The notes beneath the pieces were generated by a model that was given only the letters and a program-made list of their open reading frames with translations, did not search any database and was not told where the DNA came from. From positions 27,730-91,729 of the forward strand of contig JAYFRI010000077.1 of the NCBI GenBank assembly GCA_034926015.1: a stretch of 64,000 bases of DNA, written 5' to 3'. This document shows positions 1 through 64,000 of this stretch, piece by piece (position 1 is the first letter of the stretch; the number at the start of each line of letters is the position of its first letter). This stretch comes from Paludibacter sp. (GTDB lineage: Bacteria > Bacteroidota > Bacteroidia > Bacteroidales > Paludibacteraceae). The position numbers were made by a program, and so were the translations under genes.

Positions 1-1
1 C

Positions 2-55
2 GTAGGCGATATGATTGAAAGTTTTGAAGAAACAGAAGTAAAAAAGACCTTGTAA
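2..55 (+). CDS. infB: translation initiation factor IF-2, extreme C-terminus (partial; rest lies upstream of the window)
   Basis: Frame from nt 2 reads VGDMIESFEETEVKKTL-stop, the conserved VGDxIE tail of IF-2. A strong terminator follows. Confidence 0.55.
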   Translation, partial: VGDMIESFEETEVKKTL

Positions 56-79
56 TAAGTCAATAAAAAACAACTAAAA

Positions 80-121
80 AGAATGCCGGATTCAAAAGCT
101 GAATCCGGCATTCTTTTTTTG
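80..121 (+). terminator. intrinsic terminator after infB
   Basis: Perfect 14-bp stem AGAATGCCGGATTC / GAATCCGGCATTCT, 7-nt loop, then T8. Confidence 0.85.
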
Positions 122-160
122 CAAGCATAAAGAATATGATAATCATTTGCAAACCTCACA

Positions 161-199
161 AAAAAACCACTCAATCCCCAAAGGGTGAGTGGTTTTTTT
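161..199 (-). terminator. intrinsic terminator after rplT (A-run and T-run flanked, possibly bidirectional)
   Basis: Stem CCACTCA..CCC / GGG..TGAGTGG flanked by A6 and T7. Confidence 0.7.
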
Positions 200-250
200 A
201 TCAAATGTATGTTTCTACCGTTTCAAACCGTAAAAAAATCCGATTGAACC

Positions 251-601
251 TTAAGCATTTTTTGCTTTAAGCACGATAGCTTTGAAAGCTTCCGGATGAT
301 TCATTGCTAAATCGGCCAATACTTTGCGGTTCATTTCGATACCAGCTTTGTGTAAAGCTCCCATCAATTTTGAATAAGACATTCCTTCCAAACGTGCAGC
401 AGCATTGATACGCTGAATCCATAAAGCACGGAAGCTGCGTTTTTTGCTTTTACGGTCGCGATAAGCATATTGCAACCCTTTTTCCCAAGTATTCTTGGCT
501 ACAGTCCACACATTACGGCGACCGCCATAATAACCTCTGGTGAGACTTAAAATTCTTTTTCTTCTTTTACGTGAAGCAACGTGATTTACTGATCTTGGCA
601 T
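251..601 (-). CDS. rplT: 50S ribosomal protein L20
   Basis: 116 aa. [18 protein letters not shown]...[24 protein letters not shown] is the typical bL20 sequence. Confidence 0.97.
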
Positions 602-711
602 AATTAAAATGATTTGTGAATGTTAGCGCCATACTTTATGTACGAACTTGAAGCTAAAACACTCTGATTTTTTGACTAAGAAAAACTTGTTTAAATGTAT
701 AACTTCAACTA

Positions 712-909
712 TTATTTCAAGCAAAGCATTTCTTTAACATTAGTCAAGTCTGTCTTGCATACAAGTGCAGAATGAGTAAGGTTACGTTTTTGCTTTGTTG
801 TTTTTTTAGTCAGAATGTGACTTTTAAAAGCATGTTTTCTTTTAATCTTTCCTGATCCGGTAAGGGTAAACCTTTTTTTGGCACCGGAGTTAGTTTTCAT
901 TTTTGGCAT
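712..909 (-). CDS. rpmI: 50S ribosomal protein L35
   Basis: 65 aa, [28 protein letters not shown]. Sits between infC and rplT as in the conserved operon. Confidence 0.95.
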
Positions 910-944
910 TGTTACTATATTTAATTTATATAAAAAATCCTTTG

Positions 945-1502
945 TTATTTTGTCTTTTTAGGCGAGAACATAATTATCATTCTCTTGCCTTCAAGCTGAG
1001 GCAGCTGATCTACCTTTGCATAATCCTCCAAATCGTTGGCAAAACGTGCTAAAAGCACTTCACCCTGATCTTTAAAAAGAATGGAACGACCTTTAAAGAA
1101 AACGTAAGCCTTCACTTTGCAACCTTCTTTTAAAAACTCCTGTGCATGTTTCAACTTAAAGTTGTAATCATGTTCATCGGTTTGAGGTCCGAACCTGATT
1201 TCTTTTAAAATTATCTTTGTCGATTTCGCCTTGGCTTCTTTTTCTCGTTTCTTTTGATTATACAAAAATTTCTGATAATCAACAATTTTACAAACAGGCG
1301 GCACCGCATTTGGCGAAATTTCCACCAAATCCAATTCGAGTTGATCAGCAATTCGCATGGCTTCTTCAAATGTAAAAATGCCCTGTTCAACGTTGTCTCC
1401 TACCAAACGTACTTCTTTAAGCCCCTTTATTTTTTCGTTTATTCTGTTGGGTTGTTCTTTCTCTCTACCCCTCTGAGGCCTGATGGTTAATTGCTTAGCT
1501 AT
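945..1502 (-). CDS. infC: translation initiation factor IF-3 (probable non-ATG start, ATA at 1502-1500)
   Basis: [24 protein letters not shown]...[23 protein letters not shown] is the IF-3 N- and C-domain signature. The track ORF extension to 1601 looks non-native. An in-frame ATA is preceded by GGGAGGA. Confidence 0.85.
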
Positions 1503-1674
1503 TGTTTGTTTCCTCCCTAAATTAAATTGTGAATTAAAACCTGTTTTGCATTTTTGAGCGCGCAAATATAATACATTTTTTTGGATTACACATACTGTCA
1601 CTCAAATTATTATAAAAATTGAAGCAAAATATTTTTAATCATCAAAAACTCTTGCTTTTGTGTAAAAAAAAGAG

Positions 1675-1682
1675 TACTTTTG
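1675..1682 (+). promoter_or_regulatory. Bacteroidota sigma-A type -7 box (TACTTTTG) upstream of rplY
   Basis: Exact match to TAnnTTTG, about 100 nt upstream of the rplY ATG. Confidence 0.45.
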
Positions 1683-1781
1683 CTGCACTTTTTTGAAAAA
1701 GAAAGTGTGATGGGAAATTAAGCGACTGATCACTTAATAACGAACGCTTAAATTTTGAGTAACACAAATTATTTTAAACAA

Positions 1782-2369
1782 ATGAAAACATTTGAATTAA
1801 AAGGTTCAGTAAGAGCTGACCTTGGTAAAAAAGCTTCGAAAGCAGAGCGCGTATCAGAAAATGTACCATGTGTACTGTACGGTGGCGCCAACAACGTTCA
1901 CTTCACTGCAACAGCCAGCGATTTACGTAAATTGATCTATTCTCCAGACGTATTTGTTGTACAGTTGGACATCGACGGACAGAAATGCAACTCTATCATG
2001 AAAGCGCTTCAGTTCCACCCTGTTACCGACAAGGTTTTACATATCGACTTCTTACAGGTTACAGAAGACAAACCTGTTGTTGTTGAAATTCCTGTTAAAC
2101 TCGAAGGATTGGCAGAAGGTGTAAAAGCCGGGGGTAAATTAGCGTTAGAAATGCGTAAACTGAAAGTGAAAGGTTTATACAATCAAATTCCTGAACGCAT
2201 CGTTATCGATGTTACAAGCTTAGGTTTAGGAAAATCTATTCAGGTAGGCAATGTAACTGCTGAAAATCTTGAAATTCTGAATGCAAAAAACGCCGTTGTT
2301 GCACAAGTTAAATTAACAAGAGCTGCCCGTGGTGCTGCTGCTTCAGCCGCTGCTGCAGGCAAAAAATAA
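1782..2369 (+). CDS. rplY: 50S ribosomal protein L25 / general stress protein Ctc
   Basis: [44 protein letters not shown] at 1782 preferred over the TTG at 1755. Confidence 0.9.
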
Positions 2370-2377
2370 TTTTTCGA

Positions 2378-2941
2378 ATGAAATACTTAATTGTAGGATT
2401 GGGTAATATTGGTAACGAATACCACAATACCCGCCACAACATAGGATTCACAATATTGGACGCTTTTGCTAAAGCGTCCAATGTTTTTTTTAGCGAGAAC
2501 CGTTACGGAGCTACCTGCGAAGTAAAACTGAAAGGTCGTACGCTTATTTTGCTGAAACCTTCAACTTTTATGAACCTGAGCGGCAACGCGCTTCGCTATT
2601 GGATGCAAAAAGAAAAAATCGAAATCGAAAACGTTTTGGTGATTGTAGACGACATAGCCCTGCCATTTGGCACTTTGCGGCTCAAGCCACAAGGATCGGA
2701 TGCCGGACATAACGGACTGAAAAACATTCAGGAAATACTTGGACATAATAATTATGCCCGATTGCGATTTGGCATTGGCAATGATTTTGCCAAAGGCCGA
2801 CAGGTGGAATATGTGCTTGGCAAATGGACCGAAGAACAAACTGCAGCTCTACCTGAACGTGCCGACCGCTGCATCGAAATAATTCAGAGCTTTTGCCTGG
2901 CCGGTATGCAGCTCACAATGACTCAGTTTAACGGCAAGTAA
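2378..2941 (+). CDS. pth: peptidyl-tRNA hydrolase
   Basis: [24 protein letters not shown]...[12 protein letters not shown] are the canonical Pth motifs. Confidence 0.95.
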
Positions 2942-2995
2942 GATCTATTGACAATTAATAATTAACAGTTTAAAATCAGTGATCTGTCTATCATA

Positions 2996-3090
2996 TCACA
3001 TTGATTTATTAGCACATTGGCAAATTGACTTATTGGCATATTTTCACATTGGCATATTGGCACATTAACTTGTTGGCATATTAGCATATT
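2996..3090. repeat. array of degenerate decamers TTGGCA(T/A/C)ATT / CACATTG upstream of hslR
   Basis: TTGGCAnATT at 3017, 3033, 3049, 3057 and 3073. CACATTG/A at 2996, 3013, 3045 and 3061. Confidence 0.6.
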
Positions 3091-3096
3091 AAATTT

Positions 3097-3522
3097 ATGA
3101 AAACAGAAGTACGTATAGATAAATGGTTGTGGGCAGTTCGTTTATTTAAAACGCGCACCCTGGCTGCCGAAGCCTGTAAAAAGGGAAAAGTAATCATACA
3201 AAACGTTCAGGTGAAACCTTCGCGCAATGTGAAGGTTGGCGACGTGGTATGCATCAAGCGAAACCCTATTCTTTTTTCGTTCAAAGTAATTGCGTTGGCC
3301 GAAAACAGGATGAATGCCAAGCTGGTTGCAGGATTTATGGAAAACGTAACCACAGCCGATCAGCTTGAACTTATAGAACTGGCTAAACTTGCCGGACAAT
3401 CGGGACGCGACCGGGGCACAGGCCGACCAACCAAAAAAGAACGTCGCGACATTGAAGAATTCACCGAACCGATATTCATGGACGATGAAGGTGACTGGGA
3501 TTTTGACTCCGCGGATTCATAA
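3097..3522 (+). CDS. hslR: S4-domain RNA-binding heat-shock protein Hsp15-like
   Basis: RIDKWLWAVRLFKTRTLAAEACKKGKV is the S4/Hsp15 signature. Acidic C-terminal tail. Confidence 0.8.
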   Translation: MKTEVRIDKWLWAVRLFKTRTLAAEACKKGKVIIQNVQVKPSRNVKVGDVVCIKRNPILFSFKVIALAENRMNAKLVAGFMENVTTADQLELIELAKLAGQSGRDRGTGRPTKKERRDIEEFTEPIFMDDEGDWDFDSADS

Positions 3523-3616
3523 AAACAGACATTCAACATCTCGTTTTTCATTCTTTTTTTGTAGCATCATACTACAAACCATAACCGTTCCGTTTTCAAA
3601 ACAAAAGTAAGAATTT

Positions 3617-4165
3617 ATGTTTATCGCCCACAAACTTAGAAAAGAAAATATCTGCGAATACCTGTTGTATATGTGGCAGATAGAAGACTTGATCCGTGCA
3701 TTTAATTTAAACATCGACACCATTAACGAGCGTATTATTTCAAATTACCCGGTAAAAGATGAGGCTGAACGAAAATCGCTTTACGAATGGTACGAAAGTT
3801 TGATTGAAATGATGCGACTTGAAAACATTCAGGAAAAAGGTCATTTGCAACTCAATAAAAACATTATCATTGATCTGAATGACTTCCATGAACTACTCAT
3901 TAAATCGGGAAAAGCTCCGGCTTATAATGCCAAATTTTTCCATGTACTCCCTTTTATAAGTCAACTTCGCACCAAGGGTGAGGCCGGACTGAGCGACCTT
4001 GAACTTTGCTTCAATTTCATGTATGGCATCATGGCACTTCGGCTGAAAAAAGCTGAAATTTCTCCCGAGACGCTTCAAACACAAACCGAGATAAGTAAAT
4101 TTCTGGTACTGCTTGCCCGCAATTATCAGCTGAACAAAAACGGTGAGCTTGACCTTGAATCGTAG
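3617..4165 (+). CDS. DUF4924-family protein (Bacteroidota-specific, function unknown)
   Basis: N-terminal ICEYLLYMWQIEDLIRAF motif, recalled as characteristic of DUF4924. Not verified by search. Confidence 0.5.
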   Translation: MFIAHKLRKENICEYLLYMWQIEDLIRAFNLNIDTINERIISNYPVKDEAERKSLYEWYESLIEMMRLENIQEKGHLQLNKNIIIDLNDFHELLIKSGKAPAYNAKFFHVLPFISQLRTKGEAGLSDLELCFNFMYGIMALRLKKAEISPETLQTQTEISKFLVLLARNYQLNKNGELDLES

Positions 4166-4214
4166 ATTTCCGGAGACTGAAGTTTTTATATTTTTAAGTT
4201 TCAGAAAAAAAGCG

Positions 4215-4222
4215 TATTTTTG
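4215..4222 (+). promoter_or_regulatory. -7 box TATTTTTG upstream of rfbA
   Basis: TAnnTTTG match 46 nt upstream of the ATG. Confidence 0.45.
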
Positions 4223-4267
4223 ATGCGTTGTTTTACATGAAACATTCATCCTAAAAACTATATAAAA

Positions 4268-5140
4268 ATGAAAGGTATTGTTCTCGCCGGGGGATCCGGT
4301 ACTCGTTTATATCCTGTCACTAAAAGTATCTCAAAACAAATCATTCCGGTTTACGATAAACCGATGATATATTACCCTTTATCAGTTTTAATGCTTGCCG
4401 GCATTAAAGAAATCCTGATCATTTCTACGCCACAGGACATACTTTTGTATGAAAATCTGCTTGGAAATGGCGATGATTTAGGCATCAAACTCGTTTACGC
4501 CATACAACCCTCGCCCGATGGACTGGCTCAGGCTTTTATCATTGGCGAAGAATTTATCGGCGACGATAGTGTTTGTATGGTACTTGGCGACAATATTTTC
4601 TACGGATTTGATTTTACACGCACGCTACGCGAAGCAGCCCAACTCAAAGATGGCGCAACTGTTTTCGGGTATTATGTAAACGATCCCGAACGTTACGGCG
4701 TTGCCGAATTTGATGCGAACGGCAAAGTACTCAGCCTCGAAGAAAAGCCACTTCAACCAAAATCAAATTACGCTGTAACAGGTTTGTATTTTTACAGCAA
4801 CGATGTGGTAAAAAAATCGAAAGGCCTGAAGCCATCGAAACGTGGTGAGCTTGAAATCACAGACCTTAACCGTTTGTACCTTGAAGAAGAACGTTTAAGT
4901 CTGAAAATGATGGGACGCGGCATGGCATGGCTCGATACTGGCACACACGACAGTTTGCTTGAAGCTTCAAACTTTATTGCCACCATCGAAAACCGCCAGG
5001 GACTGAAAATTGCCTGCCTGGAAGAAATTGCTTTCCGCAACGGATATATCAACAAAGAACAACTGCTGAGATTAGCCGAACCGCTGAAGAAAAATCATTA
5101 CGGCGAATATCTTATAAAAATTGCCAACGAAGTAAATTAG
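4268..5140 (+). CDS. rfbA: glucose-1-phosphate thymidylyltransferase
   Basis: [24 protein letters not shown]...GLAQAF..LGDNIF are the RmlA motifs. Confidence 0.95.
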
Positions 5141-5146
5141 TATTGA

Positions 5147-5695
5147 ATGGAAATTATAAAAACACCGATTGAGGATTTAATCATTATAAAACCCCGCGTA
5201 TTCGAGGATGCGCGTGGTTTCTTTTTTGAGTCGTACAGCGAATTAAAATACAATGAAGCCGGCATTAATATTAAATTTTGTCAGGACAATCAATCAAAAT
5301 CGGGTTACGGTGTAATACGCGGTCTGCATTATCAACTCCGGCCACACAGCCAATCGAAGCTTGTGTCGGTCATCAAAGGAGCAGTCTGGGATGTGGCCGT
5401 AGATTTGAGAGCCTCCTCTCCCACTTTCGGACAATGGTACGGAGTTGAACTCACCGAAGAAAATCACTTGCAGTTTCTCGTCCCACAAGGTTTTGCACAC
5501 GGATTTTCTGTTCTGAGCGAAACAGCCATTTTCTCATACAAATGTGATGATTTCTACAATCCGGCTCTGGAAAGAGGTATTATGTACAACGATCCCGCGT
5601 TGAATATCGATTGGAAAATTCCGGCTGACAAAGCCCTTATTTCGGAGAAAGATACTAAACATCCCTTATTTATTCATGCCGAAAAAAACTTCTGA
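5147..5695 (+). CDS. rfbC: dTDP-4-dehydrorhamnose 3,5-epimerase
   Basis: FEDARGFFFES...RGLHYQ...QSKLVSVIKGAVWDVAVDLR...GFAHGF are the RmlC motifs. Confidence 0.95.
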   Translation: MEIIKTPIEDLIIIKPRVFEDARGFFFESYSELKYNEAGINIKFCQDNQSKSGYGVIRGLHYQLRPHSQSKLVSVIKGAVWDVAVDLRASSPTFGQWYGVELTEENHLQFLVPQGFAHGFSVLSETAIFSYKCDDFYNPALERGIMYNDPALNIDWKIPADKALISEKDTKHPLFIHAEKNF

Positions 5696-5699
5696 AATA

Positions 5700-6557
5700 A
5701 TGAATATTCTAATAACAGGAAGCAAAGGACAACTCGGAAACGAAATGCAGCTGGCGGCTGTTCGATATCCACAGTTTAATTACATTTTTACTGATATCGA
5801 CGAACTTGATATTTGCGACAAAGCCGCTCTCGAATCTTTTGTAAAAGCAAATGCTGTGGATGTAATTGTGAACTGCGCGGCCTATACGGCTGTCGACAAA
5901 GCTGAGGATGATGTAGATTTGTGTTACAAAATCAACCGTGATGCTGTGGAAAACATAGCGCTCGTTGCTTCAGCCAATGGATTGAAAGTGATCCATGTAT
6001 CAACAGATTATGTTTTTGATGGTACCAACTACATGCCATACACCGAAGACCAGGCTGTTTGCCCTGCCAGTGTTTATGGAAAATCGAAATTAGCCGGCGA
6101 AGAAGCGCTGACTGCCAACTGTAAAGAATCAGTCATTATCCGTACTTCATGGCTTTATTCATCGTTTGGAAATAATTTTGTGAAAACGATGATCAAACTC
6201 GGAACAGAGCGAGATGCGTTGAACGTAATTTTCGATCAGGTGGGAACGCCCACTTATGCTGCTGACTTAGCGGACGCCATACTAAAAATTGTAAGCGCCG
6301 AATCATTTGTGCCGGGCATTTATCACTTCTCCGACGAAGGCGTGTGCAGCTGGTACGACTTTACAAAAACAATTCACCGCCTCAGTAGCATCACTTGCAA
6401 TGTGCAACCCATCGAGAGCAAAGATTATCCTACACGGACTCCACGCCCCCATTACAGCGTACTCAATAAGTCAAAAATAAAATCGACCTATCACATTCAG
6501 ATTCCACATTGGGAGGAAAGTTTGATAAAATGTATTGAAGTACTAAACTCAAAATAA
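5700..6557 (+). CDS. rfbD: dTDP-4-dehydrorhamnose reductase
   Basis: MNILITGSKGQLG...NCAAYTAVDKAE...STDYVFDG...YGKSK. ATG at 5700 preferred over the overlapping 5676. Confidence 0.92.
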   Translation: MNILITGSKGQLGNEMQLAAVRYPQFNYIFTDIDELDICDKAALESFVKANAVDVIVNCAAYTAVDKAEDDVDLCYKINRDAVENIALVASANGLKVIHVSTDYVFDGTNYMPYTEDQAVCPASVYGKSKLAGEEALTANCKESVIIRTSWLYSSFGNNFVKTMIKLGTERDALNVIFDQVGTPTYAADLADAILKIVSAESFVPGIYHFSDEGVCSWYDFTKTIHRLSSITCNVQPIESKDYPTRTPRPHYSVLNKSKIKSTYHIQIPHWEESLIKCIEVLNSK

Positions 6558-6566
6558 ACTATACAA

Positions 6567-6603
6567 AAAGCGCGAACCGGACATTGACTTCGATTCGCGC
6601 TTT
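6567..6603. terminator. hairpin between convergent rfbD and creD
   Basis: AAAGCGCGAA / TTCGCGCTTT 10-bp stem with a 17-nt loop. Confidence 0.5.
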
Positions 6604-6679
6604 ATATTGCTAATGTATTTGTCAAGATTAAACTCCCAATACGATATTAGCATCAATATTCAGTTTTTTACTTATTTCT

Positions 6680-8014
6680 CTAGCCTCTTTCCGCATTTTC
6701 AGCTTCTATAGGTTTGTACCAGCTTATTTTGCGCGATACAAACATTATGATTCCCAAAATAAGGAATAGACCTATACTTCCGGCCAACAATGCAATATCC
6801 TCGAGTTGCAACACCACATAAAGGAAAATGTACAGTGCTGCGAGGATAGTTGCAAGAATAGCTGTCTGCGTTTTGTTTTTGAAAATACTGTTGGCATAAA
6901 CGGCAATTAAGGTTATAGTGGCAAAACTTGCTATCAGGTAAGCAATTGCAAAGTTAAGTTGCTCCGAAATTGACAAAAGCAAACTGTAAAAAAGCACCAG
7001 TGCTAAACCCACCAATAGGTATTGAACAGGATGAATTTTTTTGCGCGTAATAACTTCAACAAAGAAAAACACAACAAAAGTAAGTGCAATAAACATAATC
7101 GAATATTTAGCCGAACGCATATTTTGCTGATAATGATCCACAGGATCGACAAGATTTACGCCAAATGATGTGTCAGCAAACGATTTTGCTTCATTGTCGG
7201 TCCAGCATTCAGGGATGTTCCGGTTGAAATGCAACACATTCCATTTGGCATTAAAGCCACTGTCGTTCAACGTATATTCCGGCGAAAAGCTGCCAATAAA
7301 TCCAGGTGATTTCCACGATCCGTGCACCTGTACCTGTGTGGTTTTTCCAGATGGTACAAAGTTGATATCTCCCGATCCGTTCAGTTTCAAACTGCAACTA
7401 AATACGACTCCCTTATCGTTCCATAAAGTTGCTGTATTTTTAAGCAATATAATCAGTCCCTGTCCTATCGCATCGTCAACGCCACCTGCTTCAGCCACAA
7501 AAGCTGTATTGTTCATCTTGAATTTCAAATCATTAGAAATACCCCTCAAATCACTAATTCCTATGCGCACATGGGCCTCATTCCACATTGCTTCAGCATT
7601 TGCAGGCAAAAATGCTTGCGGATTTTTGAAATTGCCATTCATTTCAATGTCGCTCTTGTACAAAATCGATTTATAAATACCGTAATGTCTTTCCTCGGGT
7701 GTAAGTTTTGTGTTGATTTTCAATTGTTCGGACGCGAGGAATAATTGATGCTTTTCAATGATCAGGTTTTTATCCTTATCAACACTTTTTATCTGATAAG
7801 GAATCACCAGAAATGGCCCGTTTACAGTTTGTGCATTGCTCCATTTGTCGTTGATCTTGGCAACTGTTTCTATGCTTCGCTGCTGACGCTCGAAAATAAG
7901 ACTTTCGATCATAGCGCCGGGAATCAATAGTAAAATTGTAAGAATTCCGATAAGTACAGCTTTCCATGTGGCTGACTGACTGAATTTCTCAACCTTTTGA
8001 ATGCTTTTTTCCAT
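6680..8014 (-). CDS. creD: cell envelope integrity inner-membrane protein CreD
   Basis: About 444 aa. One N-terminal TM, a large periplasmic part and a C-terminal multi-TM block, which is CreD-family architecture. MEKS start at 8014 preferred. Confidence 0.8.
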   Translation of the reverse strand: MEKSIQKVEKFSQSATWKAVLIGILTILLLIPGAMIESLIFERQQRSIETVAKINDKWSNAQTVNGPFLVIPYQIKSVDKDKNLIIEKHQLFLASEQLKINTKLTPEERHYGIYKSILYKSDIEMNGNFKNPQAFLPANAEAMWNEAHVRIGISDLRGISNDLKFKMNNTAFVAEAGGVDDAIGQGLIILLKNTATLWNDKGVVFSCSLKLNGSGDINFVPSGKTTQVQVHGSWKSPGFIGSFSPEYTLNDSGFNAKWNVLHFNRNIPECWTDNEAKSFADTSFGVNLVDPVDHYQQNMRSAKYSIMFIALTFVVFFFVEVITRKKIHPVQYLLVGLALVLFYSLLLSISEQLNFAIAYLIASFATITLIAVYANSIFKNKTQTAILATILAALYIFLYVVLQLEDIALLAGSIGLFLILGIIMFVSRKISWYKPIEAENAERG

Positions 8015-8093
8015 AATTCTGAATTGTTTTTTTGAATGAATAAAATATATAATTAAAAGTACTTTGATTTTCAAAGTATATAAATAAAAAAAA

Positions 8094-8384
8094 TTAACGT
8101 ATCAATTGTTCCAATGCATTTAGGTGATCCTGAAAAGCTGTGCGACCTTCATCAGTAATTGAATATTGTGTATTTGGTTTTCGCCCTATAAATTGCTTGC
8201 TCGATTGAATATAATTCAGCCCCTCCAGCGCTTTGATATGACTGGCTAAATTACCATCGGTCAGTTCAAGCAATTCCTTCATTGTGTTGAAGTCCACCCC
8301 ATCGTTCACCATAAGCACCGACATGATGCCCAAACGAATGCGACTTTCGAATGCCTTATTGAGATTTGAGATAATATTTGGCAT
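8094..8384 (-). CDS. winged-helix transcriptional regulator (small HTH protein commonly preceding creD)
   Basis: 96 aa. RLGIMSVLMVNDGVDFNTMKELLELTDGNLASHIKALE is a wHTH pattern. Confidence 0.7.
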   Translation of the reverse strand: MPNIISNLNKAFESRIRLGIMSVLMVNDGVDFNTMKELLELTDGNLASHIKALEGLNYIQSSKQFIGRKPNTQYSITDEGRTAFQDHLNALEQLIR

Positions 8385-8388
8385 CGTG

Positions 8389-8991
8389 TTATTTCAAATC
8401 GTATTTTTTATACATAATCAATCCATACACAATATGGCAAAGCCCAAAGCCCAGGGTCCAGAAAATAATTCCATGACTAAGAAATATTGCAGCGCCAATC
8501 CCAAGCAGCACTTCGGTAATGCCAAGGTAATGAATTTCTTCAAAAGTATATTTCGATGCATTGATCAATCCAAGGCCATAAAATATAAGCGTAGTAGAAG
8601 CCACAATTTCCACATCTCCTCTCAACAAGCAAATGACAGAGAAAACGCCGCCCACAAACAATGGGATAGCCAGGTTATAAAGCGTCATTAAACTGGCTTT
8701 GTTCATCAGCTTCAGGTTTTTCTTTTTGGCTTTTTTCTTCGAAAAATAGACTGCAAAACCTATCGAAACAACAAGTACAATCATTGCATCGGCTAAAATG
8801 ATCAATAATTCCTGATAACGGTTAAAATCGGTTGATGCCGGTTGACGCAACAGGTAGAAATACGCAAAAGCTGCTCCAATAATGGCTGTTATACCGGCCA
8901 ACACTCCCGATAAACCGCTTAACGACAAAAATTTTGATGACTTTTCCATCATCTCCCGAATGGCTCTGATATCTTCTATTTGCTTTTCCAT
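8389..8991 (-). CDS. multi-pass membrane protein, function unknown (first gene of the creD operon)
   Basis: About 5 hydrophobic helices. 4-bp gap to the wHTH gene. Confidence 0.6.
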   Translation of the reverse strand: MEKQIEDIRAIREMMEKSSKFLSLSGLSGVLAGITAIIGAAFAYFYLLRQPASTDFNRYQELLIILADAMIVLVVSIGFAVYFSKKKAKKKNLKLMNKASLMTLYNLAIPLFVGGVFSVICLLRGDVEIVASTTLIFYGLGLINASKYTFEEIHYLGITEVLLGIGAAIFLSHGIIFWTLGFGLCHIVYGLIMYKKYDLK

Positions 8992-9096
8992 ATTACATAA
9001 AAGTACTTTGAAATGCAAAGTAAATGGAATTTATTGAAATGACAAAACATTTCGAAGTTTTTTTTCTAAAAAAGCTACGAAACTAATCTAAAACAG

Positions 9097-9129
9097 AAAC
9101 CCCGCTCAGTTCTTCACTCAGCGGGGTTT
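9097..9129 (-). terminator. intrinsic terminator after the 9147-9527 gene
   Basis: AAACCCCGCT / AGCGGGGTTT stem with a 13-nt loop. Confidence 0.6.
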
Positions 9130-9146
9130 AGTTATTTATTCTCACA

Positions 9147-9527
9147 TTAATAAAGTTTTGAGGTATCTTCTCCCGGCAAAACTTCTTTCCGTAAAACATA
9201 ATGAGCCTCGGAACTTGTAGGTGAACCCTGAATGGTGTAAACCTGAAAATACTCCCAGCCCATCTTGCTCATGTAATTTAGTGCATCCACAACGGAATTA
9301 AACTTGAGGTCCACGCCTTCCTTGTCAGTAAGTCTACGTTTACCGAGCACTTTCAGCGGCTGACCATAATCAACAGCAACATAACCATTGTGAACAAAAC
9401 CGTCCTGAATAATAATTTCACAAAAACGATAAGTCGTTTTTGTAGAATTATTATCCAGTTGCTGAGCACTTAATATAAAACACGAGAACAATACAAAAAT
9501 AACTATAAAACTAATTTTCTGTTTCAT
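9147..9527 (-). CDS. small secreted protein, function unknown
   Basis: 126 aa with N-terminal signal peptide MKQKISFIVIFVLFSCFILSAQQ. Confidence 0.55.
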   Translation of the reverse strand: MKQKISFIVIFVLFSCFILSAQQLDNNSTKTTYRFCEIIIQDGFVHNGYVAVDYGQPLKVLGKRRLTDKEGVDLKFNSVVDALNYMSKMGWEYFQVYTIQGSPTSSEAHYVLRKEVLPGEDTSKLY

Positions 9528-9679
9528 CTATGTAGTATTAAATGTTAAATGCAAATTTCATCAAAAAGAATTAATTTACAGCAATAGAGAATTTAACTTT
9601 ATTGTTTTTTAACGCTATAAAATTTCGACATTTGCATCTGCAACGATTTAGATTTATATCGTACCAATCAAAACAAAAA

Positions 9680-9712
9680 AACCCTGCTCAGGATAATCCT
9701 GAGCAGGGTTTT
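9680..9712 (-). terminator. intrinsic terminator after thrS
   Basis: ACCCTGCTCAGGA / TCCTGAGCAGGGT stem followed by a T-run on the minus strand. Confidence 0.85.
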
Positions 9713-9718
9713 ATATTC

Positions 9719-9747
9719 AAGTCCCCTTTAGGGGATTTAGGGGGCTT
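9719..9747 (-). repeat. solo arm of the GC-rich palindromic (REP-like) family, abutting the thrS stop codon
   Basis: Minus strand reads AAGCCCCCTAAATCCCCTAAAGGGGACTT directly after the TAG of thrS. Confidence 0.85.
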
Positions 9748-11688
9748 CTAGTATTTATTCACCAAAGCATCCACTTCATCAGTCACAAGTTTAGCAAACT
9801 CAGCCACTTTCATAGTGCCTTTGTCACCTTCGCCCTGACGACGTACCGATACTTCGCCGTTTTCAGCTTCTTTCTCGCCTACGATAAGCATAAAAGGAAT
9901 GCGTTTTAATTCGTTATCACGTATTTTACGACCAATCTTTTCATTCCGATCATCTACCTGTACACGAACATCTTGAGAGTTCAGTTCTTTCGCAATTTCG
10001 AAAGCATAATCGTTAAATTTTTCGCTAATTGGCAATACTACCACCTGATCGGGCGTTAACCACAGCGGGAATTTACCGGCTGTGTGCTCAATGAGTACTG
10101 CAACGAAACGTTCCATAGAACCAAACGGTGCACGGTGAATCATTACCGGACGATGTTTTGCATTATCGTCACCGGTATATTCCAGTTCAAAACGCTCAGG
10201 CAAGTTATAATCCACCTGAATAGTTCCTAACTGCCATTTACGACCGATAGCATCGCGCACCATAAAGTCGAGTTTAGGGCCGTAGAATGCTGCTTCGCCG
10301 GTTTCCACTTTTGCTTTCAAACCTTTCTCGGCACAAGCTTCGATGATAGATTGTTCTGCTTTTTCCCAATTTTCGTCTGAACCAATGTATTTCTCACGGT
10401 TGTTAGGGTCGCGCAACGAAATCTGTGCTTCGAAGTTTTCGAATTCCAACGCATTGAAAATAATAAAGATGATGTCCATTACTTTCAAAAACTCGTCTTT
10501 CACCTGATCGGGGCGACAGAAAATATGCGCATCATCCTGCGTAAAGCTACGTACACGGGTCAAACCATGAAGCTCACCGCTTTGCTCGTAACGATACACG
10601 GTACCAAACTCAGCCAGACGAACCGGCAGATCTTTGTACGAACGTGGTTTGAACTTGTATATTTCGCAGTGGTGCGGACAGTTCATTGGTTTCAACAGAT
10701 ATTCTTCGCCTTCTTCGGGTGTATGAATAGGTTGGAACGAGTCTTTTCCGTATTTGGCGTAGTGACCGGAAGTCACATACAATTGTTTATTTCCAATGTG
10801 CGGAGTCATTACCTGTTGGTAATCGAATCGGCGTTGAATTTTCTTCAAAAAATCTTCCAATCTCAAACGTAAAGCTGTTCCGCGCGGCAACCACATCGGA
10901 AGTCCTTTTCCCACCATTTCGGAGAACATAAACAATTCCAGTTCGCGCCCTATCTTGCGGTGATCACGTTTTTTGGCTTCTTCCAAAAGTACAAGATATT
11001 CATCAAGCATTTTCTTTTTAGGGAAAGTGATGCCATAAATACGGGTAAGCATTTTTCGTTTTTCGTCACCTCTCCAGTAAGCTCCGGCTACGCTCAACAG
11101 CTTGATAGCTTTAATTTCGCCGGTATTTGGCAAGTGTGGTCCACGGCAAAGATCGGTAAAATTACCCTGTGAATACAAGGTAATAGTTCCATCTTCTAAA
11201 GCACTGATCAATTCCACTTTGTATTCGTCACCTTTATCTTCAAATTTTTTGAGCGCTTCGGCCTTGCTGATATCGGTACGAACAATTGCTTCTTTGCGTG
11301 CAGCCAGTTCTACCATCTTCGCTTCGATGGTGGGCAGGTCGCCTTCTTTAATTACTGCAGAACCCGGATCTACGTCGTAGTAGAAACCGTTTTCGATAGC
11401 CGGTCCGATACCGAATTTAATGCCCGGATACAATTCCTGAAGGGCTTCGGCCATAAGGTGAGCCGATGAGTGCCAATACGCATGTTTGGCTTCTTCATCG
11501 TCCCATTTGTGCAACTTAATGGCAGCATCGGTTTCGATCGGGCGGCTAAGGTCCCAGATTTGTTCGTTTACTGTGATGGCAAGCACCTCTTGTGCAAGTC
11601 GTGAGCTGATACTTTCAGCCAGTTGAAGTCCGGTAATGCCTTTGGCAAATTCGCGTACCGAACCGTCGGGGAATGTTACTTTAATCAT
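9748..11688 (-). CDS. thrS: threonine--tRNA ligase
   Basis: 646 aa. TGS domain start [20 protein letters not shown] editing motif and class II core ([24 protein letters not shown]). Confidence 0.97.
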
Positions 11689-11729
11689 GTTTTTTGAACC
11701 TTACAAATGGTTTTTTAATTTTTGAGTTG

Positions 11730-11737
11730 CAAAGATA
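11730..11737 (-). promoter_or_regulatory. -7 box (TATCTTTG on the minus strand) upstream of thrS
   Basis: TAnnTTTG match about 42 nt upstream of the ATG. Confidence 0.45.
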
Positions 11738-11823
11738 AGATTTTTTAGCCGTTCTTGTATGATGTTGGAATCACAAACATTTACTTAAAATTACATATTA
11801 CAAAAAATAGAGATATTGTCAGC

Positions 11824-12885
11824 TTATTTTATCGTCACCATGGTTGCTCCAAATCCGTACTCACGAAACGAAGCATCCTGGAAATAATAGCTTTTATAGC
11901 GTGTTTTCAATAGTTTTTCCAATTCTTTGCGCAACACACCTTCGCCTTTTCCGTGAATAAAAACAATCTTTTGTCCTTTCCTGTTTTTATTTTCCTCAAT
12001 AACTGCATGAAATTTATCCAGTTGCACCTGTAGCATATCGGCATTGCTCAAGCCGGTGGTGCTATCGAGCAATTCGTTGATATGCAAATCCACTTCAATC
12101 ACATCGGGTGTCTGCGGACGTTTTATGATGCGTGGCCGTGCTGTTGTTTCCTCTTTCTGAAACATCGCCTTTTTGATTTCGTCGGGCGAAATATCCGACA
12201 ATTTCTGGTTTTCTTTTTCAGAAACGATATTCACCATCAGCGCCAAATCGTCGAAATAATCGTTGGCAACAAAACTATGAAGTTTATAGAAACGGACTAC
12301 ATTTATTTTTATTTTTGCATCAATTACTTCCTGAGGCACATAATTCTTAGCTATTTTCAACGGGATCAACTGCACACGAATTTGCTCCCAGGCGTTGAGT
12401 TGCTCCTTGGTGACCGAAGTTAATTCCTCCTGCGTATTGGGTTCTATCATTCCGTTGGCGACAGATTCCCACTGATCATTTTCGCCATTTACAATATTAT
12501 AGTACAGAAAATAGTTGCTATCGTTTATCAAATAACAATCATAAGCCGTAGTTTGCAATTGTTTGATATCAACAGGGAAAAAAGCAAGAAAAGCTTTGAG
12601 CGTTTCACCTTCGGGAGTCTCTATAATAGGTTGCGACCTCACCTCCAATACCTCTCCTTGAGAAGCTGGGAGCTGGGGCTCAGGCAATTTCGAAGAGAAA
12701 TCTTTTTTTATAAAATTAGTTTCTTTGTTGATTTCGCCAACAGACACACATTCGCGTTCGAGTACCGGAATTTCAAATCCATCTTCGTCCTCTACATATA
12801 TCAGTCGCTTCGCTTCATCGATACGGACCACTACTCCGCCACCTACAGCATTCAGAAAACGTACTGTATCACCTTTTTTTATCAT
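11824..12885 (-). CDS. DUF2027 / Smr (small MutS-related) domain protein
   Basis: C-terminal VDLHINELL...IVFIHGKGEGVLRKEL is the Smr signature. N-terminal MIKKGDTVRFLNAVGGGVV is typical of the Bacteroidota DUF2027-Smr family. Confidence 0.75.
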   Translation of the reverse strand: MIKKGDTVRFLNAVGGGVVVRIDEAKRLIYVEDEDGFEIPVLERECVSVGEINKETNFIKKDFSSKLPEPQLPASQGEVLEVRSQPIIETPEGETLKAFLAFFPVDIKQLQTTAYDCYLINDSNYFLYYNIVNGENDQWESVANGMIEPNTQEELTSVTKEQLNAWEQIRVQLIPLKIAKNYVPQEVIDAKIKINVVRFYKLHSFVANDYFDDLALMVNIVSEKENQKLSDISPDEIKKAMFQKEETTARPRIIKRPQTPDVIEVDLHINELLDSTTGLSNADMLQVQLDKFHAVIEENKNRKGQKIVFIHGKGEGVLRKELEKLLKTRYKSYYFQDASFREYGFGATMVTIK

Positions 12886-12963
12886 CGTATTTTTTATTTT
12901 TTACCTAATCGTTTAATAATCTGACAATATAACTCACCAATTGGCACTTTAAAGCTTTTTAGT

Positions 12964-12971
12964 TACTTTTG
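12964..12971 (+). promoter_or_regulatory. -7 box TACTTTTG upstream of queA
   Basis: Exact TAnnTTTG. It overlaps the TTG start used by the ORF track, which argues for a downstream start. Confidence 0.45.
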
Positions 12972-13004
12972 CACAAAAATACAACAATTTTTTCGGTAAG
13001 CCAC

Positions 13005-14231
13005 GTGAACCTAACAAAAGACAACAGCCCGATTTATATCGACGAATATAATTATCCTCTTCCTGATGAGCGCATTGCTAAATATCCTCTGACAAAACGG
13101 GATGCATCTAAATTATTGGTTTATAAAAATGGCGAAATCACCGAAAGTGTGTTTTCTTCCATTTCTGACTTTTTGCCCCACAATGCGCTCCTGGTTTACA
13201 ACAACACAAGGGTGATACAAGCCCGACTTCTTTTTAAAAAAGATACAGGCGCCCATATCGAGGTTTTCTGTCTGGAACCGTTACAACCTGCCGATTATGC
13301 ACAATCGCTGGGCTCAACTACCGAATGCGTTTGGAAATGTATGATAGGCAACCTAAAAAAATGGAAAGAAGGCAAGCTGAGCAAACAAATAGAATTGGCA
13401 GGTGAGAAATGTACATTTACTGCCGAACGACTTCAGACCGAAGGCAATACCCACTGCGTAAAGTTCAGTTGGGACAATGCCGCAATTCATTTTGCCGATA
13501 TACTCGAAAATGCAGGCGAATTGCCTATTCCGCCTTATTTGCATCGCAAAACCGAGGAAAGCGATCTGACCACCTACCAAACCGTTTATTCAAAAATCAA
13601 AGGTTCGGTGGCAGCTCCCACAGCCGGATTGCACTTTACCGAAGATGTTTTTGAGGGCCTGAAACCCAAACAGATTACAATAGAAGAAGTAACGCTCCAT
13701 GTAGGCGCCGGCACTTTTCAGCCTGTAAAAACACGCGACATTGCCGAACACCACATGCATACCGAAGTGATCTCGGTTCAACGCAGCACAATAGAAAATC
13801 TATTGAAGCAATTGGGCAATATCGTCGCAGTGGGAACAACCTCGGTAAGGACTTTGGAGAGTTTGTATTATATAGGATCTAGCCCCCTAAATCCCCCAAA
13901 GGGGGACTTACATGTTCTACACGTAGATCAATGGGCTCCATATCAGACAAAAGACAAGCTTACAACACGGGAGGCTCTACAAAACATCATTGATTACTTA
14001 GAAACTAACAACCTGACTACGCTTCATGCCGAAACGCAGATAATGATAAAACCGGGCTATAAATTTCGTGTAGTGGATGGTATGATTACTAACTTTCATC
14101 AACCTAAAAGCACCTTGCTTCTGCTTGTTTCGGCTTTTGTGGGTGGCAACTGGAAACAGATTTACGACTACGCGCTTGAAAATGATTTTCGTTTTCTGAG
14201 TTACGGCGACAGTTCGTTATTGTTAAAATAA
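13005..14231 (+). CDS. queA: S-adenosylmethionine:tRNA ribosyltransferase-isomerase (start uncertain; GTG 13005 proposed)
   Basis: YNYPLPDERIAKYP...APTAGLHFT...VGTTSVRTLES...NFHQPKSTLLLLVSAF are QueA motifs. Contains an in-frame repeat insert at 13882-13909. Confidence 0.9.
   Translation: MNLTKDNSPIYIDEYNYPLPDERIAKYPLTKRDASKLLVYKNGEITESVFSSISDFLPHNALLVYNNTRVIQARLLFKKDTGAHIEVFCLEPLQPADYAQSLGSTTECVWKCMIGNLKKWKEGKLSKQIELAGEKCTFTAERLQTEGNTHCVKFSWDNAAIHFADILENAGELPIPPYLHRKTEESDLTTYQTVYSKIKGSVAAPTAGLHFTEDVFEGLKPKQITIEEVTLHVGAGTFQPVKTRDIAEHHMHTEVISVQRSTIENLLKQLGNIVAVGTTSVRTLESLYYIGSSPLNPPKGDLHVLHVDQWAPYQTKDKLTTREALQNIIDYLETNNLTTLHAETQIMIKPGYKFRVVDGMITNFHQPKSTLLLLVSAFVGGNWKQIYDYALENDFRFLSYGDSSLLLK
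13882..13909 (+). repeat. solo arm of the GC-rich palindromic family inserted in frame inside queA
   Basis: GCCCCCTAAATCCCCCAAAGGGGGACTT, translated as SPLNPPKGDL. Confidence 0.9.
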
Positions 14232-14341
14232 ATCATTCTATTTTTCTCTTGCACAACCCTTGTGTTTTTCGTGTTTTTGCGTAACATTTCATCAAATCCA
14301 TAATTTACAAGGATTTTACTTTATGGAAAAAATTATCATTA

Positions 14342-14501
14342 CTCTCCCCCTCGTTTGCAACGAGGGGTAAATGGTAAAGCGTTTTAAACGCAAAAAAGAT
14401 AGTTTTATAATTAAAAATTGAAATATATCATCAGAAAATTACATATCTCTTTGTTATAAACAAACAACCATAAAACCCCTCGTTGCAAACGAGGGGGAGA
14501 G
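14342..14501 (+). mobile_element. MITE-like element, copy A (160 bp, hairpin-forming terminal inverted repeats)
   Basis: Ends are CTCTCCCCCTCGTTTGCAACGAGGGGT and ACCCCTCGTTGCAAACGAGGGGGAG. No ORF. Near-identical copy at 15528-15883. Confidence 0.8.
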
Positions 14502-14570
14502 CCGATAAATTTAAAGAATATATTTTTGATTGGAAGATAAACCTACAGTTCTATGGCGATCTTTCAATAG

Positions 14571-15080
14571 CTATTTTACTTTATTATAGATATTATCTGT
14601 CCCAAATGGGAAATCGACATTTGTAAATTTAATTTGATTATTATTGATTATAATGATTTTGTATTTTTCAAATGAACTATTTAGATTAATTGTCTTATCG
14701 CTATTCAAGTGATAAAGTGTTACATCTATTCCATTTGAATCAATAATATATGCTCGTGTATATTTTGTATTGTCGTTGTTGTTAACGTGTGTATAATAAT
14801 ATTCACAAAAGCCATGTATGGTCATTTCTTTAGTTTCTCCATAAATATTTTTACCTATTATTGTCTCAGGTTTATCTATGTATGTCTCAGTAAAATTAAA
14901 TGTTGTTGTTGTCCCAATTATGTCAGGGTTCGAAATAAATGAACCATTTAGTACTTGAAGTACTTTCAATTGCTCAACTGTAAATGGACTCTTTATTTCC
15001 TCCTCATTTTTTGAACAGCCTAAAAAAAGAGTTAATACGATTACATTAGTGATCAATGCAGTTAAAAATGTATTTTTCAT
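14571..15080 (-). CDS. lipoprotein, function unknown
   Basis: Signal peptide plus lipobox (LTLFLGC-SKNEEE). Very AT-rich codon usage. Confidence 0.6.
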   Translation of the reverse strand: MKNTFLTALITNVIVLTLFLGCSKNEEEIKSPFTVEQLKVLQVLNGSFISNPDIIGTTTTFNFTETYIDKPETIIGKNIYGETKEMTIHGFCEYYYTHVNNNDNTKYTRAYIIDSNGIDVTLYHLNSDKTINLNSSFEKYKIIIINNNQIKFTNVDFPFGTDNIYNKVK

Positions 15081-15204
15081 ATTTTTATTGAGGGCTTATA
15101 TCCCATTCCTCCGATCGGTTGTTTACTTGTTATTCGTTTTCTTTCATTATTATCATATACGATAACCACACTGCAAATATATAATATTTTCTTTGTTATC
15201 ACAA

Positions 15205-15438
15205 ATGATAATAAAAAAAGTGAACGAATTTCAAATTTACATATTGATAGGCAAGAAGATTCGAGAAGTAAGAGAAAGTAAAGGGATTTCTCAACAAGAG
15301 CTTGCAGATCGTTGTAATTTTGAGAAATCAAATATGTCGAGAATTGAGGCTGGACGGACTAATTTAACTTTAAAATCATTGTTTCTTATTAGTAAGTCTT
15401 TAGATGTCCCTTTGAAATTATTTTTTGACATAGACTAA
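15205..15438 (+). CDS. XRE-family helix-turn-helix transcriptional regulator
   Basis: IGKKIREVRESKGISQQELADRCNFEKSNMSRIEAGRTNLTLKSL is a canonical HTH_3/Cro-C1 pattern. Confidence 0.85.
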   Translation: MIIKKVNEFQIYILIGKKIREVRESKGISQQELADRCNFEKSNMSRIEAGRTNLTLKSLFLISKSLDVPLKLFFDID

Positions 15439-15527
15439 AAGAAACACCATTTAATTATTACAACTGCACTAAATTTAACTGTTAAATTTATAACTTAAAA
15501 CAAAAAACCCGCTTAGTTATTCACTTA

Positions 15528-15883
15528 CACTCCCCCTCGTTTGCAACGAGGGGTAAATGGTAAAGCGTTTTAAACGCAAAAAAGATAGTTTTATAATTCT
15601 ACTTTACCACAATAAAATATTAACCACAAAAGGATACAAAAGAATCACAAAAGGAAGAAAATTAAATTAGTCATGATACAAAAAACACATTTTCATTGTT
15701 GAGAATTATTTCTTTTGTTGACTTTTGTATCTTTTTGTGGTTCAACTATCATTAAAAATTTGATTGTGTTTTAATTTAGTAAAGTAGAAATAATTAAAAA
15801 CTGAAATATATCATCAGAAAATTACATATCTCTTTGTTATAAACAAACAACCATAAACCCCTCGTTGCAAACGAGGGGGAGAG
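15528..15883 (+). mobile_element. MITE-like element, copy B (same family and orientation as copy A, carrying a nested insertion)
   Basis: Colinear with copy A apart from a 189-bp insert at 15599-15787. Confidence 0.8.
15599..15787. mobile_element. second MITE family nested inside copy B
   Basis: Termini CTACTTTAC / GTAAAGTAG. Subterminal inverted repeats CCACAAAAGGATACAAAAG.. / ..CTTTTGTATCTTTTTGTGG. ATAATT is duplicated on both sides (putative TSD). Absent from copy A. Confidence 0.75.
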
Positions 15884-15929
15884 CCGTTAGCTCATTAGTA
15901 TTTTCATAACAATTGAAAAACAAGCTTTC

Positions 15930-16700
15930 ATGAAAAACATCTTACAATCAAATATTTTTTTGAATATGAAACACATTTTTATATCCATCATTTCATTAGT
16001 CATATCAATCATCGCAATTGGGTTATGCACTATTCAGGTAACACCTTCATATTCAATAAACGAGCAAACCTACATAGGAATCATTGCAACATTAATTGGA
16101 GTGCTTGTTACTTTTGTTGTTGGTTATCAAATTTTAAACACCCTAACATTCAAAGATGATATGAGAAAATTTGAAGAAAAAACAAAGGAGATTGACAAAC
16201 TCAAGGACGAACTCTATTTATTAGAAAATAAGTTAAAAGAGAACTTTGAATTGTCATCCATCCGCTTGGAATATAGCAGTGAAGGCTGGACTTATAGTGG
16301 CGAAGGGTTTAAAAGAACTCATAAAATGTTGATTTATTCTTTGAATTGTAAGAGAGATGATTATACTGAGATATATGGCCTTTTAAGAACTTTTATTTCA
16401 GAACTAAACACAAGAAGTTTATTTGGACCTGGTTGGGTATTAAACACATCTAAGGATACTACTAATCATTCTATTAACTCTATTAATGAGGGTAGAAAGT
16501 TATTAGCTGATGCAATAAACGAATACGATATGGAAATTAAGAAAGATCAAAAAATAATCCGTAATCATGATAATTTTGGACAGATACGTTCAGAGTATGA
16601 AAGAATAATGAAAAGATATCTGAAAAGAATTGAAGAGTATAGAAATGAGCCTGCAAAAACTCTTTCTCAACAAGATAAAGATGAGTATCTAAAAGATTAG
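15930..16700 (+). CDS. 2-TM membrane protein with cytoplasmic coiled-coil/helical domain, function unknown (start may be 15966)
   Basis: Two N-terminal hydrophobic helices, then KFEEKTKEIDKLKDELYLLENKLKE heptad-like region. Confidence 0.6.
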   Translation: MKNILQSNIFLNMKHIFISIISLVISIIAIGLCTIQVTPSYSINEQTYIGIIATLIGVLVTFVVGYQILNTLTFKDDMRKFEEKTKEIDKLKDELYLLENKLKENFELSSIRLEYSSEGWTYSGEGFKRTHKMLIYSLNCKRDDYTEIYGLLRTFISELNTRSLFGPGWVLNTSKDTTNHSINSINEGRKLLADAINEYDMEIKKDQKIIRNHDNFGQIRSEYERIMKRYLKRIEEYRNEPAKTLSQQDKDEYLKD

Positions 16701-16797
16701 ATAAATCAACACTATAATAAAACTCTACATAGTGTAAGTCTCAGCGAATCGTGGACTTGTGCTGATAACCTTTTCACTCCACTTCCACATTTTAATT

Positions 16798-18366
16798 TTA
16801 ACTCAAAAGACTTTCAGGAAACTTTGATTCATTTACTATTGATTCATTTATTGTCTGAAGCTGTTTTAAAACTGTCATGGTCTCTCTGTATTCTCTTGCC
16901 TCTGCTACTTTTGTGAATTCAATTTCAGCGTTTGCATGTTCTTTCACAAATTCTTCAATTTCTTCAAGACTCACCTGAAAAAATTCCTTTCTTCTATTTA
17001 CGCGATTAATACGCTTGTCATTAAACTTTTTGTGTAGTTCATATTCTAATTGTGGAGCATTTTCGGAAAATATGGTAGCATGAACATCAAATCTAAATGG
17101 AACAGAAGCATTACTTAATTCATCAACCCTATCTTTCGGGTCAAGTCTACGAGTCATACCAATTTTATAAATATCTTCTCCCAGAGTACCTATATTTGAA
17201 ATGACATAAATATATCCAACTTTTGTAGTTTGAGCTAAAGCAATAGCTCTTTCTTTCTTCTCTTGAGCTTCCTTTATTTGAGCCTCTAATTCTTTAACTT
17301 TAGCATTAAGCGCATCAACTTCACTCGGTGTCACGATTCCAAATTTCTGTTTGACTTTTTCTAATGCTTTTTGTAAGTATCTTTCTTCTTCTTCGGCTTC
17401 ACGTTCGGCTTTCTCGTAGTCTCTGAGTGCTTTTTCTTCTTCTCTAATTTGCTCACGTATTCTTTTCTGTTCTTCTTTTTCTTCGTATTTTTTAAGCTGA
17501 TATTCATAATTCAACTGTAACTCTTCCAACTTTAAATAAAGAAATTCTTTTTGGATTTCAAGAGAGTCAACAACACCAAACTGATTTAATTTTTCAAATG
17601 TTTTAATGATTCGTTCTTTTGACTTTTCGACATTATTCCATTTAACCCTTGAAATTAGGCTATTGCATTCGCCATTAAATGCTAACAACCATAATTTCTT
17701 ATGCTTTTTGGTCATTCGACGTCCCTCGGCCACGCTATTGTTTACAGTCCATTCAATACGACACAATATCGCTTTGTCTTCATCAATTAATGCTTTTTGC
17801 TTCTCAAAGTTAGATAAAATTTCATTTTTAAATACTTCTGTATCATCGTAATTAAATCTTGGTTGATAAAGACCAAAAGAGCCAATTTCAATAGTATCTT
17901 TGAAAATTTCAATCTCTTGATTTAAGCTGTTATAAATACTCAATCCTTCGAGATATTTTTCATTCAGTTCAATTCTTGCACTAATCAGATCATTCAATGC
18001 AATTTTCTTTTTTTCAAATTCTATGTCGTGTTCTATATATAGAGAGTACTTTGAATTTAATTCATCATTTCTTTGCTTAAGATCTTTATTTTCTGAATTG
18101 ACTTTTTGTAATTCAATATTTAACAATAAAATACTATCCTCCTTTTCTTTTAAAGATTCTTTTAGAGAACATAACTCTTCTTCTTTCTCTATAAGAAGCT
18201 TGGTCTTTTCATCAACTTTTTGCTTTAATGCTTGATTTTCCGAGTTGACTTTTTGTAATTCAATATCCAACAACGAAATACGACCCTCCTTTTCTTTTAA
18301 GGTTTCGTTTAGTGAACACAGTTCTTCGTCTTTCTGTATAAGAAGCTTGGCCTTTTTGTAAAACAT
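16798..18366 (-). CDS. DUF4041 coiled-coil protein with C-terminal T5orf172 (GIY-YIG-like) domain
   Basis: C-terminus GYIYVISN..IYKIGMTRRLDPKDRVDELSNASVPFRFDVHA...LEYELHKKF...RKEFFQV matches the T5orf172 pattern. Long Glu/Lys coiled coil upstream. Confidence 0.8.
   Translation of the reverse strand: MFYKKAKLLIQKDEELCSLNETLKEKEGRISLLDIELQKVNSENQALKQKVDEKTKLLIEKEEELCSLKESLKEKEDSILLLNIELQKVNSENKDLKQRNDELNSKYSLYIEHDIEFEKKKIALNDLISARIELNEKYLEGLSIYNSLNQEIEIFKDTIEIGSFGLYQPRFNYDDTEVFKNEILSNFEKQKALIDEDKAILCRIEWTVNNSVAEGRRMTKKHKKLWLLAFNGECNSLISRVKWNNVEKSKERIIKTFEKLNQFGVVDSLEIQKEFLYLKLEELQLNYEYQLKKYEEKEEQKRIREQIREEEKALRDYEKAEREAEEEERYLQKALEKVKQKFGIVTPSEVDALNAKVKELEAQIKEAQEKKERAIALAQTTKVGYIYVISNIGTLGEDIYKIGMTRRLDPKDRVDELSNASVPFRFDVHATIFSENAPQLEYELHKKFNDKRINRVNRRKEFFQVSLEEIEEFVKEHANAEIEFTKVAEAREYRETMTVLKQLQTINESIVNESKFPESLLS
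18052..18345 (-). repeat. 2 x 147-bp in-frame tandem duplication inside the DUF4041 gene
   Basis: Residues 8-56 (LLIQKDEELCSLNETLKEKEGRISLLDIELQKVNSENQALKQ..) repeat as 57-105 (LLIEKEEELCSLKESLKEKEDSILLLNIELQKVNSENKDLKQ..). Confidence 0.85.
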
Positions 18367-18488
18367 AATTTTCTAATTTAGATCTTAATTCCATTTCTCA
18401 AATAAAGTAATGTCCAACAACCAATATATCCCTAATTGCACACTTTGTTCATTCATAAGATATCATCTGCATTAATTCCCTGTAAACC

Positions 18489-19607
18489 TTAATCATTTTT
18501 GGAAGAATGGCGTTTTATTTTCAGTTTAAATACATCATTAAAATTTGGTTCCATATTATAATACATTATTTTTGAGTTCTGTGTTAGTTTTTTTACAATT
18601 TCTTTTTCTGTCTCAGTACATTTATAACCGAAATAGATAGCCTCAATTTCTGCATTTTCTTTCATAGGTAATGCAATAAAGTCTTCTTCGCAATCCGCAT
18701 TATACGATATAAGGCGAACTTCGTTTTCGTACGACCAATTATAATCTTTTCGTAGAAAGCCAGTAGCTATTGACATTTTCGGAACATTCAAATCAACTAT
18801 TTCATTTGGCTCTTCACCATAAACTATCTTTTTAAGACAAACATAAGGTTTATTCAACTCCGCTTTTCGCTTTGAACCTACAAAATCATTTTTAAGTCTA
18901 TACTTCACACAAATACCTTTGTGACCATTGGCATAATGTGACCACATTAGGATATTTTGTGGTATTGTATTATCTGATTTCATAGTATCAGTATTCGCAC
19001 AAAATGATCTGATTCTATAGTATTGATATGACTTTGCCAAATTGCGTAAATGTTTACTATACTTCTCGCTTTTGTTGTCTATATTTACATGTCTAAGATT
19101 ATTCTCATCAAGCCACATCATAACCAAACTGTCAAATGGGTCATTCATACATTTGGGCCTTACCAATGTAATTGTATCATTAGCCAAATCGGCATAAGTA
19201 TAATTATTACAGACTCTAAAACTGTAAACAACAACTCCCTTTTCTTCGTTTCCCTGAAAATCTGTTTCAATTTGAGATAAACAATATTGATATCTTCTGA
19301 AATAATGCATTGATTTTGTATCATCTAAATATGACCATATCTGACCAGCAAGGGGATAGAAAACTTTTGCATCTTCAACAAGTTTGTTTGTTATGTAATC
19401 AATAACAATCGGATCAGTTTTCAAATTAGCCTTACAACTAATTACATTTTCAAACTTGGTAACTAATTCATCAATAAAATCAGAAGCTTCTTTCATTTTC
19501 AAATCATCTTTATTTATTATTGCCTCTTTGAAAGTTGCGTTTGCACTTTCAAGCAACTGCATATATTGATGCCAATCAATATAATCGCTAATTATATTTT
19601 TATCCAT
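18489..19607 (-). CDS. DUF2971-family protein
   Basis: Motifs CMNDPFDS, MWSHYANGHKGICVKY and NWSYENEVRL match the DUF2971 pattern, with an extra N-terminal helical region of about 130 aa. Confidence 0.75.
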   Translation of the reverse strand: MDKNIISDYIDWHQYMQLLESANATFKEAIINKDDLKMKEASDFIDELVTKFENVISCKANLKTDPIVIDYITNKLVEDAKVFYPLAGQIWSYLDDTKSMHYFRRYQYCLSQIETDFQGNEEKGVVVYSFRVCNNYTYADLANDTITLVRPKCMNDPFDSLVMMWLDENNLRHVNIDNKSEKYSKHLRNLAKSYQYYRIRSFCANTDTMKSDNTIPQNILMWSHYANGHKGICVKYRLKNDFVGSKRKAELNKPYVCLKKIVYGEEPNEIVDLNVPKMSIATGFLRKDYNWSYENEVRLISYNADCEEDFIALPMKENAEIEAIYFGYKCTETEKEIVKKLTQNSKIMYYNMEPNFNDVFKLKIKRHSSKND

Positions 19608-19640
19608 AATATTATTTTGTCACATAAACCTATTCACCAA

Positions 19641-19648
19641 CAAAGTTA
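19641..19648 (-). promoter_or_regulatory. -7 box (TAACTTTG on the minus strand) upstream of the DUF2971 gene
   Basis: TAnnTTTG match about 34 nt upstream of the ATG. No comparable box was seen in the 122-bp gap before the DUF4041 gene. Confidence 0.4.
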
Positions 19649-20073
19649 CAAAAACTATTTAACAATACAAACAATTAAAAATCAGCAACAATACGCTCAA
19701 TTATTCAAAATATTAGGGGAATAAGGCATTCAGCGGTTGATTGCACAGTTATCCTCTTCAATTTTATGTCGTAAAACATAAAAAAACACTTCAAAATAAT
19801 TCACTTTAAAGTTCTTATTTTCACAAGAAAGCAATATATTTACGGCGTGTTTACAAGCTGTATTTTACAGACGGATTCCGAAAGAAAAAAATCTCAAATC
19901 AACGGAAATATGATAACTACAAACAATACTCCACCAAACAATTAACCGCCACCGCTCACAAACGGATAGTTCGGTCATTGATCATTTCCTTTTCAGGTGG
20001 CGCAAATTACACTCAGGTGACTAAGAAAATAGTTTTTTTTTCGAAAGTATTAACTCATAAATTTATCAACATT

Positions 20074-20460
20074 ATGCCAATACAATATTCGTTGATACAA
20101 CGTGTCAACCCTAAAGATACAACTGCACCGCGCAAGTTTTATGCAATAGCCAAAAGTAGTGGAGAAGAAACCACCCGACAGTTAGCATCAGAAATCAGCA
20201 AACGCAATGGGCTAAGCATAGCCGATGTTTATGCAGTACTCGAAGCTTTTATCGACCTGATTCCTGAAAGACTGGCCGATGGTAAAATTGTAAGATTAGG
20301 TGACTTTGGTAGTTTTAGCCTGACTTTAAGCAGCGAAGGCACAGCTACTGCAGAAGAATTCACTTCGGCGCTTATCAAAGGCAATAGTCTGAATTTCCGT
20401 CCGGGCAAACTAATACAGAAAGCCCTCGACACAGTAGATTATGCAAAAGTAAGCGATTAA
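20074..20460 (+). CDS. HU-family DNA-binding protein (Bacteroidota long type)
   Basis: MPIQYSLIQRVNPKD...RKFYA..K....T.RQLA.EIS...GLSIADVYAVLEAF...GKIVRLGDFGSF, an HU/IHF-like fold pattern. Confidence 0.7.
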   Translation: MPIQYSLIQRVNPKDTTAPRKFYAIAKSSGEETTRQLASEISKRNGLSIADVYAVLEAFIDLIPERLADGKIVRLGDFGSFSLTLSSEGTATAEEFTSALIKGNSLNFRPGKLIQKALDTVDYAKVSD

Positions 20461-20532
20461 CTTACAATACATTACTTAGCGTGCAAGCAACAGTTGATTG
20501 ATTGGCTGAAAAGTCGTGATCAACAGCCTAAA

Positions 20533-20618
20533 AAATCATGCTTATGATTTTAAAAATCGTGAGCATGATTTACTCAACTCATAAGCATGATTTCATCAAG
20601 TCATGCTTATGATTTTTT
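20533..20618 (+). repeat. four copies of a 16-19 nt motif (AATCATGCTTATGATTT) in alternating orientation
   Basis: Copies at 20533-20551 (+), 20553-20571 (inverted), 20578-20593 (inverted) and 20600-20618 (+). Confidence 0.85.
20579..20618 (+). terminator. intrinsic terminator formed by motif copies 3 and 4
   Basis: TCATAAGCATGA / TCATGCTTATGA 12-bp stem, 10-nt loop, then T6. Confidence 0.7.
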
Positions 20619-20761
20619 CAAGACTTAATCATCAGTTTTAGGGAGGCCCTTTACATCGGCTCATCATCCACCCTATCAATTAACTAAAATCATCCTGACA
20701 CAGCCTATCGCATTCGTTGAATTTCGGAGAGCGATCATTTTTTTCATTTGCACAAACTTTA

Positions 20762-20778
20762 TATTTTTGTTACTTTTG
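20762..20778 (+). promoter_or_regulatory. two adjacent -7 boxes (TATTTTTG, TACTTTTG) upstream of guaA
   Basis: Exact TAnnTTTG matches 47-56 nt upstream of the ATG at 20825. Confidence 0.5.
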
Positions 20779-20824
20779 CGATACTTTTCAAAAAAAAACT
20801 ACTAAAGTTTATAGCATTTACTTC

Positions 20825-22342
20825 ATGGAAAAAATTATCATCCTCGATTTCGGTTCGCAAACCACACAACTTATAGGTCGCCGTTTGCGCGATTTGAATG
20901 AATACTGCGAAATTTTGCCCTACAACAAGTTTCCCGAACAAACCGACGAAATCAAAGGTGTGATTCTTTCGGGCAGCCCCTTTTCGGTATATGATCCAAC
21001 AGCCTTCAAAGCCGACTTAAGTGCCATTCGGTCTAAATTCCCGGTACTTGGTATCTGTTACGGCGCTCAATTTATGGCCTACACGTCGGGCGGAAATGTT
21101 GAAGCAGCCGGATCACGCGAGTATGGTCGTGCTAATCTGTCGTATATCGACTCAGAAGATCCGCTTTTCAAAGATATTCCTGTCGGATCGCAAATATGGA
21201 TGTCGCATGGCGATTCGATAACAAAAATTCCTGATCATTTCAAAAAAATAGCCAGCACCAACGACGTAGAGCTGGCTGCTTATAAAATAGAAGGCGAACC
21301 AACCTGGGCTGTTCAGTTTCACCCCGAAGTTTACCATACCCTGGATGGAATTGCCCTGCTCGAAAACTTTCTTAAAATTTGCGGCTGTAAACGCGACTGG
21401 TCACCAGCATCGTTTGTAGAATCGACCGTTGCTGAGCTGAAAAAGCAATTAGGCAACGACAAAGTGGTATTAGGCCTCTCGGGAGGTGTCGACTCTTCGG
21501 TTGCAGCCGTATTGCTCCACAAAGCCATTGGCAAAAACCTCACTTGCATATTTGTAGATCATGGTTTATTGCGAAAAAACGAATTCGAAAACGTAATTAA
21601 GGATTACGAACACCTCGGACTGAATGTGATAGGCGTGAATGCCAAAGAATATTTTTATAAAATGCTCGAAGGCGTTTCCGACCCGGAGAAGAAACGCAAA
21701 ATCATTGGCGCAGGCTTTATCGATGTCTTCGACAAGGAAGCCAACAAAATTGAAGATGTAAAATGGTTAGCCCAGGGCACTATTTATCCTGACATTATCG
21801 AGTCGCTCTCCATCACCGGCACTGTGATTAAATCGCACCACAATGTAGGCGGCCTTCCCGACAAAATGAAACTGAAACTTTGCGAACCGCTTCGTCTGCT
21901 TTTCAAAGATGAAGTACGGAAAGTGGGAACCGAGTTAGGCATGATGCATCATCTGATTAAACGTCAGCCGTTTCCAGGTCCGGGATTGGCTGTCCGCATC
22001 CTTGGCGACATCACTGTCGAAAAAGTGCGCATTCTACAGGAAGCCGATGACATTTTTATCAACGGTCTCCGCGAATGGAACCTGTACGACAAAGTTTGGC
22101 AGGCAGGCGTTATTTTACTGCCTGTACAATCAGTTGGCGTTATGGGCGACGAACGCACCTACGAAAATGCCGTTGCCTTACGTGCAGTTACTTCCACCGA
22201 TGCCATGACAGCCGATTGGGCGCAACTGCCTTACGAGTTTTTGGCAAAAATGTCCAACGAAATCATCAACAAGGTAAAAGGCGTCAACCGCGTGGTGTAC
22301 GATATAAGTTCGAAACCACCCGCAACTATTGAGTGGGAATAA
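20825..22342 (+). CDS. guaA: GMP synthase (glutamine-hydrolysing)
   Basis: [40 protein letters not shown]...ATIEWE C-terminus. ATG at 20825 preferred. Confidence 0.97.
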
Positions 22343-22344
22343 AG

Positions 22345-22455
22345 GCCCCCTAAATCCCCCCAAAGGGGGACTTCAAGACTAATCCTCTATAAGAAAACAT
22401 CAAATATAAAAGCTACACGCACTCAAAAGTCCCCCCTTGGGGGGATTTAGGGGGC
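22345..22455 (+). repeat. complete REPIN-like doublet between guaA and tatD
   Basis: GCCCCCTAAATCCCCCCAAAGGGGGACTT, a 53-bp spacer, then AAGTCCCCCCTTGGGGGGATTTAGGGGGC. The arms are inverted repeats with one difference. Confidence 0.9.
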
Positions 22456-22465
22456 TGGAAATTCA

Positions 22466-23236
22466 ATGATAGACACCCATTCACATATCTATTCTGAGGA
22501 ATTCGACTCTGATCGTAATGAAGTCATTCTTCGTGCTCAAAAGGCAGGTGTAACAAAAATCATCCTGCCGAATGTCGACAGTGAATCACTTCCCCGCATG
22601 TTGCAGCTCGAGTCGGAATATCCGGGCTACTGTTTTGCTGCCATAGGACTGCATCCCACAAGCGTGAAGGAGAATTACGCCGAAGAGCTGGCAATTGTAA
22701 AAAAGGAATTAGAACGAAGAGAATATATTGCCATTGGCGAAATAGGCATCGATTTGTATTGGGACAAAAGTTTTTTGAAAGAACAAATTCAGGTTTTCGT
22801 CCAACAAATTGAATGGGCGCTCGAATACAATTTACCAGTCATTATTCATGTGCGCGATTCATTCAGCGAAACTATGCAGATGTTGGAACAATTTCGGGGC
22901 AAGGGGCTCAAAGGAGTTTTTCACAGTTTCACAGGCACCATCGACCAGGCAAGAGAGATTATTGAATTCGGTGGATTTTATATCGGCATCAATGGAATTG
23001 TTACCTTTAAAAACTCAGGACTCGATGCCGTGGTGGAGCAAATCGATGCACAATATTTATTGCTCGAGACCGATGCGCCTTACCTGACGCCCACACCTTT
23101 TCGGGGAAAACGCAACGAAAGCGAACATTTAACTTTAATAGCCGCAAAGCTTGCCACAATATTCAACATCAATTTTAACCAGATAACGAGGATAACAACT
23201 GAAAATGCATACAAATTGTTTAAAAAACTGATTTAA
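22466..23236 (+). CDS. tatD: TatD-family metal-dependent hydrolase/DNase
   Basis: MIDTHSHIY...GEIGIDLYW...HVRD...FHSFTG...ETDAPYL are the TatD motifs. Confidence 0.9.
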   Translation: MIDTHSHIYSEEFDSDRNEVILRAQKAGVTKIILPNVDSESLPRMLQLESEYPGYCFAAIGLHPTSVKENYAEELAIVKKELERREYIAIGEIGIDLYWDKSFLKEQIQVFVQQIEWALEYNLPVIIHVRDSFSETMQMLEQFRGKGLKGVFHSFTGTIDQAREIIEFGGFYIGINGIVTFKNSGLDAVVEQIDAQYLLLETDAPYLTPTPFRGKRNESEHLTLIAAKLATIFNINFNQITRITTENAYKLFKKLI

Positions 23237-23340
23237 TCGATTAAATTATCGCATTTTTCGGTCAAAATAAATATTTCTTGCACACAAAATTGAATAATTA
23301 TATTGTAATTCATAATTTTTTCTTAACTTCGCCCCGATTT

Positions 23341-23430
23341 GGAGAGGTGCTCGAGTGGTTGAAGAGGTACGCCTGGAAAGCGTATATACGGTGTGGAATC
23401 GTATCGAGAGTTCGAATCTCTTCCTCTCCG
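23341..23430 (+). tRNA. tRNA-Ser (anticodon GGA)
   Basis: Acceptor GGAGAGG/CCTCTCC, anticodon loop CUGGAAA, long variable arm, T-arm GAGAGTTCGAATCTCTT. No encoded CCA. Confidence 0.9.
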
Positions 23431-23505
23431 CAATTTTCTAACAATGAGAGAATTAAAAACAAATAAAATAAAAACAAAAATTAAAAATCTTTAAAAAAAA
23501 GTAAA

Positions 23506-24315
23506 ATGAAAAAGGTATTTGCAATCTTATCAATCGTAGCAATTTTCAATTTTGGAAGCACATTGAATGTAGTAGCGCAAGATTCTACTGCAACTGAGCA
23601 GGTAGCAGCAACTGATTCGGCTGTGGCTGTAACTGACACAACTCAGGTTACCGAGGAAGCGGCAGCTCCAGTAGCAGAAGAAGGTGGTATGCACAAAGCG
23701 TTGAAACAAAAATTTATTGAAGGGGGCGCCGGCTGGATGGCTCCAATCGCATTCTGTCTTATCGTAGGTTTGGCTCTTTGTATCGAACGTATTCTTTATT
23801 TGAGTCTTTCTTCTACAAACACAAAAAAATTATTAAACAACATCGAAGAAGCCTGGAACAAAGGTGGTGTTAACGCAGCTCTTGAAGTTTGTCGCAACAC
23901 TCGTGGACCAGTTGCATCTATCTTCTACCAGGGACTTTCTCGTTACGATGAAGGTATCGAAGTAGTTGAAAAAACTGTTGCTTCTTATGGTAGCGTTCAA
24001 CTTGGTATGTTAGAAAAAAATCTTACATGGGTATCTCTATTCATTACACTTTCTCCAAGTTTAGGTTTCTTGGGAACAGTAGTAGGTATGATTCAGGCAT
24101 TCGATAAAATCCAACAAGTAGGTGATATCTCTGCAACAGTAGTAGCAGGTGGTATGAAAGTGGCCCTTTTGACTACAGTATTTGGTCTTATCGTTGCAAT
24201 GATTCTTCAGGTATTCTTTAACTACATCCTTACTTTGATTGAAAGCATGACCAATGACATGGAAGACTCTTCTATCTCATTACTTGATATCATTGTTAAA
24301 CACGAAAAAAAATAA
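23506..24315 (+). CDS. exbB: MotA/TolQ/ExbB proton-channel family protein
   Basis: Signal/TM plus Ala/Thr-rich linker, then the ExbB core (LSPSLGFLGTVVGMIQAF). Confidence 0.85.
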   Translation: MKKVFAILSIVAIFNFGSTLNVVAQDSTATEQVAATDSAVAVTDTTQVTEEAAAPVAEEGGMHKALKQKFIEGGAGWMAPIAFCLIVGLALCIERILYLSLSSTNTKKLLNNIEEAWNKGGVNAALEVCRNTRGPVASIFYQGLSRYDEGIEVVEKTVASYGSVQLGMLEKNLTWVSLFITLSPSLGFLGTVVGMIQAFDKIQQVGDISATVVAGGMKVALLTTVFGLIVAMILQVFFNYILTLIESMTNDMEDSSISLLDIIVKHEKK

Positions 24316-24333
24316 TCTTCAAAAGTTTTTGAT

Positions 24334-24810
24334 ATGTCAAAATTAATTGGAAATATATCTAAATTCACAATATTAGTTCTGGGAATAATCTCTGTCATTT
24401 TAGTGGCATTGATTTATTTCGGAGGTAATGCAGAATCATTGATTGTCGGAGAGGACAGTTTAACGGTTCCTAAATTCACAGACACCTTAATTTACTGGTG
24501 TTATATTTTAATTGCACTTACAATTTGTATAACCTTAGGATTTTCACTGTTCGGTTTCGTTAAGAAACTCATTGAAAGCCCAAAAGACGGAGTAAAATCT
24601 CTTGCTGTTATAGCTGCATTTGTTGTATTGTTCGTAGTTGCATGGATGATTGGAAGTCCTGAAAAAGTTTCAATTATTGGATACGAAGGTACCGATAACT
24701 TTGGATTTTGGGCTCAATTTACCGATATGATTATCTATGCAACTTATGCATTATTTATTGCTATTATCGGTACAATTGCCGGAGCAGGTATTTATACAAA
24801 ACTCAAATAA
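24334..24810 (+). CDS. 4-TM membrane protein, function unknown (within the exbBD cluster)
   Basis: Four hydrophobic helices. Tightly packed between exbB and exbD. Confidence 0.5.
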   Translation: MSKLIGNISKFTILVLGIISVILVALIYFGGNAESLIVGEDSLTVPKFTDTLIYWCYILIALTICITLGFSLFGFVKKLIESPKDGVKSLAVIAAFVVLFVVAWMIGSPEKVSIIGYEGTDNFGFWAQFTDMIIYATYALFIAIIGTIAGAGIYTKLK

Positions 24811-24843
24811 AAGAGTAAAACTTAAGTAAGAATAATTAAAATC

Positions 24844-25431
24844 ATGGGAAAGAAAAGAAAAACCAGCGAGATTAACTCAAGTTCGATGGCCGATATTGCG
24901 TTTTTGCTCTTGATTTTCTTCCTTGTAACCACCTCAATGAGTACAACTACAGGTCTATCGAGAAGGCTTCCGCCTCCTCTTCCACCTGATCAGGTTATAC
25001 CTCCTGTCGACGTTAACAAACGAAACATCTTCGTTGTTAAGGTAAACAGTCAGAATCAGTTGATGGTACAGGGAGAACTAATGGAATTGCAAGATTTACG
25101 TCAGAAGACAAAAGAATTCATTAAAAACGAAAATGATGATCCTCATTTGCCTGCAAAAATCGAAGAAAACATACCTTTACTTGGCACAATGTCCATTACT
25201 AAAGATCATGTTATTTCGCTTCAGAACGACGTAGATACACAATATCAAGCATATATTAACGTTCAGAACGAGTTGGTAGCTGCCTACAATGAATTGCGTA
25301 ACGAATTAGCCAAAGAAAAATTTGGTGCTGGTTACGACGAACTTAATGAAGATCAACAAAAAGCAGTTCAGTCTGTATATCCTCAAAAGATATCAGAAGC
25401 AGAACCAAAAAACTATGGAGGGGTTAAATAA
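24844..25431 (+). CDS. exbD: ExbD/TolR biopolymer transport protein
   Basis: INSSSMADIAFLLLIFFLVTTSM is the ExbD TM signature. Confidence 0.85.
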   Translation: MGKKRKTSEINSSSMADIAFLLLIFFLVTTSMSTTTGLSRRLPPPLPPDQVIPPVDVNKRNIFVVKVNSQNQLMVQGELMELQDLRQKTKEFIKNENDDPHLPAKIEENIPLLGTMSITKDHVISLQNDVDTQYQAYINVQNELVAAYNELRNELAKEKFGAGYDELNEDQQKAVQSVYPQKISEAEPKNYGGVK

Positions 25432-25902
25432 ATGGCACAAATCAGAAAAGACAAAGAAAGAGAAACGCCCGCATTAGCAACTTCGTCGTTACCCGATATT
25501 ATTTTTATGTTCTTGTTCTTCTTCATGGCTGTTACTACAATGAAAGAGGTTACTTTTAAAGTAAGAGTATCGCCTCCTATGGCTACAGAAGTACAAAAAC
25601 TGGAAAATAAATCACTTACTAGATACGTGTACGTAGGGAAACCAATGGCTCAGTATACCAAAGCTTTTGGGTCTGAAACCCGTATTCAGTTAGGTGACGC
25701 TTTTGCCGATATTAATGAATTGCAGGACTTCATTGTAAGCGAACGTAGTGCGATGAATGAAAATGATCAGAATTTACTAACTGTATCGATCAAAGCTGAT
25801 AAAGACACCAAAATGGGTGTTATTAACGACATTAAACAAACTTTGCGTAAAGCTTACGCTTTGAAAATTGTTTATTCGGCTAATAAACGTAACACTCCGT
25901 AA
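25432..25902 (+). CDS. exbD: ExbD/TolR biopolymer transport protein (second paralog)
   Basis: LPDIIFMFLFFFMAVTTMKE TM signature. Its ATG immediately follows (abuts) the upstream stop codon. Confidence 0.8.
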   Translation: MAQIRKDKERETPALATSSLPDIIFMFLFFFMAVTTMKEVTFKVRVSPPMATEVQKLENKSLTRYVYVGKPMAQYTKAFGSETRIQLGDAFADINELQDFIVSERSAMNENDQNLLTVSIKADKDTKMGVINDIKQTLRKAYALKIVYSANKRNTP

Positions 25903-25925
25903 GTGTAATAGATATCAAATCAAAA

Positions 25926-25958
25926 AAAACCGTGAAAATTAGTTTTCACGGTTTTTTT
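25926..25958 (+). terminator. intrinsic terminator after the exbBD cluster
   Basis: AAACCGTGAAAA / TTTTCACGGTTT stem followed by a T-run. Confidence 0.85.
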
Positions 25959-26018
25959 ATGTTTATAAAACGAATTAAAAATAGAATTTGTAAATAATTA
26001 CCCACAAACCATCTCCGA

Positions 26019-26540
26019 TCATAAATCGAGTAGTCCCTCGGGTAATTTCACGGAAATAGTCTTTTTCTTATGATCAACAGCCTGAATATAATCCAAACCG
26101 AATGGAATCAGCAGTTCGTCCTCGTCCTTACGATCGATCACAAGTAAAGTGTTTTCGGTGGTTTGATCTACTTCGGTAATCAATCCAATTTCGCCACTTA
26201 CTTCATCAATCAGCAAAAAACCAACAAAGTAATCGAGCTCTATTTCTTCTGCTTCTACCTTATCGAGGTATTTCTTCTGCACATACAAAGTTAAGCCTGA
26301 AAAAGCCCTGGCTTGTTCGTCAGATTGGACACCCTCAAACTTAATCATACCGGTGCTACCTGACTTAAAACGGTATTCGTCGATATAAAAAGGAACAAAT
26401 ATGCCTTGAATCTCGATGATCATAAAATCGATATCTTCGGTATCAAATATGTCGGTAGTAAAGCTGAAAGTCATCTCACCGCTCACACCATGCGGTTTTA
26501 CAATCTCTCCTATCGGAAAAACATCTTCTTTTAATATCAT
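26019..26540 (-). CDS. rimM: 16S rRNA processing protein RimM
   Basis: IGEIVKPHGVSGEM...PRC-barrel C-terminal part. 173 aa. Confidence 0.85.
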   Translation of the reverse strand: MILKEDVFPIGEIVKPHGVSGEMTFSFTTDIFDTEDIDFMIIEIQGIFVPFYIDEYRFKSGSTGMIKFEGVQSDEQARAFSGLTLYVQKKYLDKVEAEEIELDYFVGFLLIDEVSGEIGLITEVDQTTENTLLVIDRKDEDELLIPFGLDYIQAVDHKKKTISVKLPEGLLDL

Positions 26541-26580
26541 AAATACAATAATTCTAATTTAAACAATAAACATCAAGCGG

Positions 26581-26588
26581 CAAAAGTA
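26581..26588 (-). promoter_or_regulatory. -7 box (TACTTTTG on the minus strand) upstream of rimM
   Basis: Exact TAnnTTTG 41 nt upstream of the ATG. Confidence 0.45.
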
Positions 26589-26856
26589 CTTAAAAAAAAC
26601 AATCTGCAATAAAGAAAAATGCTTTCTTATCGATTTGTCAATTAATATGTTCATTTATGTCAAAAAATACACACAGCATTTTTTATATTGATTTATCTTT
26701 GAGCCTGTTATAAAAAGTCAATAGTAAACATTGTATTGCATTAAAACAGAACAAATTAATACAACGAACGCAAAACAATGAATTCGTCAGGCCTAATTAA
26801 GCCACAACATTAGGCAGTACAAAGCGTTAAATAAAAAGAATTGAAAATAAAATAAT

Positions 26857-28485
26857 ATGACACAACAATTAAGGAAAAGCATCTTTCCTCTACTGGTTTC
26901 ACTGTTAATATCAGGCATTGCATCTGCAGGCAATTACAACACCATTTCAAATAAAGAGATAAAATCGTATTATAAAAATCTCCCTTTCGAAATGGAAAAT
27001 ATAAAAGTGCCTGTTTTTAAAAAGAACGAGGTTCGTATTACTGAATTCGGGGCTGTGGGCGATGGAGTTACACTCAACACACTTGCCTTCGAAAAAGCAA
27101 TCAAGCACATCACATCAAAAGGCGGTGGTACCATCATCATCCCCGAAGGCATCTGGCTTACCGGCCCCATTACTTTAGTGAGCAATATCCATTTGTTTAC
27201 AGAGCAAAACTCATTTATTATTTTCACCCCTGACTTTAATCAGTACCCGATTGTTGATGCTATATTCGAAGGATTAAACACAAAACGTTGCCAGTCGCCC
27301 ATTTCGGCAAAACATGCAACCAATATTGCCATTACCGGATATGGTATTTTTGATGGATCAGGTGATGCCTGGAGGCCTGTGAAGAAAGACAAAATGACCG
27401 ATCGACAATTCAAAAATCTGATCAAGAGCGGAGGAGTTTTAAGTCACGATAAAAAAACATGGTTCCCATCCGCAGCTTCGCGTCGGGCACAGGAAATGTG
27501 TGTCGACCAAAATGTACCTGTTGGACCAACCACCGATGCAGAATGGAACGAAATAAGAGATTTCCTTCGACCTGTAATGCTTAATTTTGTACATTGTAAA
27601 AATATTTTGCTCGACGGAGTGACCTTTCAAAACTCACCTGCATGGAACATCCATCCTTTGATGTCGGAAAACATTATTCTTAACAAAGTAACAGTGCGTA
27701 ATCCATGGTATTCACAAAATGGAGATGGCATCGACCTGGAGTCCTGCAAAAACACATTGATTGTCAACTCAAGTTTCGACGTAGGCGATGATGCTATTTG
27801 TATGAAATCGGGGAAAAACGAAGATGGCAGAGCCCGAAATATACCGACAGAAAATGTAATCGTTGAAAATTGTGTTGTGTATCACGGACATGGTGGATTT
27901 GTTGTGGGAAGCGAAATGTCGGGCGACGTACGCAATATCAAAGTAAGCAATTGCAGGTTTCTGGGCACTGATGTGGGCTTGCGTTTTAAAAGCACACGTG
28001 GGCGTGGTGGAGTTGTTGAAAACATTCACATACAGGACATCTTAATGACCGACATCCCTACAGACCCTCTGCTTTTTGACTTGTATTACGGAGGCAAAGG
28101 CACCACCGACGATGATTATACCGAAATGCAGGATACCGAAACAGTAATTCCAGAAGTAACGGTTGAAACTCCGGCATTCAAAAATATTTTTATAAAAAAC
28201 ATAGTTTCTACGAATTCGAACAGAGCCATGTTTTTCAATGGTTTACCCGAAATGCGCGTTGAGAATGTAGTTATCGAAAACTCTTCATTCACGTCAACTA
28301 TAGGAGCCGTCATTAATCAGGCTTCAGGTGTAACCATGAAGAATATCAAAATTGAACACAAAAAAGGGAATATACTACAAATAAAAAATGTCGACAACGG
28401 ACTTTTCGAAAATATAACGAACTTCAAAGGAGAGAAATTGCCAATTTTAAAAGAAGGAGTTAATAAAGGTATTGTTGTAAAATAA
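26857..28485 (+). CDS. glycoside hydrolase family 28 (polygalacturonase-like), secreted
   Basis: ITEFGAVGDG..., NSPAWNIHP, QNGDGIDLES, GDDAICMKSG, GHGGFVVGSE and RFKSTRGRGG are GH28 catalytic motifs. Confidence 0.9.
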   Translation: MTQQLRKSIFPLLVSLLISGIASAGNYNTISNKEIKSYYKNLPFEMENIKVPVFKKNEVRITEFGAVGDGVTLNTLAFEKAIKHITSKGGGTIIIPEGIWLTGPITLVSNIHLFTEQNSFIIFTPDFNQYPIVDAIFEGLNTKRCQSPISAKHATNIAITGYGIFDGSGDAWRPVKKDKMTDRQFKNLIKSGGVLSHDKKTWFPSAASRRAQEMCVDQNVPVGPTTDAEWNEIRDFLRPVMLNFVHCKNILLDGVTFQNSPAWNIHPLMSENIILNKVTVRNPWYSQNGDGIDLESCKNTLIVNSSFDVGDDAICMKSGKNEDGRARNIPTENVIVENCVVYHGHGGFVVGSEMSGDVRNIKVSNCRFLGTDVGLRFKSTRGRGGVVENIHIQDILMTDIPTDPLLFDLYYGGKGTTDDDYTEMQDTETVIPEVTVETPAFKNIFIKNIVSTNSNRAMFFNGLPEMRVENVVIENSSFTSTIGAVINQASGVTMKNIKIEHKKGNILQIKNVDNGLFENITNFKGEKLPILKEGVNKGIVVK

Positions 28486-28509
28486 CATCCGTTTTCACAA
28501 ATCAAACCG

Positions 28510-28546
28510 AAACGCAAAGATTACCTTTGGTATCTTTGCGTTTTTC
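28510..28546 (+). terminator. intrinsic terminator after the GH28 gene
   Basis: AAACGCAAAGAT / ATCTTTGCGTTT 12-bp stem followed by a T-run. Confidence 0.8.
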
Positions 28547-28574
28547 AGTAACAGACTACAAAAGAACAAATTCC

Positions 28575-29768
28575 ATGAAAACAAGAATTCTTATTGCTTT
28601 ACTTCTGAGCATAACCGTTGGGGCACAAAGTACCAACCTGAACCTCAACGCTAAAAACCCTAATGATACTGAGCTTAAAAATGCAGCAGTAGTAGTGCGT
28701 TTCGATGATCTGAAAAAAATATCGCCAGCCAATCGGGAGAAAACAGCTGTTTATATAGATGGCAAGCAAATAAGCAGTCAACTCGACGACCTCAACAAAG
28801 ATGGAATAATGGATGAGCTGATATTTCTACTTGATTTCAAAGCCAACGAGAGCAGAAAAGTGACGATAAAAACAATATCGCCCAAAAAACGACTGAAGTT
28901 TCCGACCGAAGTATATGCCGACCTGATTGTAAAGGAAAAAGATGGCTCTCATAAATTTGTGGACGAAGTTTCGTCGACACAAAATAATATGTACAACGCT
29001 TTACATCATCATGGCGTGGCTTTCGAATCGTCTCTCATTGGATATCGGATTTACTTCGACAACAAAAGTACGATTGACATTTATGGAAAAAAGAAACAGC
29101 AACTTGAGCTCGCTGCTACGGGTTGGTATCCTACCGACGAACAAGCAGATGCAGGTTTTGGCGATGATGTACTCCGTGTGTTCGGATCGGTTGGCGTGGG
29201 CACCGTAAAAGGCTGGAATGGTAAAAAAGCAACTCACATCGACAAATTCGAAAAACGCACCCAACGGATTGTAGCTACCGGAAAACTGCGCACCATTGTA
29301 GAAAGCGAAGTGGAAGGATGGGCATACGAAAATAAGAAAATAAACATGAAAGTGCGTTACACGCTTTATGCCCGCCACCGCGATGCTATATGCGAAGTAA
29401 TAGCTTCGGAAGATATCAGCAACCTGGCCACCGGAGTGCAAACAATAGCAGGAGGACCTACATTTACAGACTCGAAAGGCTTAACAGGCTCGTGGGGTAC
29501 CGATTTTCCGGTAACTGATACTTTGAAATTCGGAAAACAAAGTTGTGGACTCGGCGTTTATGTTCCTGTACCATTTGCCGGTGTGCAGATAAGCGAAGGT
29601 TTAAACAACTTAATCCTGATGCCTTACAGGAAAGGAGAAATTCTTCGATTCTACCTGACGGCGGCTGCCCAGAAAGAAGAATACACAGCTTTTGATTCGG
29701 CCGAACAATTTTTCAGCTATCTCGAACAATGGAAAAAAGGACTAATGCCCATTGAAGTGAATTACTAA
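28575..29768 (+). CDS. DUF4861-family secreted protein (pectin/uronate-utilisation associated)
   Basis: Signal peptide MKTRILIALLLSITVGAQ. QLDDLNKDGIMDELIF motif recalled from DUF4861. Adjacent to GH28. Family not verified by search. Confidence 0.55.
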   Translation: MKTRILIALLLSITVGAQSTNLNLNAKNPNDTELKNAAVVVRFDDLKKISPANREKTAVYIDGKQISSQLDDLNKDGIMDELIFLLDFKANESRKVTIKTISPKKRLKFPTEVYADLIVKEKDGSHKFVDEVSSTQNNMYNALHHHGVAFESSLIGYRIYFDNKSTIDIYGKKKQQLELAATGWYPTDEQADAGFGDDVLRVFGSVGVGTVKGWNGKKATHIDKFEKRTQRIVATGKLRTIVESEVEGWAYENKKINMKVRYTLYARHRDAICEVIASEDISNLATGVQTIAGGPTFTDSKGLTGSWGTDFPVTDTLKFGKQSCGLGVYVPVPFAGVQISEGLNNLILMPYRKGEILRFYLTAAAQKEEYTAFDSAEQFFSYLEQWKKGLMPIEVNY

Positions 29769-29770
29769 AT

Positions 29771-30568
29771 TTACTCCTTCAGGCGTTTCAACAATAATTC
29801 CACTCCTTTTTCTACATCATTGGTCTCCTGTAAGGCTTTGATAAATGCGCTTCCTATAATGGCTCCCGACGAGTAGCGATTCACCATATCGCGAGTCGAT
29901 TTATTGGAAATACCGAAACCTATCAACCGTGGATTCTTAAGATTCATTGCATTAATACGATTAAAGTACTCCACCTTGCTGTCGAAAGACTGCTGTGTAC
30001 CGGTAACCGCTGCCGACGACACCATATAAATGAAACCATTTGTATTGTCGTCGATTTGGCGAATACGTTCGTCGGAAGTTTCGGGGGTAATAAGGAAAAT
30101 AAATTCAAGGCCGTAACGTTCGGTGACTTCCTTGTATTCAGCCAAATAATCACTCATTGGCAAATCAGGAACAATCATTCCATCTACTCCTACCCTGCTA
30201 CACTCACGACAGAAATCCTCAAATCCGAATTGAATAATCGGATTAAGATAGCCCATCATCACCAACGGAATATGGATATGTTCGCGCACTTCGGTAAGTT
30301 GATCGAAAAGTTTACGGATACTCATTCCATTTTTCAAAGCCTGCTGACCACTGTTTTGAATTACAATCCCATCCGCCATCGGATCGGAGAAAGGAATTCC
30401 AATCTCTACCAGATCGACGCCATTGGCTTGCAAAGATTTCAAAACAGGCAAAGTATCATCAAGTTTAGGAAAACCTGCTGTAAAATATACTGAGAGGATA
30501 TTTCCTTTTTTCTGTTCAAATAATTGATTTATTCTGTTCATAATGTTTATATCTAAAGTTGACATCAA
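29771..30568 (-). CDS. trpA: tryptophan synthase alpha chain (likely start MNRINQLF at 30541)
   Basis: ILSVYFTAGFP...VDLVEIGIPFSDPMADG...GFGIS are the TrpA motifs. Confidence 0.93.
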   Translation of the reverse strand: MMSTLDINIMNRINQLFEQKKGNILSVYFTAGFPKLDDTLPVLKSLQANGVDLVEIGIPFSDPMADGIVIQNSGQQALKNGMSIRKLFDQLTEVREHIHIPLVMMGYLNPIIQFGFEDFCRECSRVGVDGMIVPDLPMSDYLAEYKEVTERYGLEFIFLITPETSDERIRQIDDNTNGFIYMVSSAAVTGTQQSFDSKVEYFNRINAMNLKNPRLIGFGISNKSTRDMVNRYSSGAIIGSAFIKALQETNDVEKGVELLLKRLKE

Positions 30569-30609
30569 TAAAGTGTATCAACTGTCATTTTTGTTTTGTT
30601 GGTAAACAA

Positions 30610-31287
30610 TTATCTCAATTTCTTTAAAAAAGCACTTAATAGCTCCACTGACTTCTCTCCCGGGCGGATTTCAAATTTACTATTCAGATCGACGCCTTTA
30701 AATTTCGGATGATTGATCTTCAAAATTGCTTCAACATCATCGGCTGCAATACCACCACTCAGAAAGTAAGGTGTTTCACCCCTGTATTCATCCAACATTT
30801 CCCAGTTAAATTTCAGTCCCGAACCACCATAAGCATCAGTTTTTGTATCGAACAAAAAATAATCGCATACACCTTCGTATCGTTTTGCAGGAATGAAATT
30901 GATGGCTTCCGCTATCGGGAAAGCCTTTATTACAATCAGTCCTGCCTCTTTTAGTTGAGCACACATGCTTACCATTTCGGAGCCATGCAGCTGTACGCCA
31001 TTCAATTTGTATTTATACACTATCGTAAGAATATTTTCAAGATCTTCATTCACAAAAACCCCGATTTTTTTGATCGACGCCGGAATGGCATCCAATACTT
31101 CCGGGCTTAATGGTTCGGCATACCGGGGTGATTTTGGATAAAAAATAAATCCCATAAAATCGGGATGCAGAGCCGCTACAGCCTGTATGTTTTCGGGATA
31201 TTTCATCCCACAAATTTTGACAAGCCGCTCTTTTCTTTCCATAAAAGAATGAGTTGAAATTGTATCTGACTCTGAATTTTTCATCAC
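30610..31287 (-). CDS. trpF: phosphoribosylanthranilate isomerase (start may be 31242)
   Basis: VKICGM...DFMGFIFYPKSPRY...GVQLHG...LSGGI are the TrpF motifs. Confidence 0.9.
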   Translation of the reverse strand: MMKNSESDTISTHSFMERKERLVKICGMKYPENIQAVAALHPDFMGFIFYPKSPRYAEPLSPEVLDAIPASIKKIGVFVNEDLENILTIVYKYKLNGVQLHGSEMVSMCAQLKEAGLIVIKAFPIAEAINFIPAKRYEGVCDYFLFDTKTDAYGGSGLKFNWEMLDEYRGETPYFLSGGIAADDVEAILKINHPKFKGVDLNSKFEIRPGEKSVELLSAFLKKLR

Positions 31288-31307
31288 ATTACAAGTTTAA
31301 AGTCACC

Positions 31308-32093
31308 TTAAGCCGGATTTAATGAACTGATAAAATTTACCAGTACCGATGCCGGATTTTCTTCTTTCATGAAATTTTCGCCCATAAGGAAGCCCTTATA
31401 ACCTACAGCACGCAGTTCTCTGACAGTTTCAGTTTTCGAAATTCCACTTTCACTCACTTTTACAAACTGATCGGGAATAAGCGCGGCCAAATCAAACGAA
31501 GTCTGAATATTTTGTTCAAAAGTTTTAAGATTTCGGTTGTTTACGCCCAACATATCTACAAAATCGTTGGCATGCCCCAGTTCTTGTTCATTGTGCACTT
31601 CGAGTAATACTTCGAGGCCAAGTTCATGCGCTTTACTTGCCAACTCTAAGGTTTGTTTCACTGTGAGCGCTGCTGCAATCAGCAAAACAACATCGGCACC
31701 CATGGCTTTAGCTTCGTAAAGTTGATATTCATCAATCATAAAATCTTTCCGCAACACTGGACAAGCGACAAACTGACGCGCAGCCATAATATCGAGTGGC
31801 GAGCCGCCAAAAAACTCCGAATCGGTAAGGATAGAAATGCCCGAAGCACCTGCAGCGCTATATCCGGCCGCTACCTCAACAACATCAGCCTCCTCGTTGA
31901 TCCAACCCAACGAAGGTGATTTACGTTTAAACTCTGAAATAATGCCCGATTCCGAATTCAGCAAACTTTCTTTCATCGATAAACATTTTCGCCTATACAA
32001 AGGAGCATTGACGAGCGCCGATAAAGGAGCTGATATTTTGCGCGAAGCTATTTCTGAACGTTTACTTTCAATTATTTTGTCTAAAATTGTCAT
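31308..32093 (-). CDS. trpC: indole-3-glycerol phosphate synthase
   Basis: IISEFKRKSPS.G...SILTD..FFGGS...PVLRKDF...LLEVH...GVNNRNL are the TrpC motifs. Confidence 0.95.
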   Translation of the reverse strand: MTILDKIIESKRSEIASRKISAPLSALVNAPLYRRKCLSMKESLLNSESGIISEFKRKSPSLGWINEEADVVEVAAGYSAAGASGISILTDSEFFGGSPLDIMAARQFVACPVLRKDFMIDEYQLYEAKAMGADVVLLIAAALTVKQTLELASKAHELGLEVLLEVHNEQELGHANDFVDMLGVNNRNLKTFEQNIQTSFDLAALIPDQFVKVSESGISKTETVRELRAVGYKGFLMGENFMKEENPASVLVNFISSLNPA

Positions 32094-32167
32094 TTTATTT
32101 ATTGATGAATATGTAGGCTGTTGTATAAAAACAGCTAATCTGTTACTATGTTTACACGTTCCAACCC

Positions 32168-33163
32168 TTATTTATAAATCTCCACAAATTTTTCAAATGC
32201 TTTTTTGGCCGAACCATTGGCCAATGCATCAGCAGCCTCGGCCTTGCACTGTTCCAACGCTTTCATCGGGCAACGCGTCTGAATGGCAAAAGCAGCATTA
32301 ACAACCACAGCATTTCTTTGCGCTTCTGTAGCCCTATTATCAAGCACATTGACAAATATCTTTGCTGCCTCGTCCACAGTGTTTCCACCCCACAATTCCT
32401 CTTGTCGAATTGTTTTAAAACCAAGTTGCTCGGGCGTAAAAACAAACTCACCGGCATTGTTTGTAATCTTACAAACATCCGTAAGCGAGATTTCATCGTA
32501 GCCATCGAGCGAATGTACAATGCTGTAATTTACGCCCAAATTTTGATAAATATAGGTATAAAGTCGCATCATTTTCAGGTTGTACACACCAAGACATTGA
32601 TAATGTGGTCGAACCGGACTAATCAGTGGTCCAAGTACATTAAAAAAAGTACGGACACCCAGGTTTTTACGCACAGGAGCTACATTTTTCATGGCCGGAT
32701 TACAAAATGGAGCATGCAAATAAGCAAAACCCGCTTCGTCGAGCGAGCGTTTCACAACATTAATATCAGTTGTGAATTTTGCTCCGAAATACTCTAGCAC
32801 ATTCGACGATCCACTCACCGAAGTGGCTCCGTAATTTCCATGTTTTGCAACAGTGTAACCTGCACCGGCCACCGTAAAGCAACTGCAGGTTGAAATATTG
32901 AAAGTATTTTTGCCATCACCACCCGTTCCTACAATGTCAAGCGGGTCAAATTCCGACAAATCCATCGGTATAGCCATCTCCAGCAGTGCATCGCGAAAAC
33001 CGATCACCTCATTTAATTCGATGCTTCGCATAAGAAAGACTGAAATAAAAGCAGCTATTTCAGATTCGTTGTATTTTCCGGCAGCTATATTGGTCATCAC
33101 CGCAGCTGCCTCATTGCGCGTAAGCGACTGGTGATTAAAAAGTTGATTCAGTATTTGTTTCAT
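32168..33163 (-). CDS. trpD: anthranilate phosphoribosyltransferase
   Basis: DIVGTGGDGKNTFNIST...KHGN is the TrpD signature. Confidence 0.95.
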   Translation of the reverse strand: MKQILNQLFNHQSLTRNEAAAVMTNIAAGKYNESEIAAFISVFLMRSIELNEVIGFRDALLEMAIPMDLSEFDPLDIVGTGGDGKNTFNISTCSCFTVAGAGYTVAKHGNYGATSVSGSSNVLEYFGAKFTTDINVVKRSLDEAGFAYLHAPFCNPAMKNVAPVRKNLGVRTFFNVLGPLISPVRPHYQCLGVYNLKMMRLYTYIYQNLGVNYSIVHSLDGYDEISLTDVCKITNNAGEFVFTPEQLGFKTIRQEELWGGNTVDEAAKIFVNVLDNRATEAQRNAVVVNAAFAIQTRCPMKALEQCKAEAADALANGSAKKAFEKFVEIYK

Positions 33164-33166
33164 AAA

Positions 33167-33300
33167 GCCTCCTCCCGACCTCCCCCAAAGGGGGAGGAGA
33201 AACGGGTATAATATGATTTGAGTTCAAAATAAAATATTTCAAATTTATAAAAACTTTGGAAATACGCCCTATTCCCTTCCTTTGGAAAAGTTCGGGGAGG
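33167..33300 (-). repeat. degenerate REPIN-like doublet at the trpG|trpD junction
   Basis: Minus strand reads CCTCCCCGAACTTTTCCAAAGGAAGGGAAT (inside the trpG 3' end), then a spacer, then TCTCCTCCCCCTTTGGGGGAGGTCGGGAGGAGGC ending 3 nt before the trpD ATG. Confidence 0.65.
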
Positions 33301-33859
33301 ATAACCAGTTTTTCAGCATTTGCTCACCATCGGGCGTCAATACTGATTCGGGATGGAACTGAACGCCACGCACATCGTATTCTTTGTGCGCCAAAGCCAT
33401 AATCATTCCTTCTTCATCCACGGCTGTAATTGTAAGGCATTCGGGCAAAGTTGTTTTTTCGGTAGCCCACGAATGGTAACGTCCCACTTCGAGTCGCTTT
33501 GGCAAACCATCGAACAACACATCTTTTTCTAACACATCCACCATTGAACTGATGCCGTGGTGTACTTCCGAAAGATTGATAAGTGTTCCGCCAAAGGCTT
33601 CGGCTATGGCCTGCTCGCCCAAACATACGCCAAGTATACTCTTCGAAGGCGCATAAGTCCGGATAACGTCGAGCAGAATGCCTGACTCCGAAGGAATTCC
33701 GGGTCCTGGCGAAAGAATTATTTTATCGAAACGGGCAATGTCTTCGAGCGCTATTTTATCGTTACGATGCACTTCCACATCGTCATATCCCAACTTTTTA
33801 ACTGCATGTACCAAATTATAGGTAAATGAGTCATAGTTATCAAAAACTAATATTTTCAT
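33269..33859 (-). CDS. trpG: anthranilate synthase component II (glutamine amidotransferase)
   Basis: MKILVFDNYDSFTYNL...GVCLGEQ...VQFHPES is the class I GATase triad context. Confidence 0.95.
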   Translation of the reverse strand: MKILVFDNYDSFTYNLVHAVKKLGYDDVEVHRNDKIALEDIARFDKIILSPGPGIPSESGILLDVIRTYAPSKSILGVCLGEQAIAEAFGGTLINLSEVHHGISSMVDVLEKDVLFDGLPKRLEVGRYHSWATEKTTLPECLTITAVDEEGMIMALAHKEYDVRGVQFHPESVLTPDGEQMLKNWLSSPNFSKGRE

Positions 33860-33871
33860 GTTCTATCTCCA

Positions 33872-33988
33872 GCCCCCTAAATCCCCCGAAGGGGGACTTA
33901 TAAGTGCATTTTTTTTATATTAATAATAATTCATGAGTAAACTTCCCTATTCAACTCTTTAAGTCCCCCTTCGGGGGATTTAGGGGGC
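33872..33988 (-). repeat. complete REPIN-like doublet at the trpE|trpG junction (perfect 28-bp inverted arms)
   Basis: GCCCCCTAAATCCCCCGAAGGGGGACTT at 33872-33899 and its exact reverse complement at 33961-33988. 61-bp AT-rich spacer. Confidence 0.92.
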
Positions 33989-35456
33989 TTTGTATTGGGG
34001 AAGCTGAAATTACTGCCTTTTTCAAGGCTGCCAGTTTATTATTTACTTCCTGCAATTCGCTCTCTTCGTCCGATTTGGCAACGACGCCGGCGCCGGCCTG
34101 ATAATAAAGCGTATTGTTTTTGCTTACAAACGAACGAATCGTAATGGCTTGGTTGAAACTTCCATCGAAACCAATATACCCGAGACATCCTCCATAAGGA
34201 CCACGGTCGTGGGGTTCAATCTGATCAATCAGCTGCATGGCCTTTATTTTTGGAGCTCCCGAAAGCGTTCCAGCGGGGAAAGTATCTGCAAAAAGCTTTA
34301 TGATTTTCGTCTCCGGCTTCATTTTTCCGCTTACACTCGACACCAAATGTAACACATGCGAATAGTACTGTACTTCGCGAAACACTTCCACTTCCACCTG
34401 ATCGGTATTACGACTGAGATCGTTGCGGGCCAAATCTACCAACATCACATGTTCGGCATTTTCCTTTTTATCGTTCCGCAGTTTTTCGGCCAATTGAAAA
34501 TCTTTTTCGTCGTCGCCGGTGCGTCTGAAAGTTCCGGCAATGGGTTTGATATAAGCTTTCTGCTTTTTTACATCGACTACTAAATGCGCTTCGGGAGAAG
34601 AACCAAAAATACGGAAATCGCCAAAATTGAAGTAAAAAAGATAAGGCGAAGGATTCACCGAACGTAAGGTACGATACAGCATAAAATCATCGCCTTTGTA
34701 TTGCTGATAAAAACGACGCGAAAGCACAATCTGAAAAACATTTCCTTTCTGACACTCTTGCTTTCCACGTGTCACCATGCGTTTAAAGTCTTCGTCAGAA
34801 ATATCGCATTTTTCAGCGCCTACTGCTTCGAATTGGTAAGTTGCCACATTGTTGTTCTCCAGAATACGTTCGATGCTTTGAATGGCCGAGCTTTCACCTT
34901 CGAGAAGATTTTCAATGATTGTCAATTCGTTATTAAAATGATTAATGGCTATTATGTATTTAAAAAAAACATAATGCAATCCCGGCATATCGCCCGGAAC
35001 AGTGTTTCGTGCCGAAAGCTTCACATCTTCGAAATACTGCACCGATTCATATGAAGTATAACCGAAAAGCCCGTTGATATTGAGTTTGCTTTCGTTTTCG
35101 GCAATTTCAAATTCCTTCAGAAACACATCGAAACGATCGGCCACAGTAAGTGGGTCGACCACCTGCGTTTCCACCTGAACGCCATTGGGATATTCTTCAA
35201 CGATCAGAAAATTATTCACAGATATACCGCCAATAGGGCTGAAACCAATATAGGAATAACTATTCTCTACTCCATGATAGTCCGAACTTTCGAGCAACAC
35301 TGAATTGGTGTACAAATCGCGCACTTTCAGATAAATACCTACCGGAGTTTGTAAATCGGCAAGCATTGTTTTTGATTTAACAAAAAGTCGGCCCCCTAAC
35401 CCCCTAAAGGGGGAATTAAGGTTAGCATCGTCTGATATTTTTTTTTCTTTATTCAT
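33951..35456 (-). CDS. trpE: anthranilate synthase component I (both termini overlap repeat arms; start 35456 or 35366)
   Basis: LLESSDYH...PSPYLFYF...GTLSGAPKIKAMQLI...RGPYGGCLGY are the TrpE motifs. Confidence 0.93.
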   Translation of the reverse strand: MNKEKKISDDANLNSPFRGLGGRLFVKSKTMLADLQTPVGIYLKVRDLYTNSVLLESSDYHGVENSYSYIGFSPIGGISVNNFLIVEEYPNGVQVETQVVDPLTVADRFDVFLKEFEIAENESKLNINGLFGYTSYESVQYFEDVKLSARNTVPGDMPGLHYVFFKYIIAINHFNNELTIIENLLEGESSAIQSIERILENNNVATYQFEAVGAEKCDISDEDFKRMVTRGKQECQKGNVFQIVLSRRFYQQYKGDDFMLYRTLRSVNPSPYLFYFNFGDFRIFGSSPEAHLVVDVKKQKAYIKPIAGTFRRTGDDEKDFQLAEKLRNDKKENAEHVMLVDLARNDLSRNTDQVEVEVFREVQYYSHVLHLVSSVSGKMKPETKIIKLFADTFPAGTLSGAPKIKAMQLIDQIEPHDRGPYGGCLGYIGFDGSFNQAITIRSFVSKNNTLYYQAGAGVVAKSDEESELQEVNNKLAALKKAVISASPIQSPLNPPKGDLKS

Positions 35457-35524
35457 AATGCTCTAAATATCTTGTTTTAATAATCAATAGTAATATTTCA
35501 TTCCCCTTCTGGGGATTAGGGGGC
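35391..35524 (-). repeat. REPIN-like doublet at the trpB|trpE junction
   Basis: Minus strand reads GCCCCCTAATCCCCAGAAGGGGAATGAA (its TAA is the trpB stop), then a spacer holding the trpE ATG, then CTTAATTCCCCCTTTAGGGGGTTAGGGGGC. Confidence 0.85.
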
Positions 35525-36757
35525 AGTTTTAAAATGTTTTACATAGGTGTCCATATCTTTATCTCCTCTGCCCGAAACCGTAACTACAACAATATCATCT
35601 GGTTTGAAGTTTTGTTTTTCTTTTTTCAAAATAGCCAGCGCATGTGCCGATTCGATAGCGGGAATAATACCCTCAAGTCTTGTCAGTTCAAAAGCAGCTT
35701 CGAGCGCCTCATCATCGTTCACAGGATATACCTTAGTGCGACCGGCTCGTGCCAGAAAAGCGTGAACTGGCCCAATGCCCGGGTAATCCAAACCCGCCGA
35801 AATAGAATAAGGTTCGGTAATCTGTCCATCCGCATCCTGCATCAACAAGGTTTTGGCTCCGTGAATAATTCCCACACTTCCGAGCGTAATTGTTGCTGCT
35901 GTTTCGGTAGTTTCAACGCCCATTCCGCCGGCTTCGGCCGAAATTATGTTCACTCGCTCATCATTAAGGTAATGATAATAAGTTCCCATAGCATTACTAC
36001 CACCGCCCACACAGGCAATCAAATGATCGGGATAATCGCGCCCTGTTTGTTCATTGAGTTGCTCCTTTATCTCTTCGCTGATCACCGACTGAAAAAATCC
36101 CACCATATCGGGATATGGATGTGGTCCAACGGTAGAACCAATGATGTAAAATGAATCGGGATTAGAGCACCAATACCGAATGGCTTCGTTGGTGGCATCT
36201 TTCAATGTCATATTTCCGCTCGTTACCGGCTCTACTGTTGCTCCGAGCATGCGCATTTTCTGAACGTTCAGGAACTGACGTTCCACATCCGTTTTACCCA
36301 TGAACACAATGCATTCAAGTCCCATCAATGCACAAGCTGTAGCTGTGGCCACTCCATGTTGTCCGGCGCCCGTTTCGGCAATGATACGTGTTTTGCCCAT
36401 GCGCTTAGCCAACAGAATTTGCCCCAGAGCATTGTTTATTTTATGTGCGCCTGTATGGTTCAGGTCTTCGCGCTTAAGGTAAATGTTTGTTCCATAGCAC
36501 GCCGACAAACGTTTGGCAAAATACAATGGCGAAGGGCGGCCCACATAGTTTTTGAGCAAGTCGTAGTATTCTGCTCTGAAAGAATCATCTTCTTTAATAG
36601 CAAAATAAGCTTCTTTCAGTCGCTCCACTGTTCCGTGCAAAATTTCGGGGATATAAGCTCCGCCAAATTCGCCGTAATAACCGGAAGAATCGATTCCCCA
36701 ACCCCCTGAAGGGGGAGTTAAGTTAGTTTCGTCTCCAAAATCATTTGTATTATTCAT
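35516..36757 (-). CDS. trpB: tryptophan synthase beta chain
   Basis: GYYGEFGGAYIPE...HTGAHKINN...GGGSNAMG are TrpB motifs. The N-terminal ~20 aa are encoded by a repeat element. Confidence 0.95.
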   Translation of the reverse strand: MNNTNDFGDETNLTPPSGGWGIDSSGYYGEFGGAYIPEILHGTVERLKEAYFAIKEDDSFRAEYYDLLKNYVGRPSPLYFAKRLSACYGTNIYLKREDLNHTGAHKINNALGQILLAKRMGKTRIIAETGAGQHGVATATACALMGLECIVFMGKTDVERQFLNVQKMRMLGATVEPVTSGNMTLKDATNEAIRYWCSNPDSFYIIGSTVGPHPYPDMVGFFQSVISEEIKEQLNEQTGRDYPDHLIACVGGGSNAMGTYYHYLNDERVNIISAEAGGMGVETTETAATITLGSVGIIHGAKTLLMQDADGQITEPYSISAGLDYPGIGPVHAFLARAGRTKVYPVNDDEALEAAFELTRLEGIIPAIESAHALAILKKEKQNFKPDDIVVVTVSGRGDKDMDTYVKHFKTAP

Positions 36758-36822
36758 ATCTAATAAAAGTCATTAAATTTACCAATTCTCTTTTTGTTCT
36801 CTCCCCTTTAGGGGTTGGGGGT
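36695..36822 (-). repeat. REPIN-like doublet between the trp attenuator and the conserved trpB core
   Basis: Minus strand reads TACCCCCAACCCCTAAAGGGGAGAGA, then a spacer holding the trpB ATG, then TTAACTCCCCCTTCAGGGGGTTGGGGA. Confidence 0.8.
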
Positions 36823-36828
36823 ATTTAT

Positions 36829-36865
36829 AAAAAAAGGCTTATCGTGAGTTACGACAAGCCTTTTT
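36829..36865 (-). terminator. trp attenuator terminator
   Basis: Minus strand reads AAGGCTTGTCGT-AACTC-ACGATAAGCCTT followed by T7. Lies between the WWW leader ORF and trpB. Confidence 0.8.
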
Positions 36866-36909
36866 ATAAATCATTATATTTTTTCTGACATACATACAGG
36901 AAGTTCCGC

Positions 36910-36972
36910 TCACGATTGGGTTATTCGTAAGTGCCACCACCAAAATTTATTAATTGTCAGAGCTGTTTTCAT
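36910..36972 (-). CDS. trpL: trp operon leader peptide (MKTALTINKFWWWHLRITQS)
   Basis: 20-codon ORF with three consecutive TGG codons (36934-36942). Followed by alternative pairings and a terminator. Confidence 0.8.
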   Translation of the reverse strand: MKTALTINKFWWWHLRITQS

Positions 36973-37110
36973 TTCTGTTTGTTTTACGGGGACAAAGATG
37001 ACAAATTATTTTTATTTACGCAAGAAAAATATCAAATTTTTTATTTTCTAATTTTCAAGCTACTGGTACAGATGGGAAAAAATGTAAGTGAATACTCGTC
37101 TGTGCTATTG

Positions 37111-37713
37111 TTATTCGCACAATTTATCAGTAAAAAGTACGCCCTGTAAATGATCAAATTCGTGCTGAAAAATAACAGCCACAAAATTATCCTGACGCGA
37201 ATAGCCAACCAGTTTCTCTCTTACCTTTTCACCATTTTCGTTCAGATACTCCACTTCTACCCAGGGATAACGAATTGAATTACCTGACACATTCGGAATA
37301 GACAAACAACCATCACGTTCGAAACAAATGGTTTCGTCGGCACGATTTACAATTTTGGGGTTGATGGCCACTTCCACAGGAGCATTTGGTCGATCTACCC
37401 TCACAAAAAGAAAAATATTTCGCGAAATTCCGATTTGAGGTGCTGCTATACCAACGCCTGATTCAGCAAACATAGTTGCTTTCATTCTTGAAATAAGTTT
37501 TTCGACATTTTCTCTGTCTTTGCCGAAATTTATATCCTTACAAGGCCTGCGCAATATCTTCATATCCTGCTCATTGGTGGTAAGTAATACGCTGAATGGC
37601 GTTAAAGCATTGGCGCTCTCTATATGTTTTATTTCTGAATTCGTCATTTGTTGTAATGTATTGCAGGAGTACAGCAGGAAAAGCGTACAAAGCAGTAATA
37701 AGTATTTTTGCAT
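37111..37713 (-). CDS. def: peptide deformylase-family protein with lipoprotein signal peptide
   Basis: GVGIAAPQIG, DGCLSIP and QHEFDHL are PDF motifs 1-3. The N-terminus MQKYLLLLCTLFLLYSC is a signal peptide plus lipobox. Confidence 0.8.
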   Translation of the reverse strand: MQKYLLLLCTLFLLYSCNTLQQMTNSEIKHIESANALTPFSVLLTTNEQDMKILRRPCKDINFGKDRENVEKLISRMKATMFAESGVGIAAPQIGISRNIFLFVRVDRPNAPVEVAINPKIVNRADETICFERDGCLSIPNVSGNSIRYPWVEVEYLNENGEKVREKLVGYSRQDNFVAVIFQHEFDHLQGVLFTDKLCE

Positions 37714-37757
37714 ATAAAATATTTAATGAAAGTAATGCTGAATGTGAATATTGGCTT

Positions 37758-38231
37758 TCAGATCAAAGCTTCGAAGTAATAATAAATCAGGAATCCGGCA
37801 ACGATAAGTTTAGAAATAGTCCCCAATAAAAATCCAACAAACGCTCCAAAAGCAGCACGTAGAGCTTCTTTGTTGCTTTTGTTGCCTGACAACTCGCCGA
37901 GCAAAGCTCCCACAAAAGGACCAAGTATTATTCCCCAGGGTCCGGCAAACAAACCGGCTACCAAACCGAGTGTACTTCCCCAAACGCCCCGCTTGGAACC
38001 TCCAAATTTCTTCGTTCCCCAGATAGGTACAAAATAATCGAACAATTGCACCACCACAACCACAATAGCCCAAAACACAAGAAATTGCGATGAGAACTGA
38101 ACTCTTTCGGTAAGGTGGAGCAGAAAAATGCCGACATAACTTAGTGGTGTTCCGGGCAAAATGGGCAACACCGATCCCAAAAGTCCGACCAATAAAAACA
38201 AACCGGCAAGTAGTATAAGAAAAATGTCCAT
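37758..38231 (-). CDS. DUF456-family membrane protein
   Basis: MDIFLILLAGLFLLVGLLGSVLPILPGTPLSY is a typical DUF456 start. 4 TM. Confidence 0.7.
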   Translation of the reverse strand: MDIFLILLAGLFLLVGLLGSVLPILPGTPLSYVGIFLLHLTERVQFSSQFLVFWAIVVVVVQLFDYFVPIWGTKKFGGSKRGVWGSTLGLVAGLFAGPWGIILGPFVGALLGELSGNKSNKEALRAAFGAFVGFLLGTISKLIVAGFLIYYYFEALI

Positions 38232-38270
38232 GCTGAATTGTAGTTTTCTTACTTTACAATAAATATTTTA

Positions 38271-38288
38271 CAAATATAACCAAAAGTA
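38271..38288 (-). promoter_or_regulatory. two -7 box matches (TATATTTG, TACTTTTG on the minus strand) upstream of the DUF456 gene
   Basis: CAAATATA and CAAAAGTA on the plus strand, 40-50 nt from the ATG. Confidence 0.4.
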
Positions 38289-38357
38289 AAAAGACAAGTT
38301 CATTCGGTAAACAAAAAACAATGAAATCAGCACAAAATTTTCAGATCAGGAATTTCA

Positions 38358-39479
38358 TTACTTGAGAAATTCCGCAGCTTTTGAAAACACCTGTTCAAAT
38401 GATGCATCAACTTTTTTTCTGTCGATTCGTCCGTTGACTGGAAATGGATTTTCGTGCGTATAATCGAAATCAAAATCCAGCAGATCAATGCATTTATGCG
38501 CCAGCTCCATCCCCAGCGCCTTTTCCACACCCTGATAGGGAATCACCACATCGCGCTGTAACGAAATGCCCGACAATCTCTTTTTCAATGCATTAAAAAA
38601 AAGAACCCGCTCCGTTGCATTTCGTTCAGGAGCAATCATGCTGTAAAACGAATGAAATGCTTTGTCGCACCCATCCTGTTCATTTTGAGCCGGGAAATCA
38701 TTCAGGTAATAACTGAACAAGCGATCAAAAGCTTGCTTGTCCATTATTGTACGCGACTGTCCAAACATATTACTGAAAATGCTGCCGCCACAAAACATAA
38801 AAAGCTTAGCATCCGAAAATAAATTATCAGGATTTGTCATAAAAATAATTTGCGATAGAAATGCTCCGATGGAGTAAGCAAACACATCCACCTTCGTGTT
38901 TTCGCAAAACAACGGATGATTCCCGCTTTTAATATCGGTGACAAGCTGAGTAATATCGTCGACACTTTGGCGCCCCGAACTATAGAAACGATAAGGAGCT
39001 TGCGTAATACGCTCACTTAAAGCCACATTTGCCAGACTCAACGATCTATCGTTGGCATTTCGTCTTTTCCGCAAATCGTAAATAGCATGCAGATAACGCG
39101 GATCGGACCACGAAGCAGGCGAGCGGTTGATGTGAAAAGCAATCGGGAAAAGCACCACTGTTTTACCGGTTGAGTTGCATAAAAACTCAGCCCAGGTAAG
39201 GTATTTATTCCAGTTACGTTCGTTGAGTCCGTGCATCAACAAAATGGCATCTGCGGACTTCTCAACTCCCGCAGGAACAAAAACAGGATAAGTAAAACTC
39301 TTGTTTTCTGTTACATTATCGCTGAATAAATTTTCAGCCCCGGAAGCATTAAAATACGATTTCGGTTGACTCCGAAAATTATAAAACCTAATTGTTGATG
39401 TGCTTGCCGGCAATGCGGTGGGAACTTTCCAATCAAAAACAGTATTCAACAGCCCAAAACGTTCAGTATAATTCATCAT
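38358..39479 (-). CDS. alpha/beta-hydrolase-fold protein, function unknown (start MMNYTERF at 39479)
   Basis: LLMHGLNERNW and VFAYSIGAF (nucleophile-elbow-like) motifs. The track's upstream extension looks non-coding. Confidence 0.55.
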   Translation of the reverse strand: MMNYTERFGLLNTVFDWKVPTALPASTSTIRFYNFRSQPKSYFNASGAENLFSDNVTENKSFTYPVFVPAGVEKSADAILLMHGLNERNWNKYLTWAEFLCNSTGKTVVLFPIAFHINRSPASWSDPRYLHAIYDLRKRRNANDRSLSLANVALSERITQAPYRFYSSGRQSVDDITQLVTDIKSGNHPLFCENTKVDVFAYSIGAFLSQIIFMTNPDNLFSDAKLFMFCGGSIFSNMFGQSRTIMDKQAFDRLFSYYLNDFPAQNEQDGCDKAFHSFYSMIAPERNATERVLFFNALKKRLSGISLQRDVVIPYQGVEKALGMELAHKCIDLLDFDFDYTHENPFPVNGRIDRKKVDASFEQVFSKAAEFLK

Positions 39480-39654
39480 TAAAGCATTTAAAAACAATGA
39501 CAAAGAAACAGCACGATCAGAGCAAAACCAATTTAGCGGGAAAGAAAATATGCAAAGGGGACAAAGTGGAGAGATATGGGGTGAATAATGCAATAGAGGG
39601 GCGAAAAATAAAATTTCAGGGATCAATGAAGTTGGCAGTTTGACAGGAATAATA

Positions 39655-39662
39655 TACTTTTG
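39655..39662 (+). promoter_or_regulatory. -7 box TACTTTTG upstream of the LytTR gene
   Basis: Exact TAnnTTTG 27 nt upstream of the ATG. Confidence 0.45.
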
Positions 39663-39688
39663 CATGATGTATTTATTAAAAAAAGCAC

Positions 39689-40549
39689 ATGAACTCAAAG
39701 ATTCCCGCATACCTCTACGAAAAAGGCAATATCACCCGCTTGATATTGTTTACGGCTATCTTCGCCCTGTTGTTTATAAATATTTTCCAACCATTTAATT
39801 CGCGGGGTTGGTATCCTAACATTACCGATTTCAAATACTTCTTTTTTTCGAGCCTGATTATACTTACCGGCATGTTAGTAGTCGTTATAAGCAGGCTCAT
39901 CATGTTGGCTTACACCAGGAAACACGAGTTACTTTACTGGCAATACGCCATTTACATCATAGCCGAGATTGCAGCCATGTCGCTGTTTTTCACACTTTTT
40001 GCCAAATTTTTCCCACGAACAGAAATTGAGCCGCGCGATATACTTGACATATTCGAACAATCGGCAAAAAACACAGCCTGGGTACTATTGCTACCCTACT
40101 CAATATCATGGCTATACTTTTCGTGGCGCGAAAAAAACCGTTTGCTAGAAAATATAAGCAAGGCCGAACCTGAAACCGAAGTGCAGAAAAGAAATGTAAT
40201 AGCTTTCACCGACGAGAAAGGAGACCTTAAACTTTCGATTGCACTCGAAAACCTGCTTTACATAGATTCGGCCGACAATTATGCTACCATTCATTATATG
40301 AATAAGTCCAAACTATCGCATTATCTGATACGGAACACATTGAAATGGATGGAGGAAAACCTGACGAATGATCGGTCATTGGTACGTTGTCACCGTTCAT
40401 ACATTGTGAATCTGGACAAGGTAAAAGTATTGCGAAAAACAAAAGAAGGAATTTTTCTTGAAATGGATGCCTTAAATACGCCCGACATCCCTGTTTCAAA
40501 GACTTATTACGAAAAAGTGATGCAGAAATTTTCGAAGTATTCTGTCTGA
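39689..40549 (+). CDS. membrane-anchored LytTR-family DNA-binding protein
   Basis: 4 N-terminal TM helices, then a LytTR domain (LYIDSADNYATIHY...VRCHRSYIVNLDKV). Confidence 0.85.
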   Translation: MNSKIPAYLYEKGNITRLILFTAIFALLFINIFQPFNSRGWYPNITDFKYFFFSSLIILTGMLVVVISRLIMLAYTRKHELLYWQYAIYIIAEIAAMSLFFTLFAKFFPRTEIEPRDILDIFEQSAKNTAWVLLLPYSISWLYFSWREKNRLLENISKAEPETEVQKRNVIAFTDEKGDLKLSIALENLLYIDSADNYATIHYMNKSKLSHYLIRNTLKWMEENLTNDRSLVRCHRSYIVNLDKVKVLRKTKEGIFLEMDALNTPDIPVSKTYYEKVMQKFSKYSV

Positions 40550-40625
40550 TTTTTGCCGAAATCCCTTTGATTCAGTTATATTATTTTGTTACACAGTATT
40601 TATAAATTAATTGCACGTTAACATT

Positions 40626-41408
40626 ATGGAAATCGCTAAAGTATTCAGATCAAAACCTTACAAAACAGGCATTGCACTCAGTGGAGGAGGAATTAAAGGC
40701 ATGTGCCATGCCGGTGTATTAAAAGCGCTCGAAGAAATAGGCATAAAACCCGATATCATTTCAGGCGTTAGCGCCGGCGCTATTGTTGGCGCCCTGTATG
40801 CCGATGGATACACCCCCGATGAAATAGCAACACTTTTCGAGGACATCAGTTTTCGGCAAATGACAAAATTCCGCATCCCTGATGGCGGGCTTTTCAGAAT
40901 TGACGCCTTCGAGGAATTTATGCTGAAAAACCTGAGAGCAAAAACATTCGAAGCGCTTAAAATCCCATTACGTATTGTAGCCACCAACCTGGACAAAGGC
41001 ACAAGTGTTGTATTTGAAAAGGGCAATCTTATCAACCCCATTATTGCCTCTTGCAGTGTTCCTGTACTTTTTACTCCCAAAAAAATTGATGGTGTAAATT
41101 ATGTAGATGGAGGCGTACTTAAAAACTTTCCGGTATCCACCATTCACAACGATTGCGACAAAGTAATAGGCATCAATGCAAGTCCGCTCGTTGCCGACGA
41201 CTACAAACTATCACTCATGAATGTAGCTTCGCGCACCTATCATTTTATGTTTAAAGCCAATATACTTCACGACAAAGAATTGTGCGATCTGCTTATCGAA
41301 CCGGTAGATATGGGCAACTACGATACTTTTGACGTAGATAAGGGCAGAGAGATTTTTGAGCTTGGATACAAAAGCACAATGCAGCTACTGGAAACCAAGA
41401 TGAAATAA
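40626..41408 (+). CDS. patatin-like phospholipase
   Basis: LSGGGIKGMCHAGVLKALEE and GVSAGAIVGA (GxSxG) plus DGG motif (YVDGGVLKNFP). Confidence 0.9.
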   Translation: MEIAKVFRSKPYKTGIALSGGGIKGMCHAGVLKALEEIGIKPDIISGVSAGAIVGALYADGYTPDEIATLFEDISFRQMTKFRIPDGGLFRIDAFEEFMLKNLRAKTFEALKIPLRIVATNLDKGTSVVFEKGNLINPIIASCSVPVLFTPKKIDGVNYVDGGVLKNFPVSTIHNDCDKVIGINASPLVADDYKLSLMNVASRTYHFMFKANILHDKELCDLLIEPVDMGNYDTFDVDKGREIFELGYKSTMQLLETKMK

Positions 41409-41599
41409 TTTAACTCATTGATTTATAATCTTTCATCCCTGAAGATTGTTATCTGAAACTTCTGATATCAAACAGAAATCAAAACCGGGAAATGTTTTAT
41501 CAATTATAATGTTTTATCTAAAAAACTACAAATTCTTACAAATTCGCTACATTTTCCAGCTATTTCCTTTCAATCTGATACGAATTAATTTTTTTTGAT

Positions 41600-41607
41600 T
41601 ACTTTTG
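41600..41607 (+). promoter_or_regulatory. -7 box TACTTTTG upstream of aspC
   Basis: Exact TAnnTTTG 33 nt upstream of the ATG. Confidence 0.45.
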
Positions 41608-41639
41608 CAATGAAATAACTAAAAAACACAGTCAGAATT

Positions 41640-42833
41640 ATGTATCCAGTATCAGAACGTTTGGCTGCGCTTTCCCCTTCGGAAACGCTGGCCATGTCGC
41701 AAAAAAGTAATGAGCTAAAAGCTCAGGGTATCGATGTGATTAATCTTAGTGTTGGAGAACCAGACTTCTACACCCCCGACCACATCAAAGAAGCGGCCAA
41801 ACAGGCGGTGGATAATAACTTTTCGTTTTATTCGCCAGTTCCCGGTTACCCTGCTCTTCGCAACGCAATTTGCTCAAAACTAAAAACAGAAAACAATTTA
41901 ATATACAAACCCGAGCAAATTGTTTGTTCCAATGGAGCCAAACAATCGGTTTGTAATGTTATACTTGCCATTGTAAGCAAAGGAGATGAAGTAATTATTC
42001 CCGCTCCTTATTGGGTAAGTTACCCCGAAATGGTAACATTGGCCGATGGAAAATCAGTAAGTGTTTATGCCGGTATCGAGCAGGACTTCAAGATAACAGC
42101 TGCTCAACTTGAAGAGGCAATAACACCAAAAACAAAAGCATTGATCCTGTGCTCACCTTCGAACCCCACAGGAAGTGTTTACAGCAAGGATGAACTCAGC
42201 GCATTGGCAGATGTATTGGCTAAATATCCAAATATCATCATTATTTCGGACGAAATTTACGAACACATCAACTACTTGGGTTCGCACGAAAGCATTGCTC
42301 AATTCGAAAACATACGCGAACGTGTTGTAATTGTGAACGGAGTTTCGAAAGGATATGCTATGACAGGCTGGCGTTTGGGCTGGATTGCTGCTCCACAATG
42401 GATAGCATCTGCCTGCAACACCCTACAGGGACAATACACTTCAGGACCTTGCTCGGTGACTCAGAAAGCAGCCGAAGCCGCTTACACCGGCGACCAAAGC
42501 TGTATCGAAACCATGCGTACAGCTTTCGAGCGCCGTAAAAATTTAGTAGTAAGTTTAGCCCGCGAAATTCCGGGATTGAAAGTCAACGATCCGCAAGGTG
42601 CTTTTTATATTTTCCCTGATTGTAGCTCTTTCTACGGAAAATCGTACAACGGAAAAAAAATTGAAAATTCAGGCGACCTTGCCATGTACCTGCTCGAAGA
42701 AGGACATGTAGCTTGTGTAGGCGGTGGCGCTTTCGGTGCTCCCGATTGTATCCGTATGTCCTACGCCACTTCCGACGAAAACCTTGTGAAAGCTTTTGGT
42801 TGGATCAAAGAAGCATTGGCTAAGCTGGCATAA
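41640..42833 (+). CDS. aspC: aspartate/aromatic (class I) PLP-dependent aminotransferase
   Basis: INLSVGEPDF...NPTG...VNGVSKGYAMTGWRLGW (PLP lysine context). Confidence 0.9.
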   Translation: MYPVSERLAALSPSETLAMSQKSNELKAQGIDVINLSVGEPDFYTPDHIKEAAKQAVDNNFSFYSPVPGYPALRNAICSKLKTENNLIYKPEQIVCSNGAKQSVCNVILAIVSKGDEVIIPAPYWVSYPEMVTLADGKSVSVYAGIEQDFKITAAQLEEAITPKTKALILCSPSNPTGSVYSKDELSALADVLAKYPNIIIISDEIYEHINYLGSHESIAQFENIRERVVIVNGVSKGYAMTGWRLGWIAAPQWIASACNTLQGQYTSGPCSVTQKAAEAAYTGDQSCIETMRTAFERRKNLVVSLAREIPGLKVNDPQGAFYIFPDCSSFYGKSYNGKKIENSGDLAMYLLEEGHVACVGGGAFGAPDCIRMSYATSDENLVKAFGWIKEALAKLA

Positions 42834-42883
42834 GGCCGAAAGTAACGATTTTCTATTGCTGATTTTCAGCATCAGCCGAAATC

Positions 42884-42922
42884 AAAAAAAACAGGACGAT
42901 CTGGAAAGATCGTCCTGTTTTC
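42884..42922. terminator. bidirectional intrinsic terminator between aspC and the susE/F-like gene
   Basis: A8-ACAGGACGATC-tggaaa-GATCGTCCTGT-T4. Confidence 0.85.
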
Positions 42923-42945
42923 ATTTATAATCTGACAGTCAATTG

Positions 42946-44145
42946 TTATTGTTTGAAGAACCAATAACCACCATCAATATCGTTGAACAATACAGTGTAA
43001 GTTCCTGCTTTTACACCAATATTTTTACCATTCTGTGTTCCGATACCGGTGAAACCAAACAAAGGATCTCCGTCAGCTGTTTGACTTGGTGTACCCCAGT
43101 TCATATCCCAACCACCATTGGCGCGGAATTTACCCTGATCATCGCCGGTGAAAGTAACAGTTGTGTACCAGTTGTGATTGTTCGAAGCTTCGCAAGGACT
43201 CATTACAATGTCTCCACCCCAACCATTGAATCCACCAATCATCCCTATTTGATTATAGCTTGCAGGAGTTACTGTGGCCGGAACCATTGTTATTGTATTT
43301 TCTACAGAGTTCAGCGTAATGGTGTAATAACCATCGGCTGCTACCTTGATGTCGCTTGATCCCGGATCGTTATGAACAATAGCCGAACCCGATTTACCCC
43401 ATTGTTCGTCCCAGCTACCCAGATCGCGAATAAGTTTAAAACCGCGTGAAGCCCAGAAATAACCGGTATAAGTGAACATACCATCACCGGCAGCATTAAA
43501 GTATTCTCCCGGAACAACTGTCATCGGATAAATTGAAACACCCAAACCAGCCGCTGAATTATTCCAGGCGCCATTGGCCATACCTACTATAAAGTAAGGA
43601 CGAGGCGTAAATTCAGTATACGATTTTAATGGATTTTTGTAAGGCGTAGCTTTGAACGACAATACCGAAGAAGTTACCGCAGTTTGTAATCCGCCACTAT
43701 TAATAACAGCCATAACACGGGCATAAAGTGTTTGCTCAGCTACAGCATTGTTATAGGCCAACAACTTATCATTCAGTTCCTGATACCCGATTTTAATATC
43801 TTCGTTTACTTTACCTGAGTAAGTCGACGTCATACTAACGTAGGTTGAGAAATCAGCTTTGTTTGATAGTTGAAGTTTATACGATAAGACAGCTGCCGTA
43901 TCGATAAGCGTAGGCAATGAAGTACAAGTTAACAGCGCAAAACTATTTGGCAATTGCGTCACCTGAATGGCTATTGGGCTTACACCGGTTTTAAGAGCTA
44001 CCACAAAATTTGCATCTTGTTTTGCACCTTGCTCATAGCCACCAGGTTCGGCAACGAGTTGATTGGCATAAGGATCTTCGCAAGCAGTGAAAGCCAATCC
44101 AATAACAAGCGAAAATATGAATAATATTGTTTTTTTCATTTTCAA
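42946..44145 (-). CDS. SusE/SusF-family starch-binding outer-membrane lipoprotein (paralog 2)
   Basis: Lipobox LAFTAC-EDP. C-terminal GFNGW....M.......W......KFRANGGWDMNWG, a CBM-like starch-binding repeat. Confidence 0.75.
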   Translation of the reverse strand: MKMKKTILFIFSLVIGLAFTACEDPYANQLVAEPGGYEQGAKQDANFVVALKTGVSPIAIQVTQLPNSFALLTCTSLPTLIDTAAVLSYKLQLSNKADFSTYVSMTSTYSGKVNEDIKIGYQELNDKLLAYNNAVAEQTLYARVMAVINSGGLQTAVTSSVLSFKATPYKNPLKSYTEFTPRPYFIVGMANGAWNNSAAGLGVSIYPMTVVPGEYFNAAGDGMFTYTGYFWASRGFKLIRDLGSWDEQWGKSGSAIVHNDPGSSDIKVAADGYYTITLNSVENTITMVPATVTPASYNQIGMIGGFNGWGGDIVMSPCEASNNHNWYTTVTFTGDDQGKFRANGGWDMNWGTPSQTADGDPLFGFTGIGTQNGKNIGVKAGTYTVLFNDIDGGYWFFKQ

Positions 44146-44221
44146 TAAAATTTAATTTGTTTAATACATTTTCTTTTGGATAGAACTACCGCTTTTGTGC
44201 GGCAGTTCTATTTTCAAAGTA

Positions 44222-45451
44222 TTATTGGATAAAAGAATAACTACCATCAATATCGTTGAAGATAATAGTATACTTTCCGGCTTTGTAAAGTATATTTTTA
44301 CCACCCGGTGTTGCGATACCTACAGGGAAAGCAGCTGCACCCCAGTTCACATCCCAATTACCGTTTGCTCTGAACTTACATCCACCATCCGAAGCTGCAT
44401 TGGCCGCGAAAGTGTAGGTAACATACCAAACGTGATTATTCGTAGTTTCTGCAGGACTCATTACCACATCGGCAGCCCATCCATTAAATTCACCAATCAG
44501 ACCTACACTTGCCATCTTAGAAGGAGTTATTGCAGCTGCTTCAACTTTCAAAGTATTATTAATCGAGTTCAGCGTAATGGTATAATAACCATCAGCAGGT
44601 ACTTTAATATTCGAAGGTTCTTCACCTGCAATAGCTTTATTTATCAGGTTATTGATACCATCGCCACCTTTATTACCCCATTGATCCGTCCAGCTTCCGA
44701 TATCACGTATCAGTTTAAATGATCTCGATGCCTGGAAATATCCTGTAAACACATATTCACCAGCACCCTGAGCATTGTATTTATTTCCTGGCACAACATT
44801 GAGTGGTATTAACGATTTACCCAACCCAGCATTGCTGTTATTCCATGCTCCATCTCCTAAACCAACGATATAGTAAGGAACGGGAGTCACTTCGGTATAT
44901 GCCATCAGAGGTTCGATATAAGGCTGAACTTTGATCTTAATTATATTGGAGTAAAGTGGTTTCACTGTTAATACCGAATCGTTAAGCGGGCTGTTTGTGG
45001 CTTCGCTCACTACTGCTTTCAAACGCACATATACATCTTTGGTCACAACAGGATCAGGCAGGATTCCACCATGAAGAGCTATCATTGCTTTGTTCATCTC
45101 TTTTGTGTTTACACTTACTTTCTCGCCATTGATTGATGTTGGCAAACTTTGATAAGTCCCTTCAGCAAAAGTATTGGCAAAACTTACCTGAGTGGTATAA
45201 GTTACTGCCGCCGTAAAGCCATAATCAGGCTGCACACAGGTCAGCGCGTCCATTTCTTTGGTTGCATTAGCATCCGAAAGAACGTAAGTCCAGTTGCTGT
45301 ACTGCGATTCGTTCAGCACAAAAGTGAGTGAACCATCGAGAGCAGCTGAATTTATAATCGGGCTGGCAGCCTCATCTTCACACGAAGTGAACATTACAAG
45401 GCTTAATAAAATCCCGAATACTATCTTAATATTTATATTCTTCATATTCAT
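44222..45451 (-). CDS. SusE/SusF-family starch-binding outer-membrane lipoprotein (paralog 1)
   Basis: Lipobox MFTSC-EDE. Its C-terminal half is clearly paralogous to the 42946-44145 product (YTITLNS, KFRANGNWDVNWG). Confidence 0.75.
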   Translation of the reverse strand: MNMKNINIKIVFGILLSLVMFTSCEDEAASPIINSAALDGSLTFVLNESQYSNWTYVLSDANATKEMDALTCVQPDYGFTAAVTYTTQVSFANTFAEGTYQSLPTSINGEKVSVNTKEMNKAMIALHGGILPDPVVTKDVYVRLKAVVSEATNSPLNDSVLTVKPLYSNIIKIKVQPYIEPLMAYTEVTPVPYYIVGLGDGAWNNSNAGLGKSLIPLNVVPGNKYNAQGAGEYVFTGYFQASRSFKLIRDIGSWTDQWGNKGGDGINNLINKAIAGEEPSNIKVPADGYYTITLNSINNTLKVEAAAITPSKMASVGLIGEFNGWAADVVMSPAETTNNHVWYVTYTFAANAASDGGCKFRANGNWDVNWGAAAFPVGIATPGGKNILYKAGKYTIIFNDIDGSYSFIQ

Positions 45452-45478
45452 ATTATTTTAAAATTTTATTAGAATTAA

Positions 45479-47083
45479 TTAATAACCTGTATTTTGTTCC
45501 AAATTTGGATTAGCTGTCAAATCGGTAGTTGGAATAGGGAACAAGTTGTAGTTAGCACTGAATTTTGTTCCGGCCATCGATCCACCTTTCCATTCCCAGT
45601 TATAATCGCTTCCACCATAGAATCCAAAACGGATCAAATCGGTACGACGGCGACCTTCAAAGAAAAACTCTCTCGACCATTCATCACACAAAGTTTCGAG
45701 CGATAAGGCGTTTAATTTTGAAGCATGAGCACGTGTGCGTAAATCATTCACCACATCAAGCGCAGCTTTTCCATTCAAAACACTTGCACCTCTTGTTACA
45801 GCTTCGGCATACGACAAATAAGCTTCAGCAATACGCATCAGCGGATAATCGGTATCAACAAACTGAACATGATTAGAAGCAGCTTTATCAGCACGAACAT
45901 TTGTATATTTTGTTACCGACAAGCCTTGTTTGAAAATTGCAGGGCTCACTACTTTCATAACATCTGTCGATTTACTGTCAGCAATATCCCAGCCAAAGAA
46001 CATAGCTCTGTCGTCACCGGCTAAAGTTTTAAGTTTACTCAGATCAGAACCTGTAGGAATTCCACCCGGGAAGAATTTTTTACTCAAAGAATAACGGGCA
46101 CGATTTCCTCCCCAGCCTTCGGTAGTTCCCCAAGCCGGCATACCGGTAGTTCTTGTAGAAGCAATCAGGAATAAAGAATTACCATAGCTACTTGTTTTAA
46201 TACCGTCAGCAGCAATCGGAAGAATTATTTCCTGTGGAGCTGTATTTACGCTTGAATTGTCAAAAGCTCCTGCGTTGTCACCCATAAAGAGTTGTTCGTA
46301 ACTTGGATTTAATTTATAAGCCGAAGTCATCACTTTCATTGAGTATTCAGCAGCTTTATTCCATTGAGCTGTTCCGGTATAAACCTCTGCATTCAGATAC
46401 ATGCGAGTCTGCAACATCCAGTTGGCTGCCTGATCGGCACGATAATACGAACCTGTGCGAGGAGCATACATATCCGCTTCTATTTCTGTCAATTCATTAA
46501 GAATCCATGTATACAACTCTGCTCTCTTTATTTGTTTAGGAAGTTCTGTAGTTACTTTAGTTGCAAAAGGAACATTTCCAAACATATCGAGCAAATAGTA
46601 ATAATTCAAAGCACGCATATAACGGGCTTCAGCACGTTGTTTAATACTTTTTTCGTCTGTTTGTCCTTCAGTTTCTTCGAGAAACAAATTACACAAAGAG
46701 ATACCAAAATAAAAGCGGGCATACAGGCCTTTCAATTGATCGTGCGATGAAGTCCATGTATTGAAATTCATTTCGGGTATTCCGGGGTCACCCCACGAAC
46801 AGATAGCTTCATCAGTAGTAAGCTCGTTCAAATTCCAGATTAAGCGGATGAAAGAAGATGTTCCTTCATCTATACCATCGAGGTCACCGCTTCCGGCAGC
46901 ACCCTGCTGTCCTGTAAGGGCAAGTGATGCATAAATCTTAGCAAAAACACCATCCTGGTTAAAGGTTTGTGTTACGCTCGGATCAATTGGAGTAACATTC
47001 AAATCGTCTACGCACGAAGTCAGGTTGAATGAAAGCACAACTGACAAAATCGCGATAACTAATTTATTATTTATATATTTCAT
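45479..47083 (-). CDS. susD: SusD/RagB-family nutrient-binding outer-membrane lipoprotein
   Basis: Lipobox NLTSC-VDD. Conserved SusD C-terminal EFFFEGRRRTDLIRFG. Directly downstream of susC. Confidence 0.92.
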   Translation of the reverse strand: MKYINNKLVIAILSVVLSFNLTSCVDDLNVTPIDPSVTQTFNQDGVFAKIYASLALTGQQGAAGSGDLDGIDEGTSSFIRLIWNLNELTTDEAICSWGDPGIPEMNFNTWTSSHDQLKGLYARFYFGISLCNLFLEETEGQTDEKSIKQRAEARYMRALNYYYLLDMFGNVPFATKVTTELPKQIKRAELYTWILNELTEIEADMYAPRTGSYYRADQAANWMLQTRMYLNAEVYTGTAQWNKAAEYSMKVMTSAYKLNPSYEQLFMGDNAGAFDNSSVNTAPQEIILPIAADGIKTSSYGNSLFLIASTRTTGMPAWGTTEGWGGNRARYSLSKKFFPGGIPTGSDLSKLKTLAGDDRAMFFGWDIADSKSTDVMKVVSPAIFKQGLSVTKYTNVRADKAASNHVQFVDTDYPLMRIAEAYLSYAEAVTRGASVLNGKAALDVVNDLRTRAHASKLNALSLETLCDEWSREFFFEGRRRTDLIRFGFYGGSDYNWEWKGGSMAGTKFSANYNLFPIPTTDLTANPNLEQNTGY

Positions 47084-47107
47084 AATATTGTTATTTTTAC
47101 AGGGTTA

Positions 47108-50086
47108 TTAAAAGTTAAGGGTTAACCCAATCACAGTCATGACAGGACGTGGATAAACATTATTGTCAATTCCACCAAAAATTTCAGGATCTAAACCTTT
47201 ATATTTGGTTATAACAAAAGGATTCTGTACTGTTGCAGAGAGACGTCCACTCTGAATTACATTGAACAATTTCTTGAATGAATAACCCAAAGTGATATTA
47301 TCGCAACGCAGGAATGAAGCATTCTGAACATAATAATCAGAGAAATACCAGTTGGTGCGACCCACAAAATTGGTTTCGAATGCCGATTGTGGTTTGTTTA
47401 CAAGGAATCCGGAAGTAGACCAAACTCCACTTTGACCAACATTGGCACGGTTAGCAGCTACATCGTTGTACACAAAGTTGCCTACACTTGCACGTAACGT
47501 AAATCCAAAGTCGAAATCTTTATAAATGAGTTTTGAAGAAAAGCCCATTGTGAAATCAGCATTAGGATTATGGAAGAAGTATCTGTCGTCGTCATTAATT
47601 ACGTTATCGCCATTTCTGTCAACATAAAGACCTTCAATTGGTTTGCCGGCATTGTCATACACTTGTTCGTAAACGTAGAAAGAACTTGCAGGATAACCTA
47701 CTGAATGAGCCTGAACATTATTACCTGTTCCTGACGAAATTCCTCCGGTGGCTACATAATATCCTTCCTGAGAACCAGTTGTTAACTTGGTGATTTTATT
47801 GTTGTTATAGGTAAAATTATAGTTTACATCCCATTGCAGATCTTTGGTTACCACAGGCTTGCCTGTGATAGAAACTTCTACCCCTTTGTTTTCGAGCGAA
47901 CCGATATTGCTGATTACACGGTTTTTGAAGTTTGTTCCTGCAGGAATATCTACTATATTTATCAAATCGTCGGTAACGCGTTGATAATAATCTATTGTAC
48001 CTGTCAGTCTGTTATTCAACACTCCCCAATCAATCCCGGCATTATAAGTAGTTGTTTCTTCCCACTTAAGATTTTTATTAAATGCACCCGGTCTGTAAGT
48101 GGTCACATATGCTCCATCCATTGGATAATAAGCACCTTCCTGATTTTCGGTATAAGTAGGAATATAAGGATAATCACCATTATTGATATTTTGCTGTCCT
48201 GTTACTCCATAGCCTAAACGAAGCTTCAGATCCGAAAAAGTTGTATTTCCTTTCATGAAATCTTCTTCCATAATTTTCCATGCAAAAGCAAATGAAGGGA
48301 AAATACCCCAACGTGTTTCAGGAGCAAAACGTGAAGAACCATCGTTACGAACAGTAGCTGTAAGCAGATACTTATTTGCAAAAGTATAGTTCAATCTACC
48401 AAAGAAAGAAACAAGGTAGTTTTCAGTTTTCCAAACCTGAGCCGAAGGATTTGTTACCAAATCTAATGCTGTATAATTCCATTCGCCACTGCGATAATAA
48501 TGTTGCCATTCGTATCCGGCCATCGCATTAACGCTGTGCAAACCTGCTTCTTTGGCATAATCTACAAAGAAAGTAAGGATTTGATTGTTTTTCAACTGAT
48601 CAGAAAAACCTGTACGTCCCATTTGGTTGTCGCTGGGGCTTGTAAGCGGAGTATACAAATCTTGTTTTCCGTATGATCTGTCGATACCCAAATTCAGGTG
48701 AGCACGCATATCGGGGAAAAAGTGAAGTTTATAATCAGCTTCGAAATTACCAATTAAGTTATAGGCATTAGCTTTGTCTTCTTTCAGGTTCAGTGTAGCC
48801 AAAGGATTCTGAACTGCCAAAGAATTAAATGTTGTACCCGAAGTAATCCATTGCCAATATCCACCAAATGTAGTTTTATATGGTTCTTCGTTCGACATAA
48901 CAGGTTTGGTTGGATCCATCGAAGCAGCAGCTCCAATTACACCCTGATCAGCAAACCGGTTATTTACAATCATACCTTTAGCATTGATATTCAATTTCAA
49001 ATGATCTTCGAAAAATGAAGGATTAATACTGAATGCACCTGTAAATCTTTCGAAATTAGATGTTTTGATAATACCATTCTGGTTGGTATAACCTACCGAA
49101 GCACGATAAGGCATACTTTTCAATCCACCGGTAATACTCACGCTATGGTCGTGACCAATGGCTGTACGATAAATCTGACTTTGCCAGTCGGTGTTGGCAT
49201 TTCCCAACGCTCTGTAGGCATCGCTGTTTGTGCCGTACAATTTAGTTACATAGTCGCGATATTCATCTCCGTTTAATACATCGAGTGTTTTACCAACTAC
49301 CCCAACTGACGTATTGCCATCGTAGGTGATACGTGGTTTGGATCCTTTTTCACCTCTTTTGGTAGTGATAATGATAACACCATTTGATGCACGCGAACCA
49401 TAAATAGCTGTAGCCGAAGCATCTTTGAGTACAGTAAATGACTCAATATCGTTTGGATTGATAGTACTTAAAGGATTGGATACACCTTTGATTCCTTCGT
49501 TATCTATTGTCAGACCGTCGATAACAATCAGTGGATCGTTACTTGCCGAAAGGGATGAACCTCCACGAATACGTATAGTAGCACCGGCACCCGGAGCTCC
49601 TCCGTTCGAGGTTACATTTACACCCGCAATTTTACCGGTTATCATGTCCTGCGCATTGGTAGTTAGCCCTTTGTTCAATTTGTCAGGCTTGATAGCAGTA
49701 ATGGAACCGGTGGCATCGTTTTTCTTCACAGTGGCGTAACCAATGGCTACTACTTCGCCAAGTACAACAGCGTCTTCCTGAAGTTTAACGACAATTGTTT
49801 TTTGACCTGCTACCTGAATTTCCTGTGGTTGATAACCAACATATTTAACTACCAGTGTAGCATTTGGGGAAAGAGTAAGACTAAATTCACCATCAAGATT
49901 TGTAATCGTACCATTGGTGGTTCCTTTTTCAAGAATGTTAGCTCCGAGGATAGGCTCCCCACTTACTGCGTCTCTGACTACACCGGTCAATGATAGCTTT
50001 TGTGCATTGACTGAAACGCAAAAAAAAAACATCACAAAAACGGCTAAAAACGCACGTAATTTAAGCTTAAAGTTTGTGTACTTCAT
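47108..50086 (-). CDS. susC: SusC/RagA-family TonB-dependent outer-membrane transporter
   Basis: 992 aa. Carboxypeptidase-regulatory-like N-domain (GVVRDAVSGEPILGANI), plug (GAPGAGATIRIRG, NDPLIVIDG) and terminal F. Confidence 0.95.
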   Translation of the reverse strand: MKYTNFKLKLRAFLAVFVMFFFCVSVNAQKLSLTGVVRDAVSGEPILGANILEKGTTNGTITNLDGEFSLTLSPNATLVVKYVGYQPQEIQVAGQKTIVVKLQEDAVVLGEVVAIGYATVKKNDATGSITAIKPDKLNKGLTTNAQDMITGKIAGVNVTSNGGAPGAGATIRIRGGSSLSASNDPLIVIDGLTIDNEGIKGVSNPLSTINPNDIESFTVLKDASATAIYGSRASNGVIIITTKRGEKGSKPRITYDGNTSVGVVGKTLDVLNGDEYRDYVTKLYGTNSDAYRALGNANTDWQSQIYRTAIGHDHSVSITGGLKSMPYRASVGYTNQNGIIKTSNFERFTGAFSINPSFFEDHLKLNINAKGMIVNNRFADQGVIGAAASMDPTKPVMSNEEPYKTTFGGYWQWITSGTTFNSLAVQNPLATLNLKEDKANAYNLIGNFEADYKLHFFPDMRAHLNLGIDRSYGKQDLYTPLTSPSDNQMGRTGFSDQLKNNQILTFFVDYAKEAGLHSVNAMAGYEWQHYYRSGEWNYTALDLVTNPSAQVWKTENYLVSFFGRLNYTFANKYLLTATVRNDGSSRFAPETRWGIFPSFAFAWKIMEEDFMKGNTTFSDLKLRLGYGVTGQQNINNGDYPYIPTYTENQEGAYYPMDGAYVTTYRPGAFNKNLKWEETTTYNAGIDWGVLNNRLTGTIDYYQRVTDDLINIVDIPAGTNFKNRVISNIGSLENKGVEVSITGKPVVTKDLQWDVNYNFTYNNNKITKLTTGSQEGYYVATGGISSGTGNNVQAHSVGYPASSFYVYEQVYDNAGKPIEGLYVDRNGDNVINDDDRYFFHNPNADFTMGFSSKLIYKDFDFGFTLRASVGNFVYNDVAANRANVGQSGVWSTSGFLVNKPQSAFETNFVGRTNWYFSDYYVQNASFLRCDNITLGYSFKKLFNVIQSGRLSATVQNPFVITKYKGLDPEIFGGIDNNVYPRPVMTVIGLTLNF

Positions 50087-50211
50087 GCATTGATTTTTTT
50101 TAAGGTTGAAACTTCATTTATTTATTTCGTCACAAAATCACCTCCGCTTAACTTTCTGGTTTTTATATTACTACTAACACCAGATTATCAACAGAAGCAA
50201 TTTTATACGCG

Positions 50212-50219
50212 CAAAAATA
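50212..50219 (-). promoter_or_regulatory. -7 box (TATTTTTG on the minus strand) upstream of susC
   Basis: CAAAAATA on the plus strand, about 126 nt upstream of the susC ATG. Confidence 0.4.
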
Positions 50220-50273
50220 GAGGAATAAAACATAATAGCCATCTTTGTTTGTGCTAATACGATTAATTTTTTA

Positions 50274-50287
50274 CGCAATCGTTTGCG
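50274..50287. promoter_or_regulatory. candidate LacI-family operator CGCAATCGTTTGCG
   Basis: 14-bp palindrome (6 of 7 pairs) with a central CG, in the divergent susC-lacI intergenic region. Confidence 0.45.
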
Positions 50288-50339
50288 GATTAATTTGTGT
50301 TTTTTTTCAAAAAAAATTTTTTATTTAAACAAAGTATTA

Positions 50340-50347
50340 TACTTTTG
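50340..50347 (+). promoter_or_regulatory. -7 box TACTTTTG upstream of lacI
   Basis: Exact TAnnTTTG about 140 nt upstream of the ATG. Confidence 0.4.
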
Positions 50348-50488
50348 TAAACAGATAATTGGATAGTTAGCAATCAGCATTTTAAAAGCATATTTTTTAT
50401 TTATCACAATTTGCTCACATTCTGACATTTACAATTTTTAAGTTTTTTAATTTGACTTTTACAGCCTTTTTTTAATACAAAACCCAAC

Positions 50489-51502
50489 ATGATAAAGAAG
50501 CCACAAATTACGATTAAAGATATAGCCCGTGCACTCAACATTTCTCCTTCCACGGTTTCGCGTGCGCTGAAAAATCACCCCGACATTAGTCAGGATACCA
50601 AAGACCTTGTAAATAAATACGCCAAAGACTTTAATTATAAGCCCAACACGTTGGCATTAAGCCTGCGTATGAGCAAAAACAATACAATCGGAGTCATTAT
50701 CCCGGAAATTGTACACTACTTTTTCTCATCTATTCTGTCCGGCATCGAACAAGTAGCCAATGCAGAAGGCTATAACGTTATTATTTGTCAGTCGGACGAA
50801 AACTACGAAAAAGAAGTCCGCAACACCAAAGCGCTGGTTGCCACCAGAGTTTCAGGAGTGTTGGCTTCACTGGCAAAACATACCACCAACTACGACCATT
50901 TTCAGGATATCATCGACAGCGACATCCCGCTCGTTTTCTTCGACCGCATTTGTATTGGCCTTAACACCGACCGCGTAGTAGTGGACGATTATGCCGGCGC
51001 CTTTACTGCGGTGGAATACCTGATACAAACCGGTTGTAAACGAATTGCCTTTTACAGCTCTCCGTTCCACCTCGAAATATCGAAAAACCGCAAAAACGGC
51101 TACATGGACGCACTCAGAAAATACAATCTGCCTGTCGACGAGACTCTGATTCGCGTTTGCGATACCCGCGAAGAAGCTATAATCATTACACCCGAAATAC
51201 TCGACCGGCCAAACAGGCCTGATGGCTTTTTTGCTATCAACGACCACTGTGCTGCCGGAATTTTGTATGCTGCAAAACTCGCCAAACTAAGAGTTCCAAA
51301 AGATGTTGCCATTATGGGCTTTTCCGACGGCGAACTTGCAAAAGCCTGTGACCCTATGCTCAGCACCGTAGAACAACACGGATTCGAAATAGGAAAACAT
51401 GCAGCCAAACTATTGATCGACAAAATAAACGGAGAAACACAAGGACAATACAGCAACAAAATCGTAAAAACAAACCTGATCATCAGAGGAACGACGAAAT
51501 AA
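50489..51502 (+). CDS. LacI-family transcriptional regulator
   Basis: ITIKDIARALNISPSTVSRALKNHPDIS HTH plus a periplasmic-binding-protein-like sugar-binding core. Confidence 0.93.
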   Translation: MIKKPQITIKDIARALNISPSTVSRALKNHPDISQDTKDLVNKYAKDFNYKPNTLALSLRMSKNNTIGVIIPEIVHYFFSSILSGIEQVANAEGYNVIICQSDENYEKEVRNTKALVATRVSGVLASLAKHTTNYDHFQDIIDSDIPLVFFDRICIGLNTDRVVVDDYAGAFTAVEYLIQTGCKRIAFYSSPFHLEISKNRKNGYMDALRKYNLPVDETLIRVCDTREEAIIITPEILDRPNRPDGFFAINDHCAAGILYAAKLAKLRVPKDVAIMGFSDGELAKACDPMLSTVEQHGFEIGKHAAKLLIDKINGETQGQYSNKIVKTNLIIRGTTK

Positions 51503-51504
51503 AA

Positions 51505-51555
51505 GCGTTTCGGGTTCCGGGTTTCGGGTTCCGGGTTTGACGGTTGGTTCGGGAT
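51505..51555. repeat. left flank of the four-helix-bundle cassette: GGGTTCC/GGGTTTC simple repeats
   Basis: GCGTTTCGGGTTCCGGGTTTCGGGTTCCGGGTTTGACGGTTGGTTCGGG. Reverse-complementary to 52073-52104. Confidence 0.85.
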
Positions 51556-51574
51556 GAATGATTGTAAACAGGCA

Positions 51575-51582
51575 TATATTTG
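51575..51582 (+). promoter_or_regulatory. -7 box TATATTTG inside the cassette, upstream of the four-helix-bundle gene
   Basis: Exact TAnnTTTG 28 nt upstream of the ATG at 51610. Confidence 0.4.
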
Positions 51583-51609
51583 AGAATTTTAATCATAATT
51601 ATTTTCACT

Positions 51610-52041
51610 ATGGCTAACATTCAACGATTTGAGGATTTGGATGTCTGGAAACAATCCAGAGAAATATGCAAATTTGTTTATTCCATTACAAATAAAGAGC
51701 ACTTTTCGAAAGACTATTCTTTAAAAGATCAAATAAGACGTTCGAGCGGATCTGAGATGGATAATATCGCGGAAGGATTTGAAAGAGAAGGGAATAAAGA
51801 ATTTATCAATTTCCTTACAATTTCAAAAGGCTCCATTGGTGAAGTTCGCTCGCAAACTTACAGGGCTTTTGATTATGGATATATCAATCCGGAAGAGTTT
51901 GAGTTTTTGATTGAAAATACAAATTTACTGTCAGCAAAACTAGGTAAACTCATTAGCAATCTGAGAAATTCTGAATACAAAGGAGTGAAATACAAAAACA
52001 ATATCGAGTATAAAAACACAGAACAACATAATGGACAATAA
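51610..52041 (+). CDS. four-helix-bundle protein (23S rRNA intervening-sequence protein family)
   Basis: FEDLDVWKQS...SLKDQIRRSSGSEMDNIAEGFER....EFINFL.ISKGSIGEVRSQ is the characteristic family pattern. Confidence 0.85.
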   Translation: MANIQRFEDLDVWKQSREICKFVYSITNKEHFSKDYSLKDQIRRSSGSEMDNIAEGFEREGNKEFINFLTISKGSIGEVRSQTYRAFDYGYINPEEFEFLIENTNLLSAKLGKLISNLRNSEYKGVKYKNNIEYKNTEQHNGQ

Positions 52042-53395
52042 ATCCAAAACACAGAACACGGAACACGGAACACGAAACCCGGAACCCGGAACCCGGAGCC
52101 CGAAGCCTCGCCTCTCTTTTTGGCAAATATGGAACATGAGTTTCGGATTTCTCGGAATTCAGTTTGGCTTTGCACTACAAAACGGAAGTGCATCGCGCAT
52201 TCTTATGACTTTTGGCGCCGATGTACACCATCTGAGCTGGTTTTGGTTGGTGGCACCACTTACAGGAATGATCATTCAGCCCATTATTGGTTACATGAGC
52301 GACCGCACCTGGACAAAATTAGGCCGGAGACGTCCATATTTCCTTGTTGGGGCCATTCTTACAAGCATTGCTCTTATATTAATGCCTAATGCGCCTCATC
52401 TGTCGGATTATATTGCACCAATGTTTGTGGGCGGTGGTTTGCTGATGATCATGGATGCCTCCATCAATATCTCCATGGAACCTTTCAGAGCGTTGGTGGC
52501 CGACAAATTGCCTGAGGAGCAACATACACTTGGATTTTCAATCCAGACATTATTAATAGGTCTGGGAGCCGTGATTGGCTCATGGTTGCCCTATGTACTG
52601 GGAAACTGGTTTGGAGTGGCCAAAGAAGCCGGTTCTGACGGCTTAATCCCTGACAATGTGACTTATTCTTTTTACATAGGAGCTGCTGTACTTATTTTCA
52701 CTATTTTGTGGACTATTTTCAGCACTACAGAATATCCTCCCGAAAAACTTACCGAACATACTACCGGAGAACAAAAGCAAAAGTTTTTTATTCCGCCGGT
52801 AATGACACAGCTCTTGTTGGTACAGTTTTTTTCGTGGTTTGCTTTGTTTTCGATGTGGGTTTACACCACACCGGCGGTAGCATTAAAGTATTTTGGTACC
52901 GCCGATCCTAATTCAGCAGCATTTCAGGAAGCAGGCAATTGGGTGGGAATACTATTCGGCATTTACAACGGTATTTCAGCCGTATTGGCATTGTCGTTAC
53001 CTGTTTTAGCCAAACGACTTTCGAAAAAAAGGACGCATGCCATCGCATTAATGATAGGTGGAATATCATTGCTTTCATTTCTTGTTTTCAACAATTCCGA
53101 TTACCTGATCATTCCAATGATAGGCATCGGCATAGCCTGGGCCAGTATTTTATCAATGCCTTATGCTATGCTTGCCAACTCACTACCACCCCGCCAAATG
53201 GGGATGTACATGGGATTATTCAATATGTCAATCACTATTCCGCAAATTGTAAGTGGAATTACTTCCGGACTTATTTTAAAATACTGGTTCAACGACAATC
53301 CTGTTTTATGCATTGTCATGGCAGGCACTTCATTTATACTGGCAAGTGGTTTATCTTTGTTGATTAAAGAAAAAAATGAAATGCAAAAAGAGTAA
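52031..53395 (+). CDS. MFS sugar transporter (GPH/SLC45-like; maltose/maltodextrin candidate)
   Basis: LSFWQIWNMSFGFLGIQFGFALQ...MSDRTWTKLGRRRPY are conserved motifs. 12 TM. The first 27 aa are repeat-encoded. Confidence 0.85.
   Translation: MDNKSKTQNTEHGTRNPEPGTRSPKPRLSFWQIWNMSFGFLGIQFGFALQNGSASRILMTFGADVHHLSWFWLVAPLTGMIIQPIIGYMSDRTWTKLGRRRPYFLVGAILTSIALILMPNAPHLSDYIAPMFVGGGLLMIMDASINISMEPFRALVADKLPEEQHTLGFSIQTLLIGLGAVIGSWLPYVLGNWFGVAKEAGSDGLIPDNVTYSFYIGAAVLIFTILWTIFSTTEYPPEKLTEHTTGEQKQKFFIPPVMTQLLLVQFFSWFALFSMWVYTTPAVALKYFGTADPNSAAFQEAGNWVGILFGIYNGISAVLALSLPVLAKRLSKKRTHAIALMIGGISLLSFLVFNNSDYLIIPMIGIGIAWASILSMPYAMLANSLPPRQMGMYMGLFNMSITIPQIVSGITSGLILKYWFNDNPVLCIVMAGTSFILASGLSLLIKEKNEMQKE
52046..52112. 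repeat. right flank of the cassette: inverted copy of the simple repeats
   Basis: AACACAGAACACGGAACACGGAACACGAAACCCGGAACCCGGAACCCGGAGCCCGAAGCC. Lies inside the annotated MFS 5' end. Confidence 0.85.
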
Positions 53396-53485
53396 AGCAC
53401 AAAGAGCAAAGAACAAAGACTTAAAGAGCTAAAACCCGGAACTCGAAACACAAAACTCGAAACACGAAACAAACAACATAATATT
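53396..53485. repeat. third patch of related simple repeats between MFS and GH65
   Basis: AGCACAAAGAGCAAAGAACAAAGAC ... AAACCCGGAACTCGAAACACAAAACTCGAAACACGAAAC. 53432-53449 is complementary to 51507-51524 with 1 mismatch. Confidence 0.75.
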
Positions 53486-55792
53486 ATGAACAAATACCTT
53501 CAAACCGACCCCTGGTGCATTATTGAAGAGGGTTTTCATCAAAACAAACAACTGGCTTCCGAGAGTATTTTTAGTCTTGGAAACGGTCAGATTGGCCAGC
53601 GTGCCAATTTCGAAGAACATTATTCAGGCGAAACCATGCTGGGTTCGTACATTGCCGGTATTTACTATCCCGAGCGTGCCGAACACGGTAACTGGAAAAA
53701 CGGCTATTCCGACACCAACGACAAAATTGTAAACGCCCCGAACTGGACAGTGATAAGTGTGCGTCTTAACGACAACCGACTCGACCTTGCCGACTGGGAC
53801 ATCAAAGACTTCCGCCGCACGCTGAATATGCGCGAAGGTTTTCTGGAACGTTCTTTCGAAGCTACAAATTTCAAAGGACACCGCATACAGGTAAGCGTTC
53901 GCCGGTTTCTGAGCATGGCCGAAACAGAGATCGGAGCCATCAGCTACACCGTTAAGTCATTGAATTTCGAAGGTCGAATTTCTTTTTTACCATTAATCGA
54001 TGGTGATGTACGGAACAGTTTCACCAACTACGACGAACCATTCTGGAATGTTTTACAAACTAAAACCGAACAGGATGTTTCGCATCTATGGGCACAAACC
54101 CGCCGCATGGATTTTCATGTTTGCGCCGGACTTACCTATTCGTTTTATAAAAACAACGAACTGCTCAACGTCAATCCAACAAAAATAGAAAAAGAAAAAG
54201 TGGCCGGCTTCAGTGTTGGCACCGACATTCGGATTGGCGACACGGTGTGTCTCAATAAATATGTAGCAGTAATAAGTTCGCTCAATCATCCACGCGAAGA
54301 ACTCACCCTACGCGCCTGTACAATGGCCCGTACCGCCAAAAAGAAAGGGTGGAATCAGCTTTTCGAAGAACATGTAAAAGTTTGGGAAGAAAAATGGTTG
54401 CAGTCCGACGTTATTATCGACAGCGATATTGCGGCTCAGCAAGCCATTCGTTATAGTATTTTCCAGTTGAATCAGACCTACAACGGCAACGATGCGCGCC
54501 TGAACATTAGCCCCAAAGGCTTTACGGGCGAAAAATACTCAGGAGCCACCCGCTGGGACACGGAGGCCATTTGTATTCCTTTTTATCTTTGTACATCGCC
54601 TCAGAATGTTTCAAAAAACCTCTTGCTTTACCGCTTCAGGCATCTTCCGAAAGCCATTCTGAATGCCGAAAAACTGGGTTTCACCAATGGAGCTGCCCTT
54701 TTTCCGGTAGCCACCTTCAATGGCGTAGAGAGCTATAACGAATGGGAAATGACTTTCGAAGAAATTCATCGCAACGGAATAATAGCTTATGCTATATACA
54801 ATTACATTCGATACACAGGCGACGAAAACTACCTTGCCGATTACGGATTGCGCGTTCTTATTGCCATTTCCCGCTTCTGGAGTCAGCGGGTGAGTGTTTC
54901 TACAGAAAAGAAAAAATATGTGATCCTCGGAGTGACAGGGCCAAACATGTACGAAAACAATGTAAACAACAACTGGTTTACAAACTATGTTGCCATTTGG
55001 TGTCTGAAGTATACAATAGAAAGCATCGAAAAGGTGAAGAAAAGCAATTTTCATGCTTTTGAAGACCTCACACAGGAAATAGCTTTTTCGAGCGATGAGA
55101 TTTTCCGCTGGAAAGACATCATCGAAAACATGTACTTCCCCGAAAACAAAGAACTTGGCATCTTCCTTCAGCAGGATGGATTTTTAGACAAATCGCTCAC
55201 TCCTGCCACTGATATTCCCGAAAGTCAACGTCCGGTAATGCAACACTGGAGCTGGGACCGCATCCTCCGCTCTTCGCTCATCAAGCAAGCCGATGTGGTT
55301 CAGGGTCTTTACTTTTTCGAAGATCATTTCGACAAGGAAACTATCAAGCGAAATTTCGAATTTTACGAACCCCTTACTGTTCATGAGTCGTCATTATCGC
55401 CCTGTACGCATTCAATTGTTGCCAGTGCCGTAGGCGATAAACAAAAAGCTTACGACTTGTACCTGCGTACTGCCCGGCTGGATCTGGACGACTACAACAA
55501 CGAAGTAGCCGATGGACTCCATATTACAAGTATGGCCGGCACCTGGCTCGCCATTGTTCAGGGATTTGGCGGCATGCGTGTGAAGGACAACAAACTTCAT
55601 TTCAACCCTCAGATTCCGGAAAAATGGAATGCTTTTGCATTTAACATCTTATTCCGTAACAACCAGCTAAATATAAAAGTCGAAAAACACAAAACGATTA
55701 TTTCAAATATAAAAGGTCCTGCAATAGAGCTGTATTTACGAAAAAAACCAGTACGCATTGAAGCCGAAAGTCAGGAAGAAATTGAGCGTTGA
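53486..55792 (+). CDS. glycoside hydrolase family 65 (maltose/kojibiose phosphorylase-like)
   Basis: 768 aa. DPWCIIEEGF...ESIFSLGNGQIGQRANFEE N-terminus and a GH65 central catalytic region. Confidence 0.88.
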   Translation: MNKYLQTDPWCIIEEGFHQNKQLASESIFSLGNGQIGQRANFEEHYSGETMLGSYIAGIYYPERAEHGNWKNGYSDTNDKIVNAPNWTVISVRLNDNRLDLADWDIKDFRRTLNMREGFLERSFEATNFKGHRIQVSVRRFLSMAETEIGAISYTVKSLNFEGRISFLPLIDGDVRNSFTNYDEPFWNVLQTKTEQDVSHLWAQTRRMDFHVCAGLTYSFYKNNELLNVNPTKIEKEKVAGFSVGTDIRIGDTVCLNKYVAVISSLNHPREELTLRACTMARTAKKKGWNQLFEEHVKVWEEKWLQSDVIIDSDIAAQQAIRYSIFQLNQTYNGNDARLNISPKGFTGEKYSGATRWDTEAICIPFYLCTSPQNVSKNLLLYRFRHLPKAILNAEKLGFTNGAALFPVATFNGVESYNEWEMTFEEIHRNGIIAYAIYNYIRYTGDENYLADYGLRVLIAISRFWSQRVSVSTEKKKYVILGVTGPNMYENNVNNNWFTNYVAIWCLKYTIESIEKVKKSNFHAFEDLTQEIAFSSDEIFRWKDIIENMYFPENKELGIFLQQDGFLDKSLTPATDIPESQRPVMQHWSWDRILRSSLIKQADVVQGLYFFEDHFDKETIKRNFEFYEPLTVHESSLSPCTHSIVASAVGDKQKAYDLYLRTARLDLDDYNNEVADGLHITSMAGTWLAIVQGFGGMRVKDNKLHFNPQIPEKWNAFAFNILFRNNQLNIKVEKHKTIISNIKGPAIELYLRKKPVRIEAESQEEIER

Positions 55793-55834
55793 GTACTTGG
55801 TTTATAAATATAATGTTCTGAACCTATTTTGATG

Positions 55835-55867
55835 AATGATAGTATGACTTTCGGTCATACTATCATT
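55835..55867 (+). terminator. hairpin after the GH65 gene (weak T-tract)
   Basis: AATGATAGTATGAC-tttcg-GTCATACTATCATT, a 14-bp stem. Confidence 0.5.
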
Positions 55868-55923
55868 TCATGCATTCATATTTATTTTTCAGATAGTTGA
55901 CGCATGGAACTCACAATAATCAT

Positions 55924-55931
55924 TATCTTTG
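55924..55931 (+). promoter_or_regulatory. -7 box TATCTTTG upstream of the GH9-like gene
   Basis: Exact TAnnTTTG 59 nt upstream of the ATG. Followed by 12-bp-periodic GTTTAAA repeats. Confidence 0.45.
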
Positions 55932-55989
55932 TTTAAACGTCTGTTTAAATGCTCGTTTCATATTTACTTACTTCTAATCACACATCACA

Positions 55990-58476
55990 ATGACAAACAA
56001 AATCAGAATTTTCAGTTGGCTGCTACTCGCTTTTACGGGAGTTGCAGGCCTTTCGGCTCAGTCGCTTACGCTGAACGAAGAAGGATATTTCGAAAAACGG
56101 GGGCTCAATGTTATGGTTTTTCTGGACATTTATCCCGAAGGACATCAGGGAGGCGTAGGTGTTATTCAAAATGGCGTGCGCGTAGCCACCAATGGCGATT
56201 TACGCCTGGAACCCACTCCCGGGCAGTGGCAACCTATCCCCAAAGTAGGAAAGCGCAATGTCGATAAAGCGGCAAATGCTATCGCTGTAACTTGCATGTA
56301 TCCCGATTCCAATCTTCATCGAAAAGGATTCAATCCCATCGTTTATCCCGATCTGAATTTCACTTATCAGGTACGGGTCATCGCCGAAGGCAATCAGTTC
56401 CGTATTTTGGTGGATCTGGACAAAGAACTGCCTTCTGGTTGGGAGAAGAAAGTCGGATTTAACTTTGAACTCTTTCCCGCCATCCTGTTTGGTAAAAGCT
56501 GGTATCTCGATAAACAGTCGGGCATCTTCCCTACCCAAGCCAATGGACCGATGGAAACAGATACAGATGGACTTTGGCAGGCCTTCCCATTGGCTAAAGG
56601 GAAGAAACTAACGGTAGCACCTGAAGTTTCGGCTCAAACAATGGTGATAGAAAGCAAAGGCGAACCACTGCAATTACTGGATGGACGATTTTATCATAAC
56701 AATGGGTGGTTTGTTGTGCGCTCGCTCGTAACGCCCGGAAAAACAAAAGGTGCTGTGGAATGGGTAGTGAATTGCAATGTACTTCCCAACTTTCTTTCTA
56801 AACCTGTGGTGCATGTGAGTCAGATAGGTTATCATCCTAACCAGCAAAAAATTGCAGAAATAGAAGTAGACAAAAATACCACAACGGTAGATAAGGTGAG
56901 TCTTTACCGTGTATCTGAAAATGGAGGTCTGAAACAGATTCGTACAGCCACTCCTCAGAAATGGGGCAAATTCCTTCGGTTCAATTATTATCATTTCGAT
57001 TTTTCCGACATCACTACTCCGGGTGTTTACCAGATAAAGTATGCAGGCAACACTACCGAGCCATTCCGTATCGGCGCTGACATTTACGATCGACATGTAT
57101 GGCAACCGACTGTAGAATATTTCCTCCCTGTACAAATGTGCCACATGCGCATCAACGAAGGGTATCGTGTATGGCACGGACTCTGTCACATGGACGATGC
57201 CTTGATGGCTCCGGTGGATACAATACATTTCGATGGCTATGCGCAGGGGCCTTCTACCCTTACCAAATATAAACCACTCGAACAGGTTCCGGGATTAAAC
57301 ATTGGAGGCTGGCACGATGCAGGCGATTATGACTTAAGAGTGGAATCGCAGGCCGAAACAGTAGGCACTCTGTCACAGGCTTACGAATTGTTTCGTCCGC
57401 AATGGGATCAAACTTCCATCGATCAACATTCGAGGATAGTAGAAATTCATCGTCCCGATGGTAAAAACGATATCCTGCAACAGATTGAACACGGCGCATT
57501 GTCCATCGTGGCCGGATACCAAAACCTCGGGAGATTGTATCGTGGTATTATCGAGAATAATTTGCGTCAGTATGTACATTTGGGCGATGCTGCTACCATG
57601 ACCGATGGCCGCAAGTACAATCCTGCGCTTAAAAACGGCGCACTCAACGCAACAGAATCGGGCGTACTGGACGATAGATTGGTATTTACCGAAAATAATC
57701 CTATGCGTGAACTCACCACTGCCCGTTGTCTGGCTGCTTCATCGCGGGCATTGAAAGGCTTTAATGATACTTTGTCGGTTCAGTGTCTGAACATTGCCAG
57801 GGCTTTGTACAACAGTGTGGATAACAATGCTGCGCCTTGGATTGGCACTATGAAACTGGGAACAGCCGTAGAACTATTTCTGACTACCGGAGAACAAGCA
57901 TACCGACAGGATATACTGAAATATACAACTCCCGAAATATTGAAACGAAAAGAAGCAATCGCCAGTATTGGCCAGGCATTAAACAAAATAAATGATAACA
58001 AACTGACCGAAATGGTGACTGCTGCTGCCAGAGTGTATAAAACTGAACTGGATAAATTGCAAGCAGAGAATCCTTTTGGCGTGCCTTATCATCCATATAT
58101 CTGGGGCGATGGATGGAATATCCAGAGTTTTGCCGTGAATCAGTATTTTCTTTTAAAAGCTTTCCCCGAAATTTTCGATACCAAATGTATGCTCAATGCA
58201 CTTAACTTTGTTTTGGGTAATCATCCGGGCGAAAACACTTCGTCTTTCGTATCAGGCGTGGGGTCTCGCTCTGTTTTGCAGGCCTATGGAGTTAATCGTG
58301 CCGATCGTTCGTTTATTCCTGGTGGTTCGGTTTCGGGTACAGGCATTATTCGACCAGATTTTCCCGAGTTGAAAGAATGGCCTTACTTCTGGCAACAAAC
58401 CGAATATGTATTAGGAGGTGGCACAGCCGATTTTATCTTTATGGTGCTGGCTGCTCAGAAAGTTTTGAACAATTGA
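55990..58476 (+). CDS. secreted GH9-like (alpha/alpha)6-barrel glycoside hydrolase with an N-terminal Ig-like domain
   Basis: Signal peptide. VHVSQIGYHP (CelD_N-like). IGGWHDAGDYDLRVESQ resembles the GH9 GGWxDAGD catalytic motif. C-terminal QTEYVLGGG. Confidence 0.55.
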   Translation: MTNKIRIFSWLLLAFTGVAGLSAQSLTLNEEGYFEKRGLNVMVFLDIYPEGHQGGVGVIQNGVRVATNGDLRLEPTPGQWQPIPKVGKRNVDKAANAIAVTCMYPDSNLHRKGFNPIVYPDLNFTYQVRVIAEGNQFRILVDLDKELPSGWEKKVGFNFELFPAILFGKSWYLDKQSGIFPTQANGPMETDTDGLWQAFPLAKGKKLTVAPEVSAQTMVIESKGEPLQLLDGRFYHNNGWFVVRSLVTPGKTKGAVEWVVNCNVLPNFLSKPVVHVSQIGYHPNQQKIAEIEVDKNTTTVDKVSLYRVSENGGLKQIRTATPQKWGKFLRFNYYHFDFSDITTPGVYQIKYAGNTTEPFRIGADIYDRHVWQPTVEYFLPVQMCHMRINEGYRVWHGLCHMDDALMAPVDTIHFDGYAQGPSTLTKYKPLEQVPGLNIGGWHDAGDYDLRVESQAETVGTLSQAYELFRPQWDQTSIDQHSRIVEIHRPDGKNDILQQIEHGALSIVAGYQNLGRLYRGIIENNLRQYVHLGDAATMTDGRKYNPALKNGALNATESGVLDDRLVFTENNPMRELTTARCLAASSRALKGFNDTLSVQCLNIARALYNSVDNNAAPWIGTMKLGTAVELFLTTGEQAYRQDILKYTTPEILKRKEAIASIGQALNKINDNKLTEMVTAAARVYKTELDKLQAENPFGVPYHPYIWGDGWNIQSFAVNQYFLLKAFPEIFDTKCMLNALNFVLGNHPGENTSSFVSGVGSRSVLQAYGVNRADRSFIPGGSVSGTGIIRPDFPELKEWPYFWQQTEYVLGGGTADFIFMVLAAQKVLNN

Positions 58477-58483
58477 TAAGAAA

Positions 58484-58558
58484 TCAGCGGTAAGTTCCGA
58501 TGAAATGGTTGAATGATAGCGACATCATTATCAGCCCACTTTCGGCACTTACCGCTGA
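58484..58558 (+). other. 75-nt imperfect rod-like hairpin 8 nt after the GH9-like stop
   Basis: TCAGCGGTAAGT ... ACTTACCGCTGA outer stem. Inner AATGAT-agcgac-ATCATT. Confidence 0.55.
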
Positions 58559-58827
58559 ATAGCTGTTTTCAAAAATAAAATCCGAAAACAGAAAAAACTT
58601 CTGCCAACTATTCCGGAACATTTAGCCGGATGATAAAGATCGAAAAAGGAAAATAAAGTGTAAATTTGCCTGCCCTGAATTTACAGAAGTCGAACAAAGT
58701 AAAAATCTAATCCATCCGAAAGCATGAGACCCCATGACCTGGATTAAAAATAAGGACACACAAGGAGATAATTATAAAATAACAAAACTCAAAGTACCCG
58801 TATTATTCCCGTTCTTATTCCCATCTT

Positions 58828-58853
58828 GTTCCCCCTTTAGGGGGTTAGGGGGC
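58828..58853 (+). repeat. solo arm (second-arm type) of the GC-rich palindromic family upstream of the GH13 gene
   Basis: GTTCCCCCTTTAGGGGGTTAGGGGGC followed by TGGAG, as in the trpE|trpG and guaA|tatD copies. Confidence 0.8.
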
Positions 58854-58889
58854 TGGAGTTAAGGGGTAGATATAATAAATCAAAAACAG

Positions 58890-60794
58890 ATGAAACAAGC
58901 AATCAACCAAGTTCATACTCTGAAAAACAATAGCGGCAACACTATCCTTTCGCAAACCCTTCGCCTATGCCTGTGCCTCAGCCTTTGCCTGAGCCTCTCC
59001 TCTTTCACCAAATCTCCGGCCCTGGTGGAGCGGCTCGAACCAACTTCGTGGTGGGTAGGAATGCAACAAACAGAATTGCAATTAATGCTGTATGGAACAG
59101 GAATAGCTACTGCCGACATTACGATACAATATCCGGGAGTTACCCTGTTGCGCAAGCAACTCACCGACAATCCGAATTATGCTTTTTTGTACCTGAATAT
59201 AGCCGCAAATACACAGCCGGGAAAATTCAGTATTATCATTAAAAAAGGAAAAAAGAAGCAGACGCTCAGCTACGAACTAAAAGCCCGACGCTCAGGTTCG
59301 GCAGCCAGGGAAAGCTTTACCGAAGCCGATGCTGTGTACCTGTTGATGCCCGACCGCTTCGCCAATGGCAATACCGCCAACGACTCTGTGAAAGCTTACT
59401 TTCAGGGTGTGAACAGACTCGACCCCGGCAAGCGCCACGGAGGAGATATAGAAGGGATAATTTCTAAAGTGCCTTATATGGCCGATCTGGGCGTGACTGC
59501 GCTCTGGACGACACCTCTTTTCGACAACAACGATACAAATTATTCCTACCACCACTACGGTTGCAGCGATTACTACAAAATTGATCCGCGCCTGGGACAG
59601 AACGAGGACTACCTGCGTTTGTCAGATGCTTGCCATGCCAACGGACTCAAACTGATCATCGATGTGGTGCCCAATCATTGCAGTTCGGCACATTGGTGGC
59701 TGAAAGATCTACCGGCTAAAGACTGGTTCAATGTTTGGCCGGCGTATACATCTTCCAATTACCGCATGACAGCCTGGACCGATCCGCACGCTGCCAAAGC
59801 CGATCTGCACCGACTTACAAATGGTTGGTTTGCGCCCAATATGCCCGACTTTAACCTTAAGAACAACCTTGTTTACGATTATTTGCGCCAGGTATATGTG
59901 TATTGGATAGAATATGCCAATATCGACGGGATGCGCGTGGATACTTACCCTTACAACGACATTCGTGTGGCGGCCAACTTTATACAATCTATCCGCAACG
60001 AATATCCCCGCATGAATGTGGTGGGCGAATGTTGGGTGAAAACGCCCGCCGAAGTTGCTTATTTTCAATCGGGAAACAACAACAAAGATGGTTTCGATTC
60101 GAGGCTCACAAGTGTGATGGATTTTTGCCTGAAGGATGTATTGGCCAACTCCTTCAACGAAACGGATAGTTGGGATGGCGGTCTTTCCCGCTTTTATGCG
60201 CATTATGCGCAGGACTTTGTGTACCCCAACACCCATCTGATTATGAATTTTCTCGACAATCACGATATCGACCGCTACGCCACAGCCGTAAAACGCGATA
60301 AGTCTAAGTATAAAATGGGATTGGCCATGTTAATCACCGCCCGTGGTTATCCACAAATTTATTATGGTACCGAAATAATGCTGGATGGAATTCAGGGATC
60401 GTACGAAGGCCACAGGTTCGATTTTCCGGGAGGTTGGCCAGCCGACAGTCGGAATGCTTTTACAGCCGGAGGTCGTAGTGCTGAGGAAAACGAGATTTTC
60501 GATTATCTGAAACTCCTCCTCAACTACCGTAAAAACAATCCCGTATTGCAAAGCGGTAAAATGAAACAATTTATCCCTGAGGATGGTATTTACGTCACCT
60601 TCCGCTACAATGCTGACAAAACAATTATGGTGATTGCCAACAACAACGCCACCGACAAGGATGTGGATCTGAAAAGATTTGACGAAATGCTAACAGGTAA
60701 AACACAGGGAACTGATATTGTAACGCAAAAAACTTACCGGCTCGACCAACCCATCAACGTGGCCGGAAAGTCGGTGCTGATAGTTGAAGTTTAA
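58890..60794 (+). CDS. GH13 alpha-amylase-family enzyme (cyclomaltodextrinase/neopullulanase-like with N-terminal domain)
   Basis: LMPDRFANGN, GGDIEGII..L.YM.DLGVTALW, IIDVVPNHCS, GMRVDTYPY, VGECW and FLDNHD are GH13 regions I-IV. Confidence 0.9.
   Translation: MKQAINQVHTLKNNSGNTILSQTLRLCLCLSLCLSLSSFTKSPALVERLEPTSWWVGMQQTELQLMLYGTGIATADITIQYPGVTLLRKQLTDNPNYAFLYLNIAANTQPGKFSIIIKKGKKKQTLSYELKARRSGSAARESFTEADAVYLLMPDRFANGNTANDSVKAYFQGVNRLDPGKRHGGDIEGIISKVPYMADLGVTALWTTPLFDNNDTNYSYHHYGCSDYYKIDPRLGQNEDYLRLSDACHANGLKLIIDVVPNHCSSAHWWLKDLPAKDWFNVWPAYTSSNYRMTAWTDPHAAKADLHRLTNGWFAPNMPDFNLKNNLVYDYLRQVYVYWIEYANIDGMRVDTYPYNDIRVAANFIQSIRNEYPRMNVVGECWVKTPAEVAYFQSGNNNKDGFDSRLTSVMDFCLKDVLANSFNETDSWDGGLSRFYAHYAQDFVYPNTHLIMNFLDNHDIDRYATAVKRDKSKYKMGLAMLITARGYPQIYYGTEIMLDGIQGSYEGHRFDFPGGWPADSRNAFTAGGRSAEENEIFDYLKLLLNYRKNNPVLQSGKMKQFIPEDGIYVTFRYNADKTIMVIANNNATDKDVDLKRFDEMLTGKTQGTDIVTQKTYRLDQPINVAGKSVLIVEV
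58963..58997 (+). repeat. hexanucleotide tandem repeat (GCCTNN) x 6 inside the GH13 signal-peptide region
   Basis: GCCTAT GCCTGT GCCTCA GCCTTT GCCTGA GCCTC, encoding LCLCLSLCLSL. Confidence 0.8.
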
Positions 60795-60813
60795 GGGTTT
60801 CGCGTTCAGAAAT

Positions 60814-60863
60814 GAATTTGAGAATTTGAGGATTTGAAGAATTTAGGGGCATTTGAGAATTGA
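60814..60863. repeat. simple 8-9 bp repeats (G/A)AATTTGAG x ~5
   Basis: GAATTTGAGAATTTGAGGATTTGAAGAATTTAGGGGCATTTGAGAATTGA, preceded by GGGTTTCGCGTTCAG. Confidence 0.7.
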
Positions 60864-60913
60864 TAATGCAAATCAGGGGTTGAGAATAATTCTATTTTGC
60901 TTACAGTGATTTA

Positions 60914-60999
60914 TTTCCCGGAGGCTTCGGCGCGTGAGCGTTCGACTGAGACTTCGGCGTGAAACCTTTGGCGTGGCTCAGTCGAAGCCTACGGGGAAA
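60914..60999. other. 86-nt GC-rich structured element in the convergent intergenic region (candidate sRNA or MITE remnant)
   Basis: TTTCCCGGAGGCTTCG..CGACTGAG pairs with CTCAGTCGAAGCCTACGGGGAAA. Three direct CTT(C/T)GGCG(C)GTG units. Confidence 0.4.
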
Positions 61000-61186
61000 T
61001 TTACTGTACATCCTTTTCCGCCTCGTTGCCGCACGTTTTTTTTCTTTGGCAAACAAGTCTGATCAACCTTTTATTATTTTATATTCTTATTCCTACGCGG
61101 GAGCAGGTTTGCTTATTTTAGCCGAACAAGAACTTAATAAAATAAACACTTTTTCTTTTCATGGAATCCTGTTTTATCCTTTATAA

Positions 61187-64000
61187 TCATCCTTTTAATA
61201 TCTTCCTTTCCATAGTTCCTTCTTTCGTTAAGACACGAATAATGTATATTCCTTTTGGAAGATTGCTCACAGAAACATTTTCATTTGCCTGAACTTGTTT
61301 GTGAAGTAACGCTTTACCATTCAAATCGTAAATAGAAATGGTAATTGGCCCTTCAATACCATGTATTCGGAATGATCCTGTAACCGGATCCTGATAAATG
61401 TTGATTTTCTCATCCAATAATGAAGTTACAGCTGTTGGCATTTCAACAATGTTCTTGAAATCTTTCCATTCGTAGGCTGTCTGATAAGCTAATTTTGAAC
61501 CTATCGGAACATTAAGCACGCAATTACTTTTATTCACATTTTCGAAAACGCTGATCCAGCTATAAATCGAAATTGGAGTTGGAGAATAAATATAAACAGA
61601 ATTTAAACCTGAGCATGAAAACGAGGATGAGCCTAACGACCTGACAGATGCAGGTATCGAAATGCTGGGTAACGCGTTACAATTTTCAAATACCCCATCT
61701 TCAATGCTTTTCACCGAATTACCAATTGTAACATTTTTAAGGTTACTACAATTCTCAAATGCTCCGGTATTAATTACAGTCACAGAATTTGGAATTATAA
61801 TACTTGTTAATCCTGTGCAATAAGAAAAGAGATAATGACCGATATTGGTCAGCGAAGCAGGAAGTGTAATGTCAGTTAGTGCCGTGCAAGATTCAAAAAC
61901 TGCAGCTTCGGTTTTAGTAACTGAATTCGGTATTGTTATGCTACTAAGATTCGAACAATGTCCAAAAGTATGGTACTTAAGCGTAGTTACTAAATTTGGA
62001 ATAACAACACTTGTAAGTGAGCTACAATACTCAAACGCTGCATCGGAAATAGAAGTAACCGAATTGGGAATTGTGAGATTATTTAAGCTCGTACAATGTG
62101 AAAAAGCACCATATCCAATAGTATGAACTGAGTTAGGGATAGTTATACTTTTCATTCCGGTACAATAACTAAATGTTCCCGATGGAATTGAAGTTATTGA
62201 ATTTGGTATTATAAGGTTGTTCAAACTACTACAATAAGTAAATGCTTCACTGCCAATTGAAGTAACCGAATTAGGAATTGTGAGATTATTTAAGTTCGTA
62301 CACGAATTAAAAGCATTAGGTCCAATAGATTTAATGGTATTGGGAATCGTAATATTATTAAGCCCCGAACATTTATAAAAAACATATTCAGAAATCCCAA
62401 TTAATGAACTTCCTAAAATTACATTTTTTAATCCTGTACAATTACTAAAAGCACTAATTCCGACAGACTTAACTGAATTAGGGATAACAATTCCGGGCAA
62501 TCCTGTACATGCATAAAATGATCCGTATCCAATTGAGATAAGTTTATCGGGAAGTGTGATGTTTGTTAAGCCTTTGCAATTCTGAAAAGCATTATCACCA
62601 ATTGTGGTGAGTGAGGCCGGAAGGTCAATATTCGTTAATGCAGTACAGTTATTGAAAGCATCTTTTCCGATAATCTCTAATCCTGAAGGTAGTATAACCG
62701 GATATAAACTTGTACAATCGTTAAACATTCCGATCGCTATCATTTTAAGATCAGTAGGAAACGAAACGGAGGTGAGATTTTTACAGGCTGAAAATGCATA
62801 ACTACCAATATTGGTCAAAGTAGCAGGTATAGCTATATTTGTTAGTCCGGAATTTGTAAATGCATAATCACCTATGGTTGTAAGTGATGCCGGAAATTCA
62901 ATGGAGGTAAGTCCCATACAAACCTGAAATGCCTTTGAGCCGATTGTTTTTAATGATGGTGGTAAAGTGATAGTTTTAAGATTTAAACAATACCCGAAAG
63001 CATCTTCACCAATGGATGTAAGTGTTGGAGGAAAAATAATTGATTTCAAACCTGAGCAGCTCGAAAATGCAGATGCACCTATAATTGGATTAGCCGGATT
63101 AATTACCAAACTGGACAAACCATAGCAATTATTAAATGCACTTCCACCAATTGAATCAACAGATGCAGGAATTGTCAATACCCCTGTAAGTCCGGTACAT
63201 CCCTGAAATGCACTTGCGCCTATTTTCTTTAACTTCAACGGTAGTGTCAATTGTCCTTGAATGCCGGTACATCCATAAAATGCAGCATCTCCTATTGAAA
63301 TAAGCGAATCGGGCAAACTAATTAACGGTAATTTTACACAGTTAAGGAAAGCACGATCTTTTATTAAACTTAATTGCAATGGCCATTCAATTGAAGTTAA
63401 ATTGCCAGCATTATCGAATGCATGACTACCTATTGAAACTGTGGTCTCCGGTAAAATAACAGTTTTAATATAATATGAAAATGCTTCTCTGGGAATTTCA
63501 TTGTCGGAATAATTGGTATATAAACTACTTCTTGATGTTCCGTCGTTACCTTGATATGCAACAATATTTACAGCGCTCAGATCTAAGTTAGCCAATGCCG
63601 GCATATTATCCCGTATGGTTTTAAAATCGCGTGCATCCACTGTGCCCATTAACGCTATATCAGTGATAGTACTTAGTTCAGTAGAAGTCAAAATAGATGA
63701 AAGTTCGCCAGCTGTAACTTTTCGTGGAGCAGCGGCCTGCGTAATGTCCACCTTTTGTGAGTTGAATCCGGGTGAAGATATTATTATTGTTGCTTTTCGT
63801 ATTGTGTCTGAAAGATTGGCTTCAGCAGTCAAGGTAAGAACGCTGTCGTTGCTACTGATATCCGGACTTACAATCAACCATGGTTGGTCGGATTGAGCGA
63901 GCCATGCCACATTGGTTTTTATTTTCAATACAACACTTTTTGATTTCAAGGATGAGTTGAATTTCACTGTTCGCTGACCAACCAAAAATCCATGAGTATT
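61187..64000 (-). CDS. BspA-type leucine-rich-repeat surface protein with BACON-like N-region and T9SS C-terminal sorting domain (5' end outside the window)
   Basis: About 25 LRR units (IPNSVTSIGxxAFxxCxxLxxI). C-terminus GSFRIHG..ISIYDLNGKALL...LPKGIYIIRV is a Por/T9SS tail. The frame stays open to nt 64000. Confidence 0.85.
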   Translation of the reverse strand, partial: NTHGFLVGQRTVKFNSSLKSKSVVLKIKTNVAWLAQSDQPWLIVSPDISSNDSVLTLTAEANLSDTIRKATIIISSPGFNSQKVDITQAAAPRKVTAGELSSILTSTELSTITDIALMGTVDARDFKTIRDNMPALANLDLSAVNIVAYQGNDGTSRSSLYTNYSDNEIPREAFSYYIKTVILPETTVSIGSHAFDNAGNLTSIEWPLQLSLIKDRAFLNCVKLPLISLPDSLISIGDAAFYGCTGIQGQLTLPLKLKKIGASAFQGCTGLTGVLTIPASVDSIGGSAFNNCYGLSSLVINPANPIIGASAFSSCSGLKSIIFPPTLTSIGEDAFGYCLNLKTITLPPSLKTIGSKAFQVCMGLTSIEFPASLTTIGDYAFTNSGLTNIAIPATLTNIGSYAFSACKNLTSVSFPTDLKMIAIGMFNDCTSLYPVILPSGLEIIGKDAFNNCTALTNIDLPASLTTIGDNAFQNCKGLTNITLPDKLISIGYGSFYACTGLPGIVIPNSVKSVGISAFSNCTGLKNVILGSSLIGISEYVFYKCSGLNNITIPNTIKSIGPNAFNSCTNLNNLTIPNSVTSIGSEAFTYCSSLNNLIIPNSITSIPSGTFSYCTGMKSITIPNSVHTIGYGAFSHCTSLNNLTIPNSVTSISDAAFEYCSSLTSVVIPNLVTTLKYHTFGHCSNLSSITIPNSVTKTEAAVFESCTALTDITLPASLTNIGHYLFSYCTGLTSIIIPNSVTVINTGAFENCSNLKNVTIGNSVKSIEDGVFENCNALPSISIPASVRSLGSSSFSCSGLNSVYIYSPTPISIYSWISVFENVNKSNCVLNVPIGSKLAYQTAYEWKDFKNIVEMPTAVTSLLDEKINIYQDPVTGSFRIHGIEGPITISIYDLNGKALLHKQVQANENVSVSNLPKGIYIIRVLTKEGTMERKILKG
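61590..63420 (-). repeat. coding tandem LRR units (about 69-75 bp period)
   Basis: Reiterated ...CTxLTxITIPNSVTSIGxxAF... modules in frame. Confidence 0.8.

Follow-up and report, generated by a model that had tools for sequence, protein, structure and literature searches.

A probable phage-defence island, a mosaic probably derived by recombination, between queA and guaA of Paludibacter

Related systems

Defence islands that occupy hotspots between conserved core genes are described for the E. coli and Pseudomonas pangenomes (cf. PMC12629846). The single genes relevant here are also known. PD-lambda-1 (Vassallo et al., 2022, PMC9519451) is now named SNIPE (Saxton et al., 2026, PMC13190303). 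This nuclease cleaves phage DNA while it is being injected; the E. coli protein relies on a transmembrane (TM) anchor to prevent self-cleavage, and roughly 34% of homologues are without a TM segment (PMC13190303). Aristaios is a DUF2971 abortive-infection gene carried on a lactococcal plasmid (PMC11381338), and in the literature DUF2971 is both identified with Aristaios and assigned an ART fold (PMC11381338, PMC12522546).

In the 64,000-nucleotide stretch of Paludibacter DNA analysed here (the window), queA and guaA are separated by an interval that is very probably a chromosomal phage-defence island at a variable spot, a mosaic that probably derives from recombination. As such it belongs to a known kind and is an ordinary case of it. 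In common with the E. coli and Pseudomonas islands it has conserved housekeeping flanks, strain-variable cargo and deviant composition, as well as several unrelated defence genes adjoining one another, small repeats and IS activity. Unlike them it is small (6.5 kb), has no integrase, and retains relic ends of core genes, which suggest illegitimate together with homologous recombination.

Table 1. Features of the queA–guaA interval and its flanks (positions in the window)
Feature	Position	Strand	Remarks
queA	12969–14231	+	left housekeeping flank; Pfam Queuosine_synth, E 1.8e-101
Relic of ancestral queA–guaA spacer and first 17 nt of guaA	14232–14339	+	ATG at 14323
MITE-like copy 1	14339–14507		169 bp, perfect 27-nt terminal inverted repeats
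Putative lipoprotein, 169 aa	14571–15080	-	hydrophobic N-terminal segment 3–24, LFLGC motif
XRE-family HTH regulator	15193–15438	+	Pfam HTH_3, E 7.3e-12; divergent from lipoprotein gene
MITE-like copy 2	15525–15889		interrupted by nested 191-bp element, 15599–15789
2-TM protein with long helix, unannotated family	15930–16700	+	two hydrophobic segments
SNIPE/PD-lambda-1 homologue, 522 aa	16798–18366	-	Pfam DUF4041, T5orf172, MUG113
DUF2971 protein, 372 aa	18489–19607	-	Pfam DUF2971, 36.2 bits (cut-off 22)
HU-HIG DNA-binding protein	20074–20460	+	Pfam HU-HIG, E 2.9e-31; NCBIfam HU_rel
Two long hairpins from four TCATGCTTATGA copies	20533–20612	+	folding z = -7.0
guaA promoter region and start, with right 25-nt repeat copy	20730–20841	+	ATG 20825; TAnnTTTG boxes at -54, -63
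guaA	20825–22342	+	right housekeeping flank; Pfam GMP_synt_C and GATase

Composition and variability of the locus

A sequence-only reading had judged the DNA between queA and guaA to be AT-rich, and calculation bears this out. The GC content of 14232–20720 is 31.0% versus 40.5% across the remainder of the window; 446 segments of equal length taken elsewhere average 40.7% (sd 1.6, minimum 37.4), which places the island at z = -6.2. By tetranucleotide usage it is again an outlier, with an L1 distance of 0.384, compared with 0.132 ± 0.020 elsewhere (maximum 0.18; z = 12.4). That reading had allowed that composition might prove equal to the average, and the island lies far from the rest of the window. 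GC3 is 22–27% in the five left-hand island genes (21.8% in the lipoprotein gene) versus 43% in queA and 49% in guaA. The AT-richness does not hold for the whole interval, however. From the HU gene (GC 42.6%) rightwards the composition is native-like, and the compositionally foreign core is therefore about 14340–19800. All the genes listed earlier, and both MITE-like copies, were recovered from the interval as open reading frames, HMM matches or repeats.

Other metagenome contigs carry the same island at the same queA junction and show small structural polymorphisms. Among 57 loci compared, 16, from Paludibacter-group relatives, have both queA and guaA. The two genes are 81–263 bp apart in six of the 16 and are separated by one sensor kinase in another six, by one other gene in two, by a 1.9-kb gap in one (L047), and by a different cargo of 7.6 kb in the last (L001), which shares only the DUF2971 and HU genes with the window. 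The lipoprotein, XRE, 2-TM and SNIPE genes are absent from all 57 loci. One of the closest relatives, L002, has the sensor kinase although its flanks are 94–99% identical to the window at the nucleotide level; guaA shows 98–99% amino acid identity to L001, L002 and L003. Since spacing and cargo vary across the 16 related loci, the block is accessory and not core, as had been proposed.

That the block might be ancestral to the genus and repeatedly lost, its AT-richness reflecting gene function or expression level only, is barely tenable. The DUF2971 and HU genes shared with L001 and the native composition of the HU gene would fit such a history, but L002 carries a sensor kinase in this place, the site is empty in six lineages, that empty arrangement is itself preserved as a relic at the left edge, and the GC3 difference is far beyond the range of the window. 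Relatives' synteny, relic and GC3 thus contradict this reading.

Within queA, a hypervariable segment of ~130 bp (13877–14006) cannot be aligned to L001, L002, L004 or L161, and its flanks do align.

Defence genes

The interval had been likened to phage-defence or abortive-infection neighbourhoods. A dedicated HMM run supports phage defence, with PADLOC matches to PD-Lambda-1 (E 2.6e-154, model positions 28–485 of 491) and PDC-S31 (E 1.3e-32, positions 9–256 of 259). The abortive-infection label does not suit the DUF4041/T5orf172 protein: by its sequence it is a near full-length homologue of SNIPE, a direct-acting nuclease and not an abortive-infection gene (PMC13190303). We infer defence activity for the SNIPE, DUF2971 and 2-TM genes, which most likely would act independently.

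The domain order of the SNIPE homologue is that of SNIPE/PD-lambda-1, i.e. a variable N-terminus followed by DUF4041, a long helix and a GIY-YIG (T5orf172) nuclease domain, and the structure model agrees with this layout. The conserved nuclease residues are invariant in an alignment that includes the window homologue. Unlike E. coli SNIPE, the N-terminus is a coiled coil of ~155 residues with a conserved MF(F/Y)xKxKLL start in place of the TM helix. No TM segment is predicted, and the protein thus falls in the TM-less class of ~34% noted in PMC13190303. The gene contains a 147-nt tandem duplication (18061–18354); the corresponding 49-aa repeat is present in two copies in the window and three in L160. 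By homology with E. coli SNIPE, the GIY-YIG domain would cleave phage DNA at the membrane as it enters the cell; the coiled coil, not a TM helix, would position the protein, and membrane targeting is presumed.

The neighbouring 2-TM protein, whose true start is probably M13 at 15966, belongs to a family of 283 clusters at 50% identity. Its AlphaFold2 model (pLDDT 91.4) has a helix of ~95 residues and finds no structural match in PDB or BFVD. Distant relatives (26–31% identity) are the last gene of three types of operon: BREX-like (BrxC-PglX-PglZ-BrxA-like), SNF2/PLD with an MmeI-type methyltransferase, and Eco57I-type methyltransferase. The protein resembles the SLATT 2-TM effectors (SLATT_5, NF033631, RTasSLATT) in that a helical region comes after two N-terminal TM helices, and the families are alike in their defence-island context. 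Weak SLATT matches from Pfam, NCBIfam and PADLOC all cover the same N-terminal ~100 residues; every one is under its curated cut-off, and Pfam SLATT_5 matches just two of 40 family members. Unlike SLATT, the 2-TM protein has a C-terminal domain (small sheet plus helices, with an NFxxIxxEYERIM motif) that has no match, and the partners of its family are BREX-like and RM operons, whereas those of SLATT are SMODS/SLOG or reverse transcriptases.

The juxtaposition raises the question of a two-part system, a 'split SNIPE' in which the 2-TM coiled-coil protein anchors the TM-less nuclease to the membrane in trans. The E. coli enzyme needs its anchor against self-cleavage (PMC13190303), the window homologue has none, the neighbour offers two TM segments and a long helix, and the pair recurs without the MITE in contig L058. 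Yet this arrangement is quite improbable. The two genes are convergent and share no operon, and L058 is a near-identical copy (92–95% nucleotide identity) and thus not independent evidence for the pairing. Moreover, no 2-TM family member lies near any of 80 metagenomic SNIPE loci (508 kb) or near three closer SNIPE homologues (six loci); a TM segment is likewise lacking in 116 of the 120 closest SNIPE homologues; and the distant 2-TM relatives have no DUF4041 gene nearby. Independent action of the two genes is the preferred reading.

The DUF2971 protein is a predicted ADP-ribosyltransferase-like defence gene of the PDC-S31/Aristaios-like kind. Like Aristaios, to which it is likened by description, it is a single gene with a DUF2971 domain; the PDC-S31 match is near full-length, and the conserved H/Y/ExE-type motifs (NDP, LMWSHYANG, YExExR) are intact. 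It differs from Aristaios/PDC-S31 in an additional N-terminal region of ~125 residues that has no family match. The protein would be an abortive-infection toxin of the ADP-ribosyltransferase type. The gene is 91% identical to its L001 counterpart, and the HU gene is 98% identical.

The lipoprotein finds no family match in Pfam, NCBIfam, PHROGs or PADLOC, and its exact sequence is present on at least 23 metagenome contigs. PADLOC matches of the XRE gene are to generic HTH and control-protein models.

PHROG matches for SNIPE, DUF2971, XRE and HU, the occurrence of the MITE terminal repeat in an IMG/VR contig, and the resemblance of a small lipoprotein adjoining an XRE repressor to a prophage immunity/exclusion module would all suit a decayed prophage or phage-satellite fragment. 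Because the SNIPE and DUF2971 families occur also in phages, such an origin is possible for parts of the cargo. As an account of the interval in place of a host defence island it is very improbable: structural, replication, lysis and integration genes are all absent, the modules are found apart from one another in other loci, no phage function is assigned to the PHROG families that were matched, and the island measures only 6.5 kb.

Repeat elements

Each terminal repeat of MITE-like copy 1 contains a hairpin with a 9-bp stem, and the terminal hairpin motif occurs four times in the window versus an expectation of zero. The element nested in copy 2 has CTACTTTAC/GTAAAGTAG as its ends, with ATAATT as the 6-bp target duplication; in L159, copy 2 is found without it, i.e. 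as an empty site.

The sequence-only reading had reported neither integrase, transposase nor tRNA boundary. The open reading frame list has no integrase or transposase within 14232–20720, and the sole tRNA of the window (tRNA-Ser, 23341–23431) is 2.6 kb past the island. In other strains, however, an IS4-family element is inserted in the right hairpin loop of MITE copy 1 (corresponding to 14482–14490) with a 9-bp target duplication, so that the lack of a transposase applies to this window alone.

A terminal palindrome array had also been noted. Four copies of the palindromic TCATGCTTATGA do exist (20536–20612), but they make up two hairpins rather than an array, and the second (20579–20612), which precedes a T-run, is terminator-like. 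In L003 this second hairpin lies directly 3′ of the queA stop codon.

Route of arrival

The left relic matches the cargo-free L004 spacer at ~88–90% identity and is collinear with it from queA into guaA, where it stops exactly at nucleotide 17; a TAnnTTTG promoter box has been lost from it. A 25-nt direct repeat at the guaA start (14315–14339 and 20817–20841) matches at 24 of 25 positions. The right spacer shares 93–94% identity with L001 and with the L003 spacer, which is free of cargo. The L001 cargo contains an analogous relic, 42 nt of the queA 3′ end. The DUF2971–HU module is ~95–96% identical between the window and L001, and its flanks are ~90% identical.

A direct repeat over the guaA start that flanks the island exactly is what site-specific integration leaves, and a left copy cut at nucleotide 17 with a functional right copy is the expected attL/attR layout at a gene end. 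The interval could then be the remnant of an integrative element at the guaA 5′ end that supplied guaA with a substitute promoter and start codon and whose integrase has been lost or acts in trans. This is unlikely. The interval contains no integrase, recombinase or excisionase reading frame, and the likeness of the two guaA starts reaches ~110 bp upstream at roughly 70–75% identity, as expected if they were orthologous alleles of the guaA promoter. In L003 the right copy and its hairpin form a cargo-free chromosomal spacer, the mosaic cargo has modules that occur separately in L058 and L001, and at the left junction of L001 there is the queA 3′ relic but no guaA-start relic.

The left guaA relic, the cargo-free right spacer in L003 and the absence of an integrase thus favour recombination over site-specific integration. 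The island was probably acquired by recombination and does not resemble what a site-specific integrase would produce, in agreement with the earlier view, in which it was an old or recombination-acquired island and not an intact mobile element. The most likely donor is another Paludibacter lineage, whose DNA may have entered by one crossover in or beyond guaA and one illegitimate join at nucleotide 17 of the resident guaA.

Concluding remarks

At least three modules make up the mosaic: a lipoprotein/XRE pair with a MITE-like copy on either side, the convergent 2-TM and SNIPE pair, and the DUF2971 and HU-like genes with their own terminator hairpins and guaA promoter. Its point of interest is the 2-TM family, an unannotated membrane-protein family whose representative here is a candidate for the role of membrane effector or of accessory factor.

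Composition and gene content

The interval between queA and guaA, which had been judged AT-rich by eye, differs strongly in composition from the rest of the window. Its GC content (14232–20720) is 31.0% as against 40.5% in the remaining window, and equal-length stretches elsewhere in the window have a mean of 40.7% (sd 1.6, minimum 37.4%), which puts the island at z = −6.2. The tetranucleotide distance is 0.384 vs 0.132 ± 0.020 for the window (z = 12.4). The visual impression is therefore confirmed by both the GC and the k-mer profile. Third-position GC is 22–27% in the five left-hand genes, compared with 43% in queA and 49% in guaA. The HU gene (42.6% GC) and the sequence to its right are native-like, and thus the compositionally foreign core extends from about 14340 to 19800.

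ORF and profile searches return the genes that the sequence-only reading had listed (lipoprotein, XRE regulator, two-transmembrane or 2-TM protein, DUF4041/T5orf172 protein, DUF2971 protein and HU-like protein; see table). It had also reported no integrase, transposase or tRNA boundary; an ORF scan and Pfam search of the island detect no integrase, transposase or recombinase ORF, and the sole tRNA of the window, a tRNA-Ser, lies 2.6 kb past the island. The proposed phage-defence content is borne out by PADLOC matches of two adjacent genes, PD-Lambda-1 (E 2.6e-154) and PDC-S31 (E 1.3e-32), so that two unrelated defence genes stand side by side in accessory DNA. This stretch is a small island that lacks an integrase and occupies a variable site of the chromosome; its role in phage defence is predicted from homology. 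Its cargo is a well-understood defence gene in anchor-less form, a candidate abortive-infection gene and a member of an unannotated membrane-protein family.

The lipoprotein and XRE genes are bracketed by two MITE copies, and searches of Pfam, NCBIfam, PHROGs and PADLOC give neither a specific defence assignment. An imperfect inverted repeat of 47 nt (74% complementary) spans the divergent promoter region between them, overlaps the XRE start and may be an operator.

Positions of features in the window and on related contigs
Feature	Sequence	Position	Strand	Remarks
DUF2027 + Smr domain gene	window	11824–12885		between thrS and queA
queA	window	12969–14231	+	
Unalignable queA segment	window	13877–14006		~130 bp
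Left edge	window	14232–14339		
Direct repeat	window	14315–14339, 20817–20841		24/25 positions match
guaA relic reading frame	window	14323–14370		ATG at 14323
MITE copy 1	window	14339–14507		abuts guaA relic
IS insertion target	window	14482–14490		loop of right hairpin, MITE copy 1
Lipoprotein-like ORF	window	14571–15080	−	no family match
Imperfect inverted repeat region	window	15120–15241		putative operator
XRE HTH_3 regulator	window	15193–15438	+	divergent from lipoprotein gene
MITE copy 2	window	15525–15889		97–99% identical to copy 1; interrupted by nested element
Nested element	window	15599–15789		191 bp; ends CTACTTTAC/GTAAAGTAG; 6-bp target duplication ATAATT
2-TM protein gene	window	15930–16700	+	probable true start M13 (15966–16700)
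SNIPE gene	window	16798–18366	−	
Tandem duplication in SNIPE gene	window	18061–18354		147-nt unit
DUF2971 gene	window	18489–19607	−	
HU-HIG gene	window	20074–20460	+	Bacteroidota HU-like family
Palindrome hairpin 1	window	20533–20571		
Palindrome hairpin 2	window	20579–20612		followed by T-run
guaA	window	20825–22342	+	
tRNA-Ser	window	23341–23431		
queA 3′-end relic	L001	13162–13203		42 nt
Distant 2-TM genes	L059–L065	6001–6780 (L059)		
Distant 2-TM gene	L066	6001–6783		
Distant 2-TM gene	L154	1120–1863		
49-aa repeats of SNIPE	L160	1769–2211		three copies
IS4-family element	L162	1104–2675		1572 bp
IS4-family element	L164	from 712		

A variable site in related genomes

A QueA scan with one genome per species gave 57 related loci, the nearest of which are Paludibacter MAGs. 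The flanks of L002 have 94–99% nucleotide identity to the window, and ThrS is 100% identical in both L002 and L047. The lipoprotein, XRE, 2-TM and SNIPE genes are absent from all 57 loci. The gap between the two housekeeping genes was compared in 16 loci in which queA and guaA share a strand. It is 81–263 bp and gene-free in L003, L004, L005, L007, L019 and L028; it contains one PAS sensor kinase, a single ORF of ~570–590 aa, in L002, L017, L024, L026, L027 and L047, and one other gene in L013 and L018. L001 has a 7.6 kb cargo of a sensor kinase, small ORFs, a 640-aa secreted protein, a DUF2971 protein (91% identical to that of the window) and an HU protein (98%). The block is thus accessory and the site variable; the block is not family-wide at this position, nor is its composition that of the window average.

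With the L001 cargo included, the PAS sensor histidine kinase is present in seven loci in all. These represent seven Paludibacter-group lineages (44–98% identity); the gene is convergent with queA, and no partner response regulator is seen adjoining it in the seven loci. It is missing from the window, though the nearest relatives carry one.

The upstream neighbour of queA, which encodes a DUF2027 and Smr domain protein, is conserved in this place across the family. Beside the island, a segment of queA is unalignable to L001, L002, L004 and contig L161, and both of its flanks align at 85–97%. It encodes a hypervariable QueA stretch of ~45 residues. A recombination tract was considered as the cause of the low identity of queA to near relatives; this was rejected, as the divergence is limited to this one segment.

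Edges of the island

The left edge is orthologous to the cargo-free queA–guaA spacer of L004 (~88–90% identity). It is collinear with L004 from the queA 3′ end into guaA and stops exactly after guaA nucleotide 17. These first 17 nt (ATGGAAAAAATTATCAT) are a guaA relic, and the same bases start the real guaA at the other end of the island. The TAnnTTTG promoter box, which is kept in L004 and in the functional guaA copy, has been lost here. The relic reads on into the MITE and, if still transcribed from its mutated promoter, would specify the 15-aa peptide MEKIIITLPLVCNEG.

The right spacer (20584 onward) is 93–94% identical to the spacer of L003, a cargo-free locus in which the second hairpin comes straight after the stop codon of queA. 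The DUF2971–HU–promoter module is ~95–96% identical between the window and L001, compared with ~90% for the guaA body and left flank. In L001, a queA 3′-end relic lies inside the cargo, just past the sensor-kinase gene, and gives this hotspot a second scar of recombination.

The direct repeat that flanks the island might be taken as the signature of a site-specific integrative element. This fits less well, since the island has no recombinase or integrase ORF and no nearby tRNA, and the repeat is accounted for by two orthologous guaA 5′ ends. Upstream of the 25-nt repeat core the two copies are ~70–75% alike across ~110 bp, which fits what would be expected of two promoter alleles of guaA. Judged from the aligned sequences, the edges fit recombination with DNA of another lineage. 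Homology within guaA or past it would have anchored one exchange, with a single illegitimate join at guaA nucleotide 17. Such a pattern is that of homology-facilitated illegitimate recombination. The suggestion that the island was acquired by recombination, rather than being an intact mobile element, is upheld by the missing recombinase gene, the guaA relic and the cargo-free L003 spacer.

Repeat elements

The 169-bp repeat element is MITE-like: it is short and non-coding, is found in several copies and has 27-nt perfect terminal inverted repeats, each with a hairpin of 9-bp stem. No clear target duplication surrounds the two main copies. The hairpin motif is absent from the rest of the window and from the 57 related loci; two shorter related copies are found in an IMG/VR contig (L153). 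The element nested in copy 2 is also MITE-like, but is unrelated to its host and has its own internal inverted repeats.

The palindromic array noted at the island end is a pair of long hairpins built from four TCATGCTTATGA copies. Folding of the array is far more stable than that of shuffled sequence (z = −7.0), and the second hairpin scores as an intrinsic terminator. Rfam gives zero island matches at the gathering score (one match, E 0.7, is chance-level) and has no family for the MITE or palindrome hairpins.

The same island in other metagenomes

At least 23 metagenome contigs encode an identical lipoprotein. Those long enough have the order HU–DUF2971–SNIPE–2-TM–XRE–lipoprotein–queA at 94–100% identity, with an identical queA junction. 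In one contig (L159) MITE copy 2 is uninterrupted, an empty site which proves that the 191-bp nested element inserted. Two others (L162 and L164) have an IS4-family element in the right hairpin loop of MITE copy 1; its ends are CTACTCTTTATACACA and its 9-bp duplication is GTTTGCAAC. Such a position points to an IS whose targets are palindromic repeat elements. The shared junction and gene order indicate that the island is stable in the population, with ongoing small-scale change.

An anchor-less SNIPE nuclease

PD-lambda-1, or SNIPE, is in E. coli a GIY-YIG nuclease that is anchored in the membrane and cleaves phage DNA as it is injected (PMC13190303). The island protein (522 aa) is similar over its full length to this validated system, as residues 45–514 match positions 28–485 of 491 in PADLOC model PDLC03976. 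It also matches Pfam DUF4041, PF13250, at residues 224–279 (E 3.5e-19, 68.9 bits, cut-off 27). Its C-terminal GIY-YIG domain is recognized by Pfam T5orf172 (E 3.7e-18) and MUG113 (E 3.3e-20), and the nuclease residues Y387, Y400, R406/407, E441 and N454 do not vary among 30 homologues. A fold search with the AlphaFold2 model gave weak Slx1 GIY-YIG matches (probability 0.6–0.7, E > 0.1), and thus the GIY-YIG fold lacks independent confirmation.

A Kyte–Doolittle scan of the island protein finds no transmembrane or hydrophobic segment, and hence no N-terminal anchor; the segment is missing in 116 of the 120 closest homologues as well. Without its transmembrane helix the E. coli protein is toxic and host DNA is cleaved (PMC13190303). 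Among SNIPE homologues, 59% have one transmembrane segment, 7% have two and 34% have none (PMC13190303), and therefore an absent anchor is compatible with SNIPE membership. The model (mean pLDDT 78) consists of one unbroken helix at 4–158, the DUF4041 region, a second long helix at 273–380 and an alpha/beta C-terminal domain; apart from the missing transmembrane helix, the modelled layout agrees with the published architecture. The closest homologues have MF(F/Y)xKxKLL in common at the N-terminus, with a coiled coil after it. Residues 2–12 were examined as an amphipathic helix, and the hydrophobic moment is not above that of shuffles (p 0.03–0.33).

The SNIPE N-terminus contains two 49-aa coiled-coil units that stem from a tandem duplication. 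There are two copies in the window as against three in the near-identical 571-aa protein of L160, another contig with the island; the next-closest homologues are 452–504 aa. The N-terminal rod thus varies in length within the population.

The DUF2971 protein

The adjacent 372-aa protein matches Pfam DUF2971 (36.2 bits vs a cut-off of 22) and nearly the whole of PADLOC model PDLC04990 (positions 9–256 of 259). The NDP, LMWSHYANG and YExExR motifs are intact. In an alignment with six homologues, LMWSH224Y225ANG and Y293-E294-x-E296-x-R298 are invariant, which points to an ADP-ribosyltransferase-type catalytic motif under the H/Y and ExE definition (PMC12522546). The family has been placed in the H-Y-E clade of ADP-ribosyltransferases, near DarT (PMC12522546), and Aristaios, a single-gene lactococcal abortive-infection system, is a DUF2971 protein with a predicted ADP-ribosyltransferase fold (PMC11381338). 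A PDB sequence search gives no relative of solved structure, and a search of viral contigs yields six weak hits. The island gene is therefore a candidate abortive-infection gene, with its putative fold taken from the literature.

HU and DUF2971 were also considered as a nucleoid-protein sensor and its effector, by analogy with PANGU. This has no support: PANGU uses YejK-like proteins, not HU, the two island genes are divergent, and HU is absent near DUF2971 homologues in six viral contigs.

The 2-TM protein family

No Pfam or PADLOC model covers the 2-TM protein. A word-indexed search finds only four near-identical relatives, whereas exhaustive HMMER searching yields 283 clusters at 50% identity. 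All members are 200–260 aa, and their alignment shows two transmembrane helices that end in GYQIxN, a long helix and a C-terminal region with NFxxIxxEYERIM. AlphaFold2 gives a confident model (pLDDT 91.4), and PDB and BFVD provide no structural or sequence match, the PDB sequence searches being empty or at chance level.

The hydrophobic segments (9–41 and 45–74) and model helices (2–35 and 45–139) give a SLATT-like topology. Profiles do not place the protein in SLATT: Pfam SLATT_5 scores 19.3 bits vs 29.5 and NCBIfam SLATT_5 25 vs 60, and PADLOC RTasSLATT is below threshold (E 1.3e-4). SLATT_5-type profiles of three libraries give weak sub-threshold matches over the N-terminal ~100 residues, and SLATT_5 matches 2 of 40 family members.

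Distant members (26–31% identity) are the last gene of DNA-modification-type defence operons in the few subclades sampled. Three operon types are found: a BREX-like BrxC–PglX–PglZ–BrxA-like–2-TM arrangement in human-gut Bacteroidales contigs; an SNF2/PLD helicase, an MmeI-type methyltransferase and a 340-aa protein followed by 2-TM; and an Eco57I-type methyltransferase followed by 2-TM, with overlapping stop and start codons. In the BREX-like loci PglZ is unusually short (482 aa) and the BrxA-like protein is 207 aa. These contexts are a lead and not a statistic. Given its terminal and often translationally coupled place in BREX-like, MmeI and Eco57I operons, the 2-TM protein could act in the membrane as an effector or a sensor. 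That it belongs to an undescribed defence-associated membrane family, which could back DNA-modification-based immunity and is represented alone in the island, is a tentative proposal, possible rather than probable.

A further idea was that the 2-TM protein serves in trans as the membrane anchor of the TM-less SNIPE. The two genes recur as a pair in one near-identical contig (L058) only, a 2-TM HMM finds zero members in 80 metagenomic SNIPE loci (508 kb), and there is no member near three closer SNIPE homologues at six loci. Such a split SNIPE has little support and is rejected as a conserved two-gene system.

Significance

The case shows how a small defence island can form in a Bacteroidota chromosome without an integrase, and how relics of core-gene ends mark the splice points of foreign DNA. 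The SNIPE nucleases gain a Bacteroidota clade without the anchor that prevents self-damage in E. coli, and this, together with the variable coiled-coil length, bears on the positioning and restraint of such nucleases. Current concepts are unchanged; the value lies in a well-characterized example and a source of candidates. The most promising lead from the island is the 2-TM family, which is unannotated, is tied to BREX-like and restriction-modification operons, and is a testable candidate defence component.

Follow-up and report, generated by a model that had tools for sequence, protein, structure and literature searches.

The locus raises the question of whether two adjacent, uncharacterized genes of a Paludibacter MAG, encoding proteins of 372 and 522 aa on the same strand with 122 bp between them, make up one anti-phage system or two. 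The initial annotation, made from the sequence of the window (the whole stretch of DNA analysed, 64,000 nucleotides), proposed an unnamed two-gene system in which a sensor or scaffold protein is paired with a nuclease-like effector. The analysis presented here confirms the two reading frames and favours a different reading, to which we give a probability of roughly 0.78: the genes are two independent single-gene anti-phage systems lying side by side in a low-GC islet, rather than a new two-gene system. The features on which the argument draws are, in window coordinates:

18489..19607, minus strand: gene 1, 372 aa (MEA4850375.1), TPR-like N-terminal domain followed by DUF2971
19263..19607, minus strand: all-helical TPR-like N-terminal domain of gene 1, aa 1–115 (helices at aa 3–111 in the model)
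18489..19262, minus strand: alpha/beta C-terminal DUF2971 domain of gene 1, aa 116–372, with the invariant columns of alignment A1
16798..18366, minus strand: gene 2, 522 aa (MEA4850374.1), SNIPE / PD-Lambda-1 homologue of the TM-less class
17530..17697, minus strand: DUF4041 ('SNIPE', PF13250) domain of gene 2, aa 224–279
16939..17217, minus strand: GIY-YIG (T5orf172/MUG113) nuclease domain of gene 2, aa 384–476, assigned by Pfam
18061..18354, minus strand: 147-nt tandem duplication (82% identity) at the gene 2 N-terminus, giving a repeated 49-aa coiled-coil unit
18367..18488, minus strand: intergenic spacer, 122 bp, conserved in related strains
19641..19648, minus strand: TAACTTTG, resembling a -7-type promoter box of Bacteroidota and located 33 nt ahead of the ATG of gene 1
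18399-18406, minus strand: TTTATTTG, one mismatch from the TAnnTTTG box, 32 nt ahead of the ATG of gene 2
15193-15438: XRE HTH gene
15930-16700, convergent: 2-TM SLATT-like gene

The islet that holds both genes spans 5.7 kb and is flanked by queA and HU/guaA. The GC content is ~0.28–0.32 across 14–20 kb, compared with ~0.40 for most of the remaining window, which together with the XRE gene bears out the earlier description of a low-GC island beside such a regulator. An Rfam scan of 14.0–20.8 kb gives no match.

Gene 2 matches the PADLOC model of PD-Lambda-1 (PDLC03976) with an E-value of 2.6e-154, residues 45–514 being aligned with profile positions 28–485 of 491, and on this similarity it is classified as a full-length homologue of SNIPE, formerly PD-λ-1, of E. 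coli (Vassallo et al. 2022; Saxton et al. Nature 2026). The SNIPE system consists of a single gene, whose product is a GIY-YIG nuclease associated with the membrane and cleaves phage DNA while it is being injected (Nature 2026); its DUF4041 domain binds DNA and probably also the phage tape measure protein (PMC13190303), and E414 is its catalytic residue. Gene 2 shares with it a central DUF4041 domain (Pfam score of 68.9 bits for a cut-off of 27), a long linker helix and a C-terminal GIY-YIG/T5orf172 nuclease domain (66.3 bits with T5orf172 and 72.9 bits with MUG113), as well as the lack of a conserved partner gene in its family. The assignment of the C-terminal domain to the GIY-YIG superfamily was thus correct, as was the call of DUF4041; the latter is, however, a compact central domain with coiled coils on both sides, and not the long coiled coil itself. 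The family-invariant residues of the GIY-YIG domain (alignment A2) include Y387, K401, G403, R406/R407, R413, E416 and E461.

The differences between gene 2 and E. coli SNIPE lie in the host, here a member of the Bacteroidota, and in the N-terminus, which in gene 2 is a coiled coil with a conserved MFYKKAKLL start and the 49-aa tandem duplication, found in this lineage only. Gene 2 contains no hydrophobic segment that could form a TM helix (highest Kyte–Doolittle mean of 1.03 calculated over 19 residues); its start codon is the earliest possible in the reading frame and its N-terminus is conserved among homologues. An N-terminal TM anchor is essential in E. coli SNIPE and present in 66% of homologues, the remaining 34% being TM-less. 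Because the SNIPE paper accepts the TM-less homologues, which it analysed only computationally, as members of the family, the missing helix does not exclude gene 2 from it. The same paper proposes that the N-termini of these homologues themselves target them to the membrane.

Gene 1 scores 36.2 bits with Pfam DUF2971 (cut-off 22, E-value of 1.6e-8), and the motifs NDPFD, MWSHYANGHKGICVKY and YENEVRL, listed for this domain in the initial annotation, are all located in its sequence. Its best PADLOC model, that of the candidate system PDC-S31 (PDLC04990, E-value of 1.3e-32), is also that of Aristaios (E-value of 5.3e-33), a validated single-gene, abortive-infection-like system of 316 aa from the Lactococcus plasmid pUCCL641D (Grafakou et al. 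2024). Direct comparison of gene 1 with Aristaios yields 27% identity over 249 aa by BLASTP (E-value of 2e-14) and a probability of 99% by hhalign (E-value of 4e-18). Both have DUF2971 with conserved NDPF, WxHYA and YENE motifs, and genes of the Aristaios/PDC-S31 type mostly stand alone; their N-termini are unrelated, with ~80 aa in Aristaios and a TPR-like domain of ~115 aa in gene 1. The latter domain had been regarded as unique, yet it has >100 homologues in a large Bacteroidales/prophage subfamily. Its TPR-like character is indicated by Pfam TPR matches in 10/38 members of the subfamily, and an HMM search of PDB sequences with gene 1 returns weak matches to TPR proteins only. The AlphaFold2 model of gene 1 has a pLDDT of 88.8.

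Every family-invariant residue of the DUF2971 domain is retained in gene 1 (R131, N155-D156-P157-x-D159, M221-W222-S223-x-Y225 and E294-x-E296 in alignment A1), and the gene is intact across many strains. Among these residues, Y225 and E294-x-E296 are the counterparts of the conserved Tyr of motif II and the ExE of motif III described for DUF2971 (PMC12522546). In the literature DUF2971 is placed near the ADP-ribosyltransferase-like toxins DarT and AbiGi, which are of the HYE type and bear an ExE motif. The Tyr and ExE positions are retained in gene 1, which differs from these toxins in having no neighbouring antitoxin such as DarG or AbiGii. This kinship comes from published remote-homology work and was not detected here with HMMER and Foldseek: Foldseek comparison of the full and C-terminal-only models with PDB and BFVD returns nothing significant, and a Pfam scan of all members of the gene 1 subfamily at E≤5 gives no match to AbiGi or DarT. 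Since neither these searches nor the HMM search of PDB sequences lend it support, an ADP-ribosyltransferase fold in gene 1 rests on the literature. Gene 1 is best described, as far as homology allows, as a predicted ADP-ribosyltransferase-like single-gene defence protein of the PDC-S31/Aristaios type, whose hypervariable N-terminal domain would be the phage-specificity or sensor module.

A role in phage defence, as first proposed, is thus supported by homology for both genes. The view of the pair as an unnamed system is not supported, given the matches of gene 2 to PD-Lambda-1 and of gene 1 to PDC-S31, the SNIPE and Aristaios families being known single-gene systems. Nor is a division into sensor or scaffold and effector required, as SNIPE has targeting domains of its own.

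An operon is plausible, because the two genes lie on the same strand 122 bp apart, with no terminator-like hairpin predicted and no exact TAnnTTTG box on the minus strand of the gap, and co-transcription is accordingly possible. The earlier statement that a promoter box occurs only before gene 1 holds for exact matches, TAACTTTG being present there, and fails once a single mismatch is allowed: TTTATTTG precedes gene 2 at a spacing that matches that of the box before gene 1, so gene 2 may have a promoter of its own. A single box is in any case weak evidence, because the motif is so common in the window (119 occurrences observed compared with 79 expected by chance). At the L094 locus, where another DUF2971 gene adjoins SNIPE, TACATTTG lies within the 259-bp gap. 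A sigma-70 promoter scan of the gap is uninformative for Bacteroidota.

This arrangement, with its short gap free of a terminator and of an exact internal box, is what would be expected of an obligate partnership encoded by one operon, in which the TPR-DUF2971 protein senses the phage or serves as a second effector and works with, or regulates, the SNIPE-type nuclease. Such a two-gene system is also favoured by the retention of the arrangement in the related strains L081, L083 and L340 and by two further independent adjacencies (L094 and L244), which bring to three, with the window, the lineages in which DUF2971 lies directly beside SNIPE; by a rough estimate, three adjacencies exceed the uniform genomic expectation. 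We nevertheless consider it unlikely. Each family includes proteins that function by themselves, and the near-consensus box TTTATTTG lies in the gap. Conserved co-occurrence of the two families is essentially missing from reciprocal surveys, the outcome set beforehand as speaking against the pair: SNIPE is found within ±10 kb of none of the DUF2971 loci surveyed (0/80 genome and 0/80 viral, 0/160), and DUF2971 accompanies a single distant SNIPE locus (0/80 metagenome and 1/80 viral, 1/160). Closer to gene 2, a DUF2971 neighbour occurs in 2/8 of the closest SNIPE lineages, the other 6/8 having unrelated upstream genes, and the SNIPE relatives P0123, P0124, P0125, P0127, P0131 and P0132, which are 67–80% identical, have unrelated neighbours. 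The three SNIPE-adjacent DUF2971 proteins share only 24–30% pairwise identity and occur in both gene orders; at L244 the order is reversed, the SNIPE has a TM helix and the adjacency forms part of a multi-gene island in which a NACHT-SNaCT7 STAND gene is also present. Across 177 SNIPE loci the neighbours are not conserved, which points to a stand-alone gene, and none of the genes neighbouring gene 2 in the window is found beside SNIPE outside its own lineage.

Strain comparison also argues against an obligate partnership, as the two genes evolve differently. SNIPE is 97–98% identical to its counterparts in L081 and L083 with a dN/dS value of 0.09, and is under strong purifying selection, whereas the DUF2971 gene is 76–78% identical to those of L081 and L082 with dN/dS values of 0.5–0.7. 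The divergent, allele-swap tract is limited to the 5′ end of gene 1 and stops inside the gene; the N-terminal domain encoded there shows 52–60% amino-acid identity and dN/dS values of 0.65–0.71 relative to strains whose flanks are 90–100% identical. The high dN/dS values of gene 1 could denote relaxed constraint, and ~18% of DUF2971 proteins are predicted effectors according to the literature, so that one or both genes might be non-defensive, for example if the DUF2971 protein were an ADP-ribosyltransferase effector that is secreted or directed at the host, or if the genes were relaxed, decaying passengers of a mobile islet. This we regard as highly improbable, given that the N-terminus of gene 1 lacks any hydrophobic segment fit for a signal peptide or TM helix, that gene 1 remains intact with its invariant residues, that it shares its best PADLOC model with the validated Aristaios, and that SNIPE is under such strong purifying selection.

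The absence of a TM helix in gene 2 invites a further explanation. E. coli SNIPE deprived of its TM helix is toxic and cleaves host DNA, and something must therefore restrain gene 2; that a partner protein does so is conceivable. A membrane protein acting in trans, either the 2-TM SLATT-like gene or one of the variable upstream genes, with DUF2971 as a bystander, would fit the conservation of the 2-TM gene beside SNIPE in L083–L085 (87% identity), and also the close homologues L178, with a 2-TM pentapeptide protein encoded 11 bp upstream, and L096, with a tail-anchored 119-aa protein upstream. However, among the 177 SNIPE loci the 2-TM gene adjoins SNIPE in its own lineage only, and comparison of this gene and of all neighbours of the close homologues with all 339 loci reveals no recurrence outside their own lineage. 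Tightly coupled upstream reading frames are about as frequent for TM-less (10/50) as for TM-bearing SNIPE (11/49), upstream membrane proteins number 2 and 3, respectively, and the SLATT_5 match of the 2-TM gene is below threshold. The SNIPE paper, moreover, credits the N-termini of the TM-less forms themselves with membrane targeting. Overall, a partner of this kind is very unlikely. It is also quite unlikely that in some lineages DUF2971 and SNIPE form a co-transcribed, functionally coupled pair, the adjacencies being due to selection and not to crowding in islands. In such a pair the hypervariable TPR domain might, for example, recognize a phage protein and thereby either license the TM-less SNIPE or hold it in check, which would otherwise attack host DNA; alternatively, the two genes might be selected jointly as a synergistic entry-plus-backstop module.

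The analysis demonstrates to which families the two proteins belong, that gene 2 has no TM helix, that the pairing is not conserved and that selection acts differently on the two genes. For the preferred reading of two independent systems, we infer the biochemical activities and the membrane targeting from homology and analogy. Gene 2 would be an envelope-held nuclease that cuts incoming siphovirus DNA during injection, its DUF4041 domain engaging both DNA and the tape measure complex and its C-terminal GIY-YIG domain cleaving; its N-terminus, a coiled coil, is of the type that the SNIPE paper proposes as the membrane-targeting element of TM-less homologues. In gene 1, the hypervariable TPR-like domain may sense the phage, and the fused DUF2971 domain would, as predicted in the literature, be ADP-ribosyltransferase-like with kinship to DarT and AbiGi. 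If gene 1 works as Aristaios does, its action would follow phage entry and resemble abortive infection, with phage gene expression shut down. The two genes, perhaps co-transcribed, would thereby provide layered protection, gene 2 acting at entry and gene 1 as a post-entry backstop, with neither needing the other.

Replacing an 'unnamed two-gene system' by two families with validated single-gene members removes a false lead. The locus adds a Bacteroidota example of the TM-less class of SNIPE, for which the avoidance of self-cleavage is at issue, and draws attention to a subfamily of TPR-DUF2971 proteins, common in prophages of Bacteroidales, whose hypervariable N-terminal domain is probably the site of phage specificity.

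The two open reading frames of the initial annotation are present as claimed, both on the minus strand and 122 bp apart, and the low-GC island is likewise real (GC ~0.28–0.32 over 14–20 kb, against ~0.40 in most other parts of the window). NCBI entries from a Paludibacter sp. MAG hold the same proteins (MEA4850375.1, MEA4850374.1 and MEA4850373.1). We read the locus, with a probability of about 0.78, as two adjacent single-gene defence systems: a SNIPE protein without transmembrane (TM) helix (gene 2), which would act at DNA entry, and a TPR-DUF2971 Aristaios-type protein (gene 1), which would act post-entry; the two may be co-transcribed. An unnamed two-gene system, as originally proposed, is disfavoured by the match of gene 2 to PD-Lambda-1/SNIPE, by that of gene 1 to PDC-S31/Aristaios and by the lack of conservation of the pairing.

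Features of the islet
12969–14231: queA (Queuosine_synth), islet boundary on one side
16798–18366, minus: gene 2, ORF of 522 aa
18399–18406, minus: near-box TTTATTTG, one mismatch to the box, 32 nt upstream of the gene 2 ATG
18489–19607, minus: gene 1, ORF of 372 aa
19641–19648, minus: promoter-like box TAACTTTG, 33 nt upstream of the gene 1 ATG
19978–20460: HU-HIG gene, islet boundary on the other side, where guaA and tatD also lie

Gene 2 carries the domains first assigned to it, Pfam placing DUF4041 at aa 224–279 and T5orf172/MUG113 at aa 384–476. The PADLOC PD-Lambda-1 model PDLC03976 matches it along almost its full length, with an E value of 2.6e-154 over profile positions 28–485 of 491, PF13250 is now named 'SNIPE' in Pfam, and the GIY-YIG positions are invariant in an alignment of 35 homologues. 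SNIPE, characterised in 2026, is a GIY-YIG nuclease anchored in the inner membrane that cuts phage DNA during injection; its DUF4041 binds DNA and probably also the tape measure protein, and removal of the TM helix leads to attack on host DNA (PMC13190303). The helix is absent in 34% of 474 homologues, whose N-termini (DivIVA-like, T3SS-ATPase-like, PH or DUF4428) are proposed membrane-targeting devices (PMC13190303). In contrast to the E. coli-type protein, gene 2 lacks the membrane-anchoring helix and has a coiled-coil N-terminus instead: no TM helix was found (highest 19-residue Kyte–Doolittle mean, 1.03), and the start codon is the earliest available in the ORF. Gene 2 belongs to the TM-less class. 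A 147-nt tandem duplication (82% identity; 18061–18354, minus) at the 5′ end creates a second 49-aa coiled-coil unit, limited to the window lineage and the SNIPE relative P0122; close homologues have a single unit or other insertions.

The N-terminus of gene 2, MFYKKAKLL..., is kept in Bacteroidota homologues. Residues 1–12 (18331–18366, minus; MFYKKAKLLIQK) follow a consensus, MFFxKxKKLL, conserved among TM-less Bacteroidota SNIPE homologues, and the region directly after it is hypervariable. One may speculate that these residues form a short amphipathic, cationic membrane-binding motif.

Gene 1 is confirmed as DUF2971 by Pfam and matches PDC-S31, a PADLOC candidate single-gene system (PDLC04990, E value 1.3e-32). 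Aristaios, a 316-aa DUF2971 protein of a lactococcal plasmid, is protective on its own: it blocks transcription and protein production of the phage, and its phenotype resembles abortive infection (PMC11381338, PMC13064643, PMC12967558). Its gene, which we located on pUCCL641D (L339, 3767–4717), has the same best PADLOC model as gene 1; the two proteins are 27% identical over 249 aligned aa (E value 2e-14), and hhalign gives Aristaios a probability of 99% against the gene 1 family profile. DUF2971 has been classified bioinformatically as ADP-ribosyltransferase-like, close to DarT and AbiGi; it carries an ExE motif and a Tyr that is strictly conserved (PMC12522546). All 27 invariant family positions, Y225 and E294-x-E296 among them, are present in gene 1. 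The ADP-ribosyltransferase fold is attributed to gene 1 from the literature; Foldseek searches for it against PDB and BFVD returned no significant match. Confident AlphaFold2 models (pLDDT 88.8 and 88.6) show an all-helical N-terminal domain (aa 3–111) followed by an alpha/beta C-terminal domain. The former is TPR-like: TPR Pfam models match 10 of 38 subfamily members, and the PDB sequence matches, which are weak, are to TPR proteins. This domain is common to a large Bacteroidales/prophage subfamily and is therefore not unique, contrary to what had been supposed.

The two genes also differ in their evolution. Window and L081, a locus of the same lineage, share 90–100% DNA identity in their flanks and 51–69% in a tract from 19708 to ~19320, which takes in the promoter region of gene 1 and about 100 codons from its start, encoding the TPR-like domain.

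Divergence of gene 1 (against L081 and L082) and gene 2 (against L081 and L083)
Gene 1 N-terminal domain: aa identity 52–60%, dN/dS 0.65–0.71, dS 0.36–0.57
Gene 1 C-terminal domain: aa identity 86–87%, dN/dS 0.52–0.58, dS 0.11–0.14
SNIPE (gene 2): aa identity 97–98%, dN/dS 0.09, dS 0.09–0.13

The raised dS in the tract suggests that alleles were exchanged by recombination. dS is similar in SNIPE and in the C-terminal domain of gene 1, but their selective regimes are very different. This contrast in dN/dS, together with the end of the tract inside gene 1, fits two separate modules, and the TPR domain fits a fast-evolving sensor domain.

That DUF2971 and SNIPE form a true two-gene system appears improbable. 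The pair is retained in the window's own lineage (L081, L083 and L340). The box upstream of gene 1, from which a single operon had been argued, exists but is weak evidence, since TAnnTTTG occurs 119 times in the window (79 expected by chance) and a one-mismatch copy lies in the gap; the 122-bp gap contains no exact TAnnTTTG and no terminator-like hairpin, and its near-box makes a separate gene 2 promoter possible. Conserved co-occurrence, the initial annotation's own check, was not observed when the partner family was sought within ±10 kb: SNIPE was present at 0/80 genome (tblastn and SNIPE HMM) and 0/80 viral DUF2971 loci, and DUF2971 at 0/80 metagenome (484 kb of flank) and 1/80 viral (1.1 Mb) SNIPE loci. 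The sole SNIPE-HMM match in the genome run, L081, belongs to the window lineage and was counted separately with its close relatives.

The one viral case, L244 (4800–9126 of an IMG/VR contig), has a TM-bearing SNIPE, followed after a few bases by a DUF2971 gene, in reversed order relative to the window, and a convergent NACHT-SNaCT7 STAND NTPase; because the latter adjoins, L244 is a compact, ordinary multi-gene defence island on a putative prophage. A 71% identical SNIPE (P0126) has an upstream DUF2971 gene (253 aa, 24% identical to gene 1) across a 259-bp gap containing TACATTTG. In six relatives with 67–80% identical SNIPE (P0123, P0124, P0125, P0127, P0131 and P0132), the neighbouring genes are unrelated and encode small unknown proteins, a 2-TM pentapeptide protein, a TacA/GNAT toxin–antitoxin pair and an MmeI restriction-modification enzyme. 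Pairwise identity among the three DUF2971 proteins encoded next to SNIPE is 24–30%. By rough estimate, three adjacencies in ~170 lineages would exceed a uniform genomic expectation but would still be within reach of defence-gene clustering in islands.

A trans-acting membrane anchor for TM-less SNIPE was also considered and is unsupported by neighbourhood counts: a tightly coupled upstream ORF accompanies 10/50 TM-less and 11/49 TM-bearing homologues, and an upstream membrane protein is no likelier beside the former. Convergent with SNIPE in the window is a 256-aa gene (15930–16700, plus) encoding two N-terminal TM helices and a coiled coil, with sub-threshold similarity to SLATT_5 (Pfam 19.3 versus 29.5 bits; NCBIfam 25.3 versus 60); it lies beside SNIPE in the window lineage only (87% identity in sister strains). 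At the loci of the closest SNIPE homologues (77–80% identical), a different, unrelated same-strand gene ends 11–25 bp upstream, none recurring at other SNIPE loci.

Genes upstream of the closest SNIPE homologues
L087, 9345–9881: 178-aa unknown protein
L177, 182–559: 125-aa coiled-coil protein
L178, 67–1320: 417-aa 2-TM pentapeptide-repeat protein

Elsewhere in the islet, a ~170-nt MITE-like element occurs in two copies 97–99% identical (14339–14507 and 15525–15598 plus 15790–15889, the second split by ~190 nt), each with perfect 27-nt terminal inverted repeats (CTCTCCCCCTCGTTTGCAACGAGGGGT); between them lie a lipoprotein-like ORF and the XRE gene. Within the 64-kb window the hairpin is confined to these two copies, and the element has no Rfam match. 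A 47-nt imperfect inverted repeat (74% complementary; 15120–15166/15195–15241) covers the XRE gene start and upstream region and may be an operator. Sister strains L340 (4495–4872) and L341 (3026–3403), whose HU protein is identical to the window's, carry a 125-aa bAvd/23S_rRNA_IVP four-helix-bundle gene between guaA and tatD; in the window this gene is absent and the interval is a 123-bp gap (22343–22465).

Of interest for these families are how self-cleavage is prevented in a TM-less SNIPE, the hypervariability of the TPR domain in the DUF2971 protein, and a DUF2971–SNIPE adjacency that is recurrent yet non-conserved.

Follow-up and report, generated by a model that had tools for sequence, protein, structure and literature searches.

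REPINs and REP doublets are inverted pairs of short hairpin arms that are separated by a short spacer and form a long stem; they hold no transposase ORF, show no target-site duplication, place their arms near gene ends, where they sometimes give stop codons, and are associated with an enzyme gene flanked by the same repeats. The GTAG and CGTC tags of REPs have been defined previously (PMC3733652). Rickettsia palindromic elements (RPEs) and intragenic REPs are palindromic repeats of ~100-150 bp that lie in frame in unrelated genes and are translated as an extra peptide tolerated at surface loops or termini (PMC10969869, PMC3733652). The operon MITEs (ERIC/IRU, Correia/NEMIS, Chunjie) are small inverted-repeat elements co-transcribed in operons, where they can alter mRNA processing or stability, and Chunjie leaves its operon unbroken (PMC10969869). 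Free-standing or "gene-fracturing" homing endonuclease genes are inserted in conserved genes or between their parts, occur sporadically among close relatives, with decayed copies and flanking co-conversion, and may have hairpins ahead of the nuclease ORF and extend into the downstream gene (PMC2677866); the nuclease of the Vsr-like I-Bth0305I belongs to the Vsr/DUF559 structural clade (PMC3424549).

The palindrome pairs described here, from the trp operon of a Paludibacter sp., resemble all of these systems in the respects just listed, and may, like the operon MITEs, affect mRNA processing or stability. Unlike REPINs, they lack the GTAG/CGTC tag, have a PD-(D/E)xK (DUF559) nuclease as partner instead of a Y1 transposase, systematically overlap coding sequence with their arms, carry a start codon and a translated leader in their core, and reside in a Bacteroidota host. 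They have no sequence relationship to RPEs, for which we know of no partner enzyme, whereas full-length copies here carry a nuclease gene; moreover, a stop-and-restart version is fitted to operon junctions, with native sequence replaced and not just interrupted. In contrast to homing endonuclease genes, no intron or intein is involved, the cassette has inverted GC-rich arms at its ends, doublets without a nuclease are plentiful, each genome offers many insertion sites and not one cognate site, and the cassette is translated within host proteins or donates their start codon. Finally, operon MITEs have DDE-type terminal inverted repeats and target-site duplications and insert between intact signals, whereas these doublets lack a duplication and take the place of the native stop and start. 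The DUF559-linked element is apparently undescribed.

Doublets and solo arms in the window

The window, by which we mean the whole 64-kb stretch of DNA that was analysed, contains five doublets and three solo arms, all at the positions given in a preliminary description of this DNA. They are listed here with the neighboring attenuator:

Doublet 1 (type A), 36695-36822, minus strand: between the trp attenuator terminator and trpB; 5' arm 36801-36822 (ACCCCCAACCCCTAAAGGGGAG), 3' arm 36695-36718; inverted repeat 36696-36717 / 36799-36820, 77% match, gap 81 nt.
Doublet 2 (type A), 35391-35524, minus strand: trpB/trpE junction; 5' arm head GCCCCCTAA, 3' arm 35391-35420; inverted repeat 35391-35412 / 35503-35524, 86% match, 90 nt between these 22-nt cores.
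Doublet 3 (type B), 33871-33989, minus strand: trpE/trpG junction; inverted repeat 33871-33900 / 33960-33989, 30/30 complementary, gap 59 nt.
Doublet 4 (type C, CCTCC/GGAGG variant), 33167-33300, minus strand: trpG/trpD junction; 3' arm 33167-33200 and decayed 5' arm about 33268-33300, a diverged but real pair.
Doublet 5 (type B), 22345-22455, plus strand: guaA/tatD junction; inverted repeat 22345-22373 / 22427-22455, 97% match, gap 53 nt.
Solo 5'-type arm, 9719-9747, minus strand: directly past the stop of minus-strand gene 9748-11688.
Solo type B arm, 13882-13909, plus strand: in frame inside queA (12969-14231).
Solo 3'-type arm, 58828-58853, plus strand: ~37 nt ahead of the start codon (ATG) of gene 58890-60794.
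trp attenuator (context, outside the element), 36829-36972, minus strand: read directly from the sequence.

The attenuator, which is conserved in the related loci L001-L010, comprises a leader peptide ORF (36910-36972; MKTALTINKFWWWHLRITQS) and a terminator hairpin with T-run (36829-36865), and doublet 1 starts 6 nt past this T-run. Doublet 5 begins 2 nt past the guaA stop, with the tatD ATG (22466) 10 nt beyond its end, and a terminator-like hairpin comes next after the solo arm at 9719-9747. Better-preserved kin of doublet 4 were found in L006, L008, and L028.

A single arm consensus had been proposed; the arms are indeed GC-rich and inverted, but in place of one motif at least three subtypes were distinguished, namely type A (GCCCCCTAACCCCCTAAAGGGGGAAT), type B (GCCCCCTAAATCCCCCGAAGGGGGACTT), and the CCTCC-rich type C. 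Similarly, the trpE/trpG inverted repeat is perfect as reported, over 30/30 positions and not 28/28, and the spacers, previously put at 53-75, measured 53-90 nt. When up to 3 mismatches were allowed, the arm pattern matched 6 times in the window, compared with 0.00 in 100 shuffles, and 12 hairpins of the form C4-6/N3-4/G4-6 were counted within the 64 kb. Predicted RNA folds of the doublets ranged from -41 to -68 kcal/mol (z -2.6 to -9.2), with values of dG -68.3 and z -9.2 for doublet 3, dG -59.9 and z -8.7 for doublet 5, and z -2.6 for doublet 4. Arm similarity was 0.79 within a doublet vs 0.73 between doublets, and loops matched in 46 of 70 cases, with 31 expected. Direct reading of the arms revealed no GTAG/CGTC tag, and no target-site duplication was found for the doublets.

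Replacement of native stop and start signals

The junctions were compared with those of 80 related trp operons. In relatives, the native trpB/trpE junction reads KHFKK* followed by MKLFVNSKK (seen in L014 and L075), the native trpE/trpG junction reads GK*, 7 nt, and MKILVFDN, and native trpB starts with MDYSIDNN, where trpB also begins in L001-L003, which are without doublet 1. In the window and in many relatives, an element stands where native sequence would have the stop codon, the spacer, and the start codon. As for upstream genes, 59 in the compared trp loci have their stop in or adjoining a 5' arm. Within the window, the trpB stop TAA (35516-35518) lies inside the 5' arm head of doublet 2, trpE runs through the 5' arm of doublet 3 (SPLNPPKGDL) to a TGA at 33951-33953, and trpG runs through the decayed 5' arm of doublet 4 (SSPNFSKGRE) to a TAG at 33269-33271.

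Downstream genes are joined to the element as well. The AT-rich core of doublet 1 contains an ATG (36755-36757) that is the sole available trpB start codon, and the 3' arm is translated in the trpB frame as LTPPSGGWG; NCBI annotates a 413-aa TrpB (MEA4850392.1) from this element ATG, and 396-aa members of its cluster begin at the native start. Translation of TrpB now seems to begin within the element. The core ATG of doublet 2 (35454-35456) opens a frame across the 3' arm (NSPFRGLGG) into trpE, so that TrpE translation probably starts inside the element too, although an in-frame Met 8 codons past the arm could be the start. trpG retains its own ATG (33857-33859), 11 nt past the 3' arm of doublet 3, and the 3' arm of doublet 4 ends 3 nt before the trpD ATG (33161-33163).

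When a 3' arm preceded a trp gene, a core ATG was in frame across 1-3 arms into that gene in 75/81 cases, a count that, like that of 227 vs 36 arms, comes from loci that share ancestry, such that the events are not independent; 46 of the 75 have no other ATG downstream. Several different fusion points were observed for trpB and for trpG. The leader frame was found on the transcribed strand only in 53 of 70 doublets and on the opposite strand only in 1, and the leader ATG would be the start codon actually used. Taken together, these alignments indicate that the palindrome pairs stand in for the native stop and start signals and the spacer between them, and are not plain intergenic inserts. The earlier terms "intercistronic" and "no ORF" are wrong for several copies, whose arms overlap stops, starts, and reading frames, and the notion of a non-coding insert between intact cistrons is not supported for elements that replace stop and start signals and are partly translated.

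Copies inside proteins and distribution among relatives

The solo arm in queA encodes the same SPLNPPKGDL, which falls in a surface loop that is hypervariable; at this arm, alignment to QueA structures is interrupted, and loop variants were seen across 120 homologues. In metagenomes, many DUF559 genes lie in frame within LeuRS, IleRS, and other proteins, and one LeuRS site holds both forms, full-length in L160 and L171 vs nuclease-less in L181.

When orthologous trp operons were aligned, the junctions of distant Bacteroidales proved empty (2-40 bp). Occupancy varies between relatives with 98% identical TrpE, and one 90% identity TrpB cluster contains alleles with and without the element, which differ in ~85 linked N-terminal residues. 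Leader modules were nearest to a module at another junction in 25/75 cases. The window and L004 have doublet 3 in common, as well as ~22 nt at the 3' end of trpE; L001-L003 are closer to the window than L004 is, yet L001 and L003 lack this shared doublet, and in L002 its place is taken by one of type A. Such polymorphic occupancy and cross-junction similarity bear out the view of a dispersed, recently mobile family of repeats and not an ancient fixed operon feature, and the repeated targeting of the trp locus that had been proposed is seen in the arm density, 0.46 arms/kb in trp operons vs 0.043/kb in flanks.

Association with DUF559 nuclease genes

No DUF559 gene was found within the 64-kb window. 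At trpB/trpE or trpE/trpG of other Paludibacter, arm-flanked DUF559 genes were detected, intact in L021, L029, and L045, and trp junctions of L005 and L048 carry frameshifted ones; the junction nuclease matched PF04480 (E = 2e-32). Judged from these loci, full-length members appear to consist of a DUF559 gene, for a Vsr-like PD-(D/E)xK nuclease, with the same GC-rich hairpin arms on either side, and full-length, decayed, and solo copies form a series at one site. The nuclease residues D, ExD, and H are invariant; the fold matched 3hrl, the homing endonuclease I-Bth0305I (TM 0.65/0.81), and Vsr, nucleases that fall in one clade according to Steczkiewicz et al. (PMC3424549).

Among subfamily proteins as called, 105/120 have an in-frame leader and arm peptide ahead of an invariant MFYGALPIH. 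Arms (2-3) were present in 5/5 DUF559-bearing trp junctions vs 0/6 of those with GxxExxY or four-helix-bundle genes. Metagenome matches to the type A/B arms of the window lay within 350 nt of DUF559 in 34/36, 12/13, 15/22, and 5/5 cases, and about 55/77 metagenome DUF559 genes have flanking inverted arms, the sequence of which varies by DUF559 subfamily. Modules that immediately precede DUF559 genes align with doublet 2 over its full length (61-66% identity). In 1.3 Mb, 70 doublets were counted vs 6 DUF559 copies. The nuclease gene lies between two doublets in Paludibacter and inside one doublet in distant subfamilies.

Origin of the doublets

Given the anatomy, frame conservation, polymorphism, and DUF559 association established above, we consider it reasonably probable that a Bacteroidota mobile element, full-length members of which carry DUF559, gave rise to the doublets as endonuclease-less (non-autonomous, "solo") copies. 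Counting against this reading, the native ATG is retained in types B and C, no single excision/insertion geometry holds across Paludibacter and the distant subfamilies, and the tenfold enrichment of arms in trp operons is left unexplained. A site-specific homing nuclease also explains poorly the arms at many junctions or the solo arms in queA.

It is unlikely that DUF559 is instead a homing endonuclease gene that lands in doublets, cutting empty ones and being copied in from occupied ones, with arms that spread by some other route; the window doublets would then be vacant target sites, not relics. The physical association of arms and DUF559 fits this equally, and so do the excess of doublets (70 vs 6), the placement of DUF559 exactly between the two arms of one doublet in distant subfamilies, and a nearest fold that is a characterised homing endonuclease. 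However, the origin of doublets and solo arms is left unexplained, Paludibacter DUF559 lies between two doublets and not inside one, the decayed genes of L005 and L048 show that loss happens and thus offer a direct route from full-length copy to doublet, and subfamily-specific arms fit co-inheritance as a unit at least as well as target recognition.

Improbable to a similar degree is the proposal that selection in the host maintains the doublets for gene expression, whether as RNase III sites, as stabilisers of mRNA, or to couple or insulate translation of the trp cistrons, that ordinary recombination exchanges them, and that their mobile origin is secondary. The stems are long and very stable and place the start codon within a sizeable AT-rich loop, the stop of the upstream gene is part of the stem, which a ribosome terminating there would unfold, the same junctions are occupied across a genus, and REP, ERIC, and Correia are precedents for action on operon mRNA (PMC10969869, PMC3733652). 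The strict polarity with transcription (53 to 1) also agrees, but polarity and frame conservation are already explained because the downstream gene must stay translated. Moreover, close relatives lack doublets at the same junctions (L001, L003, L014, L028, L044, and L067), arm peptides occur in three different frames with unrelated arm sequences at the same places, and the same arms lie within queA, LeuRS, and IleRS coding regions, where there is no cistron boundary.

True REPINs copied by a single-copy Y1 (HUH) transposase (RAYT) encoded elsewhere in the genome, with DUF559 as one of many genes that gained REPs at their borders, are highly improbable: the doublets do have the expected shape, 110-135 bp with a long stem formed by two inverted hairpin arms, the missing target-site duplication fits IS200/IS605-type chemistry, arms match better within than between doublets (0.79 vs 0.73), REPs have been found to supply stop codons and to lie within ORFs (PMC3733652), and Y1 genes are present in some Bacteroidales trp junctions, but the likeness to REPINs is limited to shape, and REP/RAYT membership is not supported, given the absent GTAG or CGTC tag and the DUF559 partner, whose link to arms (5/5 vs 0/6) holds across subfamilies with different arms. 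The suggested RAYT-type partner was not recovered, with no Y1 gene in the window or in the loci of other Paludibacter (the sample comprised about 1.3 Mb of trp loci, and tblastn extended to L081-L103), and the three Y1 genes that were found in related genomes (L033, L071, and L072) carry different hairpins, being flanked by GGGCTGAAAGCCC and GGTGCAGCGCACC, not C5/G5 arms.

If the doublets are solo copies of a DUF559 element, the nuclease would act on the arms and have a role in mobility, and the route of spread may have been as follows. A DUF559-bearing copy would enter a junction by break- or nick-induced recombination between occupied and empty alleles, or between copies, without target-site duplication and with short co-conversion tracts; the nuclease gene would then decay and be deleted between repeated leader-plus-arm modules. 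The element is built so that translation is not broken. At operon junctions, the upstream cistron ends in the 5' arm or in the AT-rich core; in type A, the core ATG and A-rich leader would restart translation in frame across the 3' arm into the downstream gene, which has lost its own start codon and 1-8 of its codons. Within host proteins of other lineages, the entire cassette is read through in frame. The leftover doublet could no longer be precisely lost, because it now supplies the stop and start signals, and would act as a ratchet, with trpB of the window, and probably trpE too, depending on element-encoded initiation.

Doublets in the trp operon

The trp operon lies on the minus strand of the window, with trpC, trpF and trpA following trpD; its TrpE shares 98% identity with the TrpE of three uncultured Paludibacter genomes. 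Its features are as follows.

36910-36972, minus strand, trp leader peptide MKTALTINKFWWWHLRITQS, 20 codons with three consecutive Trp codons
36829-36865, minus strand, attenuator hairpin with T-run
35516-36757, minus strand, trpB
33951-35456, minus strand, trpE
33269-33859, minus strand, trpG
32168-33163, minus strand, trpD

The attenuator (window 36829-36972) is classic-looking and is kept in the related trp loci L001-L010. When the window was compared with Rfam at gathering thresholds, the trp leader and the doublets matched no family, the sole match being a tRNA. A simple terminator and promoter scan performed at about shuffle expectation, missed the obvious attenuator terminator, and was left out of use.

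All of the repeats in the preliminary description were recovered from the window, where the arm pattern gave 6 matches compared with 0 in 100 shuffles. The arms of the five inverted pairs (doublets) are 22-30 nt long, each with its own C4-6/G4-6 hairpin, and follow the consensus GCCCCCTAA(AT) or CCCCCNNNGGGGGA(CTT/AT). Folded as RNA, each doublet forms a long stem; the energies range from -41 to -68 kcal/mol and the z-scores reach -9.2. Three sequence types of arm were distinguished.

Arm types and their locations in the window
Type A: leader-trpB and trpB-trpE junctions
Type B: trpE-trpG and guaA-tatD junctions, solo arm after the gene at 9748-11688, solo arm in queA
Type C (CCTCC-rich, 5' arm decayed): trpG-trpD junction

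Type B and C 3' arms stop 3-11 nt short of the native ATG (window 33165-33200, 33861-33871 and 22455-22466), and purine runs of GGAG/GGAGGAGG-like sequence precede that ATG (GGGAGGAGGCTTTATG, GGGGGCTGGAGATAGAACATG); these runs are Shine-Dalgarno-like in sequence.

Replacement of native stop and start signals

The doublets had been pictured as non-coding spacers, a view that did not survive inspection of the reading frames: the arms overlap the ends of trpB, trpE and trpG as well as the starts of trpB and trpE. The trpB stop is the TAA in the 5' arm head GCCCCCTAA, and at the 3' ends of trpE and trpG the frame crosses the following 5' arm before reaching a stop. The sole possible trpB start is the ATG in the core of the leader-trpB doublet, from which the frame passes through the 3' arm to give MNNTNDFGDETNLTPPSGGWG-IDSSGYYGEFGG; the longest trpE frame opens in the core of the trpB-trpE doublet and gives MNKEKKISDDANLNSPFRGLGG-RLFVKSKTML. 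The element-encoded N-terminal peptides predicted from these frames are MNNTNDFGDETNLTPPSGGWGIDSSGYYGEFGG for TrpB and MNKEKKISDDANLNSPFRGLGGRLFVK for TrpE. In the NCBI annotation, the 413-aa TrpB likewise begins at the element ATG, and members of its cluster with over 90% identity have the native form of 396 aa. From these frames we infer initiation at the leader ATG, strongly for trpB and more weakly for trpE, where an alternative Met lies 8 codons past the arm.

Junctions were then compared in 80 related trp operons after their genes had been located. In distant Bacteroidales, trp junctions are 2-40 bp long and armless. Within Paludibacter, the native trpE-trpG junction (...ASGK and stop, 7 nt, then ATG AAA ATA) is kept in L014, L028, L044 and L067, and the native trpB start MDYSIDNN in L001-L003. 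Doublet-bearing junctions are devoid of the native stop, spacer and start together with 1-8 flanking codons. That is, the element replaces the native junction signals and is not an interruption of them.

Across all loci, which are related and share ancestry, a 3' arm stands immediately 5' of 81 trp genes, and the core ATG is in frame with the gene in 75 of these. The in-frame route crosses one, two or up to three tandem arms, and in 46 of the 75 cases no further ATG occurs downstream of the core ATG. At different sites the arm is translated as SPLGVGG, VPLQGLGV or TPPSGGWG; reading of the arm in differing frames indicates that an open frame is conserved, and no particular peptide. The points at which the element is fused to trpG also differ by lineage (GV/KILVFDN, GAG/ISILVFDN, GC/RILVFDN and GG/SILVFDN), which points to repeated events. 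Moreover, the leader frame was found on the transcribed strand alone in 53 of 70 doublets, and on the opposite strand alone in 1. An orientation test with the spacer motif ATTACTATTGAT (at most 3 mismatches) gave 38 versus 24, which is not discriminating in AT-rich DNA. Taken together, these data make it highly probable that each doublet is a junction derived from the element and supplies the adjoining genes with stop and start signals.

Polymorphism and co-converted flanks

Three states of the trpE-trpG junction occur in genomes whose TrpE is 98% identical: the type B doublet of the window, a type A doublet (L002), and a spacer of 95 bp that is unrelated and keeps the native signals (L001 and L003). 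The type B doublet of the window, together with the last ~22 nt of trpE, is common to L004 (TrpE 92% identical) and not to closer relatives. Similarly, TrpB alleles with and without the leader-trpB doublet carry linked differences over approximately the first 85 residues and are near-identical elsewhere. Both the trpE end shared with L004 and the linked TrpB differences are short co-conversion tracts. In 25 of 75 leader modules the nearest relative was at another junction (the trpE and trpG modules of L024, for example, are 90% identical), and an arm resembles its partner in the doublet more closely than it resembles the arms of other doublets. The trp operons hold 227 arms in 496 kb compared with 36 in 841 kb of flanks, an approximately tenfold enrichment among loci of shared ancestry. 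The suggestion that these repeats, like REPINs, are mobile was thus upheld, with polymorphic occupancy at trp junctions and co-conversion of flanks. These junctions directly document the anatomy of the doublets, the replacement of host signals, the conservation of frame and polarity, and polymorphism accompanied by co-conversion.

Second-order insertions were also seen. The loop of a 3' arm can contain a smaller hairpin, e.g. TCCCGACGGAGACGGGA, which gives rise to peptides such as NSPQFIPTETGGDRDS, and another small palindrome, CGCCACGGCGGGC, is nested within a 5' arm. Their locations are as follows.

L021, 9115-9754
L114, upstream of 5001
L006, upstream of trpB

Full-length copies with a DUF559 gene

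In five related genomes the trpB-trpE or trpE-trpG junction measures 565-817 bp and has the same arms and leader modules. Between the arms lies an ORF of 120-125 codons whose product has a DUF559 domain (PF04480, E = 2e-32); L021, L029 and L045 have it intact, and in L005 and L048 it carries a frameshift. One leader plus 3' arm module is in frame before this nuclease gene and another stands ahead of the host gene, so that recombination between the two would leave exactly the window-type doublet. The window doublets align over their full length, at 61-66% identity, with modules directly 5' of DUF559 genes. The DUF559 gene lies between two doublets in Paludibacter and inside one doublet in other lineages.

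This DUF559 subfamily has at least 1381 members; in 105 of the 120 members listed, an in-frame leader plus arm peptide stands ahead of the invariant MFYGALPIH core. Eighteen aligned members share 68-78% core identity with the reference protein P0120, and the residues D, ExD and H are invariant. The core matches the DUF559 structure 3hrl (E = 6e-18), and an AlphaFold model (pLDDT 77) gave fold matches to I-Bth0305I, a homing endonuclease, and to Vsr. A published classification places 3hrl, I-Bth0305I and Vsr in a single clade (PMC3424549).

The same architecture was found beyond trp, for example in the arrangements SpoIID-DUF559-MFS transporter, GH77-DUF559-AIRS and HlyD-DUF559-ABC ATPase, in each of which the downstream gene is fused to a leader plus arm module. 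In an exact-protein look-up of P0029 and P0048, two DUF559 proteins present on many contigs, all occurrences were at one HlyD-ABC junction, giving no direct evidence of recent transposition.

Specificity of the association

Arms were present at all five DUF559-bearing trp junctions (2-3 arms each) and at none of six Paludibacter trp junctions with other invading small genes. Metagenome contigs were also scanned with a DUF559 alignment, yielding a sample free of trp bias. Inverted GC-rich arms scored above shuffles at about 55 of 77 metagenome DUF559 genes with enough flank. Arm sequence varies by DUF559 subfamily; the design, a C-run head followed by a hairpin, is constant. In the metagenome DUF559 loci, matches to the type A and B arms of the window lie almost exclusively at distances of up to 350 nt from the nuclease gene, and trpB-trpE was again the site of 3 of 21 close-subfamily loci. 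With the type C arm, blastn-short against the metagenome DUF559 loci gave no match near DUF559; by-eye similarity to the arms of L161 and L168 suggests a possible link for this type. The association with DUF559 is both specific and general, and full-length, decayed and solo copies form a series at one site. On balance, we lean slightly towards DUF559 being the partner nuclease of the arms.

A separate, perfect 27-nt inverted pair, CTCTCCCCCTCGTTTGCAACGAGGGGT, occurs at window 14342-14501, between the convergent queA and ORF 14571-15080. It has a 9-bp hairpin per arm and arms 106 nt apart, and is doublet-like in design and unrelated in sequence; blastn-short against the metagenome DUF559 loci gave no match near DUF559. 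A further AT-rich stretch of 850 bp (window 15081-15929), without an ORF of 120 codons or more, holds five of the window's longest inverted repeats (I1, I5, I6, I8 and I24).

Other small or selfish genes in trp junctions encode GxxExxY/PDDEXK_3 nucleases, four-helix-bundle (23S rRNA IVS) proteins, MazF-like and RelE-like toxin modules, an AAA ATPase and a RhuM/Fic protein. Small or selfish genes were seen in L007, L009, L014, L017, L020, L023, L025, L026, L034, L039, L043, L045, L048, L055, L057 and L061, and C5/G5 arms were absent from every non-DUF559 gene of this kind in those junctions. In Paludibacter, the trp operon appears to be a landing zone in general.

In-frame copies inside proteins

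When 82 DUF559 matches were examined, 24 lay within uninterrupted frames of at least 260 codons, whose host proteins were named from conserved sequence motifs alone. DUF559 is inside IleRS in L155 (a complete 1316-codon frame) and L169, and inside LeuRS at two sites, both of which are filled in L160, site 1 in L171 and site 2 in L181. In L181, LeuRS site 1 carries a nuclease-less doublet consisting of two arm peptides only. The one or two DUF559 domains in each of these synthetase genes are all flanked by arm-encoded peptides. DUF559 also occurs inside methylmalonyl-CoA mutase and a DegT aminotransferase, and in N-terminal fusions to ArgB, IspF, guanylate kinase and a TolC-like protein. The LeuRS site series parallels that of the trp junction, from full-length copy to doublet and, presumably, to the empty state. 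The stand-alone DUF559 protein P0120 of P. propionicigenes WB4 is named 'leucyl-tRNA synthetase' by its sources, probably because of the in-frame DUF559 in LeuRS.

The solo arm in queA is likewise in frame. Across 120 QueA homologues, the corresponding loop is hypervariable in sequence and near-constant in length, and some homologues have peptides of other arm types there. This loop (window 13870-13920; proteins P0121-P0240) lies between LESLYYIG and HV.QW.PY and varies in sequence among Paludibacter relatives. Among its variants are low-complexity GEGKG repeats, the longest of 43 residues, as well as peptides resembling translations of other arm families, such as SPALSKGEGE and SPNPSPRGEGN.

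Comparison with known systems

The doublets are most likely nuclease-less copies of a translation-compatible, DUF559-associated mobile element. Several traits are those of free-standing, Vsr-like homing endonuclease genes. The nuclease encoded by the full-length relatives of the nuclease-less window copies belongs to a family in which homing is proven for some members, and its catalytic residues are conserved; the trpB-trpE junction occurs in four states (intact DUF559, decayed DUF559, solo doublet, empty), LeuRS site 1 behaving likewise; and flanking differences at trp sites are linked. In-frame palindromic insertion is also common to the Rickettsia palindromic elements (families 1-10), a likeness of behaviour alone, in an unrelated host phylum and with arms that are probably unrelated in sequence.

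REPs and REPINs are imperfect palindromes of 20-40 nt, often in inverted pairs that form a larger hairpin, and the window arms are similarly short, paired in inverted orientation and able to form stable long stems. However, REPs are extragenic, whereas the window arms overlap trp gene ends and starts, and one arm is inside queA. No Y1 gene was found in the window or in the arm-bearing Paludibacter loci. When trp loci were searched by tblastn with a Bacteroidales Y1 protein, three IS200-like genes in trp junctions were recovered, all with other flanking hairpins, and on this sample of loci a RAYT system was judged improbable.

L033, 4480-5400, IS200-like Y1 gene
L071, 3600-4450, IS200-like Y1 gene
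L072, 9130-9591, IS200-like Y1 gene

These genes have their own repeated hairpins on both sides, of GGGCTGAAAGCCC type and GGTGCAGCGCACC type, which differ from the C5/G5 arms; the three are candidate Bacteroidales units of a genuinely REP/RAYT-like kind. In both large REP superfamilies, one palindrome end carries a GTAG or CGTC tetranucleotide (PMC3733652), and neither consensus of the window arms contains it. The REPIN analogy of the preliminary description accordingly holds for shape and mobility; membership of the family, with no GTAG/CGTC tag and with Y1 genes attached to other hairpins, does not.

Classical MITEs, derivatives of DDE-transposase IS elements, also have inverted arms; here, the insertions replace sequence. 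Direct repeats flanking 66 doublets averaged 0.94 nt compared with 1.17 ± 0.16 nt in shuffled pairs, and the lack of a target-site duplication speaks against a MITE of the DDE type. Full-length copies bounded by the same arms do exist, but they encode DUF559, a nuclease that is not known to have strand-transfer activity, and a DDE transposase was not observed. Integron attC sites, which accompany promoterless cassettes beside an intI integrase and have GTTRRRY/RYYYAAC cores, were dismissed, as trp gene order is conserved, the junctions of relatives are empty, and the arms are without core sites. A listing of the window's ORFs brought no integrase to notice.

Proposed mechanism and implications

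An explanation combining element-derived doublets with DUF559 as their partner nuclease is, in our judgement, reasonably probable. DUF559 would nick or cut arms or empty sites and so lead to copying by recombination, and solo doublets would persist because their removal would cost the downstream gene its start. With the upstream stop inside a long stem and the start in its loop, translational coupling is plausible, and effects of the doublets at the RNA level are possible.

More tentatively, DUF559 proteins may be the nucleases of an unrecognised class of mobile element, made up of a Vsr-like gene and hairpin arms, that inserts in frame or rebuilds junctions and leaves irremovable doublets. 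On this tentative reading, the arms encode linker peptides, and the cassette therefore fits in frame in LeuRS and IleRS or rebuilds operon junctions. We found no description of DUF559 genes with palindromic arms in the open-access literature, and an earlier one may exist elsewhere; what emerges is an element class that seems not to have been described, with a candidate function for DUF559 proteins. To our knowledge, no function has been assigned to this widespread and very large PD-(D/E)xK family; a role as partner nuclease of palindromic repeats would be analogous to RAYT/REP with other chemistry, and it is testable.

The doublets illustrate one way in which selfish DNA can persist in packed operons or essential genes without splicing, by being translatable or by bringing its own stop and start. 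Loss of the native start codon would act as a natural ratchet that leaves the host dependent on the element, and element-encoded peptides would form part of the N-termini, and shift the start sites, of Trp enzymes and many further proteins of these genomes. Annotation transfer spreads errors, such as the P. propionicigenes DUF559 protein recorded as 'leucyl-tRNA synthetase'. Bacteroidota largely ignore Shine-Dalgarno signals, and the AT-rich core plus leader may serve as a portable translation-initiation module for this phylum. If the element reading is true, the trp operon would represent the irreversible capture of host expression signals by a selfish element.
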